A DNA stretch of 64,000 nucleotides from Massalongia carnosa. Taxonomy: Eukaryota. Made by a program: the position numbers and the translations under genes. The notes under the pieces were generated by a model. The model had not been told where the DNA came from and made no database searches. It worked only from the letters and a program-made list of their open reading frames with translations. This document shows, in pieces, positions 1 to 64,000 of this stretch (positions are counted from its first letter, which is position 1; every line of letters starts with the position of its first letter). The stretch lies in contig OZ287068.1 in the NCBI GenBank assembly GCA_965645245.1, positions 2,108,001 through 2,172,000 of the forward strand. The letters run 5' to 3'.

Positions 1-670
1 GTATGCTATTTACTTCAAAGGGGAGGGTTGTACAATGTCGTACTCATTTGCCCGGACAACCTTCCAGAACTAGTGAGTAATGCTAAGGCGGACTTACAAG
101 AGATGCGAGACCTCTTTGAGCATTGGGATCCCAAGCTCAAGGCGCTGCTTGGACTGGTGCAAGCGACGAGTAAATGGCGGTTGCAAAACAGCAAGGAAAT
201 GAAGAGTTGGAGGCACCCCGGTGGGAAATTCACCCTTCTTGGTGATGCTTGCCATGCCACGCTGCCTTACCTGTAGGTTCTCCTATGCCATTTTTTTACG
301 GAAATCAAATTCTGAATGTATATGCATCAGGGCTCAGGGTGCAGCTCAAGCATTGGAAGATGGAGCTGTGCTGGGTGCCCTATTTGCGCGCATCGAGCGA
401 CGATCCCAGGTCGCCGACGTCCTATGCATTTACGAGGGCCTCCGTAAGGAACGCACCACTCGTATCGTCCAAGGTAGCACTGATATACGGGATGTCTTTC
501 ATCTAGAAGATGGTGAACGACAACAGGAGCGAGATCGTCAACTGCTAAAACTGGAGCCGTTGGAGAACTGTCCGAACCGTTGGGCAGATCCCGTTTTTCA
601 GAAATGGATGTTCGGCTACGATGCAGAGAGGGAAGTAGAAGTGGCTTGGGCGAAGTATCAAGGCAGATAG
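1..670 (+). CDS. FAD-dependent monooxygenase, salicylate hydroxylase-like (3' part; 5' end outside window)
   Basis: Frame 1 open from base 1 to ...LLGDACHATLPYL; intron 273-330 (GT..AG) joins to AQGAAQALEDGAVL, giving the flavoprotein GDAxH..P..AQG...EDG motif; stop 668-670. Confidence 0.88.
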
Positions 671-1747
671 CGTTGGGGGATACTGGTGATACTACCACCA
701 GGTTGTCGCTGCAGGCAATTATTAACAAGCATAGAAGCTCTGAAGATACCCATTTTGCAGGTTTAGACGGAAGAGCAATCACTCCAAATGTTAGATTCAT
801 AGATTATATGGCTGAGATTGATCGTTTTTGAAACGATCCAAGTCGATATATCCACAAGGGTTGGCCCCATGTTGGGTCAGTGCAATGACATGTTGATGGC
901 TGTGCCTTTCATTTTTCCAGCACATGACATGTCCATACAACTTTCTATGAGAAAACCGCCTATCATCTCCAGGAAATTCCCGCCAACTCAGGTTTTTCCT
1001 TGAAATCCGTCTGCAGTTCTGCTTTCACCACTGCCGCTGAATATAAGAGGGTCGTTTAGCTCGAAGACGATATTAGCGGCTGAGCAATCAGATTCATAAG
1101 CTACATTCAAATAGTCCAATTAGGTTGAACTACCCAATATCGGCAGACAGAAAATTGAGGCTTGAGTTATTATGGATCATGGAAAACTAATTAAATGAAA
1201 ACTTCTCCCCAAAAGTCACTCAACTACACTCTTTAGCTTATCTGGGTTAGGTGCGGTTCATCTTCCTTTACTCCTATCCTTTCGCCTTTCACCTCCGCAC
1301 GCTGTTCTTAAACTTTCCATAACTCTTATTTCAGGTCTGGATCAGATCATCAGTTTTTCTATATGCATAACGTATATTATATTTCAAGAACGTCGAATCA
1401 GATCCTCAGAAAATTTTGGTTTCATCGGCAAGTGAGAGGCAAAATCTGAGCTCATCCTCATCATTCCTCGAAATAAATCATCACAGCACAGGGAATCATG
1501 ATAGTAAGACAGAACTTTTTTGTTTTGTATTGAAGAGACATTCTGCATGACGAAAGATGCAGTTAACGTCAGCTTATATTCTGGGAATGGGGAATGGCAA
1601 ATCTTTTTTAATCGTACTAGTGTTCACCCCCTTCTGCACCAGCGCAAAACGCGGCCGCTAGATTAGCTTCATTATTTGATAATCACAAAATCAAAAATCT
1701 GCTTTAACAACGAATGTACATAGTTAAATTTATCATTATATGCATTG

Positions 1748-1761
1748 ATAACACTGAAACT
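1748..1761 (+). repeat. LINE target-site duplication, 5' copy
   Basis: ATAACACTGAAACT, identical to 7149-7162. Confidence 0.9.
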
Positions 1762-1862
1762 TACAACAATCGACAACCACACTCTAGGCTACTATTATTG
1801 ATTTGACTCTCACATCTATCTATTCTCTCAACACGTCTTCCCTTGTAACGCGTACCGACGTT

Positions 1863-3615
1863 ATGTCGACGCCGAGTAGGCGGCGTGGCGACATCGCTGC
1901 GCGGGCGCTACAAGAGAAGAAAAGCAGCGCAAACCTTACGAGCCGAGCAGTACGCGCAATAGCTGACATTGAAAAACAGCTACGCGACAAATCCAGAGAG
2001 ATAATTAAGGGATCAGAGATCTTGACACTGCTACAAGAAGCAAAGGAGTTGATTCACTTTCTCGCGCTTCCGGAGAGCGAGCTACGCAATGATATGCAGC
2101 TGATTCAACAGCAATTAACGCGCATAGAAGCGAACACGACTAAGACGACGGCAGCAGTCAAGAGCTACGCAATGATATGCAGCTGATTCAACAGCAATTA
2201 ACGCGCATAGAAGCGAACACGACTAAGACGACGGCAGCAGTCAAGAGCTACGCCGCGGTAGCGTCCGCGGGAAGTAGCAGAAACGACAGCAACACGACGG
2301 CGACGCGCAACTCCGTAATGGAGCAGCAACGACAGCTGGAGGAGATAAAGAGAAGAAAGTCCGTTCTGATCAAGTTCAGGAACGACGCAGAGAAAGTCGG
2401 AATCAAAGCCTTGTCGAACAAGGCACTTATGGACAGAATCAAGACTATCGAGGAGAAGACCGGCGATGTACTGGCGGTGCGACGTCTCCCAAGCGGCGAC
2501 TTGGAGCTGCTGGCGTGCACGATGGAAGCTAAGGCTAGAATGGAGATGGATCAACAGCTACATAAAGGGCTTGCGGACTCAGCGTATGTAGTGCGACGCA
2601 CATTCGCTGTGTTAGCGCATGGGTGCGCGTAGACAGCGTCGACACAGTTAACGTACAAGCTACCATCAAGAGTCTAGAGAAACAGAATGAGCAGCTTCAT
2701 CCGGGACTGCAGATCTGCCGCATTGCATGGACCAAAAGGGCAGTTTCAGAAGCCAAGATTCACTCCTCGCTAATAGTTGAAGTAGCCACCGCAGAGACGG
2801 CAAACAGACTGATTAAAGAGGGTCTTCTGCAGGATTACTCGCATAGAATATGTGAGTACTTCGATAAGAACTGTCGTCTAAAACAGTGCTTTCACTGCCA
2901 GAAGTACGGACATACGGGCACCGCATGCAAGAACGCCCTTCGATGCGCAGGCTGCGCTCAAGGACATCGCTCGCAAGCATGCAAAGCGCCTGCGGATCGA
3001 CGCAAGTGCGCCGTGTGCGGCGGGAATCATCCGGCGTGGTCTCACCTCTGCCCCGTCCGAAAAGAGGAGAAGGAGGGCCTGAATGGCATCTGGAAGAACC
3101 GACCAACGTGGCATGTCGAGACGGAGGCGGTTGTCCTTCCTCGACAAAGTCAGACAGTAGAACGACGCAATAACGCCGGCGACACGACGTCTCATACACC
3201 TGCGCCAACACGTCATCAGGCAGTGCGTGAGCGAAGCCGCTCGCCAACCCCCGAGGCCGAGGAGCCGAACGAGTTCACCCAGGACGGCTCCACGATTATG
3301 AGCCTCGACATTAATACAGTCACCAACAGCTTTCCGGCTCTCCCCTCTACACACGGCAAGAGGGCACACTCGCAGGGACCTGGAGAAGGCTCCTCGCCAT
3401 CTCCTACTAGGCGCAGAGCCAGCGTGTCGGTTGTACCTGACTCACAGCCGGCCTCGTCTTCTCATAGGTCTGACAGCGCCCTTGCACTCCTGCGTTACCC
3501 CATGCCTCCTCCGGCGCCGAAGGCGCATTCGCAGACGCAGCCACAGCCCAAGCCGAAGCGCGGCCGCCCGCCGCTTCACAGAATCAGCGGCAAAGTCTCC
3601 CGAAATACCCAGTAA
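1863..3615 (+). pseudogene. LINE ORF1 (gag-like nucleic-acid-binding protein), frameshifted
   Basis: ATG 1863; coiled-coil-like region and SYAAVA motif; knuckles CFHCQKYGHTGTAC, CAGCAQGHRSQAC, CAVCGGNHPAWSHLC; broken by an 83-bp tandem duplication (2079-2253) and a 1-bp loss near 2621-2623 (VLAHG/VRVDS). Confidence 0.9.
2079..2253 (+). repeat. 83-bp perfect tandem duplication bounded by GAGCTACGC
   Basis: GAGCTACGC at 2079-2087, 2162-2170 and 2245-2253 with identical sequence between copies. Confidence 0.95.
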
Positions 3616-6600
3616 TGGCGGGACAAACATCTCTTTCAATATTACAGTATAACATCAGAAAGAGCAAGAACGGGGTCATGACCCCTCTACTGGCGGACAA
3701 GAGAATAGAGGAGTATGACGTCTTAGCCATTCAGGAACCATGGCGCAACCCCAGCATTTGCACGTCGCACAATCCGTTCAATTCCGGCTTTCATCTTGCG
3801 TTTATGTCGAATGAGAATGTACGTGCGTGTTTCTATATTAATAAAAGATTGGATGTCAATTCTTGGGCTGTGGACTTCCTCACGCCGGACGTGTGCACAA
3901 TGAGACTAAGAATATCTGCGAGTAATGAGCCACGATACATCAATATACATAACGTCTACAGTCAATCACCCGACTCGCATTCTTCTCGCCAGCTACTCGA
4001 AAGCGTGGAGGCGGTGAGACGAAAGATTCATGAGCGGGATGAAGAGGAACACATCTTGCTGGAAGACTTTAATCTGCATCACCCTCTGTGGAGTGGCCCC
4101 TCCAGGCCTACACAACATCAAGCGGCCGACCAGCTTCTCGACGTCGTTCGTGCGGCGTCTATGCAGCTCACTCTACCTAGTGGCTCTGTCACTTGGGAGG
4201 CACGCAGATCCACGAGCACGATAGACTTAGTGTTCATGACCGACTCCCTGAGACACAGTCTGCTGCACTGTCACACCCGTCCGGAGATGAACCAATCGTC
4301 CGATCACATACCCGTCTCTACCAAGCTGACGCTAGAGGTGGAGCTGAGCGTGGAACGTCGCAAGAGAGCATGGAAGCGAGCCGACGAAGAAAATCTGGCG
4401 AAAAGTCTTCGTCTACCTGTAGTCACGGAGTGGCCGCGTACCCCGCAAGCCATAGACGACTTAGCGAATCGACTACAGTCCGCCATTATTGACGCGATAA
4501 ATGAGACCATTCCCTGGACGGCTCCCTGCCCCGTCTCCAAACCCTTCTGGAACGAGCGTTGCGCTGTCGCTGTGGCGGAGATTTGACGTCGAAGACGCGA
4601 GTGGACGAGGTGGAAGACAGAGGCAACGTGGCGCAGGTATCTCAAATCGGCGGATGAAAAGAAGAAGATCATCACCAAGGAGAAGAAGCTCGACTTCAGA
4701 AGAACCTTAGCAGAGATGACGTCTGCGTCCGAAGGCATATGGCGTCTTGCTCGATGGGCTCGTACGCGCAGTCACTTACCGCGAGACATTCCCAAGGTGC
4801 CCGATCTGACGCACACGCTTGCGGACGGCACAGCAGTCACTGCGTCCACATTCGACGAAAAGACGTCTCTTCTCTCTGACATGTTCTTCCCCAATGCAAC
4901 CGCGGCAGACCTCAGCGACACGACGACGTATCGCTACCCTCCCGCTGTCGCAGAAACGGAGTCTCTTATCACAGGCGAGGAGATAGAGGCAGCAATCAAG
5001 CGTTGTAAGCCGGACTCTGCTCCGGGCCCCGACGGAATACCGAATAGAATACTCAAGCTTCTGATCAAGTCGATACTGCCCACGTTGGTCCTTCTGTTTC
5101 GCGCCTGCGCAGAGCAGGGGTATCACCCACTCTGCTTTCGCGAGGCTCACACTATTGCAATCAAGAAGCCGAACAAGCCGAACTACACTCTCGCTAAGGC
5201 CTATAGACCTATCGCGCTTCTGAATACGCTTGGGAAGGTCTTGGAATCGATCATAGCTAAACGCATCGCCGCTATTGCGGAGACCCACAATCTGCTTCCT
5301 GAGTCTCAGATGGGAGGACGACGACAAAGATCCTGTGAAACGGCGCTTGAACTCCTCACCGAACAGATACACACGGTGTGGAACATGGGATCAGACAAAG
5401 TGGCCACGCTTTTGAGCATTGATGTGGCCGGTGCCTTTGATCACGTCTCGGCGGAGAGAATGCTGCACAATCTGCGCAAGAGAAAAATTCCTGAATGGAT
5501 CGTAGCATGGGTCGGCAGCTTTTTACCGCAAAGAAGGTCCACACTGACAATCGGCGGTCAGACGTCTTCGATGCGCCTTGTTCATGCCGGTATACCGCAG
5601 GGGTCGCCAGTGTCGCCCATTCTCTACATTTTTTACAACGCAGATATTTTGGAGGAGCTAGAGCGATCTCGACTCAAAGTCACCGCGTTGGGGTTTATTG
5701 ACGACATCAATATACTGGCATACGGCACCTCGACTGCGAGTAACTGTCGAGCTTTAGAACGTGCTCACGAGATGTGCGAGCTGTGGGCTAGACGTCATGG
5801 AGCGCACTTCGCGCCTGCTAAATACGAGCTCCTACATCTCGCCAGAAATGATCGTCGCTTCGACATGACGGCTGCCGTGTGCATAGGAGGCGTGGACAAG
5901 ACGCCTTCGCCGTCGGTGCGAGTGCTTGGAATTCAGATCGACTCCAAGCTTAAATGGGGCCCTCATCTAAAGTTCATACAGGGCAAAATGGCTACACAGA
6001 CCTTGGCATTATCCAGGCTTACGGCTTCTACGTGGGGAGCGTGCTTTACGAAGGCGAGACACGTTTATAGCGCCGTCGTGCGACCGGCGATTACCTTCGG
6101 CTCTACCGTCTGGCATTCGCCATATGGCCGTCCCGACGGCACGCAGAGGATCGACAAACAGCTCGGTGACATACAGCGAGAGTGTCTGCGAGTGATAAGC
6201 GGAGGATTTCGCGCTACTCCGCAAATCATCATCGAAGCCGAAACTCACGTTTCTCCAATTCAGCTGCATCTAGCTCACTTGCAGGCGAAGGCACGACGAC
6301 GTCTTAAAGAACATGAACACGATCAACGCATCTCCGCTTTCTGTGAGAAGATCAAGCGCAAGCTGACTGCCTCGCGCGGTAGACGACGGCGCGCCCTCAA
6401 CGCTACGCCGGCTCAGCGTAAGCGTGACTGGTATACGAGGCAGATTGCTCGAGTCCGGCCTGCTGACATGATAGAAGACACTCCGACGGACAAAGGGCTA
6501 GCCAAGATCTTCAACAATCAGTGGAAACAGACCTGGAGCGCGTATCAGGCGGCTCATCAGCGTCATCCCTGCGCTGCGCTTACTGAGGGTCTTTCGATAA

Positions 6601-6930
6601 AGAGACTGGGATTACATAAGAACTTCAGCAAATCCGAAAGCAGCCTCATCATTCAAATGCGTACTGAGCGTATTGGCTTGGCGGATTATCTCTTCTCTCG
6701 TCGAGTTCCCACGTTCGCTTCGCCGGCATGTAGCTGTGGATGGGCACGCCAGACGCAAGCATGTGCTACTCAGCTGCCCCAGGTTTGTTAACGGCCGAAG
6801 CAACATGTGCAGAGACGCCGGAACGACGGATTATCGCCGCCTTCTGACCACCGAAAAGGGCTTACGAGCCTCCGCTCGCTGGCTTATGCGGACTAATCTA
6901 CTGACACAGTTTTCGCTAGCTAAACTCTAG
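3615..6930 (+). pseudogene. LINE ORF2 (AP endonuclease-reverse transcriptase), disrupted
   Basis: APE motifs ILQYN, AIQEPW, (G>E)DFNLHH, TIDL, SDH; RT motifs APGPDGI, YRPIALLN, DVAGAFD, GIPQGSPVSP, FIDD; in-frame TGA 4584-4586; frameshift near 6755 inside CSCG...KHVLLSC; stop 6928-6930. Confidence 0.93.
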
Positions 6931-7148
6931 TTATAACAGAGGCAGAAGGTAGTCTCTTGATACGCATGTGTGTCGTAGACGTGGCGCTGGCGAAACGTAG
7001 CATTCGCTAAGTGAGGTCGAGCGATCACGTGTAGGTATACAGATGAAGGTTTTTTCCCCTCGATGAGGGTTTTCCTTCTTTGAAACTTTGATAGCTTTTC
7101 TCGCATGGGTCGGCTGTAGCTGATGTCACAACGAGTATGAATTTAATA

Positions 7149-7162
7149 ATAACACTGAAACT
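7149..7162 (+). repeat. LINE target-site duplication, 3' copy
   Basis: ATAACACTGAAACT, identical to 1748-1761. Confidence 0.9.
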
Positions 7163-7918
7163 CTAAGGCTAGTCTTTTTAGTTTTAGCGCTGGTGCAAAA
7201 GGGCACGAGTAACTATATAAGTTTACGATAAGATAGCTCAGCAAATCTCGATTTTGAATAATATTTTCTTTGCCCTTTTTAAAGCTGAAATGTCTAGTCA
7301 TTCCATTCAGCTCAGCGGAAAAGCCATGCCACCTTAGATGCGAGGGCTTCATTAATAGCGAAGAACACTATGAATGGGTTGCATACATCCATTGCCTTGA
7401 GCATTGAGCATGATGCTGGTGAGCCAACGAGTAATAATACCCTCAATTATATGTAGAAGAGTTTACCATAGTTTTTGGCAAGCGCATCAAGAGTTTACAA
7501 TGATGCACAGTAGTTACTTATTTACTTGCGGGGTTTTAGGGTACAGGACACGAAGAACTTTACGTGCGGATCATGATCCCTGTCCTCAGCTTTGCAGGCA
7601 CGTGAACCAATTAATGTCATCATTAGGACCCTTATCATCATCTTAGGTTAGATCTCTTCTCTTTCCTTGTCCTTTTCGAGTTTGGACTCCCCATCAATCT
7701 GCCTTACCTCTCAGATTCCATTTCATCGTCATCCCGCAATTAATCTCAAATGGCGGGGACTTTTCCCATCCAGACGTCCTGTGTCTCCGTTTACGATACG
7801 TTTAGGAGTCATCTCAACGTCAATGGATGGTTCCTTTTCTCAAGGAATTGTCAAGATGATCGTAGCGGTTCCAATGCACGCATGACTGGCGTAATCCTTG
7901 CGACCGAAGCACATCGCG

Positions 7919-10704
7919 ATGGCGGAAACCCACGCCATCACCATGCAAAACCGAGGCCCCGTCGTACTTGCGGTCACAACAGCGCTCCTAGTCGCGTCAA
8001 CGGTGTTTGTTGTGCTCCGGCTCGCCTCGCGGATCGGAATTGTGAAAAGAGTTTCCAAAGACGATTATTTCATCATATTGGCATGGGTGAGCACAAATGC
8101 CTGAATGATTAACTCCCCAGCGTACCCAGGCTGATTGATACTAGCTAATTGCTTTTGGATTCTCTTTCTCCATATGTTACGGGACATCGATTGGTTTGGG
8201 AAGGCATGAAGCTGATATTAAGCCACAATGGCAAAGACTACTGAAAGGATTTCAGTATGCATTCTCCGTTTTATACGTACGTGGCGCTAGGCATATAATG
8301 GAGGATCGAGAGACTAATTGGTGAAGAATCCGGCTTTGATGGCGACCAAAACGTCAATCTGTCTTTTTTACCTAACGCTAGCGAAAAACCAGCAAATCTT
8401 CAAATGGTCTACCATAGCTACTTTGGCGGTTGTGAACATAGCAGGAACAGCATTGACATTCTTGAATATCTTTCAATGTCATCCTGTGACGGCCGCCTTC
8501 AAAGATCCAGTCCCGCATACAGCGCATTGTACAGATATTGTCACCATCTATCTGTCCTCAGCACCAGTCAACATCATAACCGATCTAGCGCTTTTGTTCC
8601 TTCCCATGCCAATATTAACAGCTATGAGGTTACCACGGAATGAGAAGCTGATTCTCATCGTGACGTTTAGCTTTGGAGCATTTGTTGCAGTGGTCGATGT
8701 CGTTCGAATAGCATATCTCCAGTCTGCATCGATAGCTCGCTTGCAGAATTCCACCGGATCCAGAGTACAGGATGAAGGGGACTTTTCTTGGATTGCCTCT
8801 TTATCCTTCATGTGGTCAGCCATCGAGGTCCATGTCGGTATCATTTGTGCATGTGTCCCGGGTGTTAAGCCACTTGTAAGCAAGTTGTTCCCAAACTTGC
8901 TCGGCCGTATCAAACATGCAGGAGACAGAAACAATTGTCCTTTCACTGGATCACTGGATATTCACTCGATGAACAAAGCCTATCCCCCCCGTCCTTTATC
9001 ACCCTCTTCAGGTCCATCCCAAGCTCAACCGCAATCCCCACCTGGTGGGAACAGAGATGTAGGCTTGATTGACTTTCTCACCACGCCCGAGACTACGCCG
9101 AGCATGATGAGAACCCAGACCACTATGACATCCATGGCTAAGCGGTCAAGGGCTGCTAGCCTGACGGTCTTCGACTTCGTCAACGTAAAGAACTCTAAAA
9201 GCATGGTGAGGATGAGTAATAGAGAGGCATTGGGGCCTCTTGCTGTAGTTACGGTCCTGTTTTTCCTTTGGGGGTTTGCTTATGGTCTTCTCGATGTTCT
9301 CAACTCACAGTTTCAACTCATTGTGCGTATGAGTAAAGGTCAATTGATTGGACTTCATTCGGCTTATTTTGGAGCTTACTTTGTGGGACCTTTGACATTC
9401 GGGCGAATCATTTTTCGCAAATGGGGTTTCAAAGCTACATTCATTACGGGTTTATGCATTTACGGATGTGGGACCCTTGTGTTTTGGCCATCTGCAGTGC
9501 TTGCTTCATTTCCAGCCTTTCTCATCTCAAACTTCATCGTCGGCCTAGGCGTTGCAACGCTCGAGACTGCTGGTAATCCATTCATTGCCCTTTGTGGGCC
9601 ACAAGAGTACGCAGAAGTTCGGTTAAACATCTCTCAGGCCGTCCAAGCAATAGGCACTATTTTCTCTCCGATCCTAGCCAAAAAGGTGCTATTCAAGAAT
9701 GTTTCCGATGCGCCGTCGCTGATCGACATCCAATGGACATATCTGGGGATTGCCTGTTTTGACGTTGTGCTTGCTGTTATCTTTTACTATCTGCCTCTTC
9801 CAGAGGCGTCAGACGAAGATTTGGACGAGATGGCAGAACAGCGATCCAATGCGGATAAGAGAGTAATCGGAGGGACGAAAGTTGTATACATTACACTAGC
9901 TTTCGGTGTCTTTTCGCAATTTTGTTATGTTGGTGGCCAAGAGGCTCTGTCTGGTGTTTTTCAGAAGTTTGTTGCTACGGTTAAGCCAAAGTATGTAATG
10001 AACTGGCTGTTTTCTTATGTAGGCACTAGAGCTGACTTCATGTGGCAGCGCAAGCCTTAGCCCATTCGATCATCAGGCGGTCAGCCGCTCTGTTTTTGCC
10101 ATAGGCCGATTTTTGTCGGCCCTCGGCTGTCTTATTATCAAACCGCGACACATTCTTCTCTTTCTTTTTGTTGGATTGATTGCTACGTCGATACTTTGCA
10201 TGAACCTGTCCGGCTACAGTGGCGTGGCCATGGTTATCCTAGTGCTATTCTTCGAGGTAAGAACTCAGCCGACCAGTAAAGTCCAAGAATGCTAAGTTTC
10301 TGTGTCAGTCCGGAATCTTTTCTACGACCTTTGCCATGTGTATTCGAGGTCTTGGTGCATACACTAAAACCGGATCAGTCTTCCTTACCGCGGCAACGTC
10401 TGGGGGAGCTGTGGTGCCTGCCATCATAAGTCCTGTGGCTGACGGCCGTGGTGTACGCTATGGGTTTTGCGTCATTGTAGCCTTCTTCGCCTTCGGCGCG
10501 CTCCTCCCAGTTTACACGGAGACTGTTCCAGCCGCGAAAGCGCAGGTGGATCCGGTGCGCGGACGACAGATACCTGCAGATTCTGCCCCTAGACGGCGTC
10601 GCGCCAGCCGGGTATTTCACGCGGTGATGGGGAGGAAGCAAACCTTGTCGGGATTGCCAACGACGAGACATGTTGAGGGCCAGCCCGAGGATCGAGTGCA
10701 GTGA
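7919..10704 (+). CDS. PTH11-like 7TM membrane domain fused to FucP-type (fucose/glucose-galactose) MFS permease, ~855 aa
   Basis: Exons 7919-8086, 8145-8276, 8327-9990, 10049-10256, 10309-10704, all GT..AG and frame-consistent. N-half: LRxxxR..DDY, GLGRH, KTSI, FQCHP, NIITD..LPMP, WSAIE..GIICACVP. C-half: LFFLWGFAYGLLDVLN, LETAGNPF, RLNISQ, QFCYVG. Confidence 0.88.
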
Positions 10705-11793
10705 GGCCTTCCTTGGTTTCGTACGGAGTACATATTGAAGTATTTCTTTTTTTTGCTGCGATTAAGCGTGGCGCTGGGAGGAACACGTGTTTTACCCTCC
10801 TGGAGGCGGGGTGAACCATAGAAATCACGTGGCATTGCATTCCGAAAAATATATTACCATGTGGGTATGATCATATGTCATAACTAGAGGTATACCAGAC
10901 GATAGCTGTACATGACCCCCCTATTACTCTTCCTGTGTTGATGAATATCACCGTAGGCAATCCTCTAAAGATTCACCTTTCGGGGGGGGGTTTTAAAACT
11001 TAGGACTATGAAACATTGATGTGAAATTTTCTTTCTTTCTTTCTTTCTTTTCTTTTCTTTTCTTTCATTGCTTCCTTTAAAAAGACTTTGAGATTTGAGA
11101 CGAGGCCCGTCATCGGCCCCCAATTCCGCCTTGTTCCCAAGGAACGGGCAGGGATGGCGAACCCCACAATTGTTGCGATTAACTAGCGTCACGGGGCAGT
11201 CCGACTCACAAGCCAGTCTCATATACATGTACGGAGTACAACAATGACAAATACCATAACATCATTCCCATCGTTCTGCACGAGTAACTCTGCCAGGCGC
11301 CTCCGGAGTCCTCCATTCCACTCGGTCAGACTTTCCAGCCTACGCGCTTTTCCTTGTCCCACACTCTCTCTTAGGCGCAAGATGGGAAAGACCGACAAAA
11401 CGCCGACGCTTGTTGACCCGATTCCCCGCTCGTTTGTCCGCAAGTGATTTCCTCATTCGGCCCTACCCCATACCTTAGCTTTCCTTGGCTCTCCTTGGCT
11501 GGATTAACGTAAGTTTCCCTGTCAAATGGCTGAAGATTAGATACCACGATTTCGAGTTAACCGCCTCTCCCGATCCCACGCTTTGCCGATTTCTAATCAA
11601 AACCCCTCCACACACACTCATAATTCGCTCCCCAAAGTTACCCTTCGTTCCTCCACCCCTTCCCCCCCCCCACTCATATCCCTCGTCACTCAACTTCTCC
11701 TCTCCTCTCCTCTCTTCACCTTCACCTCGCGTTCGGTCCAAACTCAATTAACAGTCGTACCATCGATCTATCAAATCTCTTTCGCTAGCAGCC

Positions 11794-12742
11794 ATGGCCG
11801 GCTTTTATGGTCGCAGAACGCCTAATGTGTCTCAATACATTGCAAACCTGAACGCCATTAACCCGTCGTCTCAAGACGTGGCGACACAGCACGACGATAG
11901 CTACGGCCTTGAGGATGACCTCGCTGTCTTTACCAATGCCGAGTTTTTCGACTTCGACTTGGGTGATGGGATTGAACAGCCCCCAATCAGCTATGATCCG
12001 TCGCACGAGGAGCGTGCAAGAAGGGAGCACGCCTCGGCGCATAAGAATGGCCATAAGATCGATTTTATAAATGGTAAGTGGAACTTAGTACTAGTAGTCT
12101 TAAAGGTCTTACAGTTCAAGCGACCATAATCGCGCGCTCTTCAAGACATTCATACATCTCCCAACGGCGGCTAGTTGCACGGCTGACATGCTTCGCCCAG
12201 AAAACTACACCTTTCCCAGCCTCCCACCTTTCATCGCCACAACTCAAGCCACCTCCATCGAGTCCAGCTACCGACCACCCCAAGCCTTTGCGACCACCAC
12301 CCCACCGTCTCCCTTTATCTACCCGGCTCCTCCATCTATCACAACCAACATAAATCCATCGAATCACGTGCCACTCATGAGTCCCACCACCACGACGAAC
12401 CCTAGCACCCCCACTTCCCCCTCGCCCTCGCATTTTGCTGCCGAAGAAGACAAGCGTCGACGGAATACAGCTGCATCCGCGCGTTTCCGCGTCAAGAAGA
12501 AGCAGCGTGAACAGGCACTTGAGCGCATGGCAAAGGAGCTCAGTGACAAGGCAAAGGAGCTGGAGAAGCGCGTTGGGCAGTTGGAGACGGAGAACGAGTG
12601 GCTGAGGGGTTTGGTGGTCGAACGGAATGGAGGAGCCGGCTTGGATGCGATGGTCAAGGATCGCGAGGCTGTGGCAGAGAAGAATCGGAGGGAGAAAGAG
12701 AGGAAGAAGGGCGTGGGTACGAGTACAGTAGAAGCAGCCTAG
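11794..12742 (+). CDS. metR: bZIP sulfur-metabolism transcription factor (MetR/CYS-3 family)
   Basis: Exons 11794-12073 and 12201-12742; N-terminal PNVSQYIANLN and DLAVFTNAEFFDFD blocks; basic region AAEEDKRRRNTAASARFRVKKKQREQALE plus leucine zipper ending LETENEWLRGLV. Confidence 0.88.
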
Positions 12743-12981
12743 GCATGTCGGTTTCATGGATCTGACTCTTTGGGATGGATGCGATCGCTTCCAGATTCCT
12801 TTTCTTCACATACGGGCGTTTTTTTAGAGAATGGAGCTACGGCATATTTGGCTGAGGTTGGTTCGAGCTCGCCGGTGGCGAGAAACTGCAGGAGAAATGA
12901 GATATACAGAAATACGTCTGATAGTTTCGTGGCATTTTCGTTATCTTTCTCGGGACATTTCTCTCATGAAAGGGTCTCACA

Positions 12982-13046
12982 GGCGGGGCTGGGCGGGGCT
13001 GGGCGGGGCTGGGCGGGGCGGGGCTGGGCGGGCTGGGGCCAAGGGC
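12982..13046 (+). repeat. (GGGCGGGGCT)n G-rich tandem repeat, potential G-quadruplex
   Basis: Many consecutive G3-G4 runs separated mostly by 1-2 nt, about 240 bp after the metR stop. Confidence 0.8.
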
Positions 13047-13382
13047 AGGCTGGAAATGTGCGTCCGCGTGATGGTCTAGGTATATCGGGCTCTTGTCAAA
13101 CCGTGATGCCAGGAAGTTTGGTCCTTAATATAGCGTAGATTATCTGCATAATTGCCATGAGTGATTTCCAAGCTTCTATTCCCAGGTTGCTACTTAATTC
13201 CGCGAGGATCCAAGTCAGGGATTTTGCTGCATCTTGCAGACGATCATCGCAATGACGCAATTGATTAAGGATAGATTTATTATTGTATATTTGCTGTTGC
13301 GGTTTAGTTATCAAATTATTTGAATAACCAATGACCACAAGAGACATTTGTCCAAAGCAACAGCTGGCTTTCCTCTTGCGTC

Positions 13383-14317
13383 ATGGTTAGTAGCTCCATC
13401 GAAGAACTATCCTCATCTGAACAAAATGGTGCAAAACCACGCAAGGGGAAATGGTTGCGGCGTCACCTCGAAGCAGAGATTAACACACTACATTCGGAGT
13501 GGCTGCTGATCCTCTGCTGTTTGATTTCGGGCTTGGTTGACAGCACAATCTACAATGGTAGGGATTTTGCGTCAGATGATATTCCACGGATGCGCTGACG
13601 CATGGATATCTTATCAGCTTACGGAACATTTGTGTCGATGCAAACTGGTAATGTCATTGGACTTGATTCAAAAGCTCTTTCGCGCGACAGCGTACTAAAT
13701 TATATCAAGGTAACACCATATTCGTCGGCCTGGGCAGCTCCATTAGTCACCATACTAACAAACCTTACGGATGGGCAAAATCCCTCACCTCCATCGGCTG
13801 CTTCATCCTTGGTGCTTTCTTCTTCTCTCGTTTCTGCCGCTATCTAGGCCCCCTCCGCCGTGGCACTCTTGCTGCGTCCTTTTTGCTCCAATCCACCTTC
13901 ATCATTGTTACGGCCACCATCATCCAAGCTGGCGTGCTCGATGGATCCTCTCCAAGGGCCTTGGGCGATATCGACTGGAAGGAGGAGATCCCAATCGCGC
14001 TGTTAAGCTTTCAATCTGCGGGACAGATGGTGGGGAGCAGAATACTGAACATAAGCGAAATCCCGACAGTGGTGGTGACCAGCGTCCTGTGCGACTTCGC
14101 TTCCGACCCAAACCTAACCGACCCGCTGCTGGCGAATGCCAGGAGGAACCGTAGGGCGCTTGCCTTTCTGGGGATTCTTGTCGGCGCGGTGGCAGGTGGT
14201 TGGATTTCCAAAGCAGCAGGCGAGATCCAAAGTGTCTTGTGGCTCGCTGGAGGGATGAAAATCCTCATAACGGGATTCTGGATGCTCTGGCCTCAAGAGT
14301 TGATTACTGTTGTTTGA
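13383..14317 (+). CDS. DUF1275 (YoaK-like) membrane protein
   Basis: Exons 13383-13557, 13618-13647, 13710-14317; spliced motif SGLVDS..YGTFVSMQTGNT, later LLSFQSAGQ and IPTVVVTS; several hydrophobic helices. Confidence 0.85.
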
Positions 14318-15966
14318 AGAAACGGTTGCTTACTGGAGGTTCAAGCACGCAATTGATAATCCTGCATTAAGAATCATATACAGACGGTTTAGCGAGAGCA
14401 CGCAATACCTTGCGGCATACAACTTTATTGATAGTGCTCTATACATGTTAACAATATCGATGGCAAGGAAATGGTTTAACTGGTTCGATGTATGCGTTCA
14501 TTTATTCCTATCGACCTGTGGACTCCGGTAGCTTTGAGGCGAGTATGAGGTCTGCCTGCGAGCGACAGCTTGCCGTCGAACAATCTACACAGGTGCCTAC
14601 CTTTGGTTTAGAGTACCTTGCGAACTCTTTCGATTACGAGATCTAACCAGCTAGCTCGCTAGAAAATCTAAGCATACGGCCGGAGCACCAACCTAAGTTT
14701 CTTCACCGGTTTGAGCTCAGTTCATCTATTGGACCAAGAAATGATTTCCACCGAAAAGTTCACAAACCCAGCCCTTAGAGGAAAATGGGAGAATCCTTAT
14801 ATCTGCTTGACTTATCTCCACGCACTGTGGACAGTCGGAGCCTTGCTATCACGATAGGCTCGGTTCTCATTTCTTTATTTCTTCCTTCAACTACAAAGCT
14901 ACACCATGATGATTCCCTCATCGGAAACGCTCAGCGTCAAATATGAAGCCCGAAAAATTCGTAAATCATACAATACTCGATAACTGAATGAATAAATGAA
15001 TAAAACACTTAAATATTCATTTCATCCAACCCATCAACCCACCAATCCCCCCCACCCTGCCAAACAAACTTGAAACGAAAATCACTCACCTACTCACAGA
15101 CCTATTCCCCATATCATATCAAAACTCCCCACCCAACCCCGAAACCATTTTTTTGATTTTTTGCGGCTTTTTGCGGCTTGTCGCGAGGAGGATCCACAGA
15201 AGAAGAGGGAAAGATGGAGATGTTATTACATAGATTCCTCAAGGAAAAAGAGAATGTCCATCGTTTGGAGGATTCTGAAGACTTTTGGTAAAGGGGGAGA
15301 GAAGGTAAAGGCGAAAAAAAAGGAGGGGGGGAAGGTGAAAGGAAAAGAGTGAGATGAAAAAGAAAGAGTCGAAAGGAGCGAAAAGGAGTGAATAGAAAAG
15401 AAAATTATAAAAAAAACAAAATGGCGCTTTCCTTTCTTCTTTTAAGGATTCGAGGCTTCGAGAAAGTAGAAGCAGGGGGGGAAGTGCAACGATACTCGAC
15501 CAATTAATCTACTAACCAATAAATTAACTAGTTAATTAACTGTATAATAGCTCCGAAAGACAAAGACAAAGAAAAAAAATGACGATTTAGCTAGCTAGCT
15601 GGCTGGCTGGCTGGCTGGATATATGTATATGTGTGTATATGTAAAATAGGTAGATATATCGAGAGATTTCGCATGAAAGAAGAAGAAAAAAAAGAAAAAA
15701 AAACTTCGTTTTCATTTCTTTCCGCGCGAAACAGGAGTTAGGTAGAAAAGCGGAAAGAAAGCGGGAATACATAGGTATCTATCTATCTGATTGCGTTCGG
15801 AGTCTTGTCTGCATCGGTTTGGCTGAGTGACACACGAAATAAGAAAATTGAAATAATCGATCAAGTAGGTCAGTTACGAGTTTGACATATCTACCCATTC
15901 CATATCCAACCCCCCTTTCCCAAAAACCCCAAGCCCATTTACCATATCTATCCACCCTATAAGACG

Positions 15967-18900
15967 TCATCGCAAGAGGAATCCCCCGAAAAGGGAGGAT
16001 GATTCCGGAAGCTCCACCGCGAACACCGCAGGGGAAATCCGAGTGTCGGTCATGGGTGGTGGCATTGCCATGTTAGTCGTCGTGGTTCCGCAAGCTGTGC
16101 GAGGGGGAGTAACAATCAACACCCTCATCTTTTGCACAGCGCCGGTTCTATCCACAGCGACGACGGTGAATCCATCCGAATCCTCACAGACCGTGATACT
16201 GCCGGCGTTGTTGGCCAATACCCCTTTCTTGGCCGGCAGCTTTCCGGTGGAAATATCTTTGAGCCTTAGCGTCGAGTCCTTGTCGCTCGGGACTAACCGC
16301 GCCAGTTTGATGCGGCCCGAGTCTGTCAGGAAAGCTGCCAGCCGACCGGTGGGGGAAACGGCGGAGCGGAGTAGATGCTCGCACCAGGGAGATGCAGATC
16401 GTGGTGCGGGGCGGGAGCTTTGAGAGAGAGGAGTTGTGTAGGATGATGTGCTATCTGCCATATTGGACAGAACAGACGTCACTAGATAGTGTTTCCAAGC
16501 CTGAGGAATGATGTGGGAAATAGGATCATGCGGCTCTTGTACACTGAGGTCCTGCGATATAAGAGATATCGGCGTAATTGAGGTTACACCTTTGGCACCA
16601 GGGCCCTGGACTATTGATTAGCAACAAAATCCAATTCCTCAACTGGTCGACGTACCTTTGCGTCCAGTGTGCCTAACGCGGTTTCCTCCCAACCATTGAT
16701 GCCATGAGCCCATTCACCAAATGTTCGATTGTTGCTATAGAGCATGGTTTGCCCGTCCGCAAAGAAGGAGACATTTCGAGGAAACTCGCCATCGGATGCC
16801 GCTCGACACCTGAGACTGGCCTCGAGAATCAGTGTTGTGGAATAGAGTTGAATGACCGCATAATTTTCTACTGAAGCCTTGTTCGAAGCCCTGGATTCGA
16901 CGCGTTGCCCGACAGCAATGGTATCCGAGTTTGGCGAAATTTTAATGCAATAGGGATATATTCCTTGATCAATGCTACAGCAGATTACCGATGCTGGCGC
17001 GGCCTTGAATGGTCTATATTTGCATATTTGAATCTGTATGAGGGAAAATTCGTCAGAAGGTAGCCCTCTAGTTAACATCAAATGTTCATTGGCATACCTC
17101 TTTACTTGATATGGCGACGAGGTGTTGATTCGATATATCAGCGGCAACGTACTGCCCGCCTTTTTTCTCCAGGGTAAGCATTAATTTTGTTTCGGGAGGA
17201 CTGGGGGCTCCACAATCTGGCGATATCCGGCAGACTTGAAGCTGGTTGCTAACCGCAAACGCTGCGTATTCGCCGTCTGGAGACAAGACGGCTAAATTTC
17301 CTCGCTTGGCATTTTGAAGAAATTTTACCTTCTGGGTCGGGCTGACTTCAATGTCACGTACCTGGAAGTCTAAGAAAACCTCTTTAGACTTCTCCACCGA
17401 AGAGCTGGATGAAACCGCGGTTACTTCGGAAGGTCTCCTGAACTGTGAAGCTGGGGAAATTTGAGGAGACAATGGCGAGGCAGGATCGTCTGTTCTGGGC
17501 CGGTTTAGCTGAGGAGACGTGATTATGCTTCCTATACTTCCGTGCATAGCATGATGCTTTGGTGGTGTTGGGAATTTGACATGCGGTACCTCGGCGGGCA
17601 ACTCATGAATGTCATCACGGCCAGGGTATTGGGGAAGAGATGTGTGCTGTGAGTATGCCTGGCCGCTGCGCGTCTCAAACTGATCAGTCGGTGGTTGGTG
17701 GTGAGAGTGGCTGTCGTTTGGCCCAGACTCATGCGAGCCGTTGGGTAAGAGTAAATTGTCTGACGACAGGATCTTTGACGCTCTAGCAGCGGAGACTGCT
17801 TTGGATATTTGGTTTGCAATTGAAGATTCTGTGCGGCGATCTCCCTTTCCGACCGTGTCCTCAAGATTAAGAAAAGTCCCCTGTGAGGACAATGGTTTTT
17901 TTTTCTGTTGCGCAGTACCTTGAGCTATGGACTCGATGTTAGATTAACGGATCGGTTGAGCCTCCAGAGCGATGATAGCGAACGACTTACTTTGCATGTT
18001 AATCTCAATGTCCGGTGACCCTGTCGATGAGGGAGATTGTAATTGACGCGGATCAAAATAGATCGGGCTTGGGCTTTGTGCTGGTGAAAGTTTGCGTCGC
18101 TGGCTCTCCATCTCCTTTACTGCAAGCCTCAAACCCCTTGCTTTTGATCCTTTCCTGGCTATAAACATCGCTTTGGTTACGTCAAGCTCCCTTCGAATTC
18201 TCGTCGAGGGAGATTGCTCCTTGAGGCCATGGAAGGTACGCTATGAAGACAAGAGTTAATGGATGGCTTTAAAGCGACCAAAGAGCTTGGGGTCGAAAAT
18301 TAAGACCATGCCTCGTTTAAAAAAGACATCAAAGTATCTGGTTTCGGGTCCAGGTTCTCGGACGAAATCCGGAAAATCCGAAAGGCGTAGGGGGCGTTAC
18401 ACGGAAAAAACTCACCAGAGACGAGCTTCCATCGCTGGCGAGCAACTCCGTAATCTCTAGCCTTGCATCCTTGATCGAAATTAACGTTTCCATCTGCCAC
18501 AGGGAATGAATTAGCTGGGTCTATCACAAAGCGTAGTAGATAATCCGCTCGCGGTTCATACCGCTTTCAATCGTAAAGGCTGAAAATCTTCAATTGGAGC
18601 TGATTGCTCGATAAGATCTCTACACAGATTTTTGATGCTGTTGAAGCATGGCATGCTGCCAAAATCTGTAGCTAGGCACTTGACAGCGTGAAGAAGGCCA
18701 AATGCTCCATGAAGTTCGTCGGCTGGCGGCTCCGAGTGTCTCGTCCCTTTGGCGATGCGAAACGTGCTGGCTGTGATCTGAGACCTCCTTAGACGTTGCA
18801 ATCTGGAAAACAAGTTTCGAAACAGCGATTCAATCTTAATTACTAACCACTCAACGATTTGCTTTGATTTGGCGGTGACGTTTTTCCAAGTATCTAGCGT

Positions 18901-19920
18901 ACCGACCGTTGAGGTATAGTGCGCCAGAGATGCTAGCCCTAGGGTAAGACGATATAGCTCATGCAAATGTTGGTCCCATTTTTTCAGCTTATCCGGCGAT
19001 TCTTTGAATATCTGGAATTCCGCAAGGGCCCTGGCAAGTTCCGATTCCGACTGTGGAGGAGCAAGGTTGTCAGGCTCGGATCAGTTATCAGGGTAGCAGA
19101 GAACGTCACAATCCGTGATAGGTGGAGTGAATGGCAACCTACCGCGAAGCCGGCAGCAAAGAACGTATTCGCTATCCATCGAAAAATTACTACGCCCGCG
19201 CCAGGCTCGCCGGGGGTTTCTGACAAAGGTTCCAGCGCGTAGCGAATAAGTAGATCGTCGTCTCCAAGATTATGGATGGTGTCTCCATTCTTTTTCGCCG
19301 CTGCACGAATCTTGAAGCTTTTCTCTAGTTGTTCCAGTAGCTCGTTTTTGATCGGTCGGTGTTCGTTTTGGGTGGGCGATAGCAGACCCAGCAGACGTGC
19401 GAGCAAAATCGATGAGCCTAACACCTAGATACCACGAAAAACCGTGCACGTTAGCTCTATGCTCCAGTAGCCATTGATGCTGCGATACTCGGCGAAGATA
19501 TCCGTTGGGACTGAATACCTTCATCTGCAGCTCACGCCCCACTAGCTGGTAGATGTCGTTGATTTGATACTTGATCAGATTCGTCGACACCGTGCGGGCG
19601 ATTCCCATGACATCGGCTGATGTCAACAATGCGCCATCACCCAGGAAAAAGGCGACGGGCCCAACGTTCGCTTCCTGGTACTCCTTATAGATGATCTGAA
19701 ACTCCAAGATCTCTTCCAGCAAGAAGGCCGAATCGTAATCCCACGCGTCTTTCAATTTCCCGACCAGCGATCTTGTTAAGGAGGATATCTCGGGATACAG
19801 CCAGAGTGCCGCCCACAGGCGTTGTTCCGATGCCGTCTCCTCCATAGGATTCGGCATATCCGTAGGGGGGCGGGGGCCGAAGCCCATCGAGGCTTCATGG
19901 TCAATGGGGAACGTTGCCAT
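15967..19920 (-). CDS. Uncharacterised large multi-exon protein (helical N-terminus, S/P-rich linker, WD40-like C-terminus)
   Basis: Chain of minus-strand ORFs; the first junctions splice in frame (..YLRR/VLGSSILL.., ..FA/SESELARALAEF..); C-terminal blade-like motifs AVLSPDGEYAAF, IKISPNSDTIAVG, VSFFADGQ, AVSPTGRLAAFLTDSGRIKL. Start codon and several junctions uncertain. Confidence 0.65.
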
Positions 19921-20383
19921 GTACCGGTCTGAAGCGTTGCCATATATCGTGTTTTGGTTTGCCTTCGCTGTTGTCCCGAATCGGTGGTACTTGATGGTAA
20001 GTCAAGCTACGACGTTCTGGTTTAGCGGGGGGGAGGGAGGGCCAGGACCTGATCCCCACGGACCGTTCCCTGTTACCCAGGTCGGTTCAAGGTTGATAAG
20101 GCTACCGTAAGTTAGGGTTAGTATGATGATGAATGCTGGCAGGGTTTGCTGCAGAATACCTACAAATAGAGGTACTGTACAGGGTATAGAGTGCAGGATT
20201 GAGTGGGAAAAGGAATCGAAGTGTGTGTATGGGGTGGGGTGGGGGGACAGGGGGAGGGCACGGGAGTGTGTGATACGCGGACACTGCCTTTGGCAACGTG
20301 AACTGTAGCCTTAGATTTGTAAGTGTAGGTACAGTAGTATGTACTCTGTACGAGTACCAACCTACATACATAGGTGCCTTGCA

Positions 20384-21727
20384 CACGCGGGTGAAAAAAA
20401 AAGGGCAAGGTGAGCCGAAACTCCCCACCAAAACTTACCCCTTTTCTTCCCCTTTTTCTTCCCCATCTTCTTCCTCATTCAACATTTCAAATGCCATCCC
20501 ACTACGACACACCTCAAAAGGCCAAGGTGCAGGGAGCTTATAAATTTCTTTTTGCAAAAGGCATTTCCATCGATCCTCGAGAGATTTTTCAGCATTTTGG
20601 CATTCGAAGCGAGAGACAGGGCTATAAGATCATTCGAAACGGAGCATCTTCTATAAGAAGACATCATTCAACCCTCGTTGAGACACACGGTCGCAAATCA
20701 AAAGTCACGGAAGCACAAATACAGGAGGCAGATCACATTCTACAAGATGAGGAGCTACAGTTGGAAGGAAAACGATACACATGGGAACAATTGGCTATGG
20801 AGATTGGGGCCGACGTTGTCGGTCGTACGATGCACAATGTTATGTCGGCTGCTCTAAACTATGAGAAATGTCTGGCCTGCGTCAAGGGATGGCTGGCCGA
20901 CCCACCTATGGAAAGACGGGTCGAATTTGCTCACATGATGCTGACCAGATATCCCAAACCGGAGCAATGGGATCGCGTACGATTTAGTGATGAGATTCAT
21001 TTTGGATATGAGCCGGAAGGACAGTTACGAATCATTCGTCAGCCCGGAACACGATATCGTTGGGATTGCATACAGCATCGTGACCCGCCTCCTGAGAAAG
21101 ATCGAAAACGAAAACATTGCTGGGCTGCAATTGGCTACAATTTCAAGTCGGATATTATCTTTTATGATGTGCCGGGCAATAGCAATGGTAAAATGACTCA
21201 TCAGGTGTATATTGAATCCGTTCTTGATCTCGTCGTTAAGCCCTGGCTGGAGCGTGGGGATGACTTCGTACTTGAAGAAGATGGAGACTCTGGTCATGGC
21301 ACGGGCAAGACAAGAAATGCCGTCAAGAAATGGAAGGAAGATCATCATTTAGAGCATTATTTCAATTGTGCCTCATCACCTGATTTGTCCCCTATAGAAA
21401 ATTGCTGGCAGCCAGCGAAGCAGCATGTTCGAAAGTATCCCCATTGGGACGATGTCAGCTTGAAGCAGCTGATTAGGGATGGATGGGAACGGGTGACGCA
21501 GGAATTCATCAATGAAAGAGTTCTATCAATGCCCAAACGATTGGAAGAGGTAATTAGGGCTGAGGGGGCGATGACTGGCTATTGAATAGAATGTATGTAG
21601 AATTTCAATGGTCATACGAATTGAAATGTTGAATGGGGAAGAAGATGGGGAAGAAAAAAGGGAAGAAAAGGGTAAGTTTTGGTGGGGGAATTTGGGCTCA
21701 CCTTGCCCTTTTTTTTTCACCCGCGTG
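20384..21727 (+). mobile_element. Tc1/mariner-superfamily DNA transposon with ~107-bp TIRs
   Basis: Left TIR 20384-20490 (CACGCGGGTGAAAAAAAAAGGGCAAGGTGAGCC...CATTTCAA) matches the reverse complement of 21621-21727 with a few mismatches/indels; encloses a transposase ORF. Confidence 0.95.
20491..21585 (+). CDS. Tc1-like DDE transposase, intact, 364 aa
   Basis: ATG 20491; W..VRFSDE, LEEDGDSGH, SPDLSPIENCW, C-terminal SMPKRL..VI..EG.MTGY; no stops or frameshifts. Confidence 0.93.
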   Translation: MPSHYDTPQKAKVQGAYKFLFAKGISIDPREIFQHFGIRSERQGYKIIRNGASSIRRHHSTLVETHGRKSKVTEAQIQEADHILQDEELQLEGKRYTWEQLAMEIGADVVGRTMHNVMSAALNYEKCLACVKGWLADPPMERRVEFAHMMLTRYPKPEQWDRVRFSDEIHFGYEPEGQLRIIRQPGTRYRWDCIQHRDPPPEKDRKRKHCWAAIGYNFKSDIIFYDVPGNSNGKMTHQVYIESVLDLVVKPWLERGDDFVLEEDGDSGHGTGKTRNAVKKWKEDHHLEHYFNCASSPDLSPIENCWQPAKQHVRKYPHWDDVSLKQLIRDGWERVTQEFINERVLSMPKRLEEVIRAEGAMTGY

Positions 21728-23155
21728 CCTTGGTAGTAGTTACGGTGTCGAGATACGTATGTATTAATAGGGTACAGCAATTGCGCAGCCCTAAGTGCAA
21801 TCTTAACCCTAAGCCAGACCCTCGGTATCTGTTTTCGAGGGTCATCTGTGATAGGTGGGTCCCATAGCACCATAGCCCTAACCTACTTCCAGGTAGTCTG
21901 ACTTCCATTCCCATCAAACCCCCACTTTGTCGGAGAAGGGAAATGAAGGTATTGGAACATCACGTGATTTGTCTTTCAACACGCTTCCTCTCCTTCCTCT
22001 CCTTCCTTCTCTTCATTGTTCAAATGCTTTTGGAAAAGATTTTTCTCAGGAAGAATACTTAACTAGTCACATATGTTACCTTCTCTTGCTTTTCTTGCTC
22101 CCATTCAAAATCCTTACAAACGGTACTCTGTTCAGAGTATTTAGAGCATGATTGGTACTGCAAGGCTAGCGTGTGCTTTTCGTTCAACCTTGCTGTCTGT
22201 GCTCCGTTCCCCACGCTAACTGATTTCGGAAAACCGGGTTTTCTTGGATGGTTGTCGGGAGATTGAATAAGAAGGGAATTAATTCTAACTTAACTAACTA
22301 GCTTCGACGTAACTTACTCTATCCGCGTTTCTTTTGTGGAAAATCATCCTCGAAATTGATAGAGCGATCGGCCGCAAGTGCCGTCTTCCTCATGTCGAAT
22401 GGCGTCCTGAATGTCATTTCCTCAACAACTGGTGCGTAGAACACGTCTTCATTCTTGGAGCGAGGCGTCGCTGAGATATTCGTTTGCGTATGCACGGAGC
22501 CTGCGGGTGTCCGAGTCTATCACACAGAGAGATGCGGCCCATCGCGACAAGAGAAGGAGGTAGTAGGAGCGCCGCACTATCGGAAAGGATTTCACAACGA
22601 TTGAGGGAGGTGACTATGGGTGCCCTTCCTCCCCCACACGACAACCAGCTGAAAATCGGACGGCTTGGCGGTACTGCATTTGCTGCAGCCATGCAGCCAT
22701 GCAGTCATGAAGCCATGCAATCATGGCAGTCATGCTACTCATGCAGTCGGGCAGTATCTAACGCCCTTAGCCCCGCACCATTTGGTTCTCTTGTTCTATG
22801 GTCAGGGTCTTCCTGGTCGTGAGCCTTGCGATGTTCCCTGCATGGTCGGAGGACCTATGATCGATCCCGCAACTGAACAGTTGATATTTGGCCCCCAGCT
22901 ATCTTTTCTTCTTCTGCCGTCCCGTCGAAATATGACGGCACGGTGCCATTGCATAATTTGATTATTACTCGCATTCTGCAATTTGCTTCCGATGGTGGGG
23001 AAAGCTCGCCCAGGGTCCAGGGCGTGGGACGGACCAAGGACCGCCCCATCATATGACTTTGTTTTTTTGCCTTGCAGGTCGGCTGGTTTGGTTTTTCTTC
23101 TCCTCGTTCTGCCTTCAGATCGATGACGTTCCATACTGTGAATGCATGAAACACA

Positions 23156-25815
23156 TGGCATCCATCAGATCTCCAGTGTCGCCCAACTTCTCGATGCCAT
23201 ATTCTGCGCGCCGGAATCGTTCCTCGAGTGAGTTCCAGCAACCCGAGCAGGCACATCACCATACACGCACGCTCAGCTCGCAACGAAGCTTCGGCAATAC
23301 GACTTTCGACAATGCGCCCGACTTAGATAAAAGCGCGAATGTGGAGAATGTGGAATTGGATCACGATGCGACCTCCGAGACGAATGGCCATGCACCAATA
23401 TATGACCGCCTGGACTGCTGGTTCGGGGGTCGCTTGGATCTGGAGTAGGTGGAGAGAGCTCGACGAGACCGAGCACTCAACTGACGGTTCTTTAGGCCAT
23501 GTCTTCGACGACGACACATCATTATGATATCTATCGGCGGTACCATAGGCATGGGTCTTGTGTTATCGAGTAGTAAGGTCTTGCGGATAGGTGGCTCGAC
23601 AGGCTTGATTTTGGCTTATGCACTGATGGGAATCGTGGTCGCGGCGGTAATGTCTTGCATCGCGGAAATGGTAGCCTTGATTCCTGAGCCGGGTGCTCTT
23701 GCATTGTTTCCCAGACGATTTGTGGACGCTTCATTAGGAGTTGCTGTGGGCGTGACTTATTGGTATTTCTTACCGATTTCAATGAAGGTGAAGTCCTTGT
23801 TAACGGCAATGTATTTTAGGTACACAAGCGCGATGGAGATTGCAACGTTGACCACGACCTGTGCTGAGGTTTCCGAGTACTGGAGTCGAGAAGTCTTGGA
23901 TATAGATATTGGCTGGAGGATAACTGTCTTCCTGCTGATGATAATATTCATTAATGTGCTTGGGGTCAAGGTAATCGCTCCAACCCTGCACTGGTCGAGA
24001 GTTCACGTTGTTTCGAAAACTATATTGACTTCTCAGGCATTTGGAGAGCTGGAGCACTTCTGCGCATGGTTGAAGATCCTGATGGTTGTCATTCTAACCA
24101 TCTTTTCGTTGATTATCAGCTCTGGCGGTAAGTCGTTGGCATATAATTTTGACAGAGACTTCTGCTGATCAACGGCTAGCGAATAAGCAACATACGTATT
24201 ATGGAACAAGGTGTAAGCTGAAGAAACCCTTCTTGATCTATCCTAAGACTTAAGAGCGTCTAAATTTTACTTCATTAGATTGGAAGGACCAATACAAGAT
24301 GCCTCCCAATTTCAACGGCGATCCGAGACTTGATGGTACGCTTGGAAGGCTTCTCGCGATATGGTGAGTGATCCTTCACTCTATCATGTTGCACAACTTG
24401 TATCTCTGCGCTTCTTTCTTTGGCTTTGAGGTATAGCATAGTCGGGAGGCTTTTCCAGGGATTGGCTGTAGACTGGCAACCTTGCCTTCAGGCTTCCGAA
24501 AACTGAGGGTAGTTGTGGATTTATCGCGCGGTGTTGGGTCGTATTGTAGCGTGAAGATGCTGTGTAAAGGAAGAGAGCGGGCCACGAACTAGCCACTTGG
24601 CGTATCGCACTTCATGTTACCAGGTACGCTGACGCTGGATTTTAGGGATTGTTGCACATCTGCCGCCTTTGCCTACACCGGTGTCGAAATCGTCGCCATG
24701 ACCGCTGCAGAAGCAAAATATCCGAAACGAGACTTCCCCTTTGCGGCCAAATGCACCTGGCTCATTACCATCGGGCTCTACGTGTCTAGTGTGCTGTTCG
24801 TCTCTCTGTGCGTTCCCTGGACGAGCTCGAAACTTTTGAACCCCAAAAGCAAATTCACCGGCGCGGTGTCTCCTTTTGTCATCGCCATCGACGAAGCTGG
24901 CTATGCTGTTTTACCAGGGCTGGCCAACGCTGGCTTTCTTTTTGCTGCCTGGACCGCAGCCAATACGCAGTTATACGTTGCATCTAGAACGTTGTATGGA
25001 ATGTGTCAAGGCATGACGCCTACGAGCAACCCCTGGCTGTGGCCCCTGGGCCGCACGAGAAAGATGAATGGGGCTCCCGTCATGGCAATTCTGGCGTCCT
25101 GCATTTTTGCACCATTGGCCTTTCTCCTATGTGCCACCTCGAACGCGCAGAAGGTAAGCGAAGATTGGTGCATTCAACAAGGGTCTCCAGAATCTAACTT
25201 GACACCAAACGCAGCTCATCAGCATTTTCAGCGGCATGGCTACAGTGGGGTGCCTCTTGGTTTGGGCTTCTCAATGTCTTGCCTTTGTGCGTTTTTATTT
25301 TGGGTACGAGGCCCTTGTAGTGATCGATGCACAGAAGATTAATTGCAAGCAAATAGGCTAAGGCATTCAATCTATGATCGGTCCTCCCCTACCTATCCCT
25401 ATCAATCGGCCGGCCAACCGTTCACCGCCATCTTCGGCCTGGTCGCCTGTTTGCTAGTCGTCATCTTCAATGGGTGGAAAGTCTTTTACGAGAGACCGTT
25501 CAAAGTAGAGAGTTTCCTAGCTTCGTATCTCTGGGTATGCCTCTCCTCCACGCCACCCAACTTCCCCTTTGGACTCCCATGACATTAATCTACTTCGAAT
25601 ATTCGCAGATCATCGTTTTCGTCTGCATCTACGGCACCCACAAATTCCTTACCAAAAGCGAAATCACCCCCCTCAACAGCCTGGACTACTATTCCTTCCT
25701 CGGCGCGCGCGAAGAACCCACCCCTCCCAGCAAAGGCTGGATCGGCAATATTTTCGAGTTCGAGAAGCCGGCGCCGCGCTCCAAGTCAGCCATGTCGCAG
25801 CGAAGTCTTGCCTAG
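23156..25815 (+). CDS. Amino-acid permease (APC superfamily, YAT family)
   Basis: After intron 23445-23495 reads LRRRHIIMISIGGTIG; EMVALIP, RFVDASLG, AFGELE, GTRYW, AAFAYTGVE..AAEA, SPFVIA, LYVASRTLY, YPYQSAGQPF; many GT..AG introns. Start codon inferred. Confidence 0.85.
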
Positions 25816-26720
25816 CCCGGCTTTTGGCCTGGTGGCTGTTTCGTTTCGTCTTTCCTGGTTGATCTGCTTCGTTTTCACCCGCTTTGCCGGGCGCATGCCC
25901 CGAACACCTTCACGGGGAACAATGGGTATCCGAACAGCGGGACGAGCGGTGTTGGTGACAACGAAAGCGTGGGTTTTGATAATTTTCGCTCCATTTTGTT
26001 TTATTCCAGCGTTACTAGGTGAGGGGAGGGGCGTAGGCGTGGTAGATACTTATGACAACGCAGGGGGGGGGCCCGCGCGAAACCCATCTATTTTCCCCCT
26101 TCTCCTTTTTAAAAAAAAGCCCATGCGGCTTTTCCAATCCCCCTCCGCCCCCCCCTTTCTCTCTCTTCTTTCTTTCTCAATAACCACTCGTCCGCGAGAA
26201 AGTCTGGTCTGGGGGCCACCCGATCGATTTATATCTCTCTTGTCCATCCATCCACCGCAAATATATAAATATATAAATAAAACCGAACTACTTCCAGATC
26301 CTGGTTTGCATTTCCTTGCCTTGCCTATCCACTCGAGAGGGCGAGAGAGCGTGAGAGATATAGAGATATAGAGAGAGATACTAGAGAAAATACTTGACTA
26401 TGGTTCCCGAAGCGCTATCGCATGCATATTTCTCTCTCTCTATATTTATTCATCTCTTTCGTTCGTACCGACTCGAGTACCCATCATCCATCCCCTAGTC
26501 CTGGATATGTATGTATCTTTACGAAATCCTGGGGAGACTGCTCGGCCCCCCTTTCTGGGTCCTGCGACTGTTTGGTTTGGTGGAATTACTCTCGGCCATC
26601 TCTCTGCCTGTCTGTCGGTCCGTTGCGATTATTTGGTGATTCGGTGATTCGTTTGTTAGGCTATAGGGTATAGGCCTATCTATCTAATTTTTTGCTTTGT
26701 TTTTATCAATCCATTCACCC

Positions 26721-26768
26721 TCGGTCGCTCGGTCGCTCGGTCGCTCGGTCGCTCGTTCGCTCGTTCGC
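26721..26768. repeat. (TCGGTCGC)n 8-mer tandem repeat
   Basis: Four perfect copies followed by two TCGTTCGC variants. Confidence 0.85.
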
Positions 26769-29700
26769 ATACAGTACAGCCAAGCCCATTCCATTCATGA
26801 CTGATTATCTGACTATTAGCCTGCCTACCTATCTACCGACCCACCTCCATCATAACCCTCAAGAAACTTCCCTCAAAACCCCCCCCCCCACGTTGTTGAT
26901 GACGAGATCGGGTCGGCTTTTATCGTTTCGCATTTTATCCTCCTCCTCCTTCCCCTCTCTCCCCCAACAAAGAAAAACGGGCTGGCTTTTTTATGTGGTC
27001 GGGAAAGCTGGGCGGGGATAGTACGCTTGGGAGGGAGGGGAGATAGATGGGTGGGAAGATAGGATATTAGGGAAATGGATGAATAGCATAGGGTAAGGAA
27101 GATGTGGATGGAGAGATTGGGGGGGGGGGGGGGAAGGATGGTAAGGGACGAACGAAAGAGATAGAAAAACACATTGGAATGGTGGAAGAAACTGACTGAA
27201 ATTATTCAATCAACCAGTCAGTAATTGGAGAGAGCCAGTTAAGATACGTTGGATCTTCTGCTTGTATCTCCTAGTTGTTTTAAGGGGTGATTTATGGGAT
27301 TCCGTTTAAGGATCAATGTTCTGTTCTTGGTGGTTTCTGTTGTGTATAAAGATTGGAGAGGGAGGGAAGAAGACGGCGAGGGGAAAAGGATAGAGAGAAA
27401 GAAGGAAGGGAACAGGACGAAAGGGAAAAAGGAGAGAAGGAAGGCAGAAAGGCAGAAAGACGATGAGGAGAATTCAGGAAGAAAATGGAGATTTGGGCAT
27501 AGGTAGAGGGTTGATGAGCCGATGATGGGTGGATAATGAATGGCGAAAGGTCCGAAACGTTGGTTTGGTAGTGACGTGAGTGAGCGAGGTCGATAGATAA
27601 GTGGATGGATGGCTGCTTGCAAGAAGGGAAAGATCGGCGACTAGATGGATTGATCGACAGATGGATGGGTGTTGAAGATCGACGATCGTATTTACTGTAT
27701 CATCAACATATGTTTGGGCGAGAAGATAAAACCTTATCTGCACTGCACGTGAAAATAATCCTGGTATGTAGGGCAAAGCAGGTAAGATGTTTTGTTGACA
27801 GAAAGATCGATTTTCATCGGCCAAGGCACGCAGTCGTAAATTTCAATCTATCGGCTAAACTAGCACGATTCAGGGCTACCTTACTCACCTCTCTCTGACC
27901 GAAGAGGCGGCGTGAAACATGGATCCTCGATTGTGGCTGAGTTTCAATGATTGAGTGGTTGATTTTTAAGCTGATTTCAAATCGCTCTGGACAATCTAGG
28001 CTTTGGACATTGGAGCGAAGGAAGGGAGGAGAGAAAAGGATACGATGGGTGAAAGGAGTCGCTCAGGCGCAGTTTGGTACGTCTGTGAAGAAGTGGAAAT
28101 AACGGGATTTGCGACTGGGAATGATTTAATGGAGTTGCTGTTAGTTGCTTGTTGCTAGAGATTGTTAGTGTAGGGGTTGCAGGATCGGAGGTCACGCTGC
28201 AATTATCGGAGAAGTTGTCAGCGTTGGGGCGATGTTTTATGCGAAGAAGGTGAGAGTTGGGAGGAAGAATAAAAATCGGACGGTTTTAGCCTGTCAGATT
28301 TCATCGCAGTAGATGTATTTGGCCAAAAGATGCGATCTTAGCCACAGCAGCGTCTTCGAGGCGGCACGCCTAGATGTCACGGTGCGCGGCTTGCTGAATC
28401 TTAGGATCCTCTCATCAACGTAGAAAGATGGAGTAGCTTGAATGGCTGATGGATTATGCGACCGGCTATCTCGAAGGGAACGACAGGACAGTTTCCGTGC
28501 GGAGGTGAGCGAGAGCTGAGAGTGGCGCAGTTGTATTCGTTTCTTTGCATCTGCTTTGGAAGCTGAACCGTTTGAGTTTCTGTAAATAGCATGGGGAAAC
28601 TAAAGGGTTTCTGGGGAGGGAGATGGAGGAATACGATATCATACCGAGCGAGGTCGAAAGGTTGCCTATGAGGTATTCTTCGAATTAGAACGCCACTGAA
28701 CGTTTTAAAGAGTTGGTGAGAGAAGCTGCAGAGCAGAGGGTTTGCCAAGGTTCAATATGCCGACGAGCCATATTGATCACTGGACCTTTTAAAGGGATAT
28801 TGCAGCTTCAATTGGGCACTTGCTTCCTGAGTGAAATGATACGAGCGTGAAGACGCAAAAGAGCACAGTTTGGTAGATGTCTTGGTTCCCTTCGCTTTTC
28901 TGACCCTTTCGACATTTCTCAAGCGTTTTGCAGTGCTACCCCGGTCATCTTTCTCACCAGGACATAGTCTCGTGTATTTTCTGCGTGTCCGTTTGGTAAT
29001 TTTGAACAGAATAAGCCGTGCTCCATCGGCTTCGGTAACCTGGTTTTCAAAAATTGGAAATTCGGCAATTCGAGCACTTAACAAGAGCATTGAACCCGTC
29101 TTTAAGACAATTCTGCTAGCCCAGTCTGGAGTGAGAAAACAAGGCCTGGCAACAGATCAATGGTTTTCATATGAGTAGTAGGCTTGTGCAGGTCAAGTTA
29201 CTTGCTATATTTCGATAATCGTCTTGAGCACAAATGCTAGCCCGCATATCAAGTAAACGTTCACTAGTTTTCGTTCAGTCATGCTGAGGTGCCCAATCAT
29301 CAGGTACATGTAACTAAAAGGAAGATACAAGGCTCTTCTGCAGCGGTGGCACCGCTGAAGATTAAACATATGAAGATGGTGTCACCGCCAAGGAGTTCGA
29401 AGTTGGCGTACCAAGTAGTGGTTTCGAACCAACCGGCCAGCGTGATCGGTGGGAACTCGCCGACATCTGTCAGAGCTGCACTGAACGTGATCAATTCAAT
29501 AGCAGCCTGTTTAGAAACGTAGTCCACTGCCGGTTTACCAAAGATAAACCATTCAAGAGGTCTTATGATGGATCAGCAAGTTGCGTACATGCCCGCAGAA
29601 ATTATGATAAACCAAGGATATTGGACAAGTTTTCAAGGAATAAGAGTCATCAAGACGTCTGGCTTCAAGCGCTAGTGATAGCTTGCGTGAGTATCAAGGA

Positions 29701-30840
29701 CGCAGCTGCGGATAACTAGGTATTGGACTTCAGGATGCGCTATGTCAAACACAAGAAGGATTTCGGAATCTCGATCAGGACCGAGATAAGGAATCCGACG
29801 ACATGTGAGAGAAAAGGCAAGAAAATAATGTTCAAATCGGTTAACGCACGGTTAACATGGGATATTTCGTGTTATGCACCCCAGATTCATGGGGAATGCC
29901 AGCGATTCAAGCGAAGCCAGTCAAACGCAGCCAGCCCGATAATCCGTGGCCAATCATGGGAGAGCTTCAAGAGCATTGATTGATGATTGGTATACACTTC
30001 CTATCTTATGCATATGGCGCTTCCTGTGCGAATCCGAGCGTTGCAGATCTTCTCTTCATTCGTCTTCTCTTGGTTGATTTCGTTGGGAGCGGGATGAGTG
30101 CCTCAATCGGCGTCTAGAGCGAGTACGATGGCCACTCACGACGACACAGGCAGCCTCGAGTGCAAAAAACGTTTGAGAAGTTCGATCAATCGGGTCAGTA
30201 AGGAGCTGAGGAGAGGAGGACTGGAGAACTGGAGGAGCAGAGAAGCATAGGAGCAATGGTGGAGGTACTCGGTACTCGGTACTCGGGTACTCGGTACTCT
30301 GTACTCTATCGAGCAGTAGGAAGCATGTCACGTGAATCTACCGATACCCAACACGTGATAGTTACCGCACTTCGGATCTGGGATCCGTCTCTTCTTTTTT
30401 CTCTCGTCTCCGTCTCCACCTCCGTCTCCGTCTCACCATCACATCACCACACCGACACTCTTTTCCTTACACCACACTCGGTGCGTTCTTATCAACGTCC
30501 TTATCATGCGTTCTCGCATTGCAGCTGCAATCCGTGAAACACCCTTTCCTAGTCGCTTGCAGTTCCGTTGCTTGAACATCACTGCCGCCACATGAACGCC
30601 ATCCTTGGCTCCTCTTCCCACAATCGGTTCCTTTGGAGTGTTCTCCACGAACGGTTTTCCTTTCCTTGTGCCCAGCTTCCTTTCGCAGCGTCCGATGTGT
30701 TCTCCGCCCATCTTTTCACGCCATGTCCTGGGAAAGTGGACTGGATCAGCCGAGATGGGATATATCTATCTTGTCCAGTTCCTCATCGGTCGCGCTCTCG
30801 ATTCGGTGCGCTCTTCTCTAGTTGCTTCTGTGGTGCCCTA

Positions 30841-30889
30841 ACGTATCACGTATCACGTATCACGTATCACTTATCACTTATCACTTATC
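30841..30889. repeat. 7-mer tandem repeat (ACGTATC)4(ACTTATC)3
   Basis: Directly visible about 550 bp upstream of the MFS gene. Confidence 0.85.
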
Positions 30890-31441
30890 CGGTGGGAAGC
30901 CGTCGGGTCTGGGCTCCGAGTTCCGAGTTCGCAGAGTAGACAAGAGATAGCTTATCTCGTCCGGTCGATCTTCGTTCCTACGTTGGATGTTTTATCGTAG
31001 AGGCTCCACAATTCCTTCACCGAGTCCCCTCCAATCCGAGGTCGCCCTCCGTCCACCGGCACTCGTGCACGTCCATGCCGCTAGTATGGTTCGATGGCGC
31101 CACAGCTGGTGGGTGCTTCTGCCCAGGTCGTTCGGCGTTCTGGTCTGGATTGTCACGGTGATCACGATCTGGATCAGTGCCCTTATCAGATTTTCCCCGC
31201 TTAGTCCGATCTACAATCGCACATTCACCTTGATCGTGACTACTCTGTCGAAAACATTCCTTCCATGGGTGGTCCATCTGTTCGTTCATTCATTCGTTCG
31301 CTCTTCGAACTCTTCGTTTGATAACTGAATGATATCTTTCTCTACCTCTCGCGTCCTTCGTCGTCCATCTGCGTACTTGGCGTATCTGTTTTTTGATCCT
31401 TGATAGCAATCGTCCCTGCCCTGACCCATCTGACGCCCATC

Positions 31442-33223
31442 ATGACAGCGGTTGAAGTGGTCGAGGGCCGTCCGAGTCCCTATGGCCAGGCTCTGAACGG
31501 TGCCAACGAGGGCAGTCCGCTTCTCTCAAAATCTGGGAGCCATGTGTCGAAAGGCTTTGTCCAGACAATTACCGAAGTCGATGAATACACGGAGGAGAAA
31601 CCGTCCCCGGAGTCCTTGATATGGATCATGTATAGCATTTGGGTGGGCGTGTTCTGCGCTGGTCTTGGTGAGTCAAAGGCTATACCTGACATCTAGTACT
31701 CCTGCTCGTCCGCTTGCGGGTGGATCGGATGCTAAAACACTCGGTCCACAGACGGCACGGTCATGGCGACCTTGTCGGTCCCCATAGCCGAAAGCTTCCA
31801 CTCGCTGCCCCTGCTGGCGTGGCTTGCCACTGCCTTTTTGATTTCCGAAGCGGCAACACAGCCGTTGACCGGGAAGTTGACGGACATATACTCACGCCGA
31901 TCCGGGCTGGTGATATCGAATCTGTTCTTTGCCGCCGGCAACCTCTTGTGCGGGGTGGCGTCGAACAAGTGGATGATGATCATGGGACGAGCGTTGGCCG
32001 GCATCGGAGGGGGCGGTTTGCATACGATTTCGACCATTGTCGTCAGCGACATGGTGCCCCTCCGCAAGAGAGGGTTATGGCAGGGGTTTTCCAGCGTCTT
32101 CTTCGGTCTTGGCAACGGGCTGGGGGGCGTGTTTGGAGGCTACATGAACGACGTGTGGAACTGGAAAGTGGCCTTTCTCGCGCAGATTCCGCTGACGGCG
32201 GCGTCTGCGTTGATGGTCTACGTCTATCTGGACAAGAAGAACGGCGGGGAGCGTGTCAAGCCCTCGATCCGCCAAGTGGATTTCCTGGGCTCGGGCCTCC
32301 TGGTCTCCACCTTGACGATTTTCCTGCTCGGCCTCACGTCTGGCGGCAACACCCTTTCGTGGAACCATCCGTTGATCACCACCTCGCTTCTTCTCTCCGC
32401 CGGGCTTCTCTGCGTCTTCATTTTCGTCGAGGAGAAAGTCGCCAAGGAGCCCATAATCCCTGTCAAGTTCCTGACGAACCGGACGGTGGCGGGCGTGTGT
32501 TTGACGAATCTGTTTTTGACGATGATTCTCTTCACCTTTCTCTTCTACCTCCCCGTCTATCTTCGCATCCGTGGCTTCTCCATCACCAGCGCTGGCGCCG
32601 CATTAATCCCTTGCAGCCTTTTCTCCGCCCTCGGCTCGTTGTTCGCAGGCTTCGTCATCCACAAAACCGGCAAATACAAAACGCTCAACCTCGGCATCCT
32701 CCTGCTCACGCTCGTCGCCACCCTCCTGATGTCGACCTGCACGCTGTCGACCCCCGAATGGGCCCCGACCATCTATGTCACCCTCGCCGGCACCGCGTTC
32801 GGAGGCATGCTGACCGTGACCCTGGTCGCCATCATCGGCGCCGTCCCACACAAGGACCAAGCTGTCGTCACGTCGCTCAACTACACCTCGCGCGCCCTTG
32901 GCGCCGTGCTCGGCGTTGCCTTGGCCTCGGCCGTGTTCCAGAACGCGCTCAGGCGGGACCTGTGGGAGAAGCTAGGGGATCAAGCGGACGCGGCCGACAT
33001 CATCGCCCAGATTCGGGATAACTTGGACGCCGTCCACGATCTGCCTTTGCGGCACCGGCGCCTCGCCATGGAGAGCTGCATGTTGGCTGTGTCCGCCGTG
33101 TTTCTGGCGACGGTGGGGCTGGCGTTTTTGGGGTTCGCCAGCGGCGCGATGATCAGGGAACTGACGCTCCCCACCACGTTGACTCGGGAAGATGGCAAGG
33201 ACATGGAAGAGGTGACAGCGTGA
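31442..33223 (+). CDS. MFS transporter, DHA2/Vba-like (14-TM drug or basic amino acid:H+ type)
   Basis: Exons 31442-31667 and 31752-33223; LDGTVMATL, QPLTGKLTDIYSRR, GRALAGIGGGG, SDMVPLRKRGLWQG, VDFLG, AKEPIIP. Confidence 0.9.
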
Positions 33224-34758
33224 TCGCCGGATCCCACTTGATTGGGACAAGGAATATAGGTATGGTGCGATCGGTCCTTGTCGTTTTGTTGGGGATGAAT
33301 CCTCCCAATTGCACCGTGGGGGGGATTATTACAAGCGGCTGATGCAAAAATGGCTACGTTTGCAGCGGATGAAGAGGAAAATCCATACGAATCCTCATGA
33401 GCTCACTCCCCACGCTGGCTACCTATCCCGATTAGCCCGCCGTGACCTCCAACTACCTGAACCTCACCTCGACGAGCCTCTCAACCATACTTTGCGGAAT
33501 GCATTTTTATGGCGACCATTGCAGCTGCAATTTGGCGTTGTGTGCTGGAGACCAAAATGGGTTACTCTTCGGCATTTTCCGGCGTTTCCTCCTTTTCTCC
33601 CGATGACAGTCATAGACAGCGGGCGTTGCGTCCTTCACTAGGCAGTGGTGCGATTCCTTGCAGCAGATGGTCTTTTTTTCAATCCCGCCTGCACTATCAA
33701 GGCAGTGGAGTTACCTAGGAGACGTATTTTTGTTCCCTCTGCTTCCTTACCATGAACCCCCCTACCTCCCTCCCCAAACCACACGTCTTCTTCCACCGCC
33801 CGCCAAATTAAAATCTCTCTATGCACATCTATCCATCAAAACCCCCCCTCCGTACTCCACGTAAACACCAACCTTGCCTACCACCTATTCACGCTATCCC
33901 ATCCCATCTAGGCTTCCCCAGCACGTAAGAAAAGGGAGAAGAAGGGGGGAAGGAACTGAAAGGAATGGGATGAAAAAGGAAAATAGGAAGGAGATCATCA
34001 CACCGCATCCCACAGTTCCGTTCATTTCGCTTTGCTTTGCTGTTTTCTGTTGCTTGTTTTTTTGGATTTTTTTTGGAGTTCATTGGGTGCGTTGTATTCT
34101 TGTCTTTTCTTTTTTAGGGGGGGGGGGAGGATTCCGTCCCCGTCTCTTTTTTACTAACCTGTGTTCTTTATGCTCTTTATGCTCCTTCATAGCCTTCTAC
34201 GATATTTCATAGCGTCCATCAATGGGCATCCTAGTGGATGACAATCTTCTCCTTCCTCTTGCTGCCCTTCTCTCCATTATTCATCTCTTCTCCTCCAATC
34301 TCGCTCGTCAAGCTTTCTTTTTTTTTCTTTTTTACTCCCGCAATTGATTGAGACAGAGATAGGAAGGAAATCGGCGAGATTCAACGATGGAGAGGGGTGG
34401 AATAGAAGGGTTTCGATTATTAGTGCTTTGCTTTTTTTTTATTTGCGGGAGGGGATTCCTTTTTCTTGATTGATTGATTGTCTGACTGGTTTTGGAGAGG
34501 ATGCGAGGGAGCGAGAATACTTGTTGTCCGCCCAGAGCGAAGTGCTTGCTTTGCTTGGTTGCTTGGTTGCTTGGTTGATGTTTTTTAGGGGGGGTTAGTG
34601 TCCGATCTAGAAAAGAAAACCGGGCAACTCCTGAGCAACGCGAGGAGATAGATGGTCGTCGGGCGTTCTGATATTCACTTTCTGGCTTACTCACTTTCTT
34701 CATCAGATCTTAGAAATCCCACCCCATTTGATTAACTGATCCCTTAATCCGCCGCCGC

Positions 34759-36203
34759 CTAAAACCTCGCCAACACCTTCCTCCCTGTCTCGCCCAACGC
34801 CCACGCGCTCCCAGCCCCGCGGCTCCTCGCCGTCGCTGCCTGCGCCACCGTGAAACCCCCCCGCCTCCACCGCCGGGTTATAGCCTACGCCGCTCCGCCT
34901 CGCAACCTCGTCGTCGTCGACGGGCGCGCTCACAGCCCCGTCCGCGCGCTGGTACACCGTCACCACCACGGCGCCGCCGAGGCCGAGGTTATGCTGCAGC
35001 GCGCTGCGGGCGCCGACCGCGAGCCGGTTGGTGGCCCAGCCGTGCAGCTGCCAGACGAGCTCGGCGCACTGCGCGATCCCCGTCGCGCCGAGGGGGTGAC
35101 CCTTGGAAATGAGGCCGCCGGACGGGTTGACCACGCAGGCCCCGCCGAAGGTGATGTCCCCCCGGCGGACCATCTCGTGGGCTTCCCCCCTCTCCGCCAA
35201 GCCCAGGGCGTGGAGCGTGATGAGCTCGTTGGCCGAGAAGCAGTCGTGGAGCTCGCAGACGCGGATGTCGGCCGGGGCGACGCCGGCTTCAGCCAGCGCG
35301 GTGCGCGCCGCGTGCGCGGTCATGTCGGCACCGATCAGGGAGATGGCGGACCGGTCGAAGAGGCTAGGGGGGTCGGTGGCGAGGGTTTGGCCGGCGATGA
35401 GAATGGCGTTTTGGAGGAGGAGAAGGTGCGGTCGAGCTTGCAGGAAGGCGGCCGAGACGACAATGGCGGCCGCCGCGCCATCGGAGGTGGGGCAGCATTG
35501 CAGTTTGGTGAGGGGTGGGTGGATCAGCGGGGAGGCGTCGATTTCGGCAATCGAGTACGCGGTGCGGAACTGGGCGTAGGGTTTGTGGGTCGAGTGCAGG
35601 TGGTTGACGCGCGCGATTTCAGTGAAATCGGACGGGAGCGCGCCGTATCTGGAGGAAGTACAAAGTATCAGGCAAAGACTGTTCAGCGGAGAGGAGAAGG
35701 GCAGGCTACTTCTCCATGTACTCCTGCCCCGCATTCCCGAACATCTGCGCCGCAGCAGGCGCATTGGTAAACCCTCTCGTCGCCTTCATCATCTCCACCG
35801 TCGTTCCAACAGGACTGGTCCGATCGCCCAACCCCCTGCGCAACCCACCCGCGAACATCTTCTCGAACCCCACCACCATGACGCAGTCCGCCGCGCCGTA
35901 CCCCACCATGTTGCGCGCTATCGCTTGACCCCGTCGACCCTGTCGCGCAGTTGTTGTGCACGTTGTAGATGGGGATCCCCGTCATGCCGAACTGGTAAAG
36001 ACCCGCTGGCCGCAGGTGCTGTCGCCGTAGCAGTAGCATGCGATGCCCCGGTTCACGTCGTCGTAGGAGATGTGTGCGTCCAGCAGCGCTTTGATGCCTG
36101 CTTCGAAGCCGAGCTCCGGGTAGTCGACCTCGTTGCGCGGTTTGGTAAATTTTCTCAGCCCGACGCCGAGGACGTAGGCTGGCGATCTGGGTTTCTTCCC
36201 CAT
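34759..36203 (-). pseudogene. SCP2-type thiolase (nonspecific lipid-transfer protein family), three frameshifts
   Basis: YCYGDSTCGQR, NNCATGSTG, GFEKM, AQMFGNAG, LTKLQCCPTSDG, ELHDCFSANE, NPSGGLISKGHPLGATG, QHNLGLGG; intron 35649-35709; frame breaks near 35997-35999, 35925-35928 and 34856-34862; repaired C-terminus ends ..KVLARF*. Confidence 0.8.
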
Positions 36204-36408
36204 TGTGGTGGATTTGATGGATTGGCTGTGATGGAGTAGAGCAGGAGGAAGAAAGATGATGAGGTCAAGGGTCGGCGGGGAACCGAGGTTCGAAAGGTAT
36301 CTTAGCCCTAATTGATTTACGCTAAGATAAGCGAGGAGTGAGGGATTTGTATGGATTGAAACTTTACATAACAGTCGAAGTTCTTGTGAACCTCAATTGA
36401 ATGAAATC

Positions 36409-37512
36409 TCACTCCAAAGCAGGCGTGTCGACAAAAAACAAACTCGACATAGCCTCCGGATACCTCCCCCCCGTGAACCTCCGTGTCCTCAACCGCCTTC
36501 CGAATCTCCTTTTCTTACTCCGCCGTCAACTGCACTTGCAACGCCACCCAATTCTCCTCTAAATACTTGATCTTCTTCGTCCCCGGAATCGGGATCACGT
36601 CGTCCCCTTGCGCCAACAGCCACGCCAATGTCAACTGCCCCGTCGTGCATCCCTTCTTTCGGGCAAACTCCCCGAGCTGGTCCACGAACCGCAGGTTCTT
36701 GGAGAAATTCTCCTCTGAAAACCGCGGGCCATACAGCCGGAAATCTCCTTCCTCGAAGTCCGCTCGTGACTTGTGTTGGCCTGTGATGAAGCCGCGTCCA
36801 AGAGGGCTGTAGGCTACCGTGGCGACGCCAAGCTCGCGGTAGGTTTTCAGCAACGCGATGCGGGGGTCTTCGATGTCGAGGATAAAAGGGCTATATTCGA
36901 TTTGCACGGCCGTGATGGGATGGACTTTGTGGGCGCAGCGGAGCGTTTCCGACGAGACTTCGCTGAGGCCGAGATAGTTGATTTCCCCCTCCCTGTTACG
37001 TTATTTAGTCTAGATCGGTGGTGATGGCACACGATGGCTCCTTGAAGAAACGAGGAAACCAAACCCACTTCTTCAATTCAGCCATTGCCTACACCGTCTT
37101 CTCCACCAGCGTCTTCCCGTCCACCCGATGGCAGTAGTACAGATCAATCGTCTCCACGCCCAACCTCTTCAGGCTCGCGGCGCAGGCCGCTTTCGCGTGC
37201 TCAGGATTGCTCCTTACCGTCCTCGTCCCGTCGGCAAGCCAGACGTTGGCGAGCTTGTTGGCAAGGAAGATCTCCTTGCGCTTGCCTGTTCGCTGGAACC
37301 ATTTACCGATTAGATCTTCGCTGTCGCCGTACACGTCCGCGCTGTCCCAGAAATTTTGTCCTAGCTCGTAGGCACGGTCGAGGACTTTGAAGTGCTCCTC
37401 GTCCGACTCCAGCGCGCCGTAAAAGGCCGAGAGACCCATGGCTCCGAACCCGAGGGCGGTCACGTAAGGGCCATCTTTCCCGAGTTGACGTTTTGGCACC
37501 TGGGGAGACTAT
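36409..37512 (-). pseudogene. Aldo-keto reductase (YakC-like), disabled
   Basis: [66 protein letters not shown]; in-frame stops at 37089-37091 and 36515-36517; start reads ATAG-TCT-CCC instead of ATG-TCT-CCC; intron ~36993-37068. Confidence 0.88.
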
Positions 37513-38159
37513 GGATGGGGGGATTTTGTCGAAGGGGAGAATACCAGTAGATGAGACGGAGAACAGATAATTGAAAAGAGGAAATGTAGGGTTTTATGGA
37601 CGAAGAAACACCACATGTTTTGGAACCCTGACTCGGACATAACGAACGGACTTTATCCACACCGCTCCGGTGGAAATCACCCGATGGAGATCTGAATGAA
37701 ACGGCAAAGGACGCCACTGATGTCAAGTCGTGCTTGGGGTCAAGGAATCTTATACACCGAAGCGAGGGAATCATGTCGAGTAAAGTAAGGAGACTTCATT
37801 GCTTCCGTGATGGAGCTTCAAGGAATGACCGTGATATATAAGGCATCATATGTATCTCTATGTAACAAATGAGATCTTCCGAATCATGTATATCGCAAAG
37901 GAAAGCCGGTGGCCATACATCATAATGTCCATGCATCATCATCAATAAAAAGATCGCCGATTGGGTCGATTCTCGTTATCTACATGCTCCAAGAACGACA
38001 GACTCTATCTCGCCGGGAAAGAAACAATGGTAGCGACAGTGAGCCACGATGTACGGCTAGCGCAAACGGGGGTGAGCTTTCGAAGCCCCTTTTCAACGGA
38101 CGTCCAGGACAACGACCAAAAGCGCGGTGTGCTGCCAGCAGCCAGGGTCCAAGCGCGAA

Positions 38160-39257
38160 TCAACGTCGGAGCTTCGCGGCTTGAACCAGTTGATGGACGT
38201 GAGATCGGGATGATCGCCAGGCGTTGAATTGGCGTCTGCCGTGTTGATAGGCATGCGGCAGAGATTGAACAACGTCTCGTTTGCTGGACTTTTGCCGGGA
38301 CGGCGCAGGGCAAGAGGTTCCGATACAGCAAGATATTTCCGTCCCCTGGATGGCGCTCGCGGTGGCCACGTCGTCCGTGGGAAAGGTATATGCGGCTCCT
38401 TGACAAGGCGCGAAGAACGGCAAGGGAGGTCCACTGAATGTTGGGGTATTGTGGCAGATGGCCCCATTGTCCACGGGCGACTGGCATTGGTTGCCTTGGT
38501 TGAACAGTTCGATGTTGCAGCCAGTGACGGCTACGCCAGCCACAGAACAGGTGATGGGCACGGAGTAGCCATCGACATAGCTCACATCAACCGAATGCCA
38601 GTCTTCACCAATGAAACTGGCTTCGATCAGGCTGTTCCCACCGCTCAGGGTTTTGCCCACGGCGATACGTCCCGCCCATCCCGTCGGAAATGTGTAGCTG
38701 GTAGCGGAAGCGAGTACGGTTGGTTGGGGATTACCATCTGCACCTGGACCGCCCTGATTCCAGGCCAAAGCAACCGACAGTGGCGTTCCGTAAGAGTTCG
38801 TGAGTGAAATCGTGAGGCTTCCTGAGCCACGTTTGCCATTGTTTCCTTGGGCTGTGGTTGGAGGTGGCGTGGTGGCAGCAAATTTGGCGACAGGTTCGTC
38901 ACTGGATGTTATCGAAGCTTGTAAGCTAGTTATAACTTTGGTTGTTGACGTCGATAGCGTTGAGTTTGGTGATAGTACCGGGTGCTCATCCTTGACTGGA
39001 GTAGACGAGGCCGTTACGCTTGGCACTAGGACTTCGCTCGAGGAGGTTATCACCACAGGCTTCTCGTTGCCCGTTTCGCCGGAGGGAGTGATAGTAATCA
39101 CCACAGGAGCAGCAGTGGACGTAACAACCACATCACTACCTGTTTCGGTCACCGTGACAATCACCCCTTTGTATTCGGAACCTTGCTGGTGGGCCTGCAC
39201 GCTCAACGGAGCCGCCAGGCCAAGGATTAGCGCCACGATCGACAAGGAGAGCTTCAT
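38160..39257 (-). CDS. Secreted thaumatin-like protein with S/T-rich N-terminal region
   Basis: Signal peptide MKLSLSIVALILGLAAPLSVQA; S/T/V-rich stalk; FPTGWAGRI, SLIEAS, DVSYVDGYSVPITC, FFAPCQGAAYTFPTDD; single 365-aa ORF. Confidence 0.85.
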   Translation of the reverse strand: MKLSLSIVALILGLAAPLSVQAHQQGSEYKGVIVTVTETGSDVVVTSTAAPVVITITPSGETGNEKPVVITSSSEVLVPSVTASSTPVKDEHPVLSPNSTLSTSTTKVITSLQASITSSDEPVAKFAATTPPPTTAQGNNGKRGSGSLTISLTNSYGTPLSVALAWNQGGPGADGNPQPTVLASATSYTFPTGWAGRIAVGKTLSGGNSLIEASFIGEDWHSVDVSYVDGYSVPITCSVAGVAVTGCNIELFNQGNQCQSPVDNGAICHNTPTFSGPPLPFFAPCQGAAYTFPTDDVATASAIQGTEISCCIGTSCPAPSRQKSSKRDVVQSLPHAYQHGRRQFNAWRSSRSHVHQLVQAAKLRR

Positions 39258-41560
39258 GTCTCGATCTGTTTGCTGTTCGGGTTGATATGATGTGCTGTAG
39301 TAGTGTGATAAGGATCAAGCGTCAAGCTTGGTCTGAAGGAGCGTGGGTATTGCAGTATAGAACGAAGGTTGATCTGCAAAAAAAGAGTGTCTGGCTAGAG
39401 GGATGTGCACAGTAGGAGAAAAGTGCGCGCCGGGTGAATGAGATTCATTATATAGACCCGATCCCGGAGTTCCCACCGAATGCAACGAACAGGCCACGGG
39501 CACCATGTGTTTCAAGGAAATTCATGGAAACCTTGGAGCGCATCCTGCATTCACCTGCCATTCACCGCGGCGCAAACCAAGTGAAATGTGGCGCGATTAA
39601 CACGCCTGCAAAGATCCCCTGGCACTTTGGGGTTGGGTGCGTGGAAGGCTGTTCATAGGCTCAGCTGCGCTGCCATCCAAATTGGGAAGCACCCCTGGTG
39701 CGGCCAGGGAGATTTTTTCGTTTCGGCGAGTGGAAAATGGCGACATCACATTTGTCGGGACCATGGAAAGCACAATCGATATGCAAGGAAGTGAAAAAGC
39801 AAACGCGAAGCACCACGAACACCTTCCTTCCTACTCCTCTTCTCTCAGGTCCATGAGAGCCTTCACACTCGATGTTCATCGTGCAGCGTCATTTCCTAGC
39901 CTCGTGCACAGGGCAAAAAAGCAAACCCACATAATTTCCATCGCACCAACCCAAGCATCTTCTGTACCTGTTTCACAATATCGGAAGGTATTTTTGCATC
40001 TAGGTATGCTAGGGGTGGGGGGGTGCTCCGCCCGATAGTTATGCGCGTTGGATCAATTAGCCCCCAAGCCAACACACCCACTGCGAAATGACGAATGGAT
40101 CGATTCGCTCTGAGCCTACTGTTTGCCTTTCATCGGAGTGATGCAAATAATGTTTAGACTTCATGACCTGGCAGGTTTGCCCTGAATTATTAGCCTCCTG
40201 GTCGAATGAGGATCGAAGCCTTACCTCGCTTGGATGGCATGATGGGTACATGATGGGTACCTGGCATGAAGTTGCGGCTTTGCGAATGGGAAGCGTTAAC
40301 GTGGTCAAGGCTCCCGACTCGAGAGCAACCGAAACCTGCCGGAAGGGAAACGAGCGGAACCGAGAGTCAGCTAGAGCCGAAACTAACCAAGGCAGTTACT
40401 CCAGGGTCCCCTCCCCCTGAACCCGGAACCCCCTCCATCCACAATAGGACTAGTTTCACACAGCTCGGTTGCCGATTCAATGTTTCCCGTCCAGATATCC
40501 TGATCACATCCAGCCGCTCACGTGTTCAGGCAATTGGCTTGTTGTGACTCGTGGCGTACAGGGCACGGCGTACAGGGCACGGCGTACAGGGTGTCTGTTT
40601 ACCCTGATCAATCACGTCGATAGTCCACAACTCATACATGCACATCCCCTGGATATGTGATGACATTCGTTTGTGAATGCTTCTCGATGCAGCATGTTCA
40701 CATACATTCATTGCATGTCCATTTGCATGTCCCTTTGCATGTCCTTTGCATGTCCATTTGTGATCGAGGCGTCTAGTTATGTGCAGCGCAAGTGTCTTGA
40801 CTAGTCATCAGTTCATTCTTGCGTTGAGAGTTTTAGTTCGTCGCAGTCAACGAGCCTAAAATCTACAGGATCTACCTGCGCTATCAGAGGGCGGACCAGA
40901 GCACCTCACATTTTTCCGGTTCAAGATGCTTCAATGAAGGATACTGTTGTGAATTTCCTCTCAACCGCCTTGTTTCTCCTTACCATGAGTGCTCAAACGT
41001 TAATGTAAGCTGCCTGAATTTAAATCAGATCTCATTTAAATGGGACTGTTTGGGCACTTGCCCTTTGCGCAGTCTGTCCCGTGCTATTATTTGTTTCATA
41101 ATATTCCAAGAAGCTGTATGGAAGACATCAATGCAAAGCCTTGCGCTTTTGGAAGCCCATTTCTTCTCAAATCCATATGCAATTGTCAACATAGCGGTGG
41201 ATGTGTGTTGATTTTTTTCGCAAGATGAATTGCCGTGGAAAACCGCTCACCTGCTGAGCTTAGTGTTTTGGTTAGACGTGCCGTGTTTTTGAAGCAAAAA
41301 TTACTGGTTTTCGGCACAAATCCCCTATGCGCCCATCGTCCGTCGAGGTTTCATCTTTCTGCCCTTCCCGTTCTGTTTATGAGCAAAGAAGTTTCGCAGA
41401 AGCGGAGGCATCCTGCTCGGACTCGTAAATAAATAAAATGCAATGTCCTCACAGCCTCCACGGCTTGTCTCGTATTTTTTATCTTGTTGCTATATCTCCT
41501 TCTGAGTGGATATTGTAAATACGTCCAAGGTTGCCTCTCAAGTTCCATCAGCATAGAACG

Positions 41561-42321
41561 ATGAAGCTCCAATCTTTCACCACTTTCCTCACTGCTAGCT
41601 TTGCCTGCGCCGCACCGCATTTGACTACTTATACAACCTCCTTATTATGCTCCACGGCATGGAGCGCAGATCCCATAACCAAAAAGACGCATTTTCCCGG
41701 AAAGTGTGTTTCGTTGAATGGTTATAATGATTGTCCTCGGGCTGCGCTTGTGCCTGGAATCTGCCCCCGAGGTAAATCCAGGAAGCTCCGGTGTTTCCTC
41801 CACCTTTGCTGACACAGACCCTGCTTTCCGCAGATAATGATGGGGCCAAACAAGCGTGCTGTGCGGAAATCAAGTGTGGCGAGAAGAGTGAAGGAGTTTG
41901 CCTAAGAAACGATCAGGCATGCGTAGGGGGTGAATGGTACCGGTGCATATTTTCTCCTCCCTCCGCTGGGATTCTTCCGTAGCTGATAATCATCAAGGAT
42001 CCGCACTGTCTGACTGGTGGCGCCTTCTCATGTTGTGTACCTGCGACTCCGCGTCCATCTCCGCCAGACCCGTATGGACAATATCTGAACCTCGAATCCG
42101 ATTACTTCATCCATCAAGCATCGAACCCCGAGCCCAATTCCAAAAAAGAAACAGCAGTAGGAAGCGATGATGACTTTCTCACCCCTAAATCCCTTGAAAT
42201 TCCCGGAAAGGTACTAGGGTTTCCCAGCCAGACTCCCCAAGATTCCAGCGCAAGCCCTAGCGACAACGTGGAAATCACTGGAGATTGCCCGTTTTGGACA
42301 AATTCCCTGGGTTGGTGCTAG
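41561..42321 (+). CDS. Small secreted cysteine-rich protein with two six-Cys modules (second splice junction appears 1 nt out of frame)
   Basis: Signal peptide MKLQSFTTFLTASFACA; intron 41772-41832; C..GKC..DC..GICP..CC then C..GVC..AC.GG..HC..SCC; last exon open 41998-42321. Confidence 0.55.
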
Positions 42322-43049
42322 AGCAGCCCGAGTCTTTCGTGCAGGCTTGCGCGGTGGGTAATTTGGCATGTCGTTGTAACCCAACCATGTCATGGGGGGT
42401 GTGGATCCCTCCGTCCATCGATTCGGGTTAGCTCCAGTCTTTCATTCTGGAAAAGCTCGACCTATGCCTCTCTATGGAACCCTTTCACCCCAACGTTCCA
42501 CAGATTGACCCGCAGAGTCCGCGCGGCCTTGGGAGCGAGACCCCGAGCCAGGGCCGAGGGAAGTGGCAATTAGCTGGTTTTGGGAAGGGGGAGGATGGCA
42601 TTCGTTGCGCATCTATCTGAAGTAAGGAATGAAGGAGGGAAGGAGGGAGGGAGGGTGGGAGAAGTGTGGGATGGATGTTTGAGTTATCGAGCTATCTACT
42701 TATCTACTTATCTACTTATCTTCTTATCTTCTTATCTACTTATCTATTCATTTATCCATCCACCTATCTAAGTAGGAGGAGGAGTAGGAAATCATCCAGG
42801 ATACATCCATACACGCAGGTCTATCTTTCTTAGTTACATATGTACGTATGTACTATACTATACATAGACACGCATACATACATCATCGACATTCCTTCCC
42901 CTCACCATCTTCCCAGGATAAATAAATAAATACATATGGTCACTACCCAGATTAATTTCTCACCCCCCCCCTCTCCCCACACACCCTCCTATCTCTCTCT
43001 TTCACTCTATTAATCCTACAAAAACCCCAACGTTCGGGATGAAACTATT

Positions 43050-43092
43050 GTATGTGTATGTATGTATGTATGTATGTATGTATATATGTATG

Positions 43093-43126
<34 letters not shown>

Positions 43127-43148
43127 TGTATGTATGTATGTATGTATA
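43050..43148. repeat. (TATG)n microsatellite
   Basis: About 100 bp of near-perfect TATG tetramers. Confidence 0.95.
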
Positions 43149-43842
43149 CCTTACGCTTCTTCCCCCTCACCCCTTCAAACAGATCGTCATCTCCCTTCTC
43201 CTTTCTCCAGCGATCTTCCCGATGTATGTATGTACGGTAAACAGATCTGGCGATCTCGGATTCGGGCCGATTCGGATCGGTCCGGGTCGGTACGGAACGA
43301 GTCATTGGCTTTTCTGTTTTGTGAGAGAGAGTGAGAGAGTGTGTGTATGTATGTAACTAATCATCCTCGCCTCTCTCTTATCATATGATGTTCTCTACTA
43401 TACGATTTCCACCAGTATGCAATAAAACATAACACCATACTTAACTCCTCCTCCCCCCTTCCCCCTTTTCGTTCCGCAAAAGAATCCAGCCCAAATCCAA
43501 TCCGAACCCCCCCTTTCCTCCACTGAATGACCGACTAACTAACCGGGCTGGCTGGCTGGACTGCACCGATCCCCAAAGCCAAGTCTACAGCGAAATCGCC
43601 AAGTTAAAGAGAAGGAGAAGGTAAGTATGGAGTGGGGAGGGGAAGAGAAAATAGGGACGTTGCAGATCTTGTAACAATCTTCGTTCCTAGATCACGGTAT
43701 ATAGATGTTGTTATACTCAAACCCAGTCATTCCCACCTAAAAAAAGTAAAAGTTACCATAGATGATCTTATCCTGGAGAATTATCCAACTTGGAAATTTT
43801 CCCAGTTCCCAAAAAACAGTAAGCCGGAGAGAAAAACCCCCC

Positions 43843-46800
43843 CTATACCACCCCCAAAATATCCCGCGCAATTTTATTCCCCGCCTCACCAAGCACATCG
43901 TCGATATCTGCCGTTGGCATCCCGTCGGCATCATGCACCACTCCTTGCTGCAGTAATACTGCATCCGCGTTGTCGCTAACGCCCACGATGTTCCCTACTT
44001 CGCCTGCGTGCCCGCCCACCAGCGCCTCAACGCGCCGGTGAATGCGAACGATCATGGTGGCGCGCGGGAGATTTGTTTTGGAAAGATCAAAGGCCCCCGC
44101 CAGTTCGGCGGCTAGGGCATCGCGAAGGCTGAGCTGCGGCTTGGGTGGGTGGGGGCTTCCTCCTGTTAAGGATAGGGGAAATTGGCGCTGTGGAGTCGCA
44201 ATCATGGTGACTATGATGTCGAGCGCCATGTCTACGTCTGGGTTGCTGCTGGTGTCATAGTGCGCCATCGTTTCGTCGAGGAGGAGAAGTAAAACAGCTT
44301 TGGCGCCAAGGACGTTGAGGGTTTCTACTAGCTGACGGTGGGTGTAGTGGGGCGGAGACATGTCTGCCGAAGAGGCCGATGCGCTGCTCCACAAGAGTAA
44401 AGACTGAATCGTGTGTCTTAATGCAGCTAACAATCCCCCTCCTGGGGTCGACGACCAGCTTTCTAGCTCGGTATGAAAGGCGGCTTCGTGGCGCTGCTTG
44501 TGGGCATGAGGTTTCAAAGAGTCGATTAACGGGCCTATATCCGCGCGGAGTGGGTGCTGACGCTGGGCGTAGGCGAAAGCGTCTTCAAGAGGTTTCGCAA
44601 CGATTGATAGGACGGCGCTATGCATGGCTGCCGAGTCTGGAGACATCGAGGGAGGGCGAAGGAGGGTGTGAAGCGCTGGCATGGCGATTTCGATGACCGC
44701 GGAGGGTTCGGTTGTTTCCCAGATGCGGTGAGCAAAGTAAATGAGGCCGGCGGCAAGTGAGGGGAGGAGGAAGGGTTCGAGAAGATCTGATGAGCGTTGT
44801 TAGTGGGTTGATGGAGTTCTACTCTGCAAAAGTAACATGGGACGGTAGAAGTCATGGGTTAGCTAATCTGATAGACAGCATAACCCGAAATGGATAGTTT
44901 GTAAAAGAACTGATATCCGTACATTCTAAGCCTCCTCTCAGCGTTTCGAGCGTCAAAACCTTTGCCTGACAAGCCCTTAAACTCTGGTCAAATAACGTAG
45001 CGACCAGGAGATGAAAATCTTTGGGGCTACAAGTAGACATCAACTCATCGCTAATACATTCGGTTTCGAAAAGGCCACGAATCCAACCCCCGAGTAGTTT
45101 ACTTTCAAGCTCGCTCAAATGATCCAAGGGCCGGGGCATGCAGGCATTCTTGAAATACTTAAGGACAAAGGAGTTGGGGCTGTCAATCCCAAGGTCATAA
45201 GGTAAAAGGTTGAAACGGTACTTTACGAGAACGATGAACAGGAGTATGCTTCCGAACTCGTCATATACTGGTTGATATTCGCCTTGATAATGTTAGTCAA
45301 TTTCGTTGAGGGGTAAGTTCTCCAAGAATAACCTTGATCCTCGTGGTCTTGCCAACCATCAAGAATGTGGCATAACGGTTGTAACAGAGCAGTCGGTTGT
45401 GTGAAAAGCATGACCACATCTAATGCTAGAGGCTTCCGTGAAAGTGCATTGCATACGCCCTTCAGTGTCATGGTATCATTATTGGTGCAAAGATTATGTA
45501 TGATCTATTAGATTACTTTTAGTTTTCGCTCAGCTAAGTTACGACAATTAGATGAATGAAAATGCTATTTTTCATAATGAAGTAGTGATCTCTCCGTGGA
45601 AAGTAAGGTAGCAATCAACAATCAATACACAAAGCCGGAGAAACAGAATATAGCGGAACTAACCTCGAGCAACGCAGCAGCTATCTCGCCCGCGTTACCT
45701 TCCATATTCTCAAGCTCCCCAATGAATTCTTCGATTTTCGCTGGGTTGGCAAAACACTGCGCTACGAGATCGTCCTTGGCATACCTGCCAGAAGCCGGTA
45801 AACTTTGCATCGGAACGTCGCCCAAAAGAACTTCAATGCTTTGCTCGGGAATCAGTTGGTGCAACGCGCAAGCGAAGAGAAATTCTTGACGGGCCTCTGA
45901 AAGCATGCCGCTTCTCCCCAGCATGTCAAACATCTGGGAAAAAGAGGGGAATGCCGCAGGATCCACTCGGATCAAGGCTTGACTGATACAATATTCGATA
46001 GACAGGGGCTCGAAGATTAATGCAGCATAGTTGGTAAGGAAAGCTGGAAGTTTGTTAACGAGGAATGAGCGAAGTAAAGTGATCGACTCTGTAGATTCGG
46101 TACGGTACATGGCGTTTGCTAGAATGTCAAATGATGCTAAAATCAGATCTGTCACCAAAGTCGCAATATCGCCCTGAAGATGTAAATATTTTATGGACTT
46201 TAACCTAGAAGATGAACTTACTTTGTATCTAGTACTTAAATACTCGATTGCTGAGATATCATCAAATAAAGGGCGTCCATAAAGCTAAAACATTTAGCAT
46301 ATATTCCAATGCTACCTGAGAACATTTACCATAGCATTCAGATAGACGTAGAGGCCGGCTCTCGTATTGACGGAGGCGTTATCCCCGACGCTCTCCTGAA
46401 ACGACAAAGCACCCAAGTCTACGCTGTCCAAAAGCTCTAGAGTCTGGCCAGATACTTCATCATGAATATCGTACTTGTTTTGGCAAAAATTCAAAGTAGT
46501 TGCAAGCTGATAATGTGTTTGAGTAAGCCGTGAAATTAGCATTGAAAGACATCGACCCAAGCATATTTTCGTCTCTACACGTTGTCAGATTACGTTACCT
46601 TGAGCCATTTGGATTGAAAACCAACAAGCTACCTTTCATCGATGGGCTACCCATAGTGTCTTGGGCCAAAGGGCTGCTGAAGGTTGCTGATACAAGATAG
46701 CCAAGAGCACTCGAGCCGGGGAATCGTGTCATCCATACTACGAGTGTTTTCAAAACGGCTTCAACAGCATCCGTTGTCTGGAGAAAACCCTCCACGATTT

Positions 46801-47179
46801 GCATAGTCAGCATTTGCAGAATTAACGCCTCTACGCTTGGTTTCAAAACCCCTTCCATTTCGGGCAAAGACTGGTCTGCAGCATTGTAAAGTCCGGTATT
46901 CGAGCCATCATCCGCCAATGGCGACAGCATAGCAGAGAGAACATCAGCCCCACTGCATGATTTCAGTTGCAACAGCTCACGAGTATATAGTGGTAGACGA
47001 GGGTCAACGAAAGTCGTTTCCCGCCCTTCAGCTAGCAAGGCATGGACTAGTTGTCGCCCTGGAGGGGTAGCGTTCTTCGATTGGAACGCTTTCACCAGCA
47101 TTCGAAACTTGTCGGGAGGGATTCTCTTTTGTAAACATGCATTGAAAAAGTTGTGCCATGGTGATTTTTGGGTGTCCAT
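43843..47179 (-). CDS. MED5: Mediator of RNA polymerase II transcription subunit 5 (Med5/Nut1)
   Basis: Multi-exon; NTRAGLYVYLNA, DLILASFDILANA, LRSFLVNKLP, RQEFLFACALHQLI, ELENMEGNAG, EDQGEYQPVYDEFGSILL, LGGWIRGLF, ISDELMSTC, LLEPFLLPSL. Confidence 0.88.
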
Positions 47180-47640
47180 GATATAGCATCCGAGTCAAAT
47201 CAGGACGGTAAGATAAGGTGTGAGGTAGTGCTGGGGATGAGGACCGTTCGTGTCGGCAGCAAGCATGAACGAAAACGACTCTACTGCCATTCACGCCCGA
47301 TGCAACTGAATGGGAACGTAAATACAATGAATAATATTTAGTAGTGAGTTGCCCTGATTTCCCCCTAATCAGCCCATCAAAGACCAAACCTGTCAATCGA
47401 TGAATATGTTGAGACAATAGTTCTAATTGTCCTTGAAACCTGCAGGACAAGAGTAGAGACGCCTCAATCCCCGGACCCCCCACCCAAATTCATTCCGCTG
47501 TAACTGAGAACTACACATATGCATTACTATAAAACATCATCGCGAGCCTCCATGGTTTTGCGGTTGTTCCATAAATTGGTGCGTCAATTGTCTCATTCGT
47601 GTTCCCCAGAACAGCCCAATAAACACCAAAGTATCCTCAA

Positions 47641-50614
47641 TCAACCACTACACATGACGCATGCCTCCTTGTTTTCGATGCTACCTGTTTGGTCGTTAGT
47701 CTGCAGATCAGAACTAGAAATCAACTACCTTACACTGTAGCAGCTTTTCAGCATAGATGTCCTCTTCGCTCGTGGTACTGGTCTCCTTGCTATCTTCATC
47801 CTGCTTTTTTAGCTCTTTAATTGCAGGCTCGGGCAGCTCTTCGTCTTTATCAGGAATATCTAGGGGATACGTTGCTAGGGTTCTTGGGCTTTCGCCTTCC
47901 TCGGCATCGGCTTTAAAAGCAGGTAGAGCTTCAGATTCCTTCTTTGACGGCGGCGAGAACTTTAGATTCTCCAAGCCTAAAGGCGGTGTCGACGTAGGAG
48001 TCGGTGTGGTAGTCGGGGAAAGAGGTTTGTACATGGGCCGGGGTACAGCCGAATGCGAATTGGAAGAGTATCCGGCATTAGGAATCGATCGCTTCTTACT
48101 TGACCCAGCCCGTGCGATATTGGTATCAGCCACTTTGAGTTGTTCTTGGTCCACTGTGAATTGAATTGGAGCCGAAGCAGCCATAGTGCGAAGGTAATAC
48201 ATGCCCGTCTTCAAACCGAGTTTCCAGCCTGCGAAATGCATACTTGTGATTTTACCCATGGTTGGCTCCTTTAGATGGATGTTTAGAGACTGAGACTGAT
48301 CGATGAAAGCACCACGGTCGGCAGACATTTCAACAATAGTCTTCTGGGAGATTTCCCATACAGTCTTGTACAAGGCCTTGATATCTGCTGGTATGTTGGG
48401 AATGTTTTGAATCGATCCTCCATCAGCAATGATGCGATTTTTCATATTGTCCGACCAAAGGCCCATGTCAACCAGGTCTTTCAAGAGCCAAGGATTGACA
48501 ACTTGAAATTCCCCAGCTAAGACGCGACGAGAGTAGATATTTGAAGTATATGGCTCAAAACACTCATTGAAACCAAGGATCTGGCTTGTACTAGCAGTGG
48601 GCATAGGTGCTACCAACAAGCTATTTCGGACCCCATGCTTCGCAATCTCAACCTTGAGGGAAGTCCAGTCCCAGAGATCGGTAGGTGTGACGTTCCACAT
48701 GTCATACTGCAAGATGCCCTGAGATACAGGTGAACCATTGTAAGTCGAGTACGCACCGTACTTCTCCGCTTCTTTGCAGGATGCTGTAAGGGCGGCATGA
48801 TATATGGTCTCGAAAATTTGTTTGTTCAGATGTTTTGCTTCCGGAGAATCAAACGGAAGTCGAAGTGCAAGGAAAGCGTCAGCAAGACCTTGAACACCAA
48901 GTCCAATGGGTCGATGTCTGAAGTTGCTCCGCCTCGCCTCTTCCACAGGATAATGGTTAACCTCAATGATCTTATTCAGATTCACGACTAGAACCTGGGT
49001 TACTTCATGCAGTCTGGCGAAGTCATATTGACCACGGACTGCATCCACAAAAGTCGGCAAAGCCAGGGAGGCCAAGTTACAGACAGCGACTTCATCAGGT
49101 GCAGTGTATTCGATGATTTCGGTGCAAAGGTTTGAGCTGCGAATAGTGCCCAGGTTCTTTTGGTTGCTTTTACGATTGCAAGCATCCTTGTACAACATAT
49201 AAGGATTTCCAGTCTCCGTCTGGGCTTCTAGAATGGAGTACCACAGCTTCTGAGCCTTGATGGTTTTTCTTCCGCGGCCTTCTCGTTCGTATCTACACTA
49301 TATTTAGCTCTAGTCTCGATACTATAATATCTTGAACGTACTTCTCATAGAGTGCTTCGAATTCGTCACCATATACGTCAGCCAGACCAGGAGCTTCATT
49401 CGGGCACATCAACGTCCATTCTTTATTCGTCTCAACTCGCTTCATGAATAGATCCGGTACCCAAAGCGCAAGAAAGAGATCCCGGGCTCGGACCTCCTCT
49501 TTGCCATGATTTTTCCGAAGATCTAAGAACTCAAACACATCGGCGTGCCATGGCTCTAGATAGATGGCGAAAGCGCCCGGGCGTTTGTTCCCTCCTTGAT
49601 CAACATATCGCGCAGTATTGTTGAAGACTCGAAGCATTGGAACAATTCCATTGGAAGAACCATTAGTTCCGCTGATATAAGACCCTGTAGCACGAATACG
49701 GTGGACATTCACGCCAATACCTCCAGCAGTTTTCGAGATCAAGGCACAAGTTTTCAGTGTGTCATAAATGCCTTCAATGCTGTCGTCCTTTATGTCAATC
49801 AAGAAACACGACGCTAGTTGTGGCTGTGGTGTTCCTGCATTGAAGAGGGTGGGGGATGCGTGGGTGAAGCATTTCTGCGACATGAGGTTATAAGTCTCAA
49901 TCGCCTTCTCGATGTCCTCCTCGTGGATGCCAACAGCGACTCGCATGATCATATGTTGTGGGCGCTCAGCGACTTTACCATCTGTACGGAGCAAGTATGA
50001 CCTCTCGAGTGTCTTGAATCCAAAGTATTGATAATTGAAATCTCGGTCATAGACGATGGCAGAGTTTAGTTCCTCGGCATGTTTCATGATGATCTCATGT
50101 GTCTTCTTAGATATCATAGGGGCCGGTTTTTTGTTCTTCGGATTGACGTAGTGAAATAAGTCGTCGATCACAGATGAGAACTGCTTTTTCGTTTGCTTAT
50201 GGAGGTTCGAGACCGCAATGCGAGCTGCGAGGATTGCATAATCAGGGTGGGTAACAGTCATGTAAGCAGCTGTTTCGGCAGCCTGCGGGCAGTGGTTAAC
50301 AGCGGGTCCAACAGTACATGCTCTTTTTCAACTCACTAGGTTATCTAGCTCAATAGTGGTGACGCCCTGGTACACCCCAGAGATGACCTTCTGTGTGATA
50401 GCTGCAGCATCAACATGTTCGGCGTCAAGGCCATAGCACAATCTCGAAACACGAGCTGTGATTTTGTCAAATTGTACTCGCTCCTTCCGGCCATCTAACA
50501 GATTTTGAGTCAGTTCATGCTATGAAAATATTGGAGAGCTAAACTTCGCACATGAAATCAAGAAAAGTTCAAGCTATGATTTCTCAAAGACATACCTCGC
50601 TTATATACAAACAT
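47641..50614 (-). CDS. RNR1: Ribonucleoside-diphosphate reductase large subunit
   Basis: Start [71 protein letters not shown], terminal exon [13 protein letters not shown]. Confidence 0.97.
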
Positions 50615-50817
50615 GTCGAATCCTCGGCTTGGAAGAGATTTCTCAAGGTTTGCAGGGTGACAAAAGTGCGAAAGAAGTTAGTTAAGGATAATCCTGCAGC
50701 AGAAGAGCCCAGTCGAGTGAGAAGAATAAAGCGGTAGGACCAAGAGGTAGATTGGTTCATGAATTAAGTGCGATGAGATGCAGGAGCAGAACATGGAAGG
50801 GATTTGACTTTAGAGAT

Positions 50818-50839
50818 GACGCGCCAACACAGCGCGTTA
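50818..50839. promoter_or_regulatory. Two MCB-like ACGCG elements upstream of RNR1
   Basis: GACGCGCC and AGCGCGTT (reverse complement AACGCGCT) about 205-225 bp upstream of the ATG; RNR large-subunit genes are established MBF targets in yeasts. Confidence 0.45.
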
Positions 50840-51783
50840 GTTAAGTGTTTTCGTGTTTGATTGAAGATGCGCTAAGATAAGATAACGACCCCCTTTCTCC
50901 CCTTTTACATCCCTAGATATTGTCCCTTTTGTCATTGTCAAACGATATTCACGTTCAATACTAATCAGTGATCATACCAGAAGACCAAGGGAGAGCTCTC
51001 AGTTTATACCTTTTGTAGACATTGTCTGAGGATGGTATGATGCGGCGTTTGGCGCTGCGGCTGGATGGTGAGCAGAAGATGGTGTTGGACTAAGAGCAGA
51101 GCAAATTTAGCGTGCGAGGAGCCTGCTGATCATGGCTATATGCAAGTATGATGTGATTATTTCAATTCTCGGGGTGTTTTTTTATTCGACCAACATATTG
51201 TTGTTGATTTCTTTCATCACTTTCTAAGTCCATCCAAAAGCTCGTTGCTTTGGGCAAATTCATGGCTTATCTCAACAATCTTCCAAATCTTTCTATGCCT
51301 CCCTTATCCAGCTAAATCTCATCACCATATCCGTGAACGCAAATGGTATACAGCGTTCCTACTTATCATGCACTCAAAGTGTTTCGAGTTGCGGGAAATA
51401 TTTCCCTGAGGTGTTCCTCAAGATAATCCTAAACACACTACCTACACACAAAACAAAAAATCTCGTCGTTCCCTCTCATCACTATTGTTTTGTTGCGTAC
51501 CTAAAAATAATTAAAAGACTACCGCGTTGGAACTTCTTTCCCTTAATTCCAAAGCCAACTCCAGAGAAACCGGGCCAGAAAATACGGAAGCGGGGGAAGT
51601 ATCTGCCAGCAGAGCCTCCTTGATACGCATAGAAGTATTTTATTCATAAGGTCCGTAACAATCCTAACGGCCATTAGTACCCCCCGGTATCATTTGCCCC
51701 CCACAATCTCCTTATTCTACTACCTTGGTTAAACTAACTCTCCCTCCCCACTTCTCGACAGCTCCTCAACCAATTGCAAAAAA

Positions 51784-52026
51784 ATGTCGAGTGCCTGGTC
51801 TTGCTGCGCGTGCAGCGCTACAAATGCAGGCGTTCATTACTGCACCCGCTGTGGGCATTTCGTCTGTCTAGGCTGTGGTTCGCCGGCGGCTACTACTTTT
51901 GCTTTTGGTCCTATTTCCCGCCCAGGTAGAGAGGGGGGAGAAGGAGGAAAGAGACGGAAGGCTAGTGGGAAAGAAAAGGGAAAGGCAGCTAAGAGAGAGG
52001 GGAATGCGACGATGTGGTCGACATAG
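51784..52026 (+). CDS. Small Cys/His-rich (double zinc-ribbon-like) protein, 80 aa
   Basis: A-rich start context CAAAAAAATGT after a CT-rich tract; WSCCAC..CTRCGHFVCLGC; basic tail. Confidence 0.55.
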   Translation: MSSAWSCCACSATNAGVHYCTRCGHFVCLGCGSPAATTFAFGPISRPGREGGEGGKRRKASGKEKGKAAKREGNATMWST

Positions 52027-55000
52027 TAGCAACGGTATAAGGTAGAGATGGGAATAAGGCAAGCAATAGTGTATTACGAGAACGGAAGACTAAGAGGTTC
52101 TTGTAATGAAGGGAATGTTAGCATGTACGCATTCTTGGACAAAGGTAAATGCCGGGTTCGTGGAACAGATATTATTTTCTATAAAAGCACCCATGAGATA
52201 GGAAGATAATTGACATCCATACACTCCGCAATTCATGCATTTGCGAACTGCTCATCCAGCGATTCCTTTTCGGCCGCACGAGTACAGCCACTAGTACAAA
52301 GCTCGACGAAGCCCTCGAACACTTATCAATATCTTGAGTTTTGTTCCATGGATATGCGATTATCCTCTACGTCAAGTTTATGTTAGCTAAGATTCGGGAA
52401 AGATGAAGACACCTGAACCTAACAGAAAAGATCAGCAAAGTGCTTCATTTTCCCGTATATGGCGAGGAAGATACGCTTGATAGGAAAGCTATAGGAAACT
52501 TAGGTTTTCGATGGGGCTTATAGATCTTCTTTCTGCCTGGCTCGGAGTATACTTAACGAGTTACTGAGTGCTGACTTCTTAAGCCCTTCTTATTGGAAAT
52601 CTGACCATCAATCCACCGCTATTTACTTCCTTGCCTAACTCCCTGTAGAAAACTCAGTGCTTCAGTAACGTCTTGTCCGAACCTCAAAATATATCGCAGA
52701 TATAGTTGTAAAGCAGTTTCATCAAGGGAATAAACAAAGCCTAGTACGCAGTGAGGAGCATATCATGGAAATCTTTAACTTTAAGCTATAATGAGTTTCA
52801 CAGTTGTCTTAAAGTATTAAGTCCATCAGCTGAGTTCTCAGAAACGAAGCCAAGTTAAGCATTTTGTAGGATCGGAAGGTTCTCGTACAACATAAAAGAA
52901 TTACAAAAATAGACCGAGAAGAGAATTTGGAGGGTATCTATGGCGTTGAAAAATGATAAAGTTAAAGAAAGTTGTCTCTGGGATCGATAATTAAGAGAAG
53001 ACTGCGGTACATGATTTGAATCGATTGCTTTATTATGTCTGATTTTCGTCAGAGAATCTATCTCGGCCCGGGTAAGCAGCTTGGTTAAGGCACAAAGCGA
53101 GGAAAATAATAATAAGACGCTGTGAAACCCATAGTGTAAGGAGAAGTGGAAGGGGGTAAGAATATGTGTGCGACCCCGACAAAGACACAGAAAGTCTTAA
53201 AACATTTCCCCCGAACATGAACTTGTCTTAAGGCCTGAAAACCCTCATCTTCTATGCTTGTGTTCGCATCTCTTTTTTGTTGTCTACGAAACGAAGACCA
53301 GCTCAATAAAGGATCTGGTTGTTTGACAAAGCCCTGTGTCATCGCCTATAAGAATCTGTCGATTCCAGCGCTTCCTCTTGGTCTTATTCACCATCTCCAA
53401 CCACTCCAAAAACAAGTTTAAAACCTACATCTAAGCTCTCAACAGAGCTTGTTGATCATCAACTCAAAAACCCAACCGTCACTCAATATCATAAAAGCCT
53501 CCATTGATAGGGATGAAGGAATCATCTAAAAGTTCGGCTGATGGGCGCCTCTCAGATGAGATGTATTTCTCGGGCTTTCGAGGCCTATTTGACGGTAGCA
53601 TAGGCGAGAGAGAAGCGGAGGAGCGTGCTTCTCGTAAGGATAGCCTCTGGAAAACCCAATGGGCAATCGAGATGGATTTCGGGGAAAGGCTTCTCGCTCG
53701 TGGCAAGGGTGTGCGGCGGCCGGATAAGAACTTTCTTCCCAGCAGGCGTTAGTCTAGGCACATAATGGCGAATCCACTGCATGAAAACGATTTGAAGCCA
53801 CTTGTCACCCAACGAAAAGCCCGTTCCTAGGAGTAAGTGCTTTGCAACATTTGACAAGCGCAAAGCGTAAAGCAAGAAGGGTTTTAGGTTATATTGTCTT
53901 CCTACAATTTCCCGTTTTATCTTCTGCAATAGGTGTAGCCTTTAAGATCCTCCGCTTTAGCTTGCTGGAGAACAGCTATATTGCATGTAAGAGAATACTT
54001 AAAGCGGCCGAAACCTTTTTTGCATCACGTAAAAAAAATACCTCGCTGTCTAAAACCTGATAGAAGTTGATAATCTTTGGTCAGGGCGTTTACATTAGTC
54101 GTTAGCGTTAGGACTTTTCAGCTGTCTCCATCATAATTTAGATTCAATCTAACCAAAGTTTGTTCTGAAAAGTACTATATGAGATCTATTGATGATCCAA
54201 TACTCTTGCTTGAGGACTTGAACCCATTTCATTTCATCTCAACAAAGAGTTGAATCAATAGGTGCAAGGATATTATTAAGAGAGGATGTTGACGTTGTCA
54301 AAGAAAGGGGGCGGCTGTTGCTGAAGCAACCAGTTCCGTTCCAGCATACGGCTCCACCACTTCCGTTCCGAATGTGGCTTAACACGATGAAGCCTTAGAC
54401 TATCCCAAGCAACTTCTTGTGACCCATCCAACTATCCAACCTCTCTAGAAAACGGGGTCTTTCCTAATTCCAGAGCCATAACTAAGTTTATAACTATTTC
54501 AACGGCGAAACGTATCTAAATCGTCTTGTCTGATAAATTCTAAAACCCGATTTCAGCACTATAGCTGCTCCTACTAACCGTTCTTGCCAGGCAACAAGCA
54601 GATGAACAGTTCCGTCTTTGCTTTGGCCCTACAGGTTTCTCCCCATAGAGTGCTCTAAATAATAAACCAGTATCCTGATTGAAGATAGAATTTTTTATCG
54701 CAACTTATGATATTCCAACCAAAGACTTTGTCCGTTTTCTTAAAGGCAGAATCTCATCACATTGGCTCTGATGCCGTAAGTCTACATTAATGCCAATTTC
54801 ATTTCAATATAGGACTTGCTTGAATCCCCAACGTTGCTTATGAGTCCATACAACTTTCGCAAGGGGTGGAGAGGTTTGTACCCAGCTTCGGTATTTTAAA
54901 TGTAAGTTGTCTATGTTATTATTTTACTGCCAATTGAGACTGAGCACCAAAAAAAGCGAAATCGGCTCATACTTTGACTTGCCTGATGAAGGTGTGACAA

Positions 55001-55781
55001 AAAGATTGAGAGAATTATGCAAAGGCATATGAGTGATATCTCATGAAAATACCCTGGCGTCTTTAAAAGCTCCGATAATGGAAACGATCTCAATTTCGCT
55101 GGCTATTATCATTTGGAAAGCCTTGTCTGAAGCAAATTGGTAGACCGAACTGTCGTTTGTAGAGTGGAGGCGGGATGATATTCCGAAGTTCGCCTAAAAA
55201 ATCTACAGAGACGGCATCGTGGTCTTGTCCCGTTCTCCTCCCCACATCACGTACTCAGACAATCAATATGTTCATCCCACAAATTCACGGCAGGAAGCTC
55301 CACCCATCCCATGATGCGGCTCATCTGTTTCGTTGTTGAAACAGCTTGGAAAGACTCGGAGCGTTTGAGCCTTCAATGCTGGACTTTGATCATGATAATT
55401 TTTCGCACAAGGTGTTATCGTACATACTTAACAAAGATTAAAAAGAGTTCCTTTACCCATCGGTAAGATTCATTGGAGACTACATCAAATGCGCATCTCA
55501 GGAGGAGCGAATACTGGTCATGGTGCTTCAGCAAGGTACGGAGTACATATACAAGATTCTCTAAAGCCGACTTTGTACTCTCTTTAACTTTGCGGCACAT
55601 GGGGCTCGGGGGCGGCTGAGCGAGCTTGGCTTAAAACACCTTGAAGCAATGGTAACGAGTCCGAGCCGCTGAAACTATTTCAACATATAAATTCATGATG
55701 CGTATTCATTTGATAGATATCTGTTTGTTGACTAAATTATACTGTCTAGGTCTCATTAGAGAAGTTACCAGTCCTGGAACA

Positions 55782-56525
55782 ATGCGTCTTAACATTTCTA
55801 CATCCAGGCTTTTGGCCCTGATGCTGAGTTCTTCTGCTTATTGCTTACCAATCACCGGTAAAAGAAAATCCGAGCTCCATCGCTTGGGGGATTCTAGTCC
55901 CAGCCTCCTGGAGAGTGGACAGTCTCCTCTAAACTTGCAGAAGAAGCGGTCGGAGTCAGCTATATTTACCGATCCTGAGGTAACATTGTTCTTTCCTTAC
56001 AATGACCCTCTACCACAGCTAACCAAATGCAGAGAGAAGAGTTTGATAGTACATACTCTCTACAGGTAGAATCATTCCTCTCGCACATTATCGTAATAGA
56101 CACACCAATGCTAAAAAGTGCAGGGACAAGGATCCGAGCATACAGATATTTTAGGAATGCTTCTCGATCCGCAAAGCAGTGGTGACGACCTGGAAAACGA
56201 TGTCTTTTTCGTTGCAGGAAATCCTGAGACAGGAGATCAAAAACTGCAGGACCAACAGCGAGCTAGTAACATGCAAAGTTTTGGGCAGTCGAGTTTGCCA
56301 GCTACGTCTCCGTCTCTGCCGGTTTCACAGACCCGCCCCCAGTCGCCCATAAGGACCGTTCATCCACCGAGGAAACAAGTTCCACAAGTGGACACGATAC
56401 CTAACCCCCGCCCAGTAATACCGCCATGGGGTGGGAATTCAGGATCCAATACGGGAATTCCATCTGAGGAGTTGAACTACGACGCTCCGCAGTCGAAAGC
56501 GAACACGTGGTGGGGCCAGTCGTGA
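55782..56525 (+). CDS. Orphan secreted protein with dibasic sites
   Basis: Signal peptide MRLNISTSRLLALMLSSSAYC-LP; KR and KKR; two short phase-0 GT..AG introns (~55980-56031, ~56066-56123) join to GQGSEHTDIL..WWGQS*. Confidence 0.55.
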
Positions 56526-58360
56526 TCTCTCAACCTAGTTGAAGAACGAGCCTCCATTCTCTTCCATTAGCTCCCTCCAATAGCTGACCAGGATTTAGTA
56601 TGGAGGGTCTGGTGAGCTCGGAGTTTACATACTTTGAAGGAGAATATGTGTAATTTTTACAAAGTCGGGGGTTCTCTTAAAGTAAATCCATCTACGTAAA
56701 GAAACTTGGAAAACCCCGCAAAGTTTTGGTTTGGTTCTGAGTACCGAATGCACTCTCTGCGCTTTATCGCTAATCGACTCTTTCCAAACCAAGAATGAAA
56801 ACATTAAAACCCGACGTCTGCGCTGTTTGTCTACTCAATCTCGCCTTCAACAAAACACTATTTCCAAGTCTAGTTTCCACCTCATTAGATCTATTATCGA
56901 GCCGAACAACTGGTAGAATACCGATAAATCAAAATCACTCTATCCCTTTTCCGGCTTCCCTGGCGGACCTTTTTACTCCATTCACCCCAATCTACTCCCC
57001 CCTATCCCGCCTACCGCCTACGAAAGATTCTTCTCATCTCTTTCTTTCTCCCTTCCCTAGTAATCCTCCTGTCAAGAGAGGTCCTAACTCTACGAATAGC
57101 TCCCTAAAATCCATCCCAATCCTCCACTTCCGCTTACCAATCTCACCAGCGCAACGAAATCCCTTGCCGCCATGAATGAATAGGGTAGATGAGTCTTTTC
57201 TTTTGAAAACAGGAGATCTCTTATTGCGCTTCTTAGGTTTACAGCCTTATTCAGATCATCATGTTTGCCAATTTAAAATTGATATTCAAGGTAGGATGCT
57301 TCCGTATCACCGGGGATCCTTATCTGCGGATCATTTTCAAGCTTGCTGTTCATTCGTTCTCTTTGTTGTGTCATTCGTGACATTGGTATCACAGCAGAAA
57401 CCTTGGGAGCCGTTTGGGGACTTGCGAGAGGGAATGCTTTTCGGCGGGGAAGCAACACGGGAGCGGATGCCGAAACTAGTGCTGACGAATATCGACGTCA
57501 AAACGGGAAGGGAGGAGGGGGGGATGGTCAGGGCATTGGCGGGTAAAAGGCAAGAGAATAATATCTGTAGAGGCACGTTTTCCTTGGTTTTTCACATCGC
57601 GAAATCCATTTACTTGAAACTCAAAAACAACAAACCTATCCTTTCGCCTCTAGCTTTTCTCTTCAAGTCAAGCTCGTGGCTCATCATCCTTTCAAACCGA
57701 ACCATCACCAATCTTTCAGCTTTCCCTTTCTATGGAACGCCTCCTCGAAGGCCTCAACCTGGATTCGACAATAGGAGAAGCAATCAGTGCAGTTAACGGT
57801 ATAATGATTGCACATGCTACACCAGATTTCGCTGCCGTCATTCTCTGCGCTGCAGTTGCAGCAGGTCCAGGACATGATATTCTGAGGGGTGGAATATTCG
57901 GAATTGTTAGATGGTTGGGGTCTTGTTGGGAAAATTGAGCGAGTTTGTCTTTGTGACTGTTTGAGGAATGAACGATGCTGATGATGATCGAAAATGTTGA
58001 ATCGAATAGAAAAACATATGTTAAGTTTAGTTTTATATATCTACCAAAACGCGAGGCATAGCGCTTTAGGAAACAGCGAAATTACTGAGCACAAAGGGAG
58101 AGTCCCCGAAATATTTAATTACTTATCGTTTCTTCTTTGTTAGAAGACCATAAATTCTTCAGTTTTTTTTTTTAATAAAACAATAGGGTTGGTATGAACG
58201 GCGGAACAAAGAAGATGGAATTCTCTGCTTTTGTCCTAGAAGTGTACAAAAGACCAGGATGAGACTGCCGAAAAGAGAAAAGTATGTCAACCTTGGGTGA
58301 TAGATTACTGGTCGAGTTAAAGGACACAAGTGATATGGCAGATAGTGAAATAGATGGTAC

Positions 58361-58422
58361 GCATTCGCATTCGCATTCGCGTTCGTATTCGTGTTCGCGT
58401 TCGCGTTCGTGTTCGTGTTCGT
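58361..58422. repeat. Degenerate (GYRTTC)n hexamer repeat
   Basis: About ten copies of GCATTC/GCGTTC/GTGTTC, 200 bp upstream of the DUF1349 gene. Confidence 0.85.
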
Positions 58423-58621
58423 ACTTCGATTTCTAACTAATATCTTCGACAGAAAGATGTTGTGAATTAGTCGTGTCTTTCTGGACGACCTATATTATAA
58501 AGGGATATGTATCCCAACCTTTCTATGGTCCTGAATCATAGCTCTCCAACTGTCCATTTGTGGCATCTTTGCGGTGATAGAAAACCCTGAACTAGACGGT
58601 ACGCCATCGTCTCTGCTCACT

Positions 58622-59233
58622 ATGACCTCCCAGAATACCTTGCATTCTTTCAACCTCTCTAATCCTCCTCCGTCGCCTCTTCCCCCCAAATTCACCTTGA
58701 CGGTGCCCTCAAATACCGACATTTGGCACACTCCTTCCAAGGGCTCTATCTTCACCGCGCCGATCCATTACACAAGACTTTCGCTCTCCTCCTTTCGCAC
58801 AGCTCGCGTGACTGTCTCCGGGTCACTGTCCCAACTCTACGATCAAGGTGGCTTGCTGCTGGCATTTCCTTCCTCTGACGCAACACCAACGCGGTGGATT
58901 AAGTTAGGCATCGAACGTACCGACACAGGCAAGGGCCAGCTGAGCACTGTTGCATGCGATCGCTATGCCGACTGGAGTCTCCAGACATTGACTGACTCAG
59001 ATTCGTCGAGTTTGACCGTCGAGTTCGAGCGCAAACCAGGCTCGGACGCGCTTGGGGCATACTGGGTGGTCGAGGGGCAAAGAAGGATGGTAAGAGAAGT
59101 GACATGGCCGTTGGTTGCTAATGAAGAGGTGGATGGGCAAATCTGGGTAGGCGTGTACGCGGCTAGGCCTTCAAAGGTGAAAGATGGGTTGACGATGGAA
59201 TTTTCACAATTTGCGATAAAGGATGAGCATTGA
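58622..59233 (+). CDS. DUF1349 / Ree1-like concanavalin-fold protein
   Basis: TDIW.TP, YDQGGL, WIKLGIE, STVACDRYADWSL, REVTW, WVGVYAARP; ATG 58622; intronless. Confidence 0.85.
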   Translation: MTSQNTLHSFNLSNPPPSPLPPKFTLTVPSNTDIWHTPSKGSIFTAPIHYTRLSLSSFRTARVTVSGSLSQLYDQGGLLLAFPSSDATPTRWIKLGIERTDTGKGQLSTVACDRYADWSLQTLTDSDSSSLTVEFERKPGSDALGAYWVVEGQRRMVREVTWPLVANEEVDGQIWVGVYAARPSKVKDGLTMEFSQFAIKDEH

Positions 59234-62200
59234 TATACTCGCTAATTGATTGGTCTCTTTCCGGAATGAAATGTCGTTTTAAGCATTGCTTCATTCTGGT
59301 TATTGCTAACCGAACAAACCGAAAAACATCGAGTATCGAGCACAATCCTTAAGACGATACCAATTGTAAAGTTTCGGCTTGTTTAGAGAACACATTTGTC
59401 AGTTCAATTTTTGATTCATTGTCAGAAGTTGAATATGTTCTATCTCAATATCCAGATTTTCGATACCGGACGGCCAATTACGCTGTCGATGCTCTGACCT
59501 TTGAGTTTTGCAGTCCTCTTCTGAGCGGCGTCCATGAGCAGTAGGACTATATCCGGGAAGAAATACAAGGATCGAGAAGAATGCAAGGGTACAAGACACT
59601 GACTCGGCTTCGTTCGCTAGATTATTTTTGCCGGATCTTTTTGTGCAGGCTTTGAAAGCGATTATAATTGGGTGATGACTGAACAACAGATTCAAAGCCT
59701 CCATCTCAGAAAATCACGAAGGTTCCAAAACCGACGCCGCTAAAGTGAACTCGCTGGAGCTGGAAGTATACAAAGTCGCCCTCAATGATGAAAGTATTCC
59801 TTGGAATACGCGTAAAGTAGATATGAAAGAGATGTTTGATAGGACAAGAAACGGGCCGTGGCCAGAGCGGGTGAATATGCGCAGGACCTTACTTCCCCTT
59901 CATTTCGAAGCTCCTGGAGCGAACCTTGCCTCCCGAATTATTAATAGTGACCGTTGGCTCAATTCACTGATTGGTTCGTGATCGTTTCTCTGTCTGCTAC
60001 ATAAAACCCTCGCGACCCCACTCAAACCATGGAGTACCTGAATGCTCGCAAAGGCAGAGCGCAGGCTTCGGTGTTTCTAGAGCGCAAGATGACCCTAGCC
60101 CCATTGATGCGGTCCAAGAACCAGCCCTCGTTCATGTTCAACCGTATAAATTGCTTATCAGATGCTGACTTTGTTGTCATGAGTAGCCGAATAGGGGCCA
60201 AGATTCTGTGTCGTCCACTCAAACCAGCCTAAAATCATCAGCCTGGTAATCCTGCGTCTGGACTACTTGCTATTTCATATACTTATAACTTCGTAATATT
60301 TGTGAGGGCCGTCATCCCCCAATCCGTCTTGCAATAATGTTCTCCTATACTGGCCTTTGTTCTTTTGCTTTATAGAGTGTTTTCAACGCTTCGTCGGCAG
60401 ATTTTCCCGCTGTTTCTGGGGCGTATTCGCATAGCTTCCTCTATTGAATATGCTCTACCAGGTGTCCAACTAAAAACATAGATTGGGATGAAAGCTATGT
60501 ATGAGTGGTTTCTCTAAAAAAAATTCCATGGATTATATTATGTTCAAAGCCAACAGCAGTAAGATTTGTCAGTAGAATTTTCTAATGAAAAGGTAAATGG
60601 GAAGAGAAATTTAAATGGCCGTTTAGCTGGAGAAGGGCCAGCAGTTCTTCTTTCGATGATAGGTACACCAAAAGGACTCACTCCAACGAAAACCGCAGCT
60701 TGAGAAAAAGTCGCCCTTGGAAAAGTCTAAACTAAGCATGAAAGCCTGGCCTCGCAACTGGCATCTTAGAACCAGGGCCTTTAGGCAATGGCGTGGAAAG
60801 AGAACCAACGTCGTCCGAAAGCACGACAAACAAAGCACACGTACGCTACCTTCGTAACGCGAAGAAAATTCACGCCAAATATATATCAGCCATAGCCTCG
60901 GAGGTATGCTCAGGGGGCAGGCAAACTCCGCTAGCAGGCAGGAAATCGCCGCAGTGTTGCAAAACCCTAAGCACCTTCAATATATTTTCCTTCAAGCTAA
61001 GATTTTATCACTAATAGCCACGTAGTCTAGCTGTAATATCGACGCAAGCGTAAACGCACACCACATCGATTTCGTATACGCACACCACCACGCCCGGTTC
61101 GAATCCCCTGACGGGAATTCGATATTTACCAACTGCTAATTTAACAGAGAGAGATGTACATTGGAAGAAACATTCAAAACCCCTCCCCTTAAGGAATGAA
61201 AATAAAGGGAAATAGAACTGTTTCTTCCTTTGGAACTCTTTTGCCATTTTGAAGTAAAAAGAAAGATGGGTTGAGTTTTCTTTTTCTCGAAGTGCAGAGA
61301 AAAATCAAAACTTCTTGTTGTTTGTTCACTTCTTCTTTTTCTTTCTTTCCTTTCTCGTTTTGCTTCCTCCATTCTTTCATTCATATATGCAACTCCCCTA
61401 TCCCTCGTCTTTCATCTCTCATCTAGCCATTGTTCCCCAACCCCCCTCTCTACCCGTTTCCTCCTCCTCTTCTTCCTCCCTCTTTCAAAAGAGCCTACTT
61501 ACTATCCGCCTATCATCTACCATCTACCAACTACCAACCACTCATCCACCGACCTACTTTTACCTACCTATCTATCTACCTACCTACTTACCCACCTGCC
61601 TGCCTAATCGACCATGAGCAAGAAAATCCATCCATCCGCCAACCACCAACTACCTACCTAACTATAATACCTACCCGCCTTCTCGACCATCCAAACCCCT
61701 TCCCACTCCTCCCTCTCCCAGTTTCTTCAAACAGAACCGGATAAGCAAAGGAAGGTAGGGAGATAGGTGGGTTTTGATCAATTGACTTGATCAATAAATT
61801 AATTGATCAATAGGTTTGGCACAGGTTAGGTATGGAGTGAGTGGGTACTTGAGTGGGTACTTGAGTGGGCACTTGGTAGGTATTGACTATTTAGGAACAG
61901 CCGGTAGCCGGTACCGGGACTTGAGATAAATGGATAGATGATAGGATTCAATAAACTCGACGGATCCGACGGATCCAACGGATTCAATAACAATGCCGAG
62001 AGCAGAAAACACCTAGCTTGAAGGATGGGAAGGTTTTTGGATTGGGAGAACGATACGATAGCATCCACGAGAATGAATAGGTGCTTACTTACTACTTTGG
62101 GGTTTGGGGATTTTAGGACTTGAGATGGATGGGATGAATGGATGATAGGTACGATAGGTAGAACAGATACGATAGCTAAAGCACGAATAAGTAAAAATAG

Positions 62201-62690
62201 CAGCTATCAAACCGCAGGCTCGAAAGGCTCAGCCAATTTAGCCACACTCTTCATCAAGTTAACATGTGTGAAATTCTCCACTTAGCTTGATTGATTAACT
62301 AACTAAATATATAAATCCTGCATGGAGGCTTATGTTGGCTTTTTTTTTCTTTTTCCTTTTCCTTTTTTTCGACTCAATGGACCGAGTCTGGGGGGGGTAA
62401 AATATGGATGTATGTAAGATGGATGCGAAGAGAACAAAAGGGAAGGTTTGGCATGATTAGTTACCCGAATCTGTTCTGGAGATGTGGACAAGACAAAAAC
62501 AAAACAAAAGAAGATAGATAACTTAAAGGTGAAAAAGAAAAGGCGGAAGGAAGTTTACACGAACGTTTGTTTTTTCAAGCCCCATGATAAAAATATGTTC
62601 ACGCGGGCGACGCCGCAGCAAAAAGCAAACGTCAAACACTCACCCCGCCAAGGAAATTCCCACGTCCTTGCCCACCATGCACCACCCGAC

Positions 62691-64000
<1,310 letters not shown>

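Follow-up and report, generated by a model that had tools for sequence, protein, structure and literature searches.

A Pth11-like 7TM domain joined to an FHS-family permease in a single gene of Massalongia carnosa

Introduction

In filamentous ascomycetes no receptor-like family is larger than that of the Pth11-like proteins, nearly all of which are orphans. In the yeast proteins Gap1, Pho84, Mep2 and Snf3/Rgt2 the transporter fold itself signals, at times through a long tail, and none of these proteins is known to have a separate 7TM receptor-like domain. They are treated as transceptors or sensors that tie a transporter fold to nutrient signalling in PMC3824880. A 2026 review gives PF20684 as the Pfam family of the class XIV Pth11 and Pth11-like GPCRs, and a preprint reports Pth11-related GPCRs in Pezizomycotina only. 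The human protein LYCHOS/GPR155 is called a 'transceptor' in the abstract of a preprint. For E. coli FucP, two papers (PMC3417520, PMC3824880) give Asp46, Glu135 and Asn162 as the residues critical to the active transport of fucose.

Here we describe a gene of Massalongia carnosa in which a Pth11-like domain and a FucP-like permease are encoded as one polypeptide. It lies in a stretch of 64,000 nucleotides of contig OZ287068.1, hereafter the window. The initial annotation of this DNA knew of no functional description of such an architecture, and our searches of the literature outside subscription journals and bioRxiv supplements likewise found no paper describing a Pth11-like domain joined to an FHS/MFS permease. 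In the same searches, no transport, binding or signalling data were found for any member of the family.

Results

Gene structure

The gene was read from the sequence and checked by script. It occupies positions 7919-10704 of the forward strand of the window and its five exons encode a protein of 855 aa (Table 1), the length that the initial annotation had estimated. The coding sequence of 2568 nt contains no internal stop, and the four introns, of 58, 50, 58 and 52 nt, are all of the GT..AG type. Exon 1 ends at a GTGAGC donor at 8087, with a junction that is gap-free against the homologue P0002, and exon 2, bordered by an AG acceptor at 8143-8144 and a GTACGT donor at 8277, was aligned to the same protein. 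Exon 5 was also placed by alignment to P0002, and its C-terminal parts are matched by the NCBIfam models gluP, fucP and NagP. An alignment of the spliced protein with the 854-aa P0002 spans both proteins in full length (residues 1-852), at 77% identity and with no gap at the exon junctions.

The claim made for this locus, that a single exon carries the fusion, agrees with these data: the end of the 7TM half, the linker and the first part of the MFS half share one open frame in exon 3, with no stop in the coding frame versus 39 and 15 in the two other frames. In its 554-aa translation, residues 3-186 match the Pfam family PF20684 (Fung_rhodopsin; E 1.1e-43) and residues 311-532 match PF07690 (MFS_1; E 1.1e-13), which are the two non-overlapping membrane domains expected from a profile search. 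The AlphaFold2 model of P0002 contains 19 helices (7 + 12), in accordance with the earlier count of up to about 19. Judged from the sequence, the reading of the locus as one real gene for a predicted hybrid membrane protein holds.

Table 1. Positions in the window of the exons, linker elements and FucP-equivalent acidic residues of the hybrid gene.
Feature	Position	Strand	Residues (aa)	Content
Exon 1	7919..8086	+	1-56	ATG at 7919; short extracellular N-terminus, TM1 and start of TM2 (7TM)
Exon 2	8145..8276	+	57-100	Remaining TM2, extracellular loop 1, start of TM3 (7TM)
Exon 3	8327..9990	+	101-655	TM3-TM7 (7TM), linker, TM1-TM6 and start of TM7 (MFS)
Linker	8915..9211	+	297-395	99 aa; cytoplasmic, predicted disordered
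Linker motif 1, DFLTTPE	9071..9091	+	349-355	Conserved
RSRAAS	9143..9160	+	373-378	Conservation partial
Linker motif 2, FDFVN..KSM..NRE	9170..9226	+	382-400	Immediately upstream of MFS TM1
D423 codon	9293..9295	+	423	Aligned with FucP D46 (phmmer alignment to PDB 3o7q)
E513 codon	9563..9565	+	513	Aligned with FucP E135 (phmmer alignment to PDB 3o7q)
Exon 4	10049..10256	+	655-724	TM7-TM10 region (MFS); last codon is E724 of the FFES motif
Exon 5	10309..10704	+		TM10-TM12 (MFS), basic C-terminal tail of about 55 aa; TGA at 10702-10704

The Pth11-like half

Exon 3 alone scores 149.9 bits against PF20684, for which the gathering cut-off is 27, and full-length P0002 reaches 201.8 bits (E 1.5e-59) over model positions 1-236 of 237. 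These matches, well over the gathering score, corroborate the assignment of the N-terminal half to the PTH11 type. Seven long helices are found in the AlphaFold2 model of the whole of P0002 and in a model of the 7TM half only, the latter with a mean pLDDT of 78.9. The K/R-rich loops between TM1 and TM2, between TM5 and TM6 and after TM7 all fall on the cytoplasmic side, a positive-inside pattern that fits a predicted topology with the N-terminus outside and the C-terminus in the cytoplasm, compatible with the permease that follows. The loop between TM4 and TM5 carries a conserved Cys pair.

With the 7TM-only model as query, Foldseek found nothing at E <= 0.001. A wide VIA-align search over 48,161 chains gave the fungal GPCR Ste2 (7ad3_B) as the best solved match, with a Z of 18.1 and an rmsd of 4.0 over 251 residues; it stands 2.4 Z above the next, and the following matches are almost all GPCRs, with Z between 12.5 and 15.7. 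The Ste2 match shows a GPCR-like fold for the predicted model and speaks of fold, not of function. A CFEM domain (PF05730) was not matched by Pfam in exons 1, 2 or 3, and about 12 residues lie upstream of TM1.

The permease half

The best NCBIfam model for exon 3 is fucP (TIGR00885, E 1.2e-34), the top NCBIfam matches being fucP, PRK10133, gluP and NagP, with MFS_1 above its Pfam cut-off; in full-length homologues positions 4-394 of the 410 of the fucP model are covered. FucP is also the best match of the PDB sequence search, with E values of 2.1e-29 for exon 3 and 4.1e-36 for P0002 (FucP residues 21-410), and its structures 3o7p and 3o7q are the top Foldseek matches of the model (E 1.8e-13, TM-score on target 0.79). 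The FucP-type permease half named in the initial annotation is thus upheld as FucP-like, on the best profile model and the best structural match. By these profile and model matches it belongs to the FHS (fucose:H+ symporter) family, as a predicted 12-helix MFS protein.

Full-length homologues fall below the cut-offs of both FucP equivalogs, with 159-169 bits against TIGR00885 (cut-off 280.4) and 132-145 bits against NF007524 (cut-off 427), and the window protein, scored exon by exon, has 120 bits against the former. These scores therefore do not distinguish between fucose, some other sugar and a polyol as the substrate.

Acidic residues had been noted at the positions of FucP D46 and E135, and D423 and E513 are indeed present in the window protein; the part that did not extend to the family is the first of the two sites. 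Among 51 family members the D46-equivalent is Asp in just 15, Asn in 13, Ser in 7, Gly in 6 and Gln in 5, and it varies even between close orthologues, so that proton coupling through D46 is not a family feature. The E135-equivalent is Glu in 46 of the 51. The column of E724, in the FFES motif, holds Glu in 40 of the 51, and also in stand-alone Mycena proteins. FucP N162 corresponds to Gln540 of the window protein in the phmmer alignment, and FucP Y365 to Phe in the homologue.

The linker

The linker was described as P/S/T-rich and roughly 100 aa long, and at 99 aa, with P, S and T making up 34% of it versus 19% of the whole protein, it answers that description. Stops are lacking in its coding frame and number 9 and 4 in the two others. 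The equivalent residues of P0002, 295-383, have a pLDDT below 50 in the AlphaFold2 model.

Two motifs stand out in the 51-sequence alignment. The columns of DFLTTPE are conserved at 67% (F), 67% (L) and 90% (P), and this motif is seen in other fungal classes too; those of FDFVN..KSM..NRE are conserved at 94% (F), 78% (V), 76% (F) and 63% (K). The latter is carried by Tremellomycete members and is absent from the N-termini of the stand-alone Mycena FHS proteins examined. Both DFLTTP and FDFVN..KSM recur from class to class, Tremellomycetes included. RSRAAS, present in the window protein and in several Lecanoromycete orthologues, fits the basic-kinase pattern RxRxxS, and from this match in sequence it may be a phosphorylation site. 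The mean fraction of the top residue per column is 0.60 in the 7TM half, 0.57 in the MFS half and 0.31 in the linker, so that the two halves are similarly conserved.

Conservation and spread of the fusion

All of the best 120 database matches (120/120) contain both PF20684 and PF07690. Of 80 metagenome loci, which form 57 groups at 90% DNA identity, 78 have one open frame from TM7 to MFS TM1, with linker spans of 139-214 codons; the other two loci end before both anchor positions. These results confirm the earlier statement that the fusion is not an artefact of gene merging. When 150 representatives of clusters at 50% identity were compared by blastp, 82 had both halves, many of the others being visible fragments cut in the linker. 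Both Pfam families are present in Atlas clusters of 60, 97 and 184 members, and fused proteins of 786-1009 aa are predicted in several eukaryotic genomes at NCBI.

Named fused members belong to the Lecanoromycetes, Eurotiomycetes, Leotiomycetes, Sordariomycetes and Tremellomycetes; Penicillium canescens, Aspergillus mulundensis, Kwoniella pini and Papiliotrema laurentii are among the species that bear one. The initial annotation had regarded PTH11-like proteins as sensors of Pezizomycotina, and the fused PF20684 members of Tremellomycetes contradict that restriction. It had also anticipated that homologues would carry automatic labels, and they appear in databases as 'L-fucose permease', 'MFS-type L-fucose-proton symporter' and 'Rhodopsin domain-containing protein'. 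The fused family is therefore catalogued in databases, is conserved in many fungi and is not particular to this genome. In the tree of the MFS half the Tremellomycete clade has a support of 100 and joins groups of Pezizomycotina in an open polytomy, and the stand-alone permeases of Mycena and Drechslerella fall outside the fused proteins, with weak support (64) for the basal split.

Genomic neighbourhood

In the window the gene is flanked by a LINE-like retroelement, a bZIP gene and a DUF1275 gene. When related loci are compared, one close neighbour alone recurs, an AKR13-type aldo-keto reductase, which is 26 kb away in the window and is not sugar-specific, so that it does not fix the substrate. 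On these grounds, a sugar-catabolic gene cluster was rejected.

Discussion

The reading that we tentatively prefer, and that the sequence and model evidence makes a serious possibility, is an FHS permease, probably proton-coupled in this species, with a built-in Pth11-like regulatory or sensing module in cis. The Pth11-like 7TM domain would run through a disordered cytoplasmic linker into the 12-helix permease, giving 19 predicted helices. The MFS half most likely transports a small neutral sugar or a sugar-like solute. Since the protein of Massalongia carnosa has the acidic residues of the D46, E135 and FFES type, its transport is probably coupled to protons. Beside the permease in the membrane, the 7TM half would most likely act as a regulatory or sensing module that, jointly with the linker motifs, would govern the activity, stability or trafficking of the permease. 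The AlphaFold2 model of the whole of P0002 has a pTM of 0.76, with 144 of 854 residues at pLDDT below 50; from this single figure the two domains appear to be confidently placed against each other, since such a value would be hard to reach otherwise despite the low-pLDDT residues.

A stronger reading, which we consider possible but rather unlikely, is that of a true transceptor, in which the Pth11-like domain would detect an extracellular ligand or the state of the permease and would pass the signal to heterotrimeric G proteins, RGS and cAMP, while import of that sugar or of a related one would fall to the MFS half. It is in line with the place of PF20684 as the Pfam family of class XIV Pth11 and Pth11-like GPCRs, as given in the 2026 review, and with human LYCHOS/GPR155, a precedent for transporter-GPCR hybrids. 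The GPCR-like fold with Ste2 as best match, the conservation of the 7TM half to the same degree as the permease and the conserved linker motifs point the same way. Against it, neither CFEM nor another extracellular ligand-binding domain was found by Pfam in the exons, and Pth11 itself is documented to couple to G proteins, which is not known of the many Pth11-like proteins.

Snf3/Rgt2 of yeast is the model for a third reading, a sensor without transport, in which the MFS half has turned into a ligand-binding receptor domain and the protein would act as a receptor throughout. The variable D46 position (Asp in 15 of 51), the replacement of FucP N162 and Y365 and the scores under the transporter equivalog cut-offs would agree with it; nevertheless we judge it improbable, given that the window protein keeps D423, E513 and E724, that 46 of the 51 members retain Glu at the E135 position within a well-conserved MFS core, and that loss of D46 fits facilitated diffusion as well. 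Finally, that a promoter, a polyadenylation site or an unrecognised intron in the linker splits the locus into two proteins is hardly credible: it has in its favour the Met codons of the linker (aa 358-359), and against it the open boundary frame of 78 of the 80 independent loci, the stops in the other frames of the window linker, its conserved peptide motifs and the fusions predicted by the gene models of several NCBI genomes.

Beyond the preferred permease with a module in cis, we also considered, as a doubtful extension, that the family is an old LYCHOS-like hybrid spread across Dikarya, whose 7TM domain would read the occupancy or cycling of the permease and pass it to G-protein/cAMP signalling through DFLTTP and FDFVN. 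If so, the hybrid of a lichen fungus could both report and import a photobiont-derived sugar, and the repeated loss of D46 would mark lineages that moved from uptake towards sensing. In thalli of Peltigera, a preprint (10.64898/2026.06.16.732702) reports fucose in the photobiont layer only.

For lichen biology the gene is of interest as a candidate that may take up or sense carbohydrates where the fungus meets its photobiont. More generally, a permease-linked subfamily of Pth11-like proteins contains a built-in hint at its ligand or partner, and may offer a tractable way into the role of the Pth11-like domain.

Comparison with known systems

E. coli FucP (3O7Q/3O7P) has the same predicted 12-helix MFS fold as the C-terminal half, and its W38, D46, E135 and Q159 correspond to W, D423, E513 and Q in the hybrid. 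The two differ in that identity is about 25%, both equivalog cut-offs are missed, N162 is replaced by Gln and Y365 by Phe, the TM1 pocket reads ANNLND in FucP and AYGLLD here, and FucP lacks the 395-aa extension formed by the 7TM half and the linker. The stand-alone fungal FHS permeases (about 480 aa in Mycena, 515 aa in Drechslerella) belong to the same MFS subfamily as the hybrid, have fucP as best NCBIfam model and share the LLD.LN, LETAANP and FFES motifs, whereas they lack PF20684, and the N-termini examined contain neither DFLTTP nor FDFVN.

The N-terminal half shares with Pth11 of Magnaporthe oryzae and with Pth11-like proteins (class XIV) the PF20684 domain, seven helices, an N-terminus predicted outside and a GPCR-like fold. 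Pth11 itself carries a CFEM domain (PF05730); the hybrid does not, and in place of a free cytoplasmic tail it has a 12-helix permease attached. Hybrid members also occur in Tremellomycetes, in contrast to the restriction of Pth11-related GPCRs to Pezizomycotina in the preprint.

Human LYCHOS/GPR155 likewise unites a transporter fold and a GPCR-like 7TM bundle in one polypeptide. With 17 helices and a DEP domain, LYCHOS carries its transporter, of the PIN type, on the N-terminal side of the GPCR domain, whereas in the hybrid the 7TM domain comes first, the transporter is of the MFS type, the predicted helices number 19, and Pfam finds neither DEP nor PIN. The likeness is conceptual, without homology, and the hybrid would represent a second, independent joining of a transporter to a GPCR-like bundle after LYCHOS/GPR155.

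Structure of the fused gene and its linker

Reading of the sequence between 7600 and 10900, together with the list of stop-to-stop ORFs, indicates a single gene of five exons (see table). Its four introns are short (58, 50, 58 and 52 nt), are bounded by GT..AG and contain branch-point-like CTAAT/CTGAC boxes. A script check of the CDS gave 2568 nt with no internal stop, encoding 855 aa. The spliced product aligns with P0002, a full-length database homologue of 854 aa, at 77% identity over residues 1-852 and without gaps at every exon junction, and it can also be aligned with a Pseudocyphellaria aurata protein (850 aa, 75%). Since the P0002 alignment is gap-free at the junctions and the CDS is open, the coordinates, exon 3 boundaries and protein length proposed in the initial annotation are exact.

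Two Pfam families match separate parts of the exon 3 translation (554 aa): residues 3-186 fit PF20684 Fung_rhodopsin with E 1.1e-43, and residues 311-532 fit PF07690 MFS_1 with E 1.1e-13. These are the two non-overlapping membrane domains expected from a profile search. The linker between them comprises 99 aa (aa 297-395), of which 34% are Pro, Ser or Thr, against 19% in the whole protein. Its coding frame has no stops, whereas the alternative frames contain 9 and 4; for the entire exon 3 the corresponding numbers are 0, 39 and 15. Being open in the coding frame only and P/S/T-rich, the linker is unlike an intergenic spacer, and these data confirm that parts of both domains and a P/S/T-rich stretch of about 100 aa share one uninterrupted exon. 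Conservation is lower in the linker (mean top-residue fraction 0.31) than in the 7TM (0.60) and MFS (0.57) halves, and the AlphaFold2 model predicts it to be disordered (pLDDT < 50). Two linker motifs, [ML]-x-[DE]-F-L-T-x-P and F-[FG]-[DG]-F-V-N-x(3,4)-K-S-M-x(3)-N-x-E-S, are kept across classes, including Tremellomycetes, and an RxRxxS-like site (RSRAAS) is kept only in part.

Features of the fused gene and its surroundings in the window
Feature	Position	Strand	Remarks
Monooxygenase-like gene, FAD-dependent	1-273 and 203-670	+	window begins inside gene
LINE-like non-LTR retroelement	2566-6791	+	~1.1 kb upstream of fused gene, same strand
Retroelement ORF1	2566-3615	+	Cys-rich knuckle-like motifs
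Retroelement endonuclease ORF	3474-4586	+	Pfam Exo_endo_phos_2
Retroelement reverse-transcriptase ORF	4587-6791	+	RVT_1
Fused gene	7919-10704	+	five exons
Exon 1	7919-8086	+	sequence reading and ORF list
Exon 2	8145-8276	+	sequence reading and ORF list
Exon 3	8327-9990	+	sequence reading and ORF list
Linker	8915-9211	+	in exon 3
Linker motif 1	9071-9091		DFLTTPE
Linker motif 2	9170-9226		FDFVN..KSM type; abuts MFS TM1 on N-terminal side
Exon 4	10049-10256	+	sequence reading and ORF list
Exon 5	10309-10704	+	sequence reading and ORF list
bZIP transcription-factor gene	11752-12742	+	downstream; bZIP_2, E 2.9e-10
DUF1275 membrane-protein gene	13667-14317	+	downstream; E 5.3e-27
AKR13-type aldo-keto reductase gene	36431-37505	-	26 kb from fused gene

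The permease half

E. coli FucP (L-fucose:H+ symporter, PDB 3o7q) was the sole PDB match of exon 3 (phmmer, E 2.1e-29), and P0002 covers FucP residues 21-410 (E 4.1e-36). The top NCBIfam model for exon 3 was fucP (TIGR00885, E 1.2e-34), with PRK10133, NagP and gluP ranking next. At 159-169 bits, full-length homologues stay below the TIGR00885 cut-off of 280.4, so by sequence the MFS half is classed as FHS-like (fucose:H+ symporter family) and not as a FucP equivalog. The AlphaFold2 model of P0002 (mean pLDDT 78.7) has twelve helices past the linker, and FucP is its best Foldseek match (E 1.8e-13, TM-score 0.79 on target).

Two papers (PMC3417520, PMC3824880) name Asp46, Glu135 and Asn162 of FucP as critical. 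In the phmmer alignment D46 and E135 correspond to window D423 and E513, acidic as had been proposed, W38 and Q159 are aligned with W and Q, and N162 with Gln540; Y365 is aligned with Phe in P0002. Among 51 fused proteins picked from 297 for apparent full length, 46 have Glu at the E135 column, and only 15 have Asp at the D46 column, where the others carry Asn (13), Ser (7), Gly (6), Gln (5) or another residue. At E724, a third acidic position within FFES, Glu is present in 40 of the 51, and the acidic triad is complete in Massalongia carnosa. Close Lecanoromycete orthologues, 65-87% identical, switch between D, Q and S at the D46-equivalent (P0002 residue 419) while retaining Glu at the E135 position, a pattern that may reflect recurrent shifts in how transport is coupled.

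The receptor-like half

PF20684 and CFEM are given for class XIV 'Pth11 and Pth11-like' receptors in a table of a 2026 review (PMC13308352), and a Peltigera preprint equates the InterPro 'Rhodopsin domain' with this class; the PF20684 match therefore agrees with the PTH11-type N-half of the initial annotation. Pfam matched no CFEM domain in exons 1 to 3 of the fused gene, and on this basis the 7TM domain is assigned as Pth11-like, not as a Pth11 orthologue.

A model of P0234, a natural 7TM-plus-linker fragment of 423 aa from a family member (54-row alignment), showed seven long helices with pLDDT 78.9. Foldseek returned no matches for it at E <= 0.001, and in an exhaustive VIA-align search the top rank went to Ste2, a pheromone receptor of fungi (7ad3_B, Z 18.1, with rmsd 4.0 across 251 residues), followed by TAS2R14 (Z 15.7) and many GPCRs (Z 12.5-15). 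Since helical bundles score Z ~13-14 from arrangement alone, the modelled structure supports a GPCR-like fold for the 7TM half and nothing beyond. The N-terminus of an MFS protein must be cytoplasmic. For the 7TM half the orientation can be judged from sequence. The charges of its loops and two conserved cysteines between TM4 and TM5 agree with an N-out, C-in topology of the 7TM half, which places the linker in the cytoplasm and makes the fusion topologically sound. The whole-protein model of P0002 reached a pTM of 0.76 despite 144 of 854 residues being disordered, from which we infer that the two membrane domains are confidently placed against each other.

Distribution and evolution of the fusion

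Both Pfam families were present in all of the best 120 of 2889 matches to exon 3 (E <= 0.001), and the named sources among these 120 are lichen-forming fungi, for example Pseudocyphellaria, Pseudevernia, Alectoria, Psora, Lecanora, Dirinaria and Caloplaca. An exhaustive search of 50%-identity cluster representatives yielded 263 proteins at E <= 1e-30; among the best 150 representatives, blastp detected both halves in 82, the MFS half only in 49 and the 7TM half only in 19, and many single-half representatives are fragments that end in the FDFVN/FFLW stretch or start in TM7 or at DFLTTP. Organism names were obtained for 30 representatives, and this survey, suggested in the initial annotation, places fused members in five classes: Lecanoromycetes; Eurotiomycetes (Penicillium ucsense, P. 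diatomitis, P. canescens, Aspergillus mulundensis, A. multicolor, Talaromyces atroroseus, Microsporum spp.); Leotiomycetes (Halenospora, Tricladium, Pseudogymnoascus); Sordariomycetes (Hirsutella, Lasiosphaeria, Chaetomium); and Tremellomycetes (Papiliotrema laurentii, Kwoniella pini, Kwoniella sp., Cryptococcus depauperatus, Cryptotrichosporon argae, a Tremellales MAG). Pfam verified both domains in three Tremellomycete proteins. A preprint states that Pth11-related GPCRs were found in Pezizomycotina only, and the initial annotation likewise described PTH11-like proteins as sensors of that group, but the Fung_rhodopsin domain occurs within the fusion in Papiliotrema, Kwoniella, Cryptococcus depauperatus and Cryptotrichosporon (P0293, P0155, P0167, P0149, P0163, P0148).

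A scan of metagenome DNA revealed 80 loci, forming 57 groups at 90% identity. In 78 of them a single open frame of 139-214 codons runs from TM7 to MFS TM1, and the remaining two break off before this can be assessed. The architecture is genuine, ancient and not special to the window. NCBI, UniProt and the ESM Atlas already list it under automatically assigned names, and the Atlas contains clusters of 60, 97 and 184 members that carry both families. The source labels include, as anticipated, 'L-fucose permease', besides 'MFS-type L-fucose-proton symporter', 'putative MFS monosaccharide transporter' and 'Rhodopsin domain-containing protein'.

In a tree of the MFS half (50 rows: the window protein, 46 fused proteins and three stand-alone proteins as outgroup), clades follow taxonomy, with support of 99 for Lecanoromycetes, 100 for a set including the named Sordariomycetes and 100 for Tremellomycetes, and the window protein joins P0002 and Pseudocyphellaria (98). 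Separation of the fused from the stand-alone proteins is weakly supported (64) and the Tremellomycete clade lies in an open polytomy, so a single origin of the fusion is plausible, no firmer; for the Tremellomycete members the tree would be compatible with both vertical descent and transfer.

Genomic context

The monooxygenase-like gene at the window start is 78% identical to a gene that lies upstream of the fused gene in related loci of lichen fungi, which indicates that upstream synteny is partly kept. The retroelement, whose endonuclease and reverse-transcriptase ORFs share a frame with one stop codon between them, lies between this gene and the fused gene. No sugar-catabolic cluster surrounds the fused gene in the window. 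An aldo-keto reductase of the AKR13 type, for which perakine reductase is the best PDB match (E 8e-75), recurs among the related loci. Of the 27 groups having at least 1.5 kb of downstream sequence, 7 from diverse lineages (L005, L009/L017, L013, L014, L020/L022, L040 and L042) carry it at most 2 kb downstream of the fused gene and on the same strand, and 10 of all 57 groups carry it anywhere in the locus. The window orthologue (65-68% identity) lies on the other strand. We regard this neighbour as a lead, with no substrate assignment.

Proposed function and comparison with known systems

Our preferred reading, held tentatively, is that the MFS half would import or export a small, neutral solute resembling a sugar, in Massalongia carnosa probably coupled to protons, and that the 7TM half and linker motifs would act in cis on the permease. 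The candidate transceptor of the initial annotation is tempered by three results, namely the variability of the D46 site, the FucP cut-offs not reached and the occurrence of the domain outside Pezizomycotina; a G-protein-coupled transceptor, despite a 7TM half resembling GPCRs in fold, appears rather unlikely. A sensor that does not transport, considered with the frequent Glu at the E135 column, is improbable. Two separate products or a gene-model artefact can hardly be maintained given the open frame in the metagenome loci.

The literature searched contained neither a description nor a functional study of a Pth11-like domain joined to a permease of the FHS family, in agreement with the initial annotation, and the fused protein is new as a described system. 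Stand-alone Mycena permeases have the E724-type Glu in common with the fused proteins, and their inspected N-termini are without either linker motif. The nearest described concept is LYCHOS/GPR155, also a transporter-GPCR hybrid, which differs from the fused protein in its unrelated sequence and reversed domain order.
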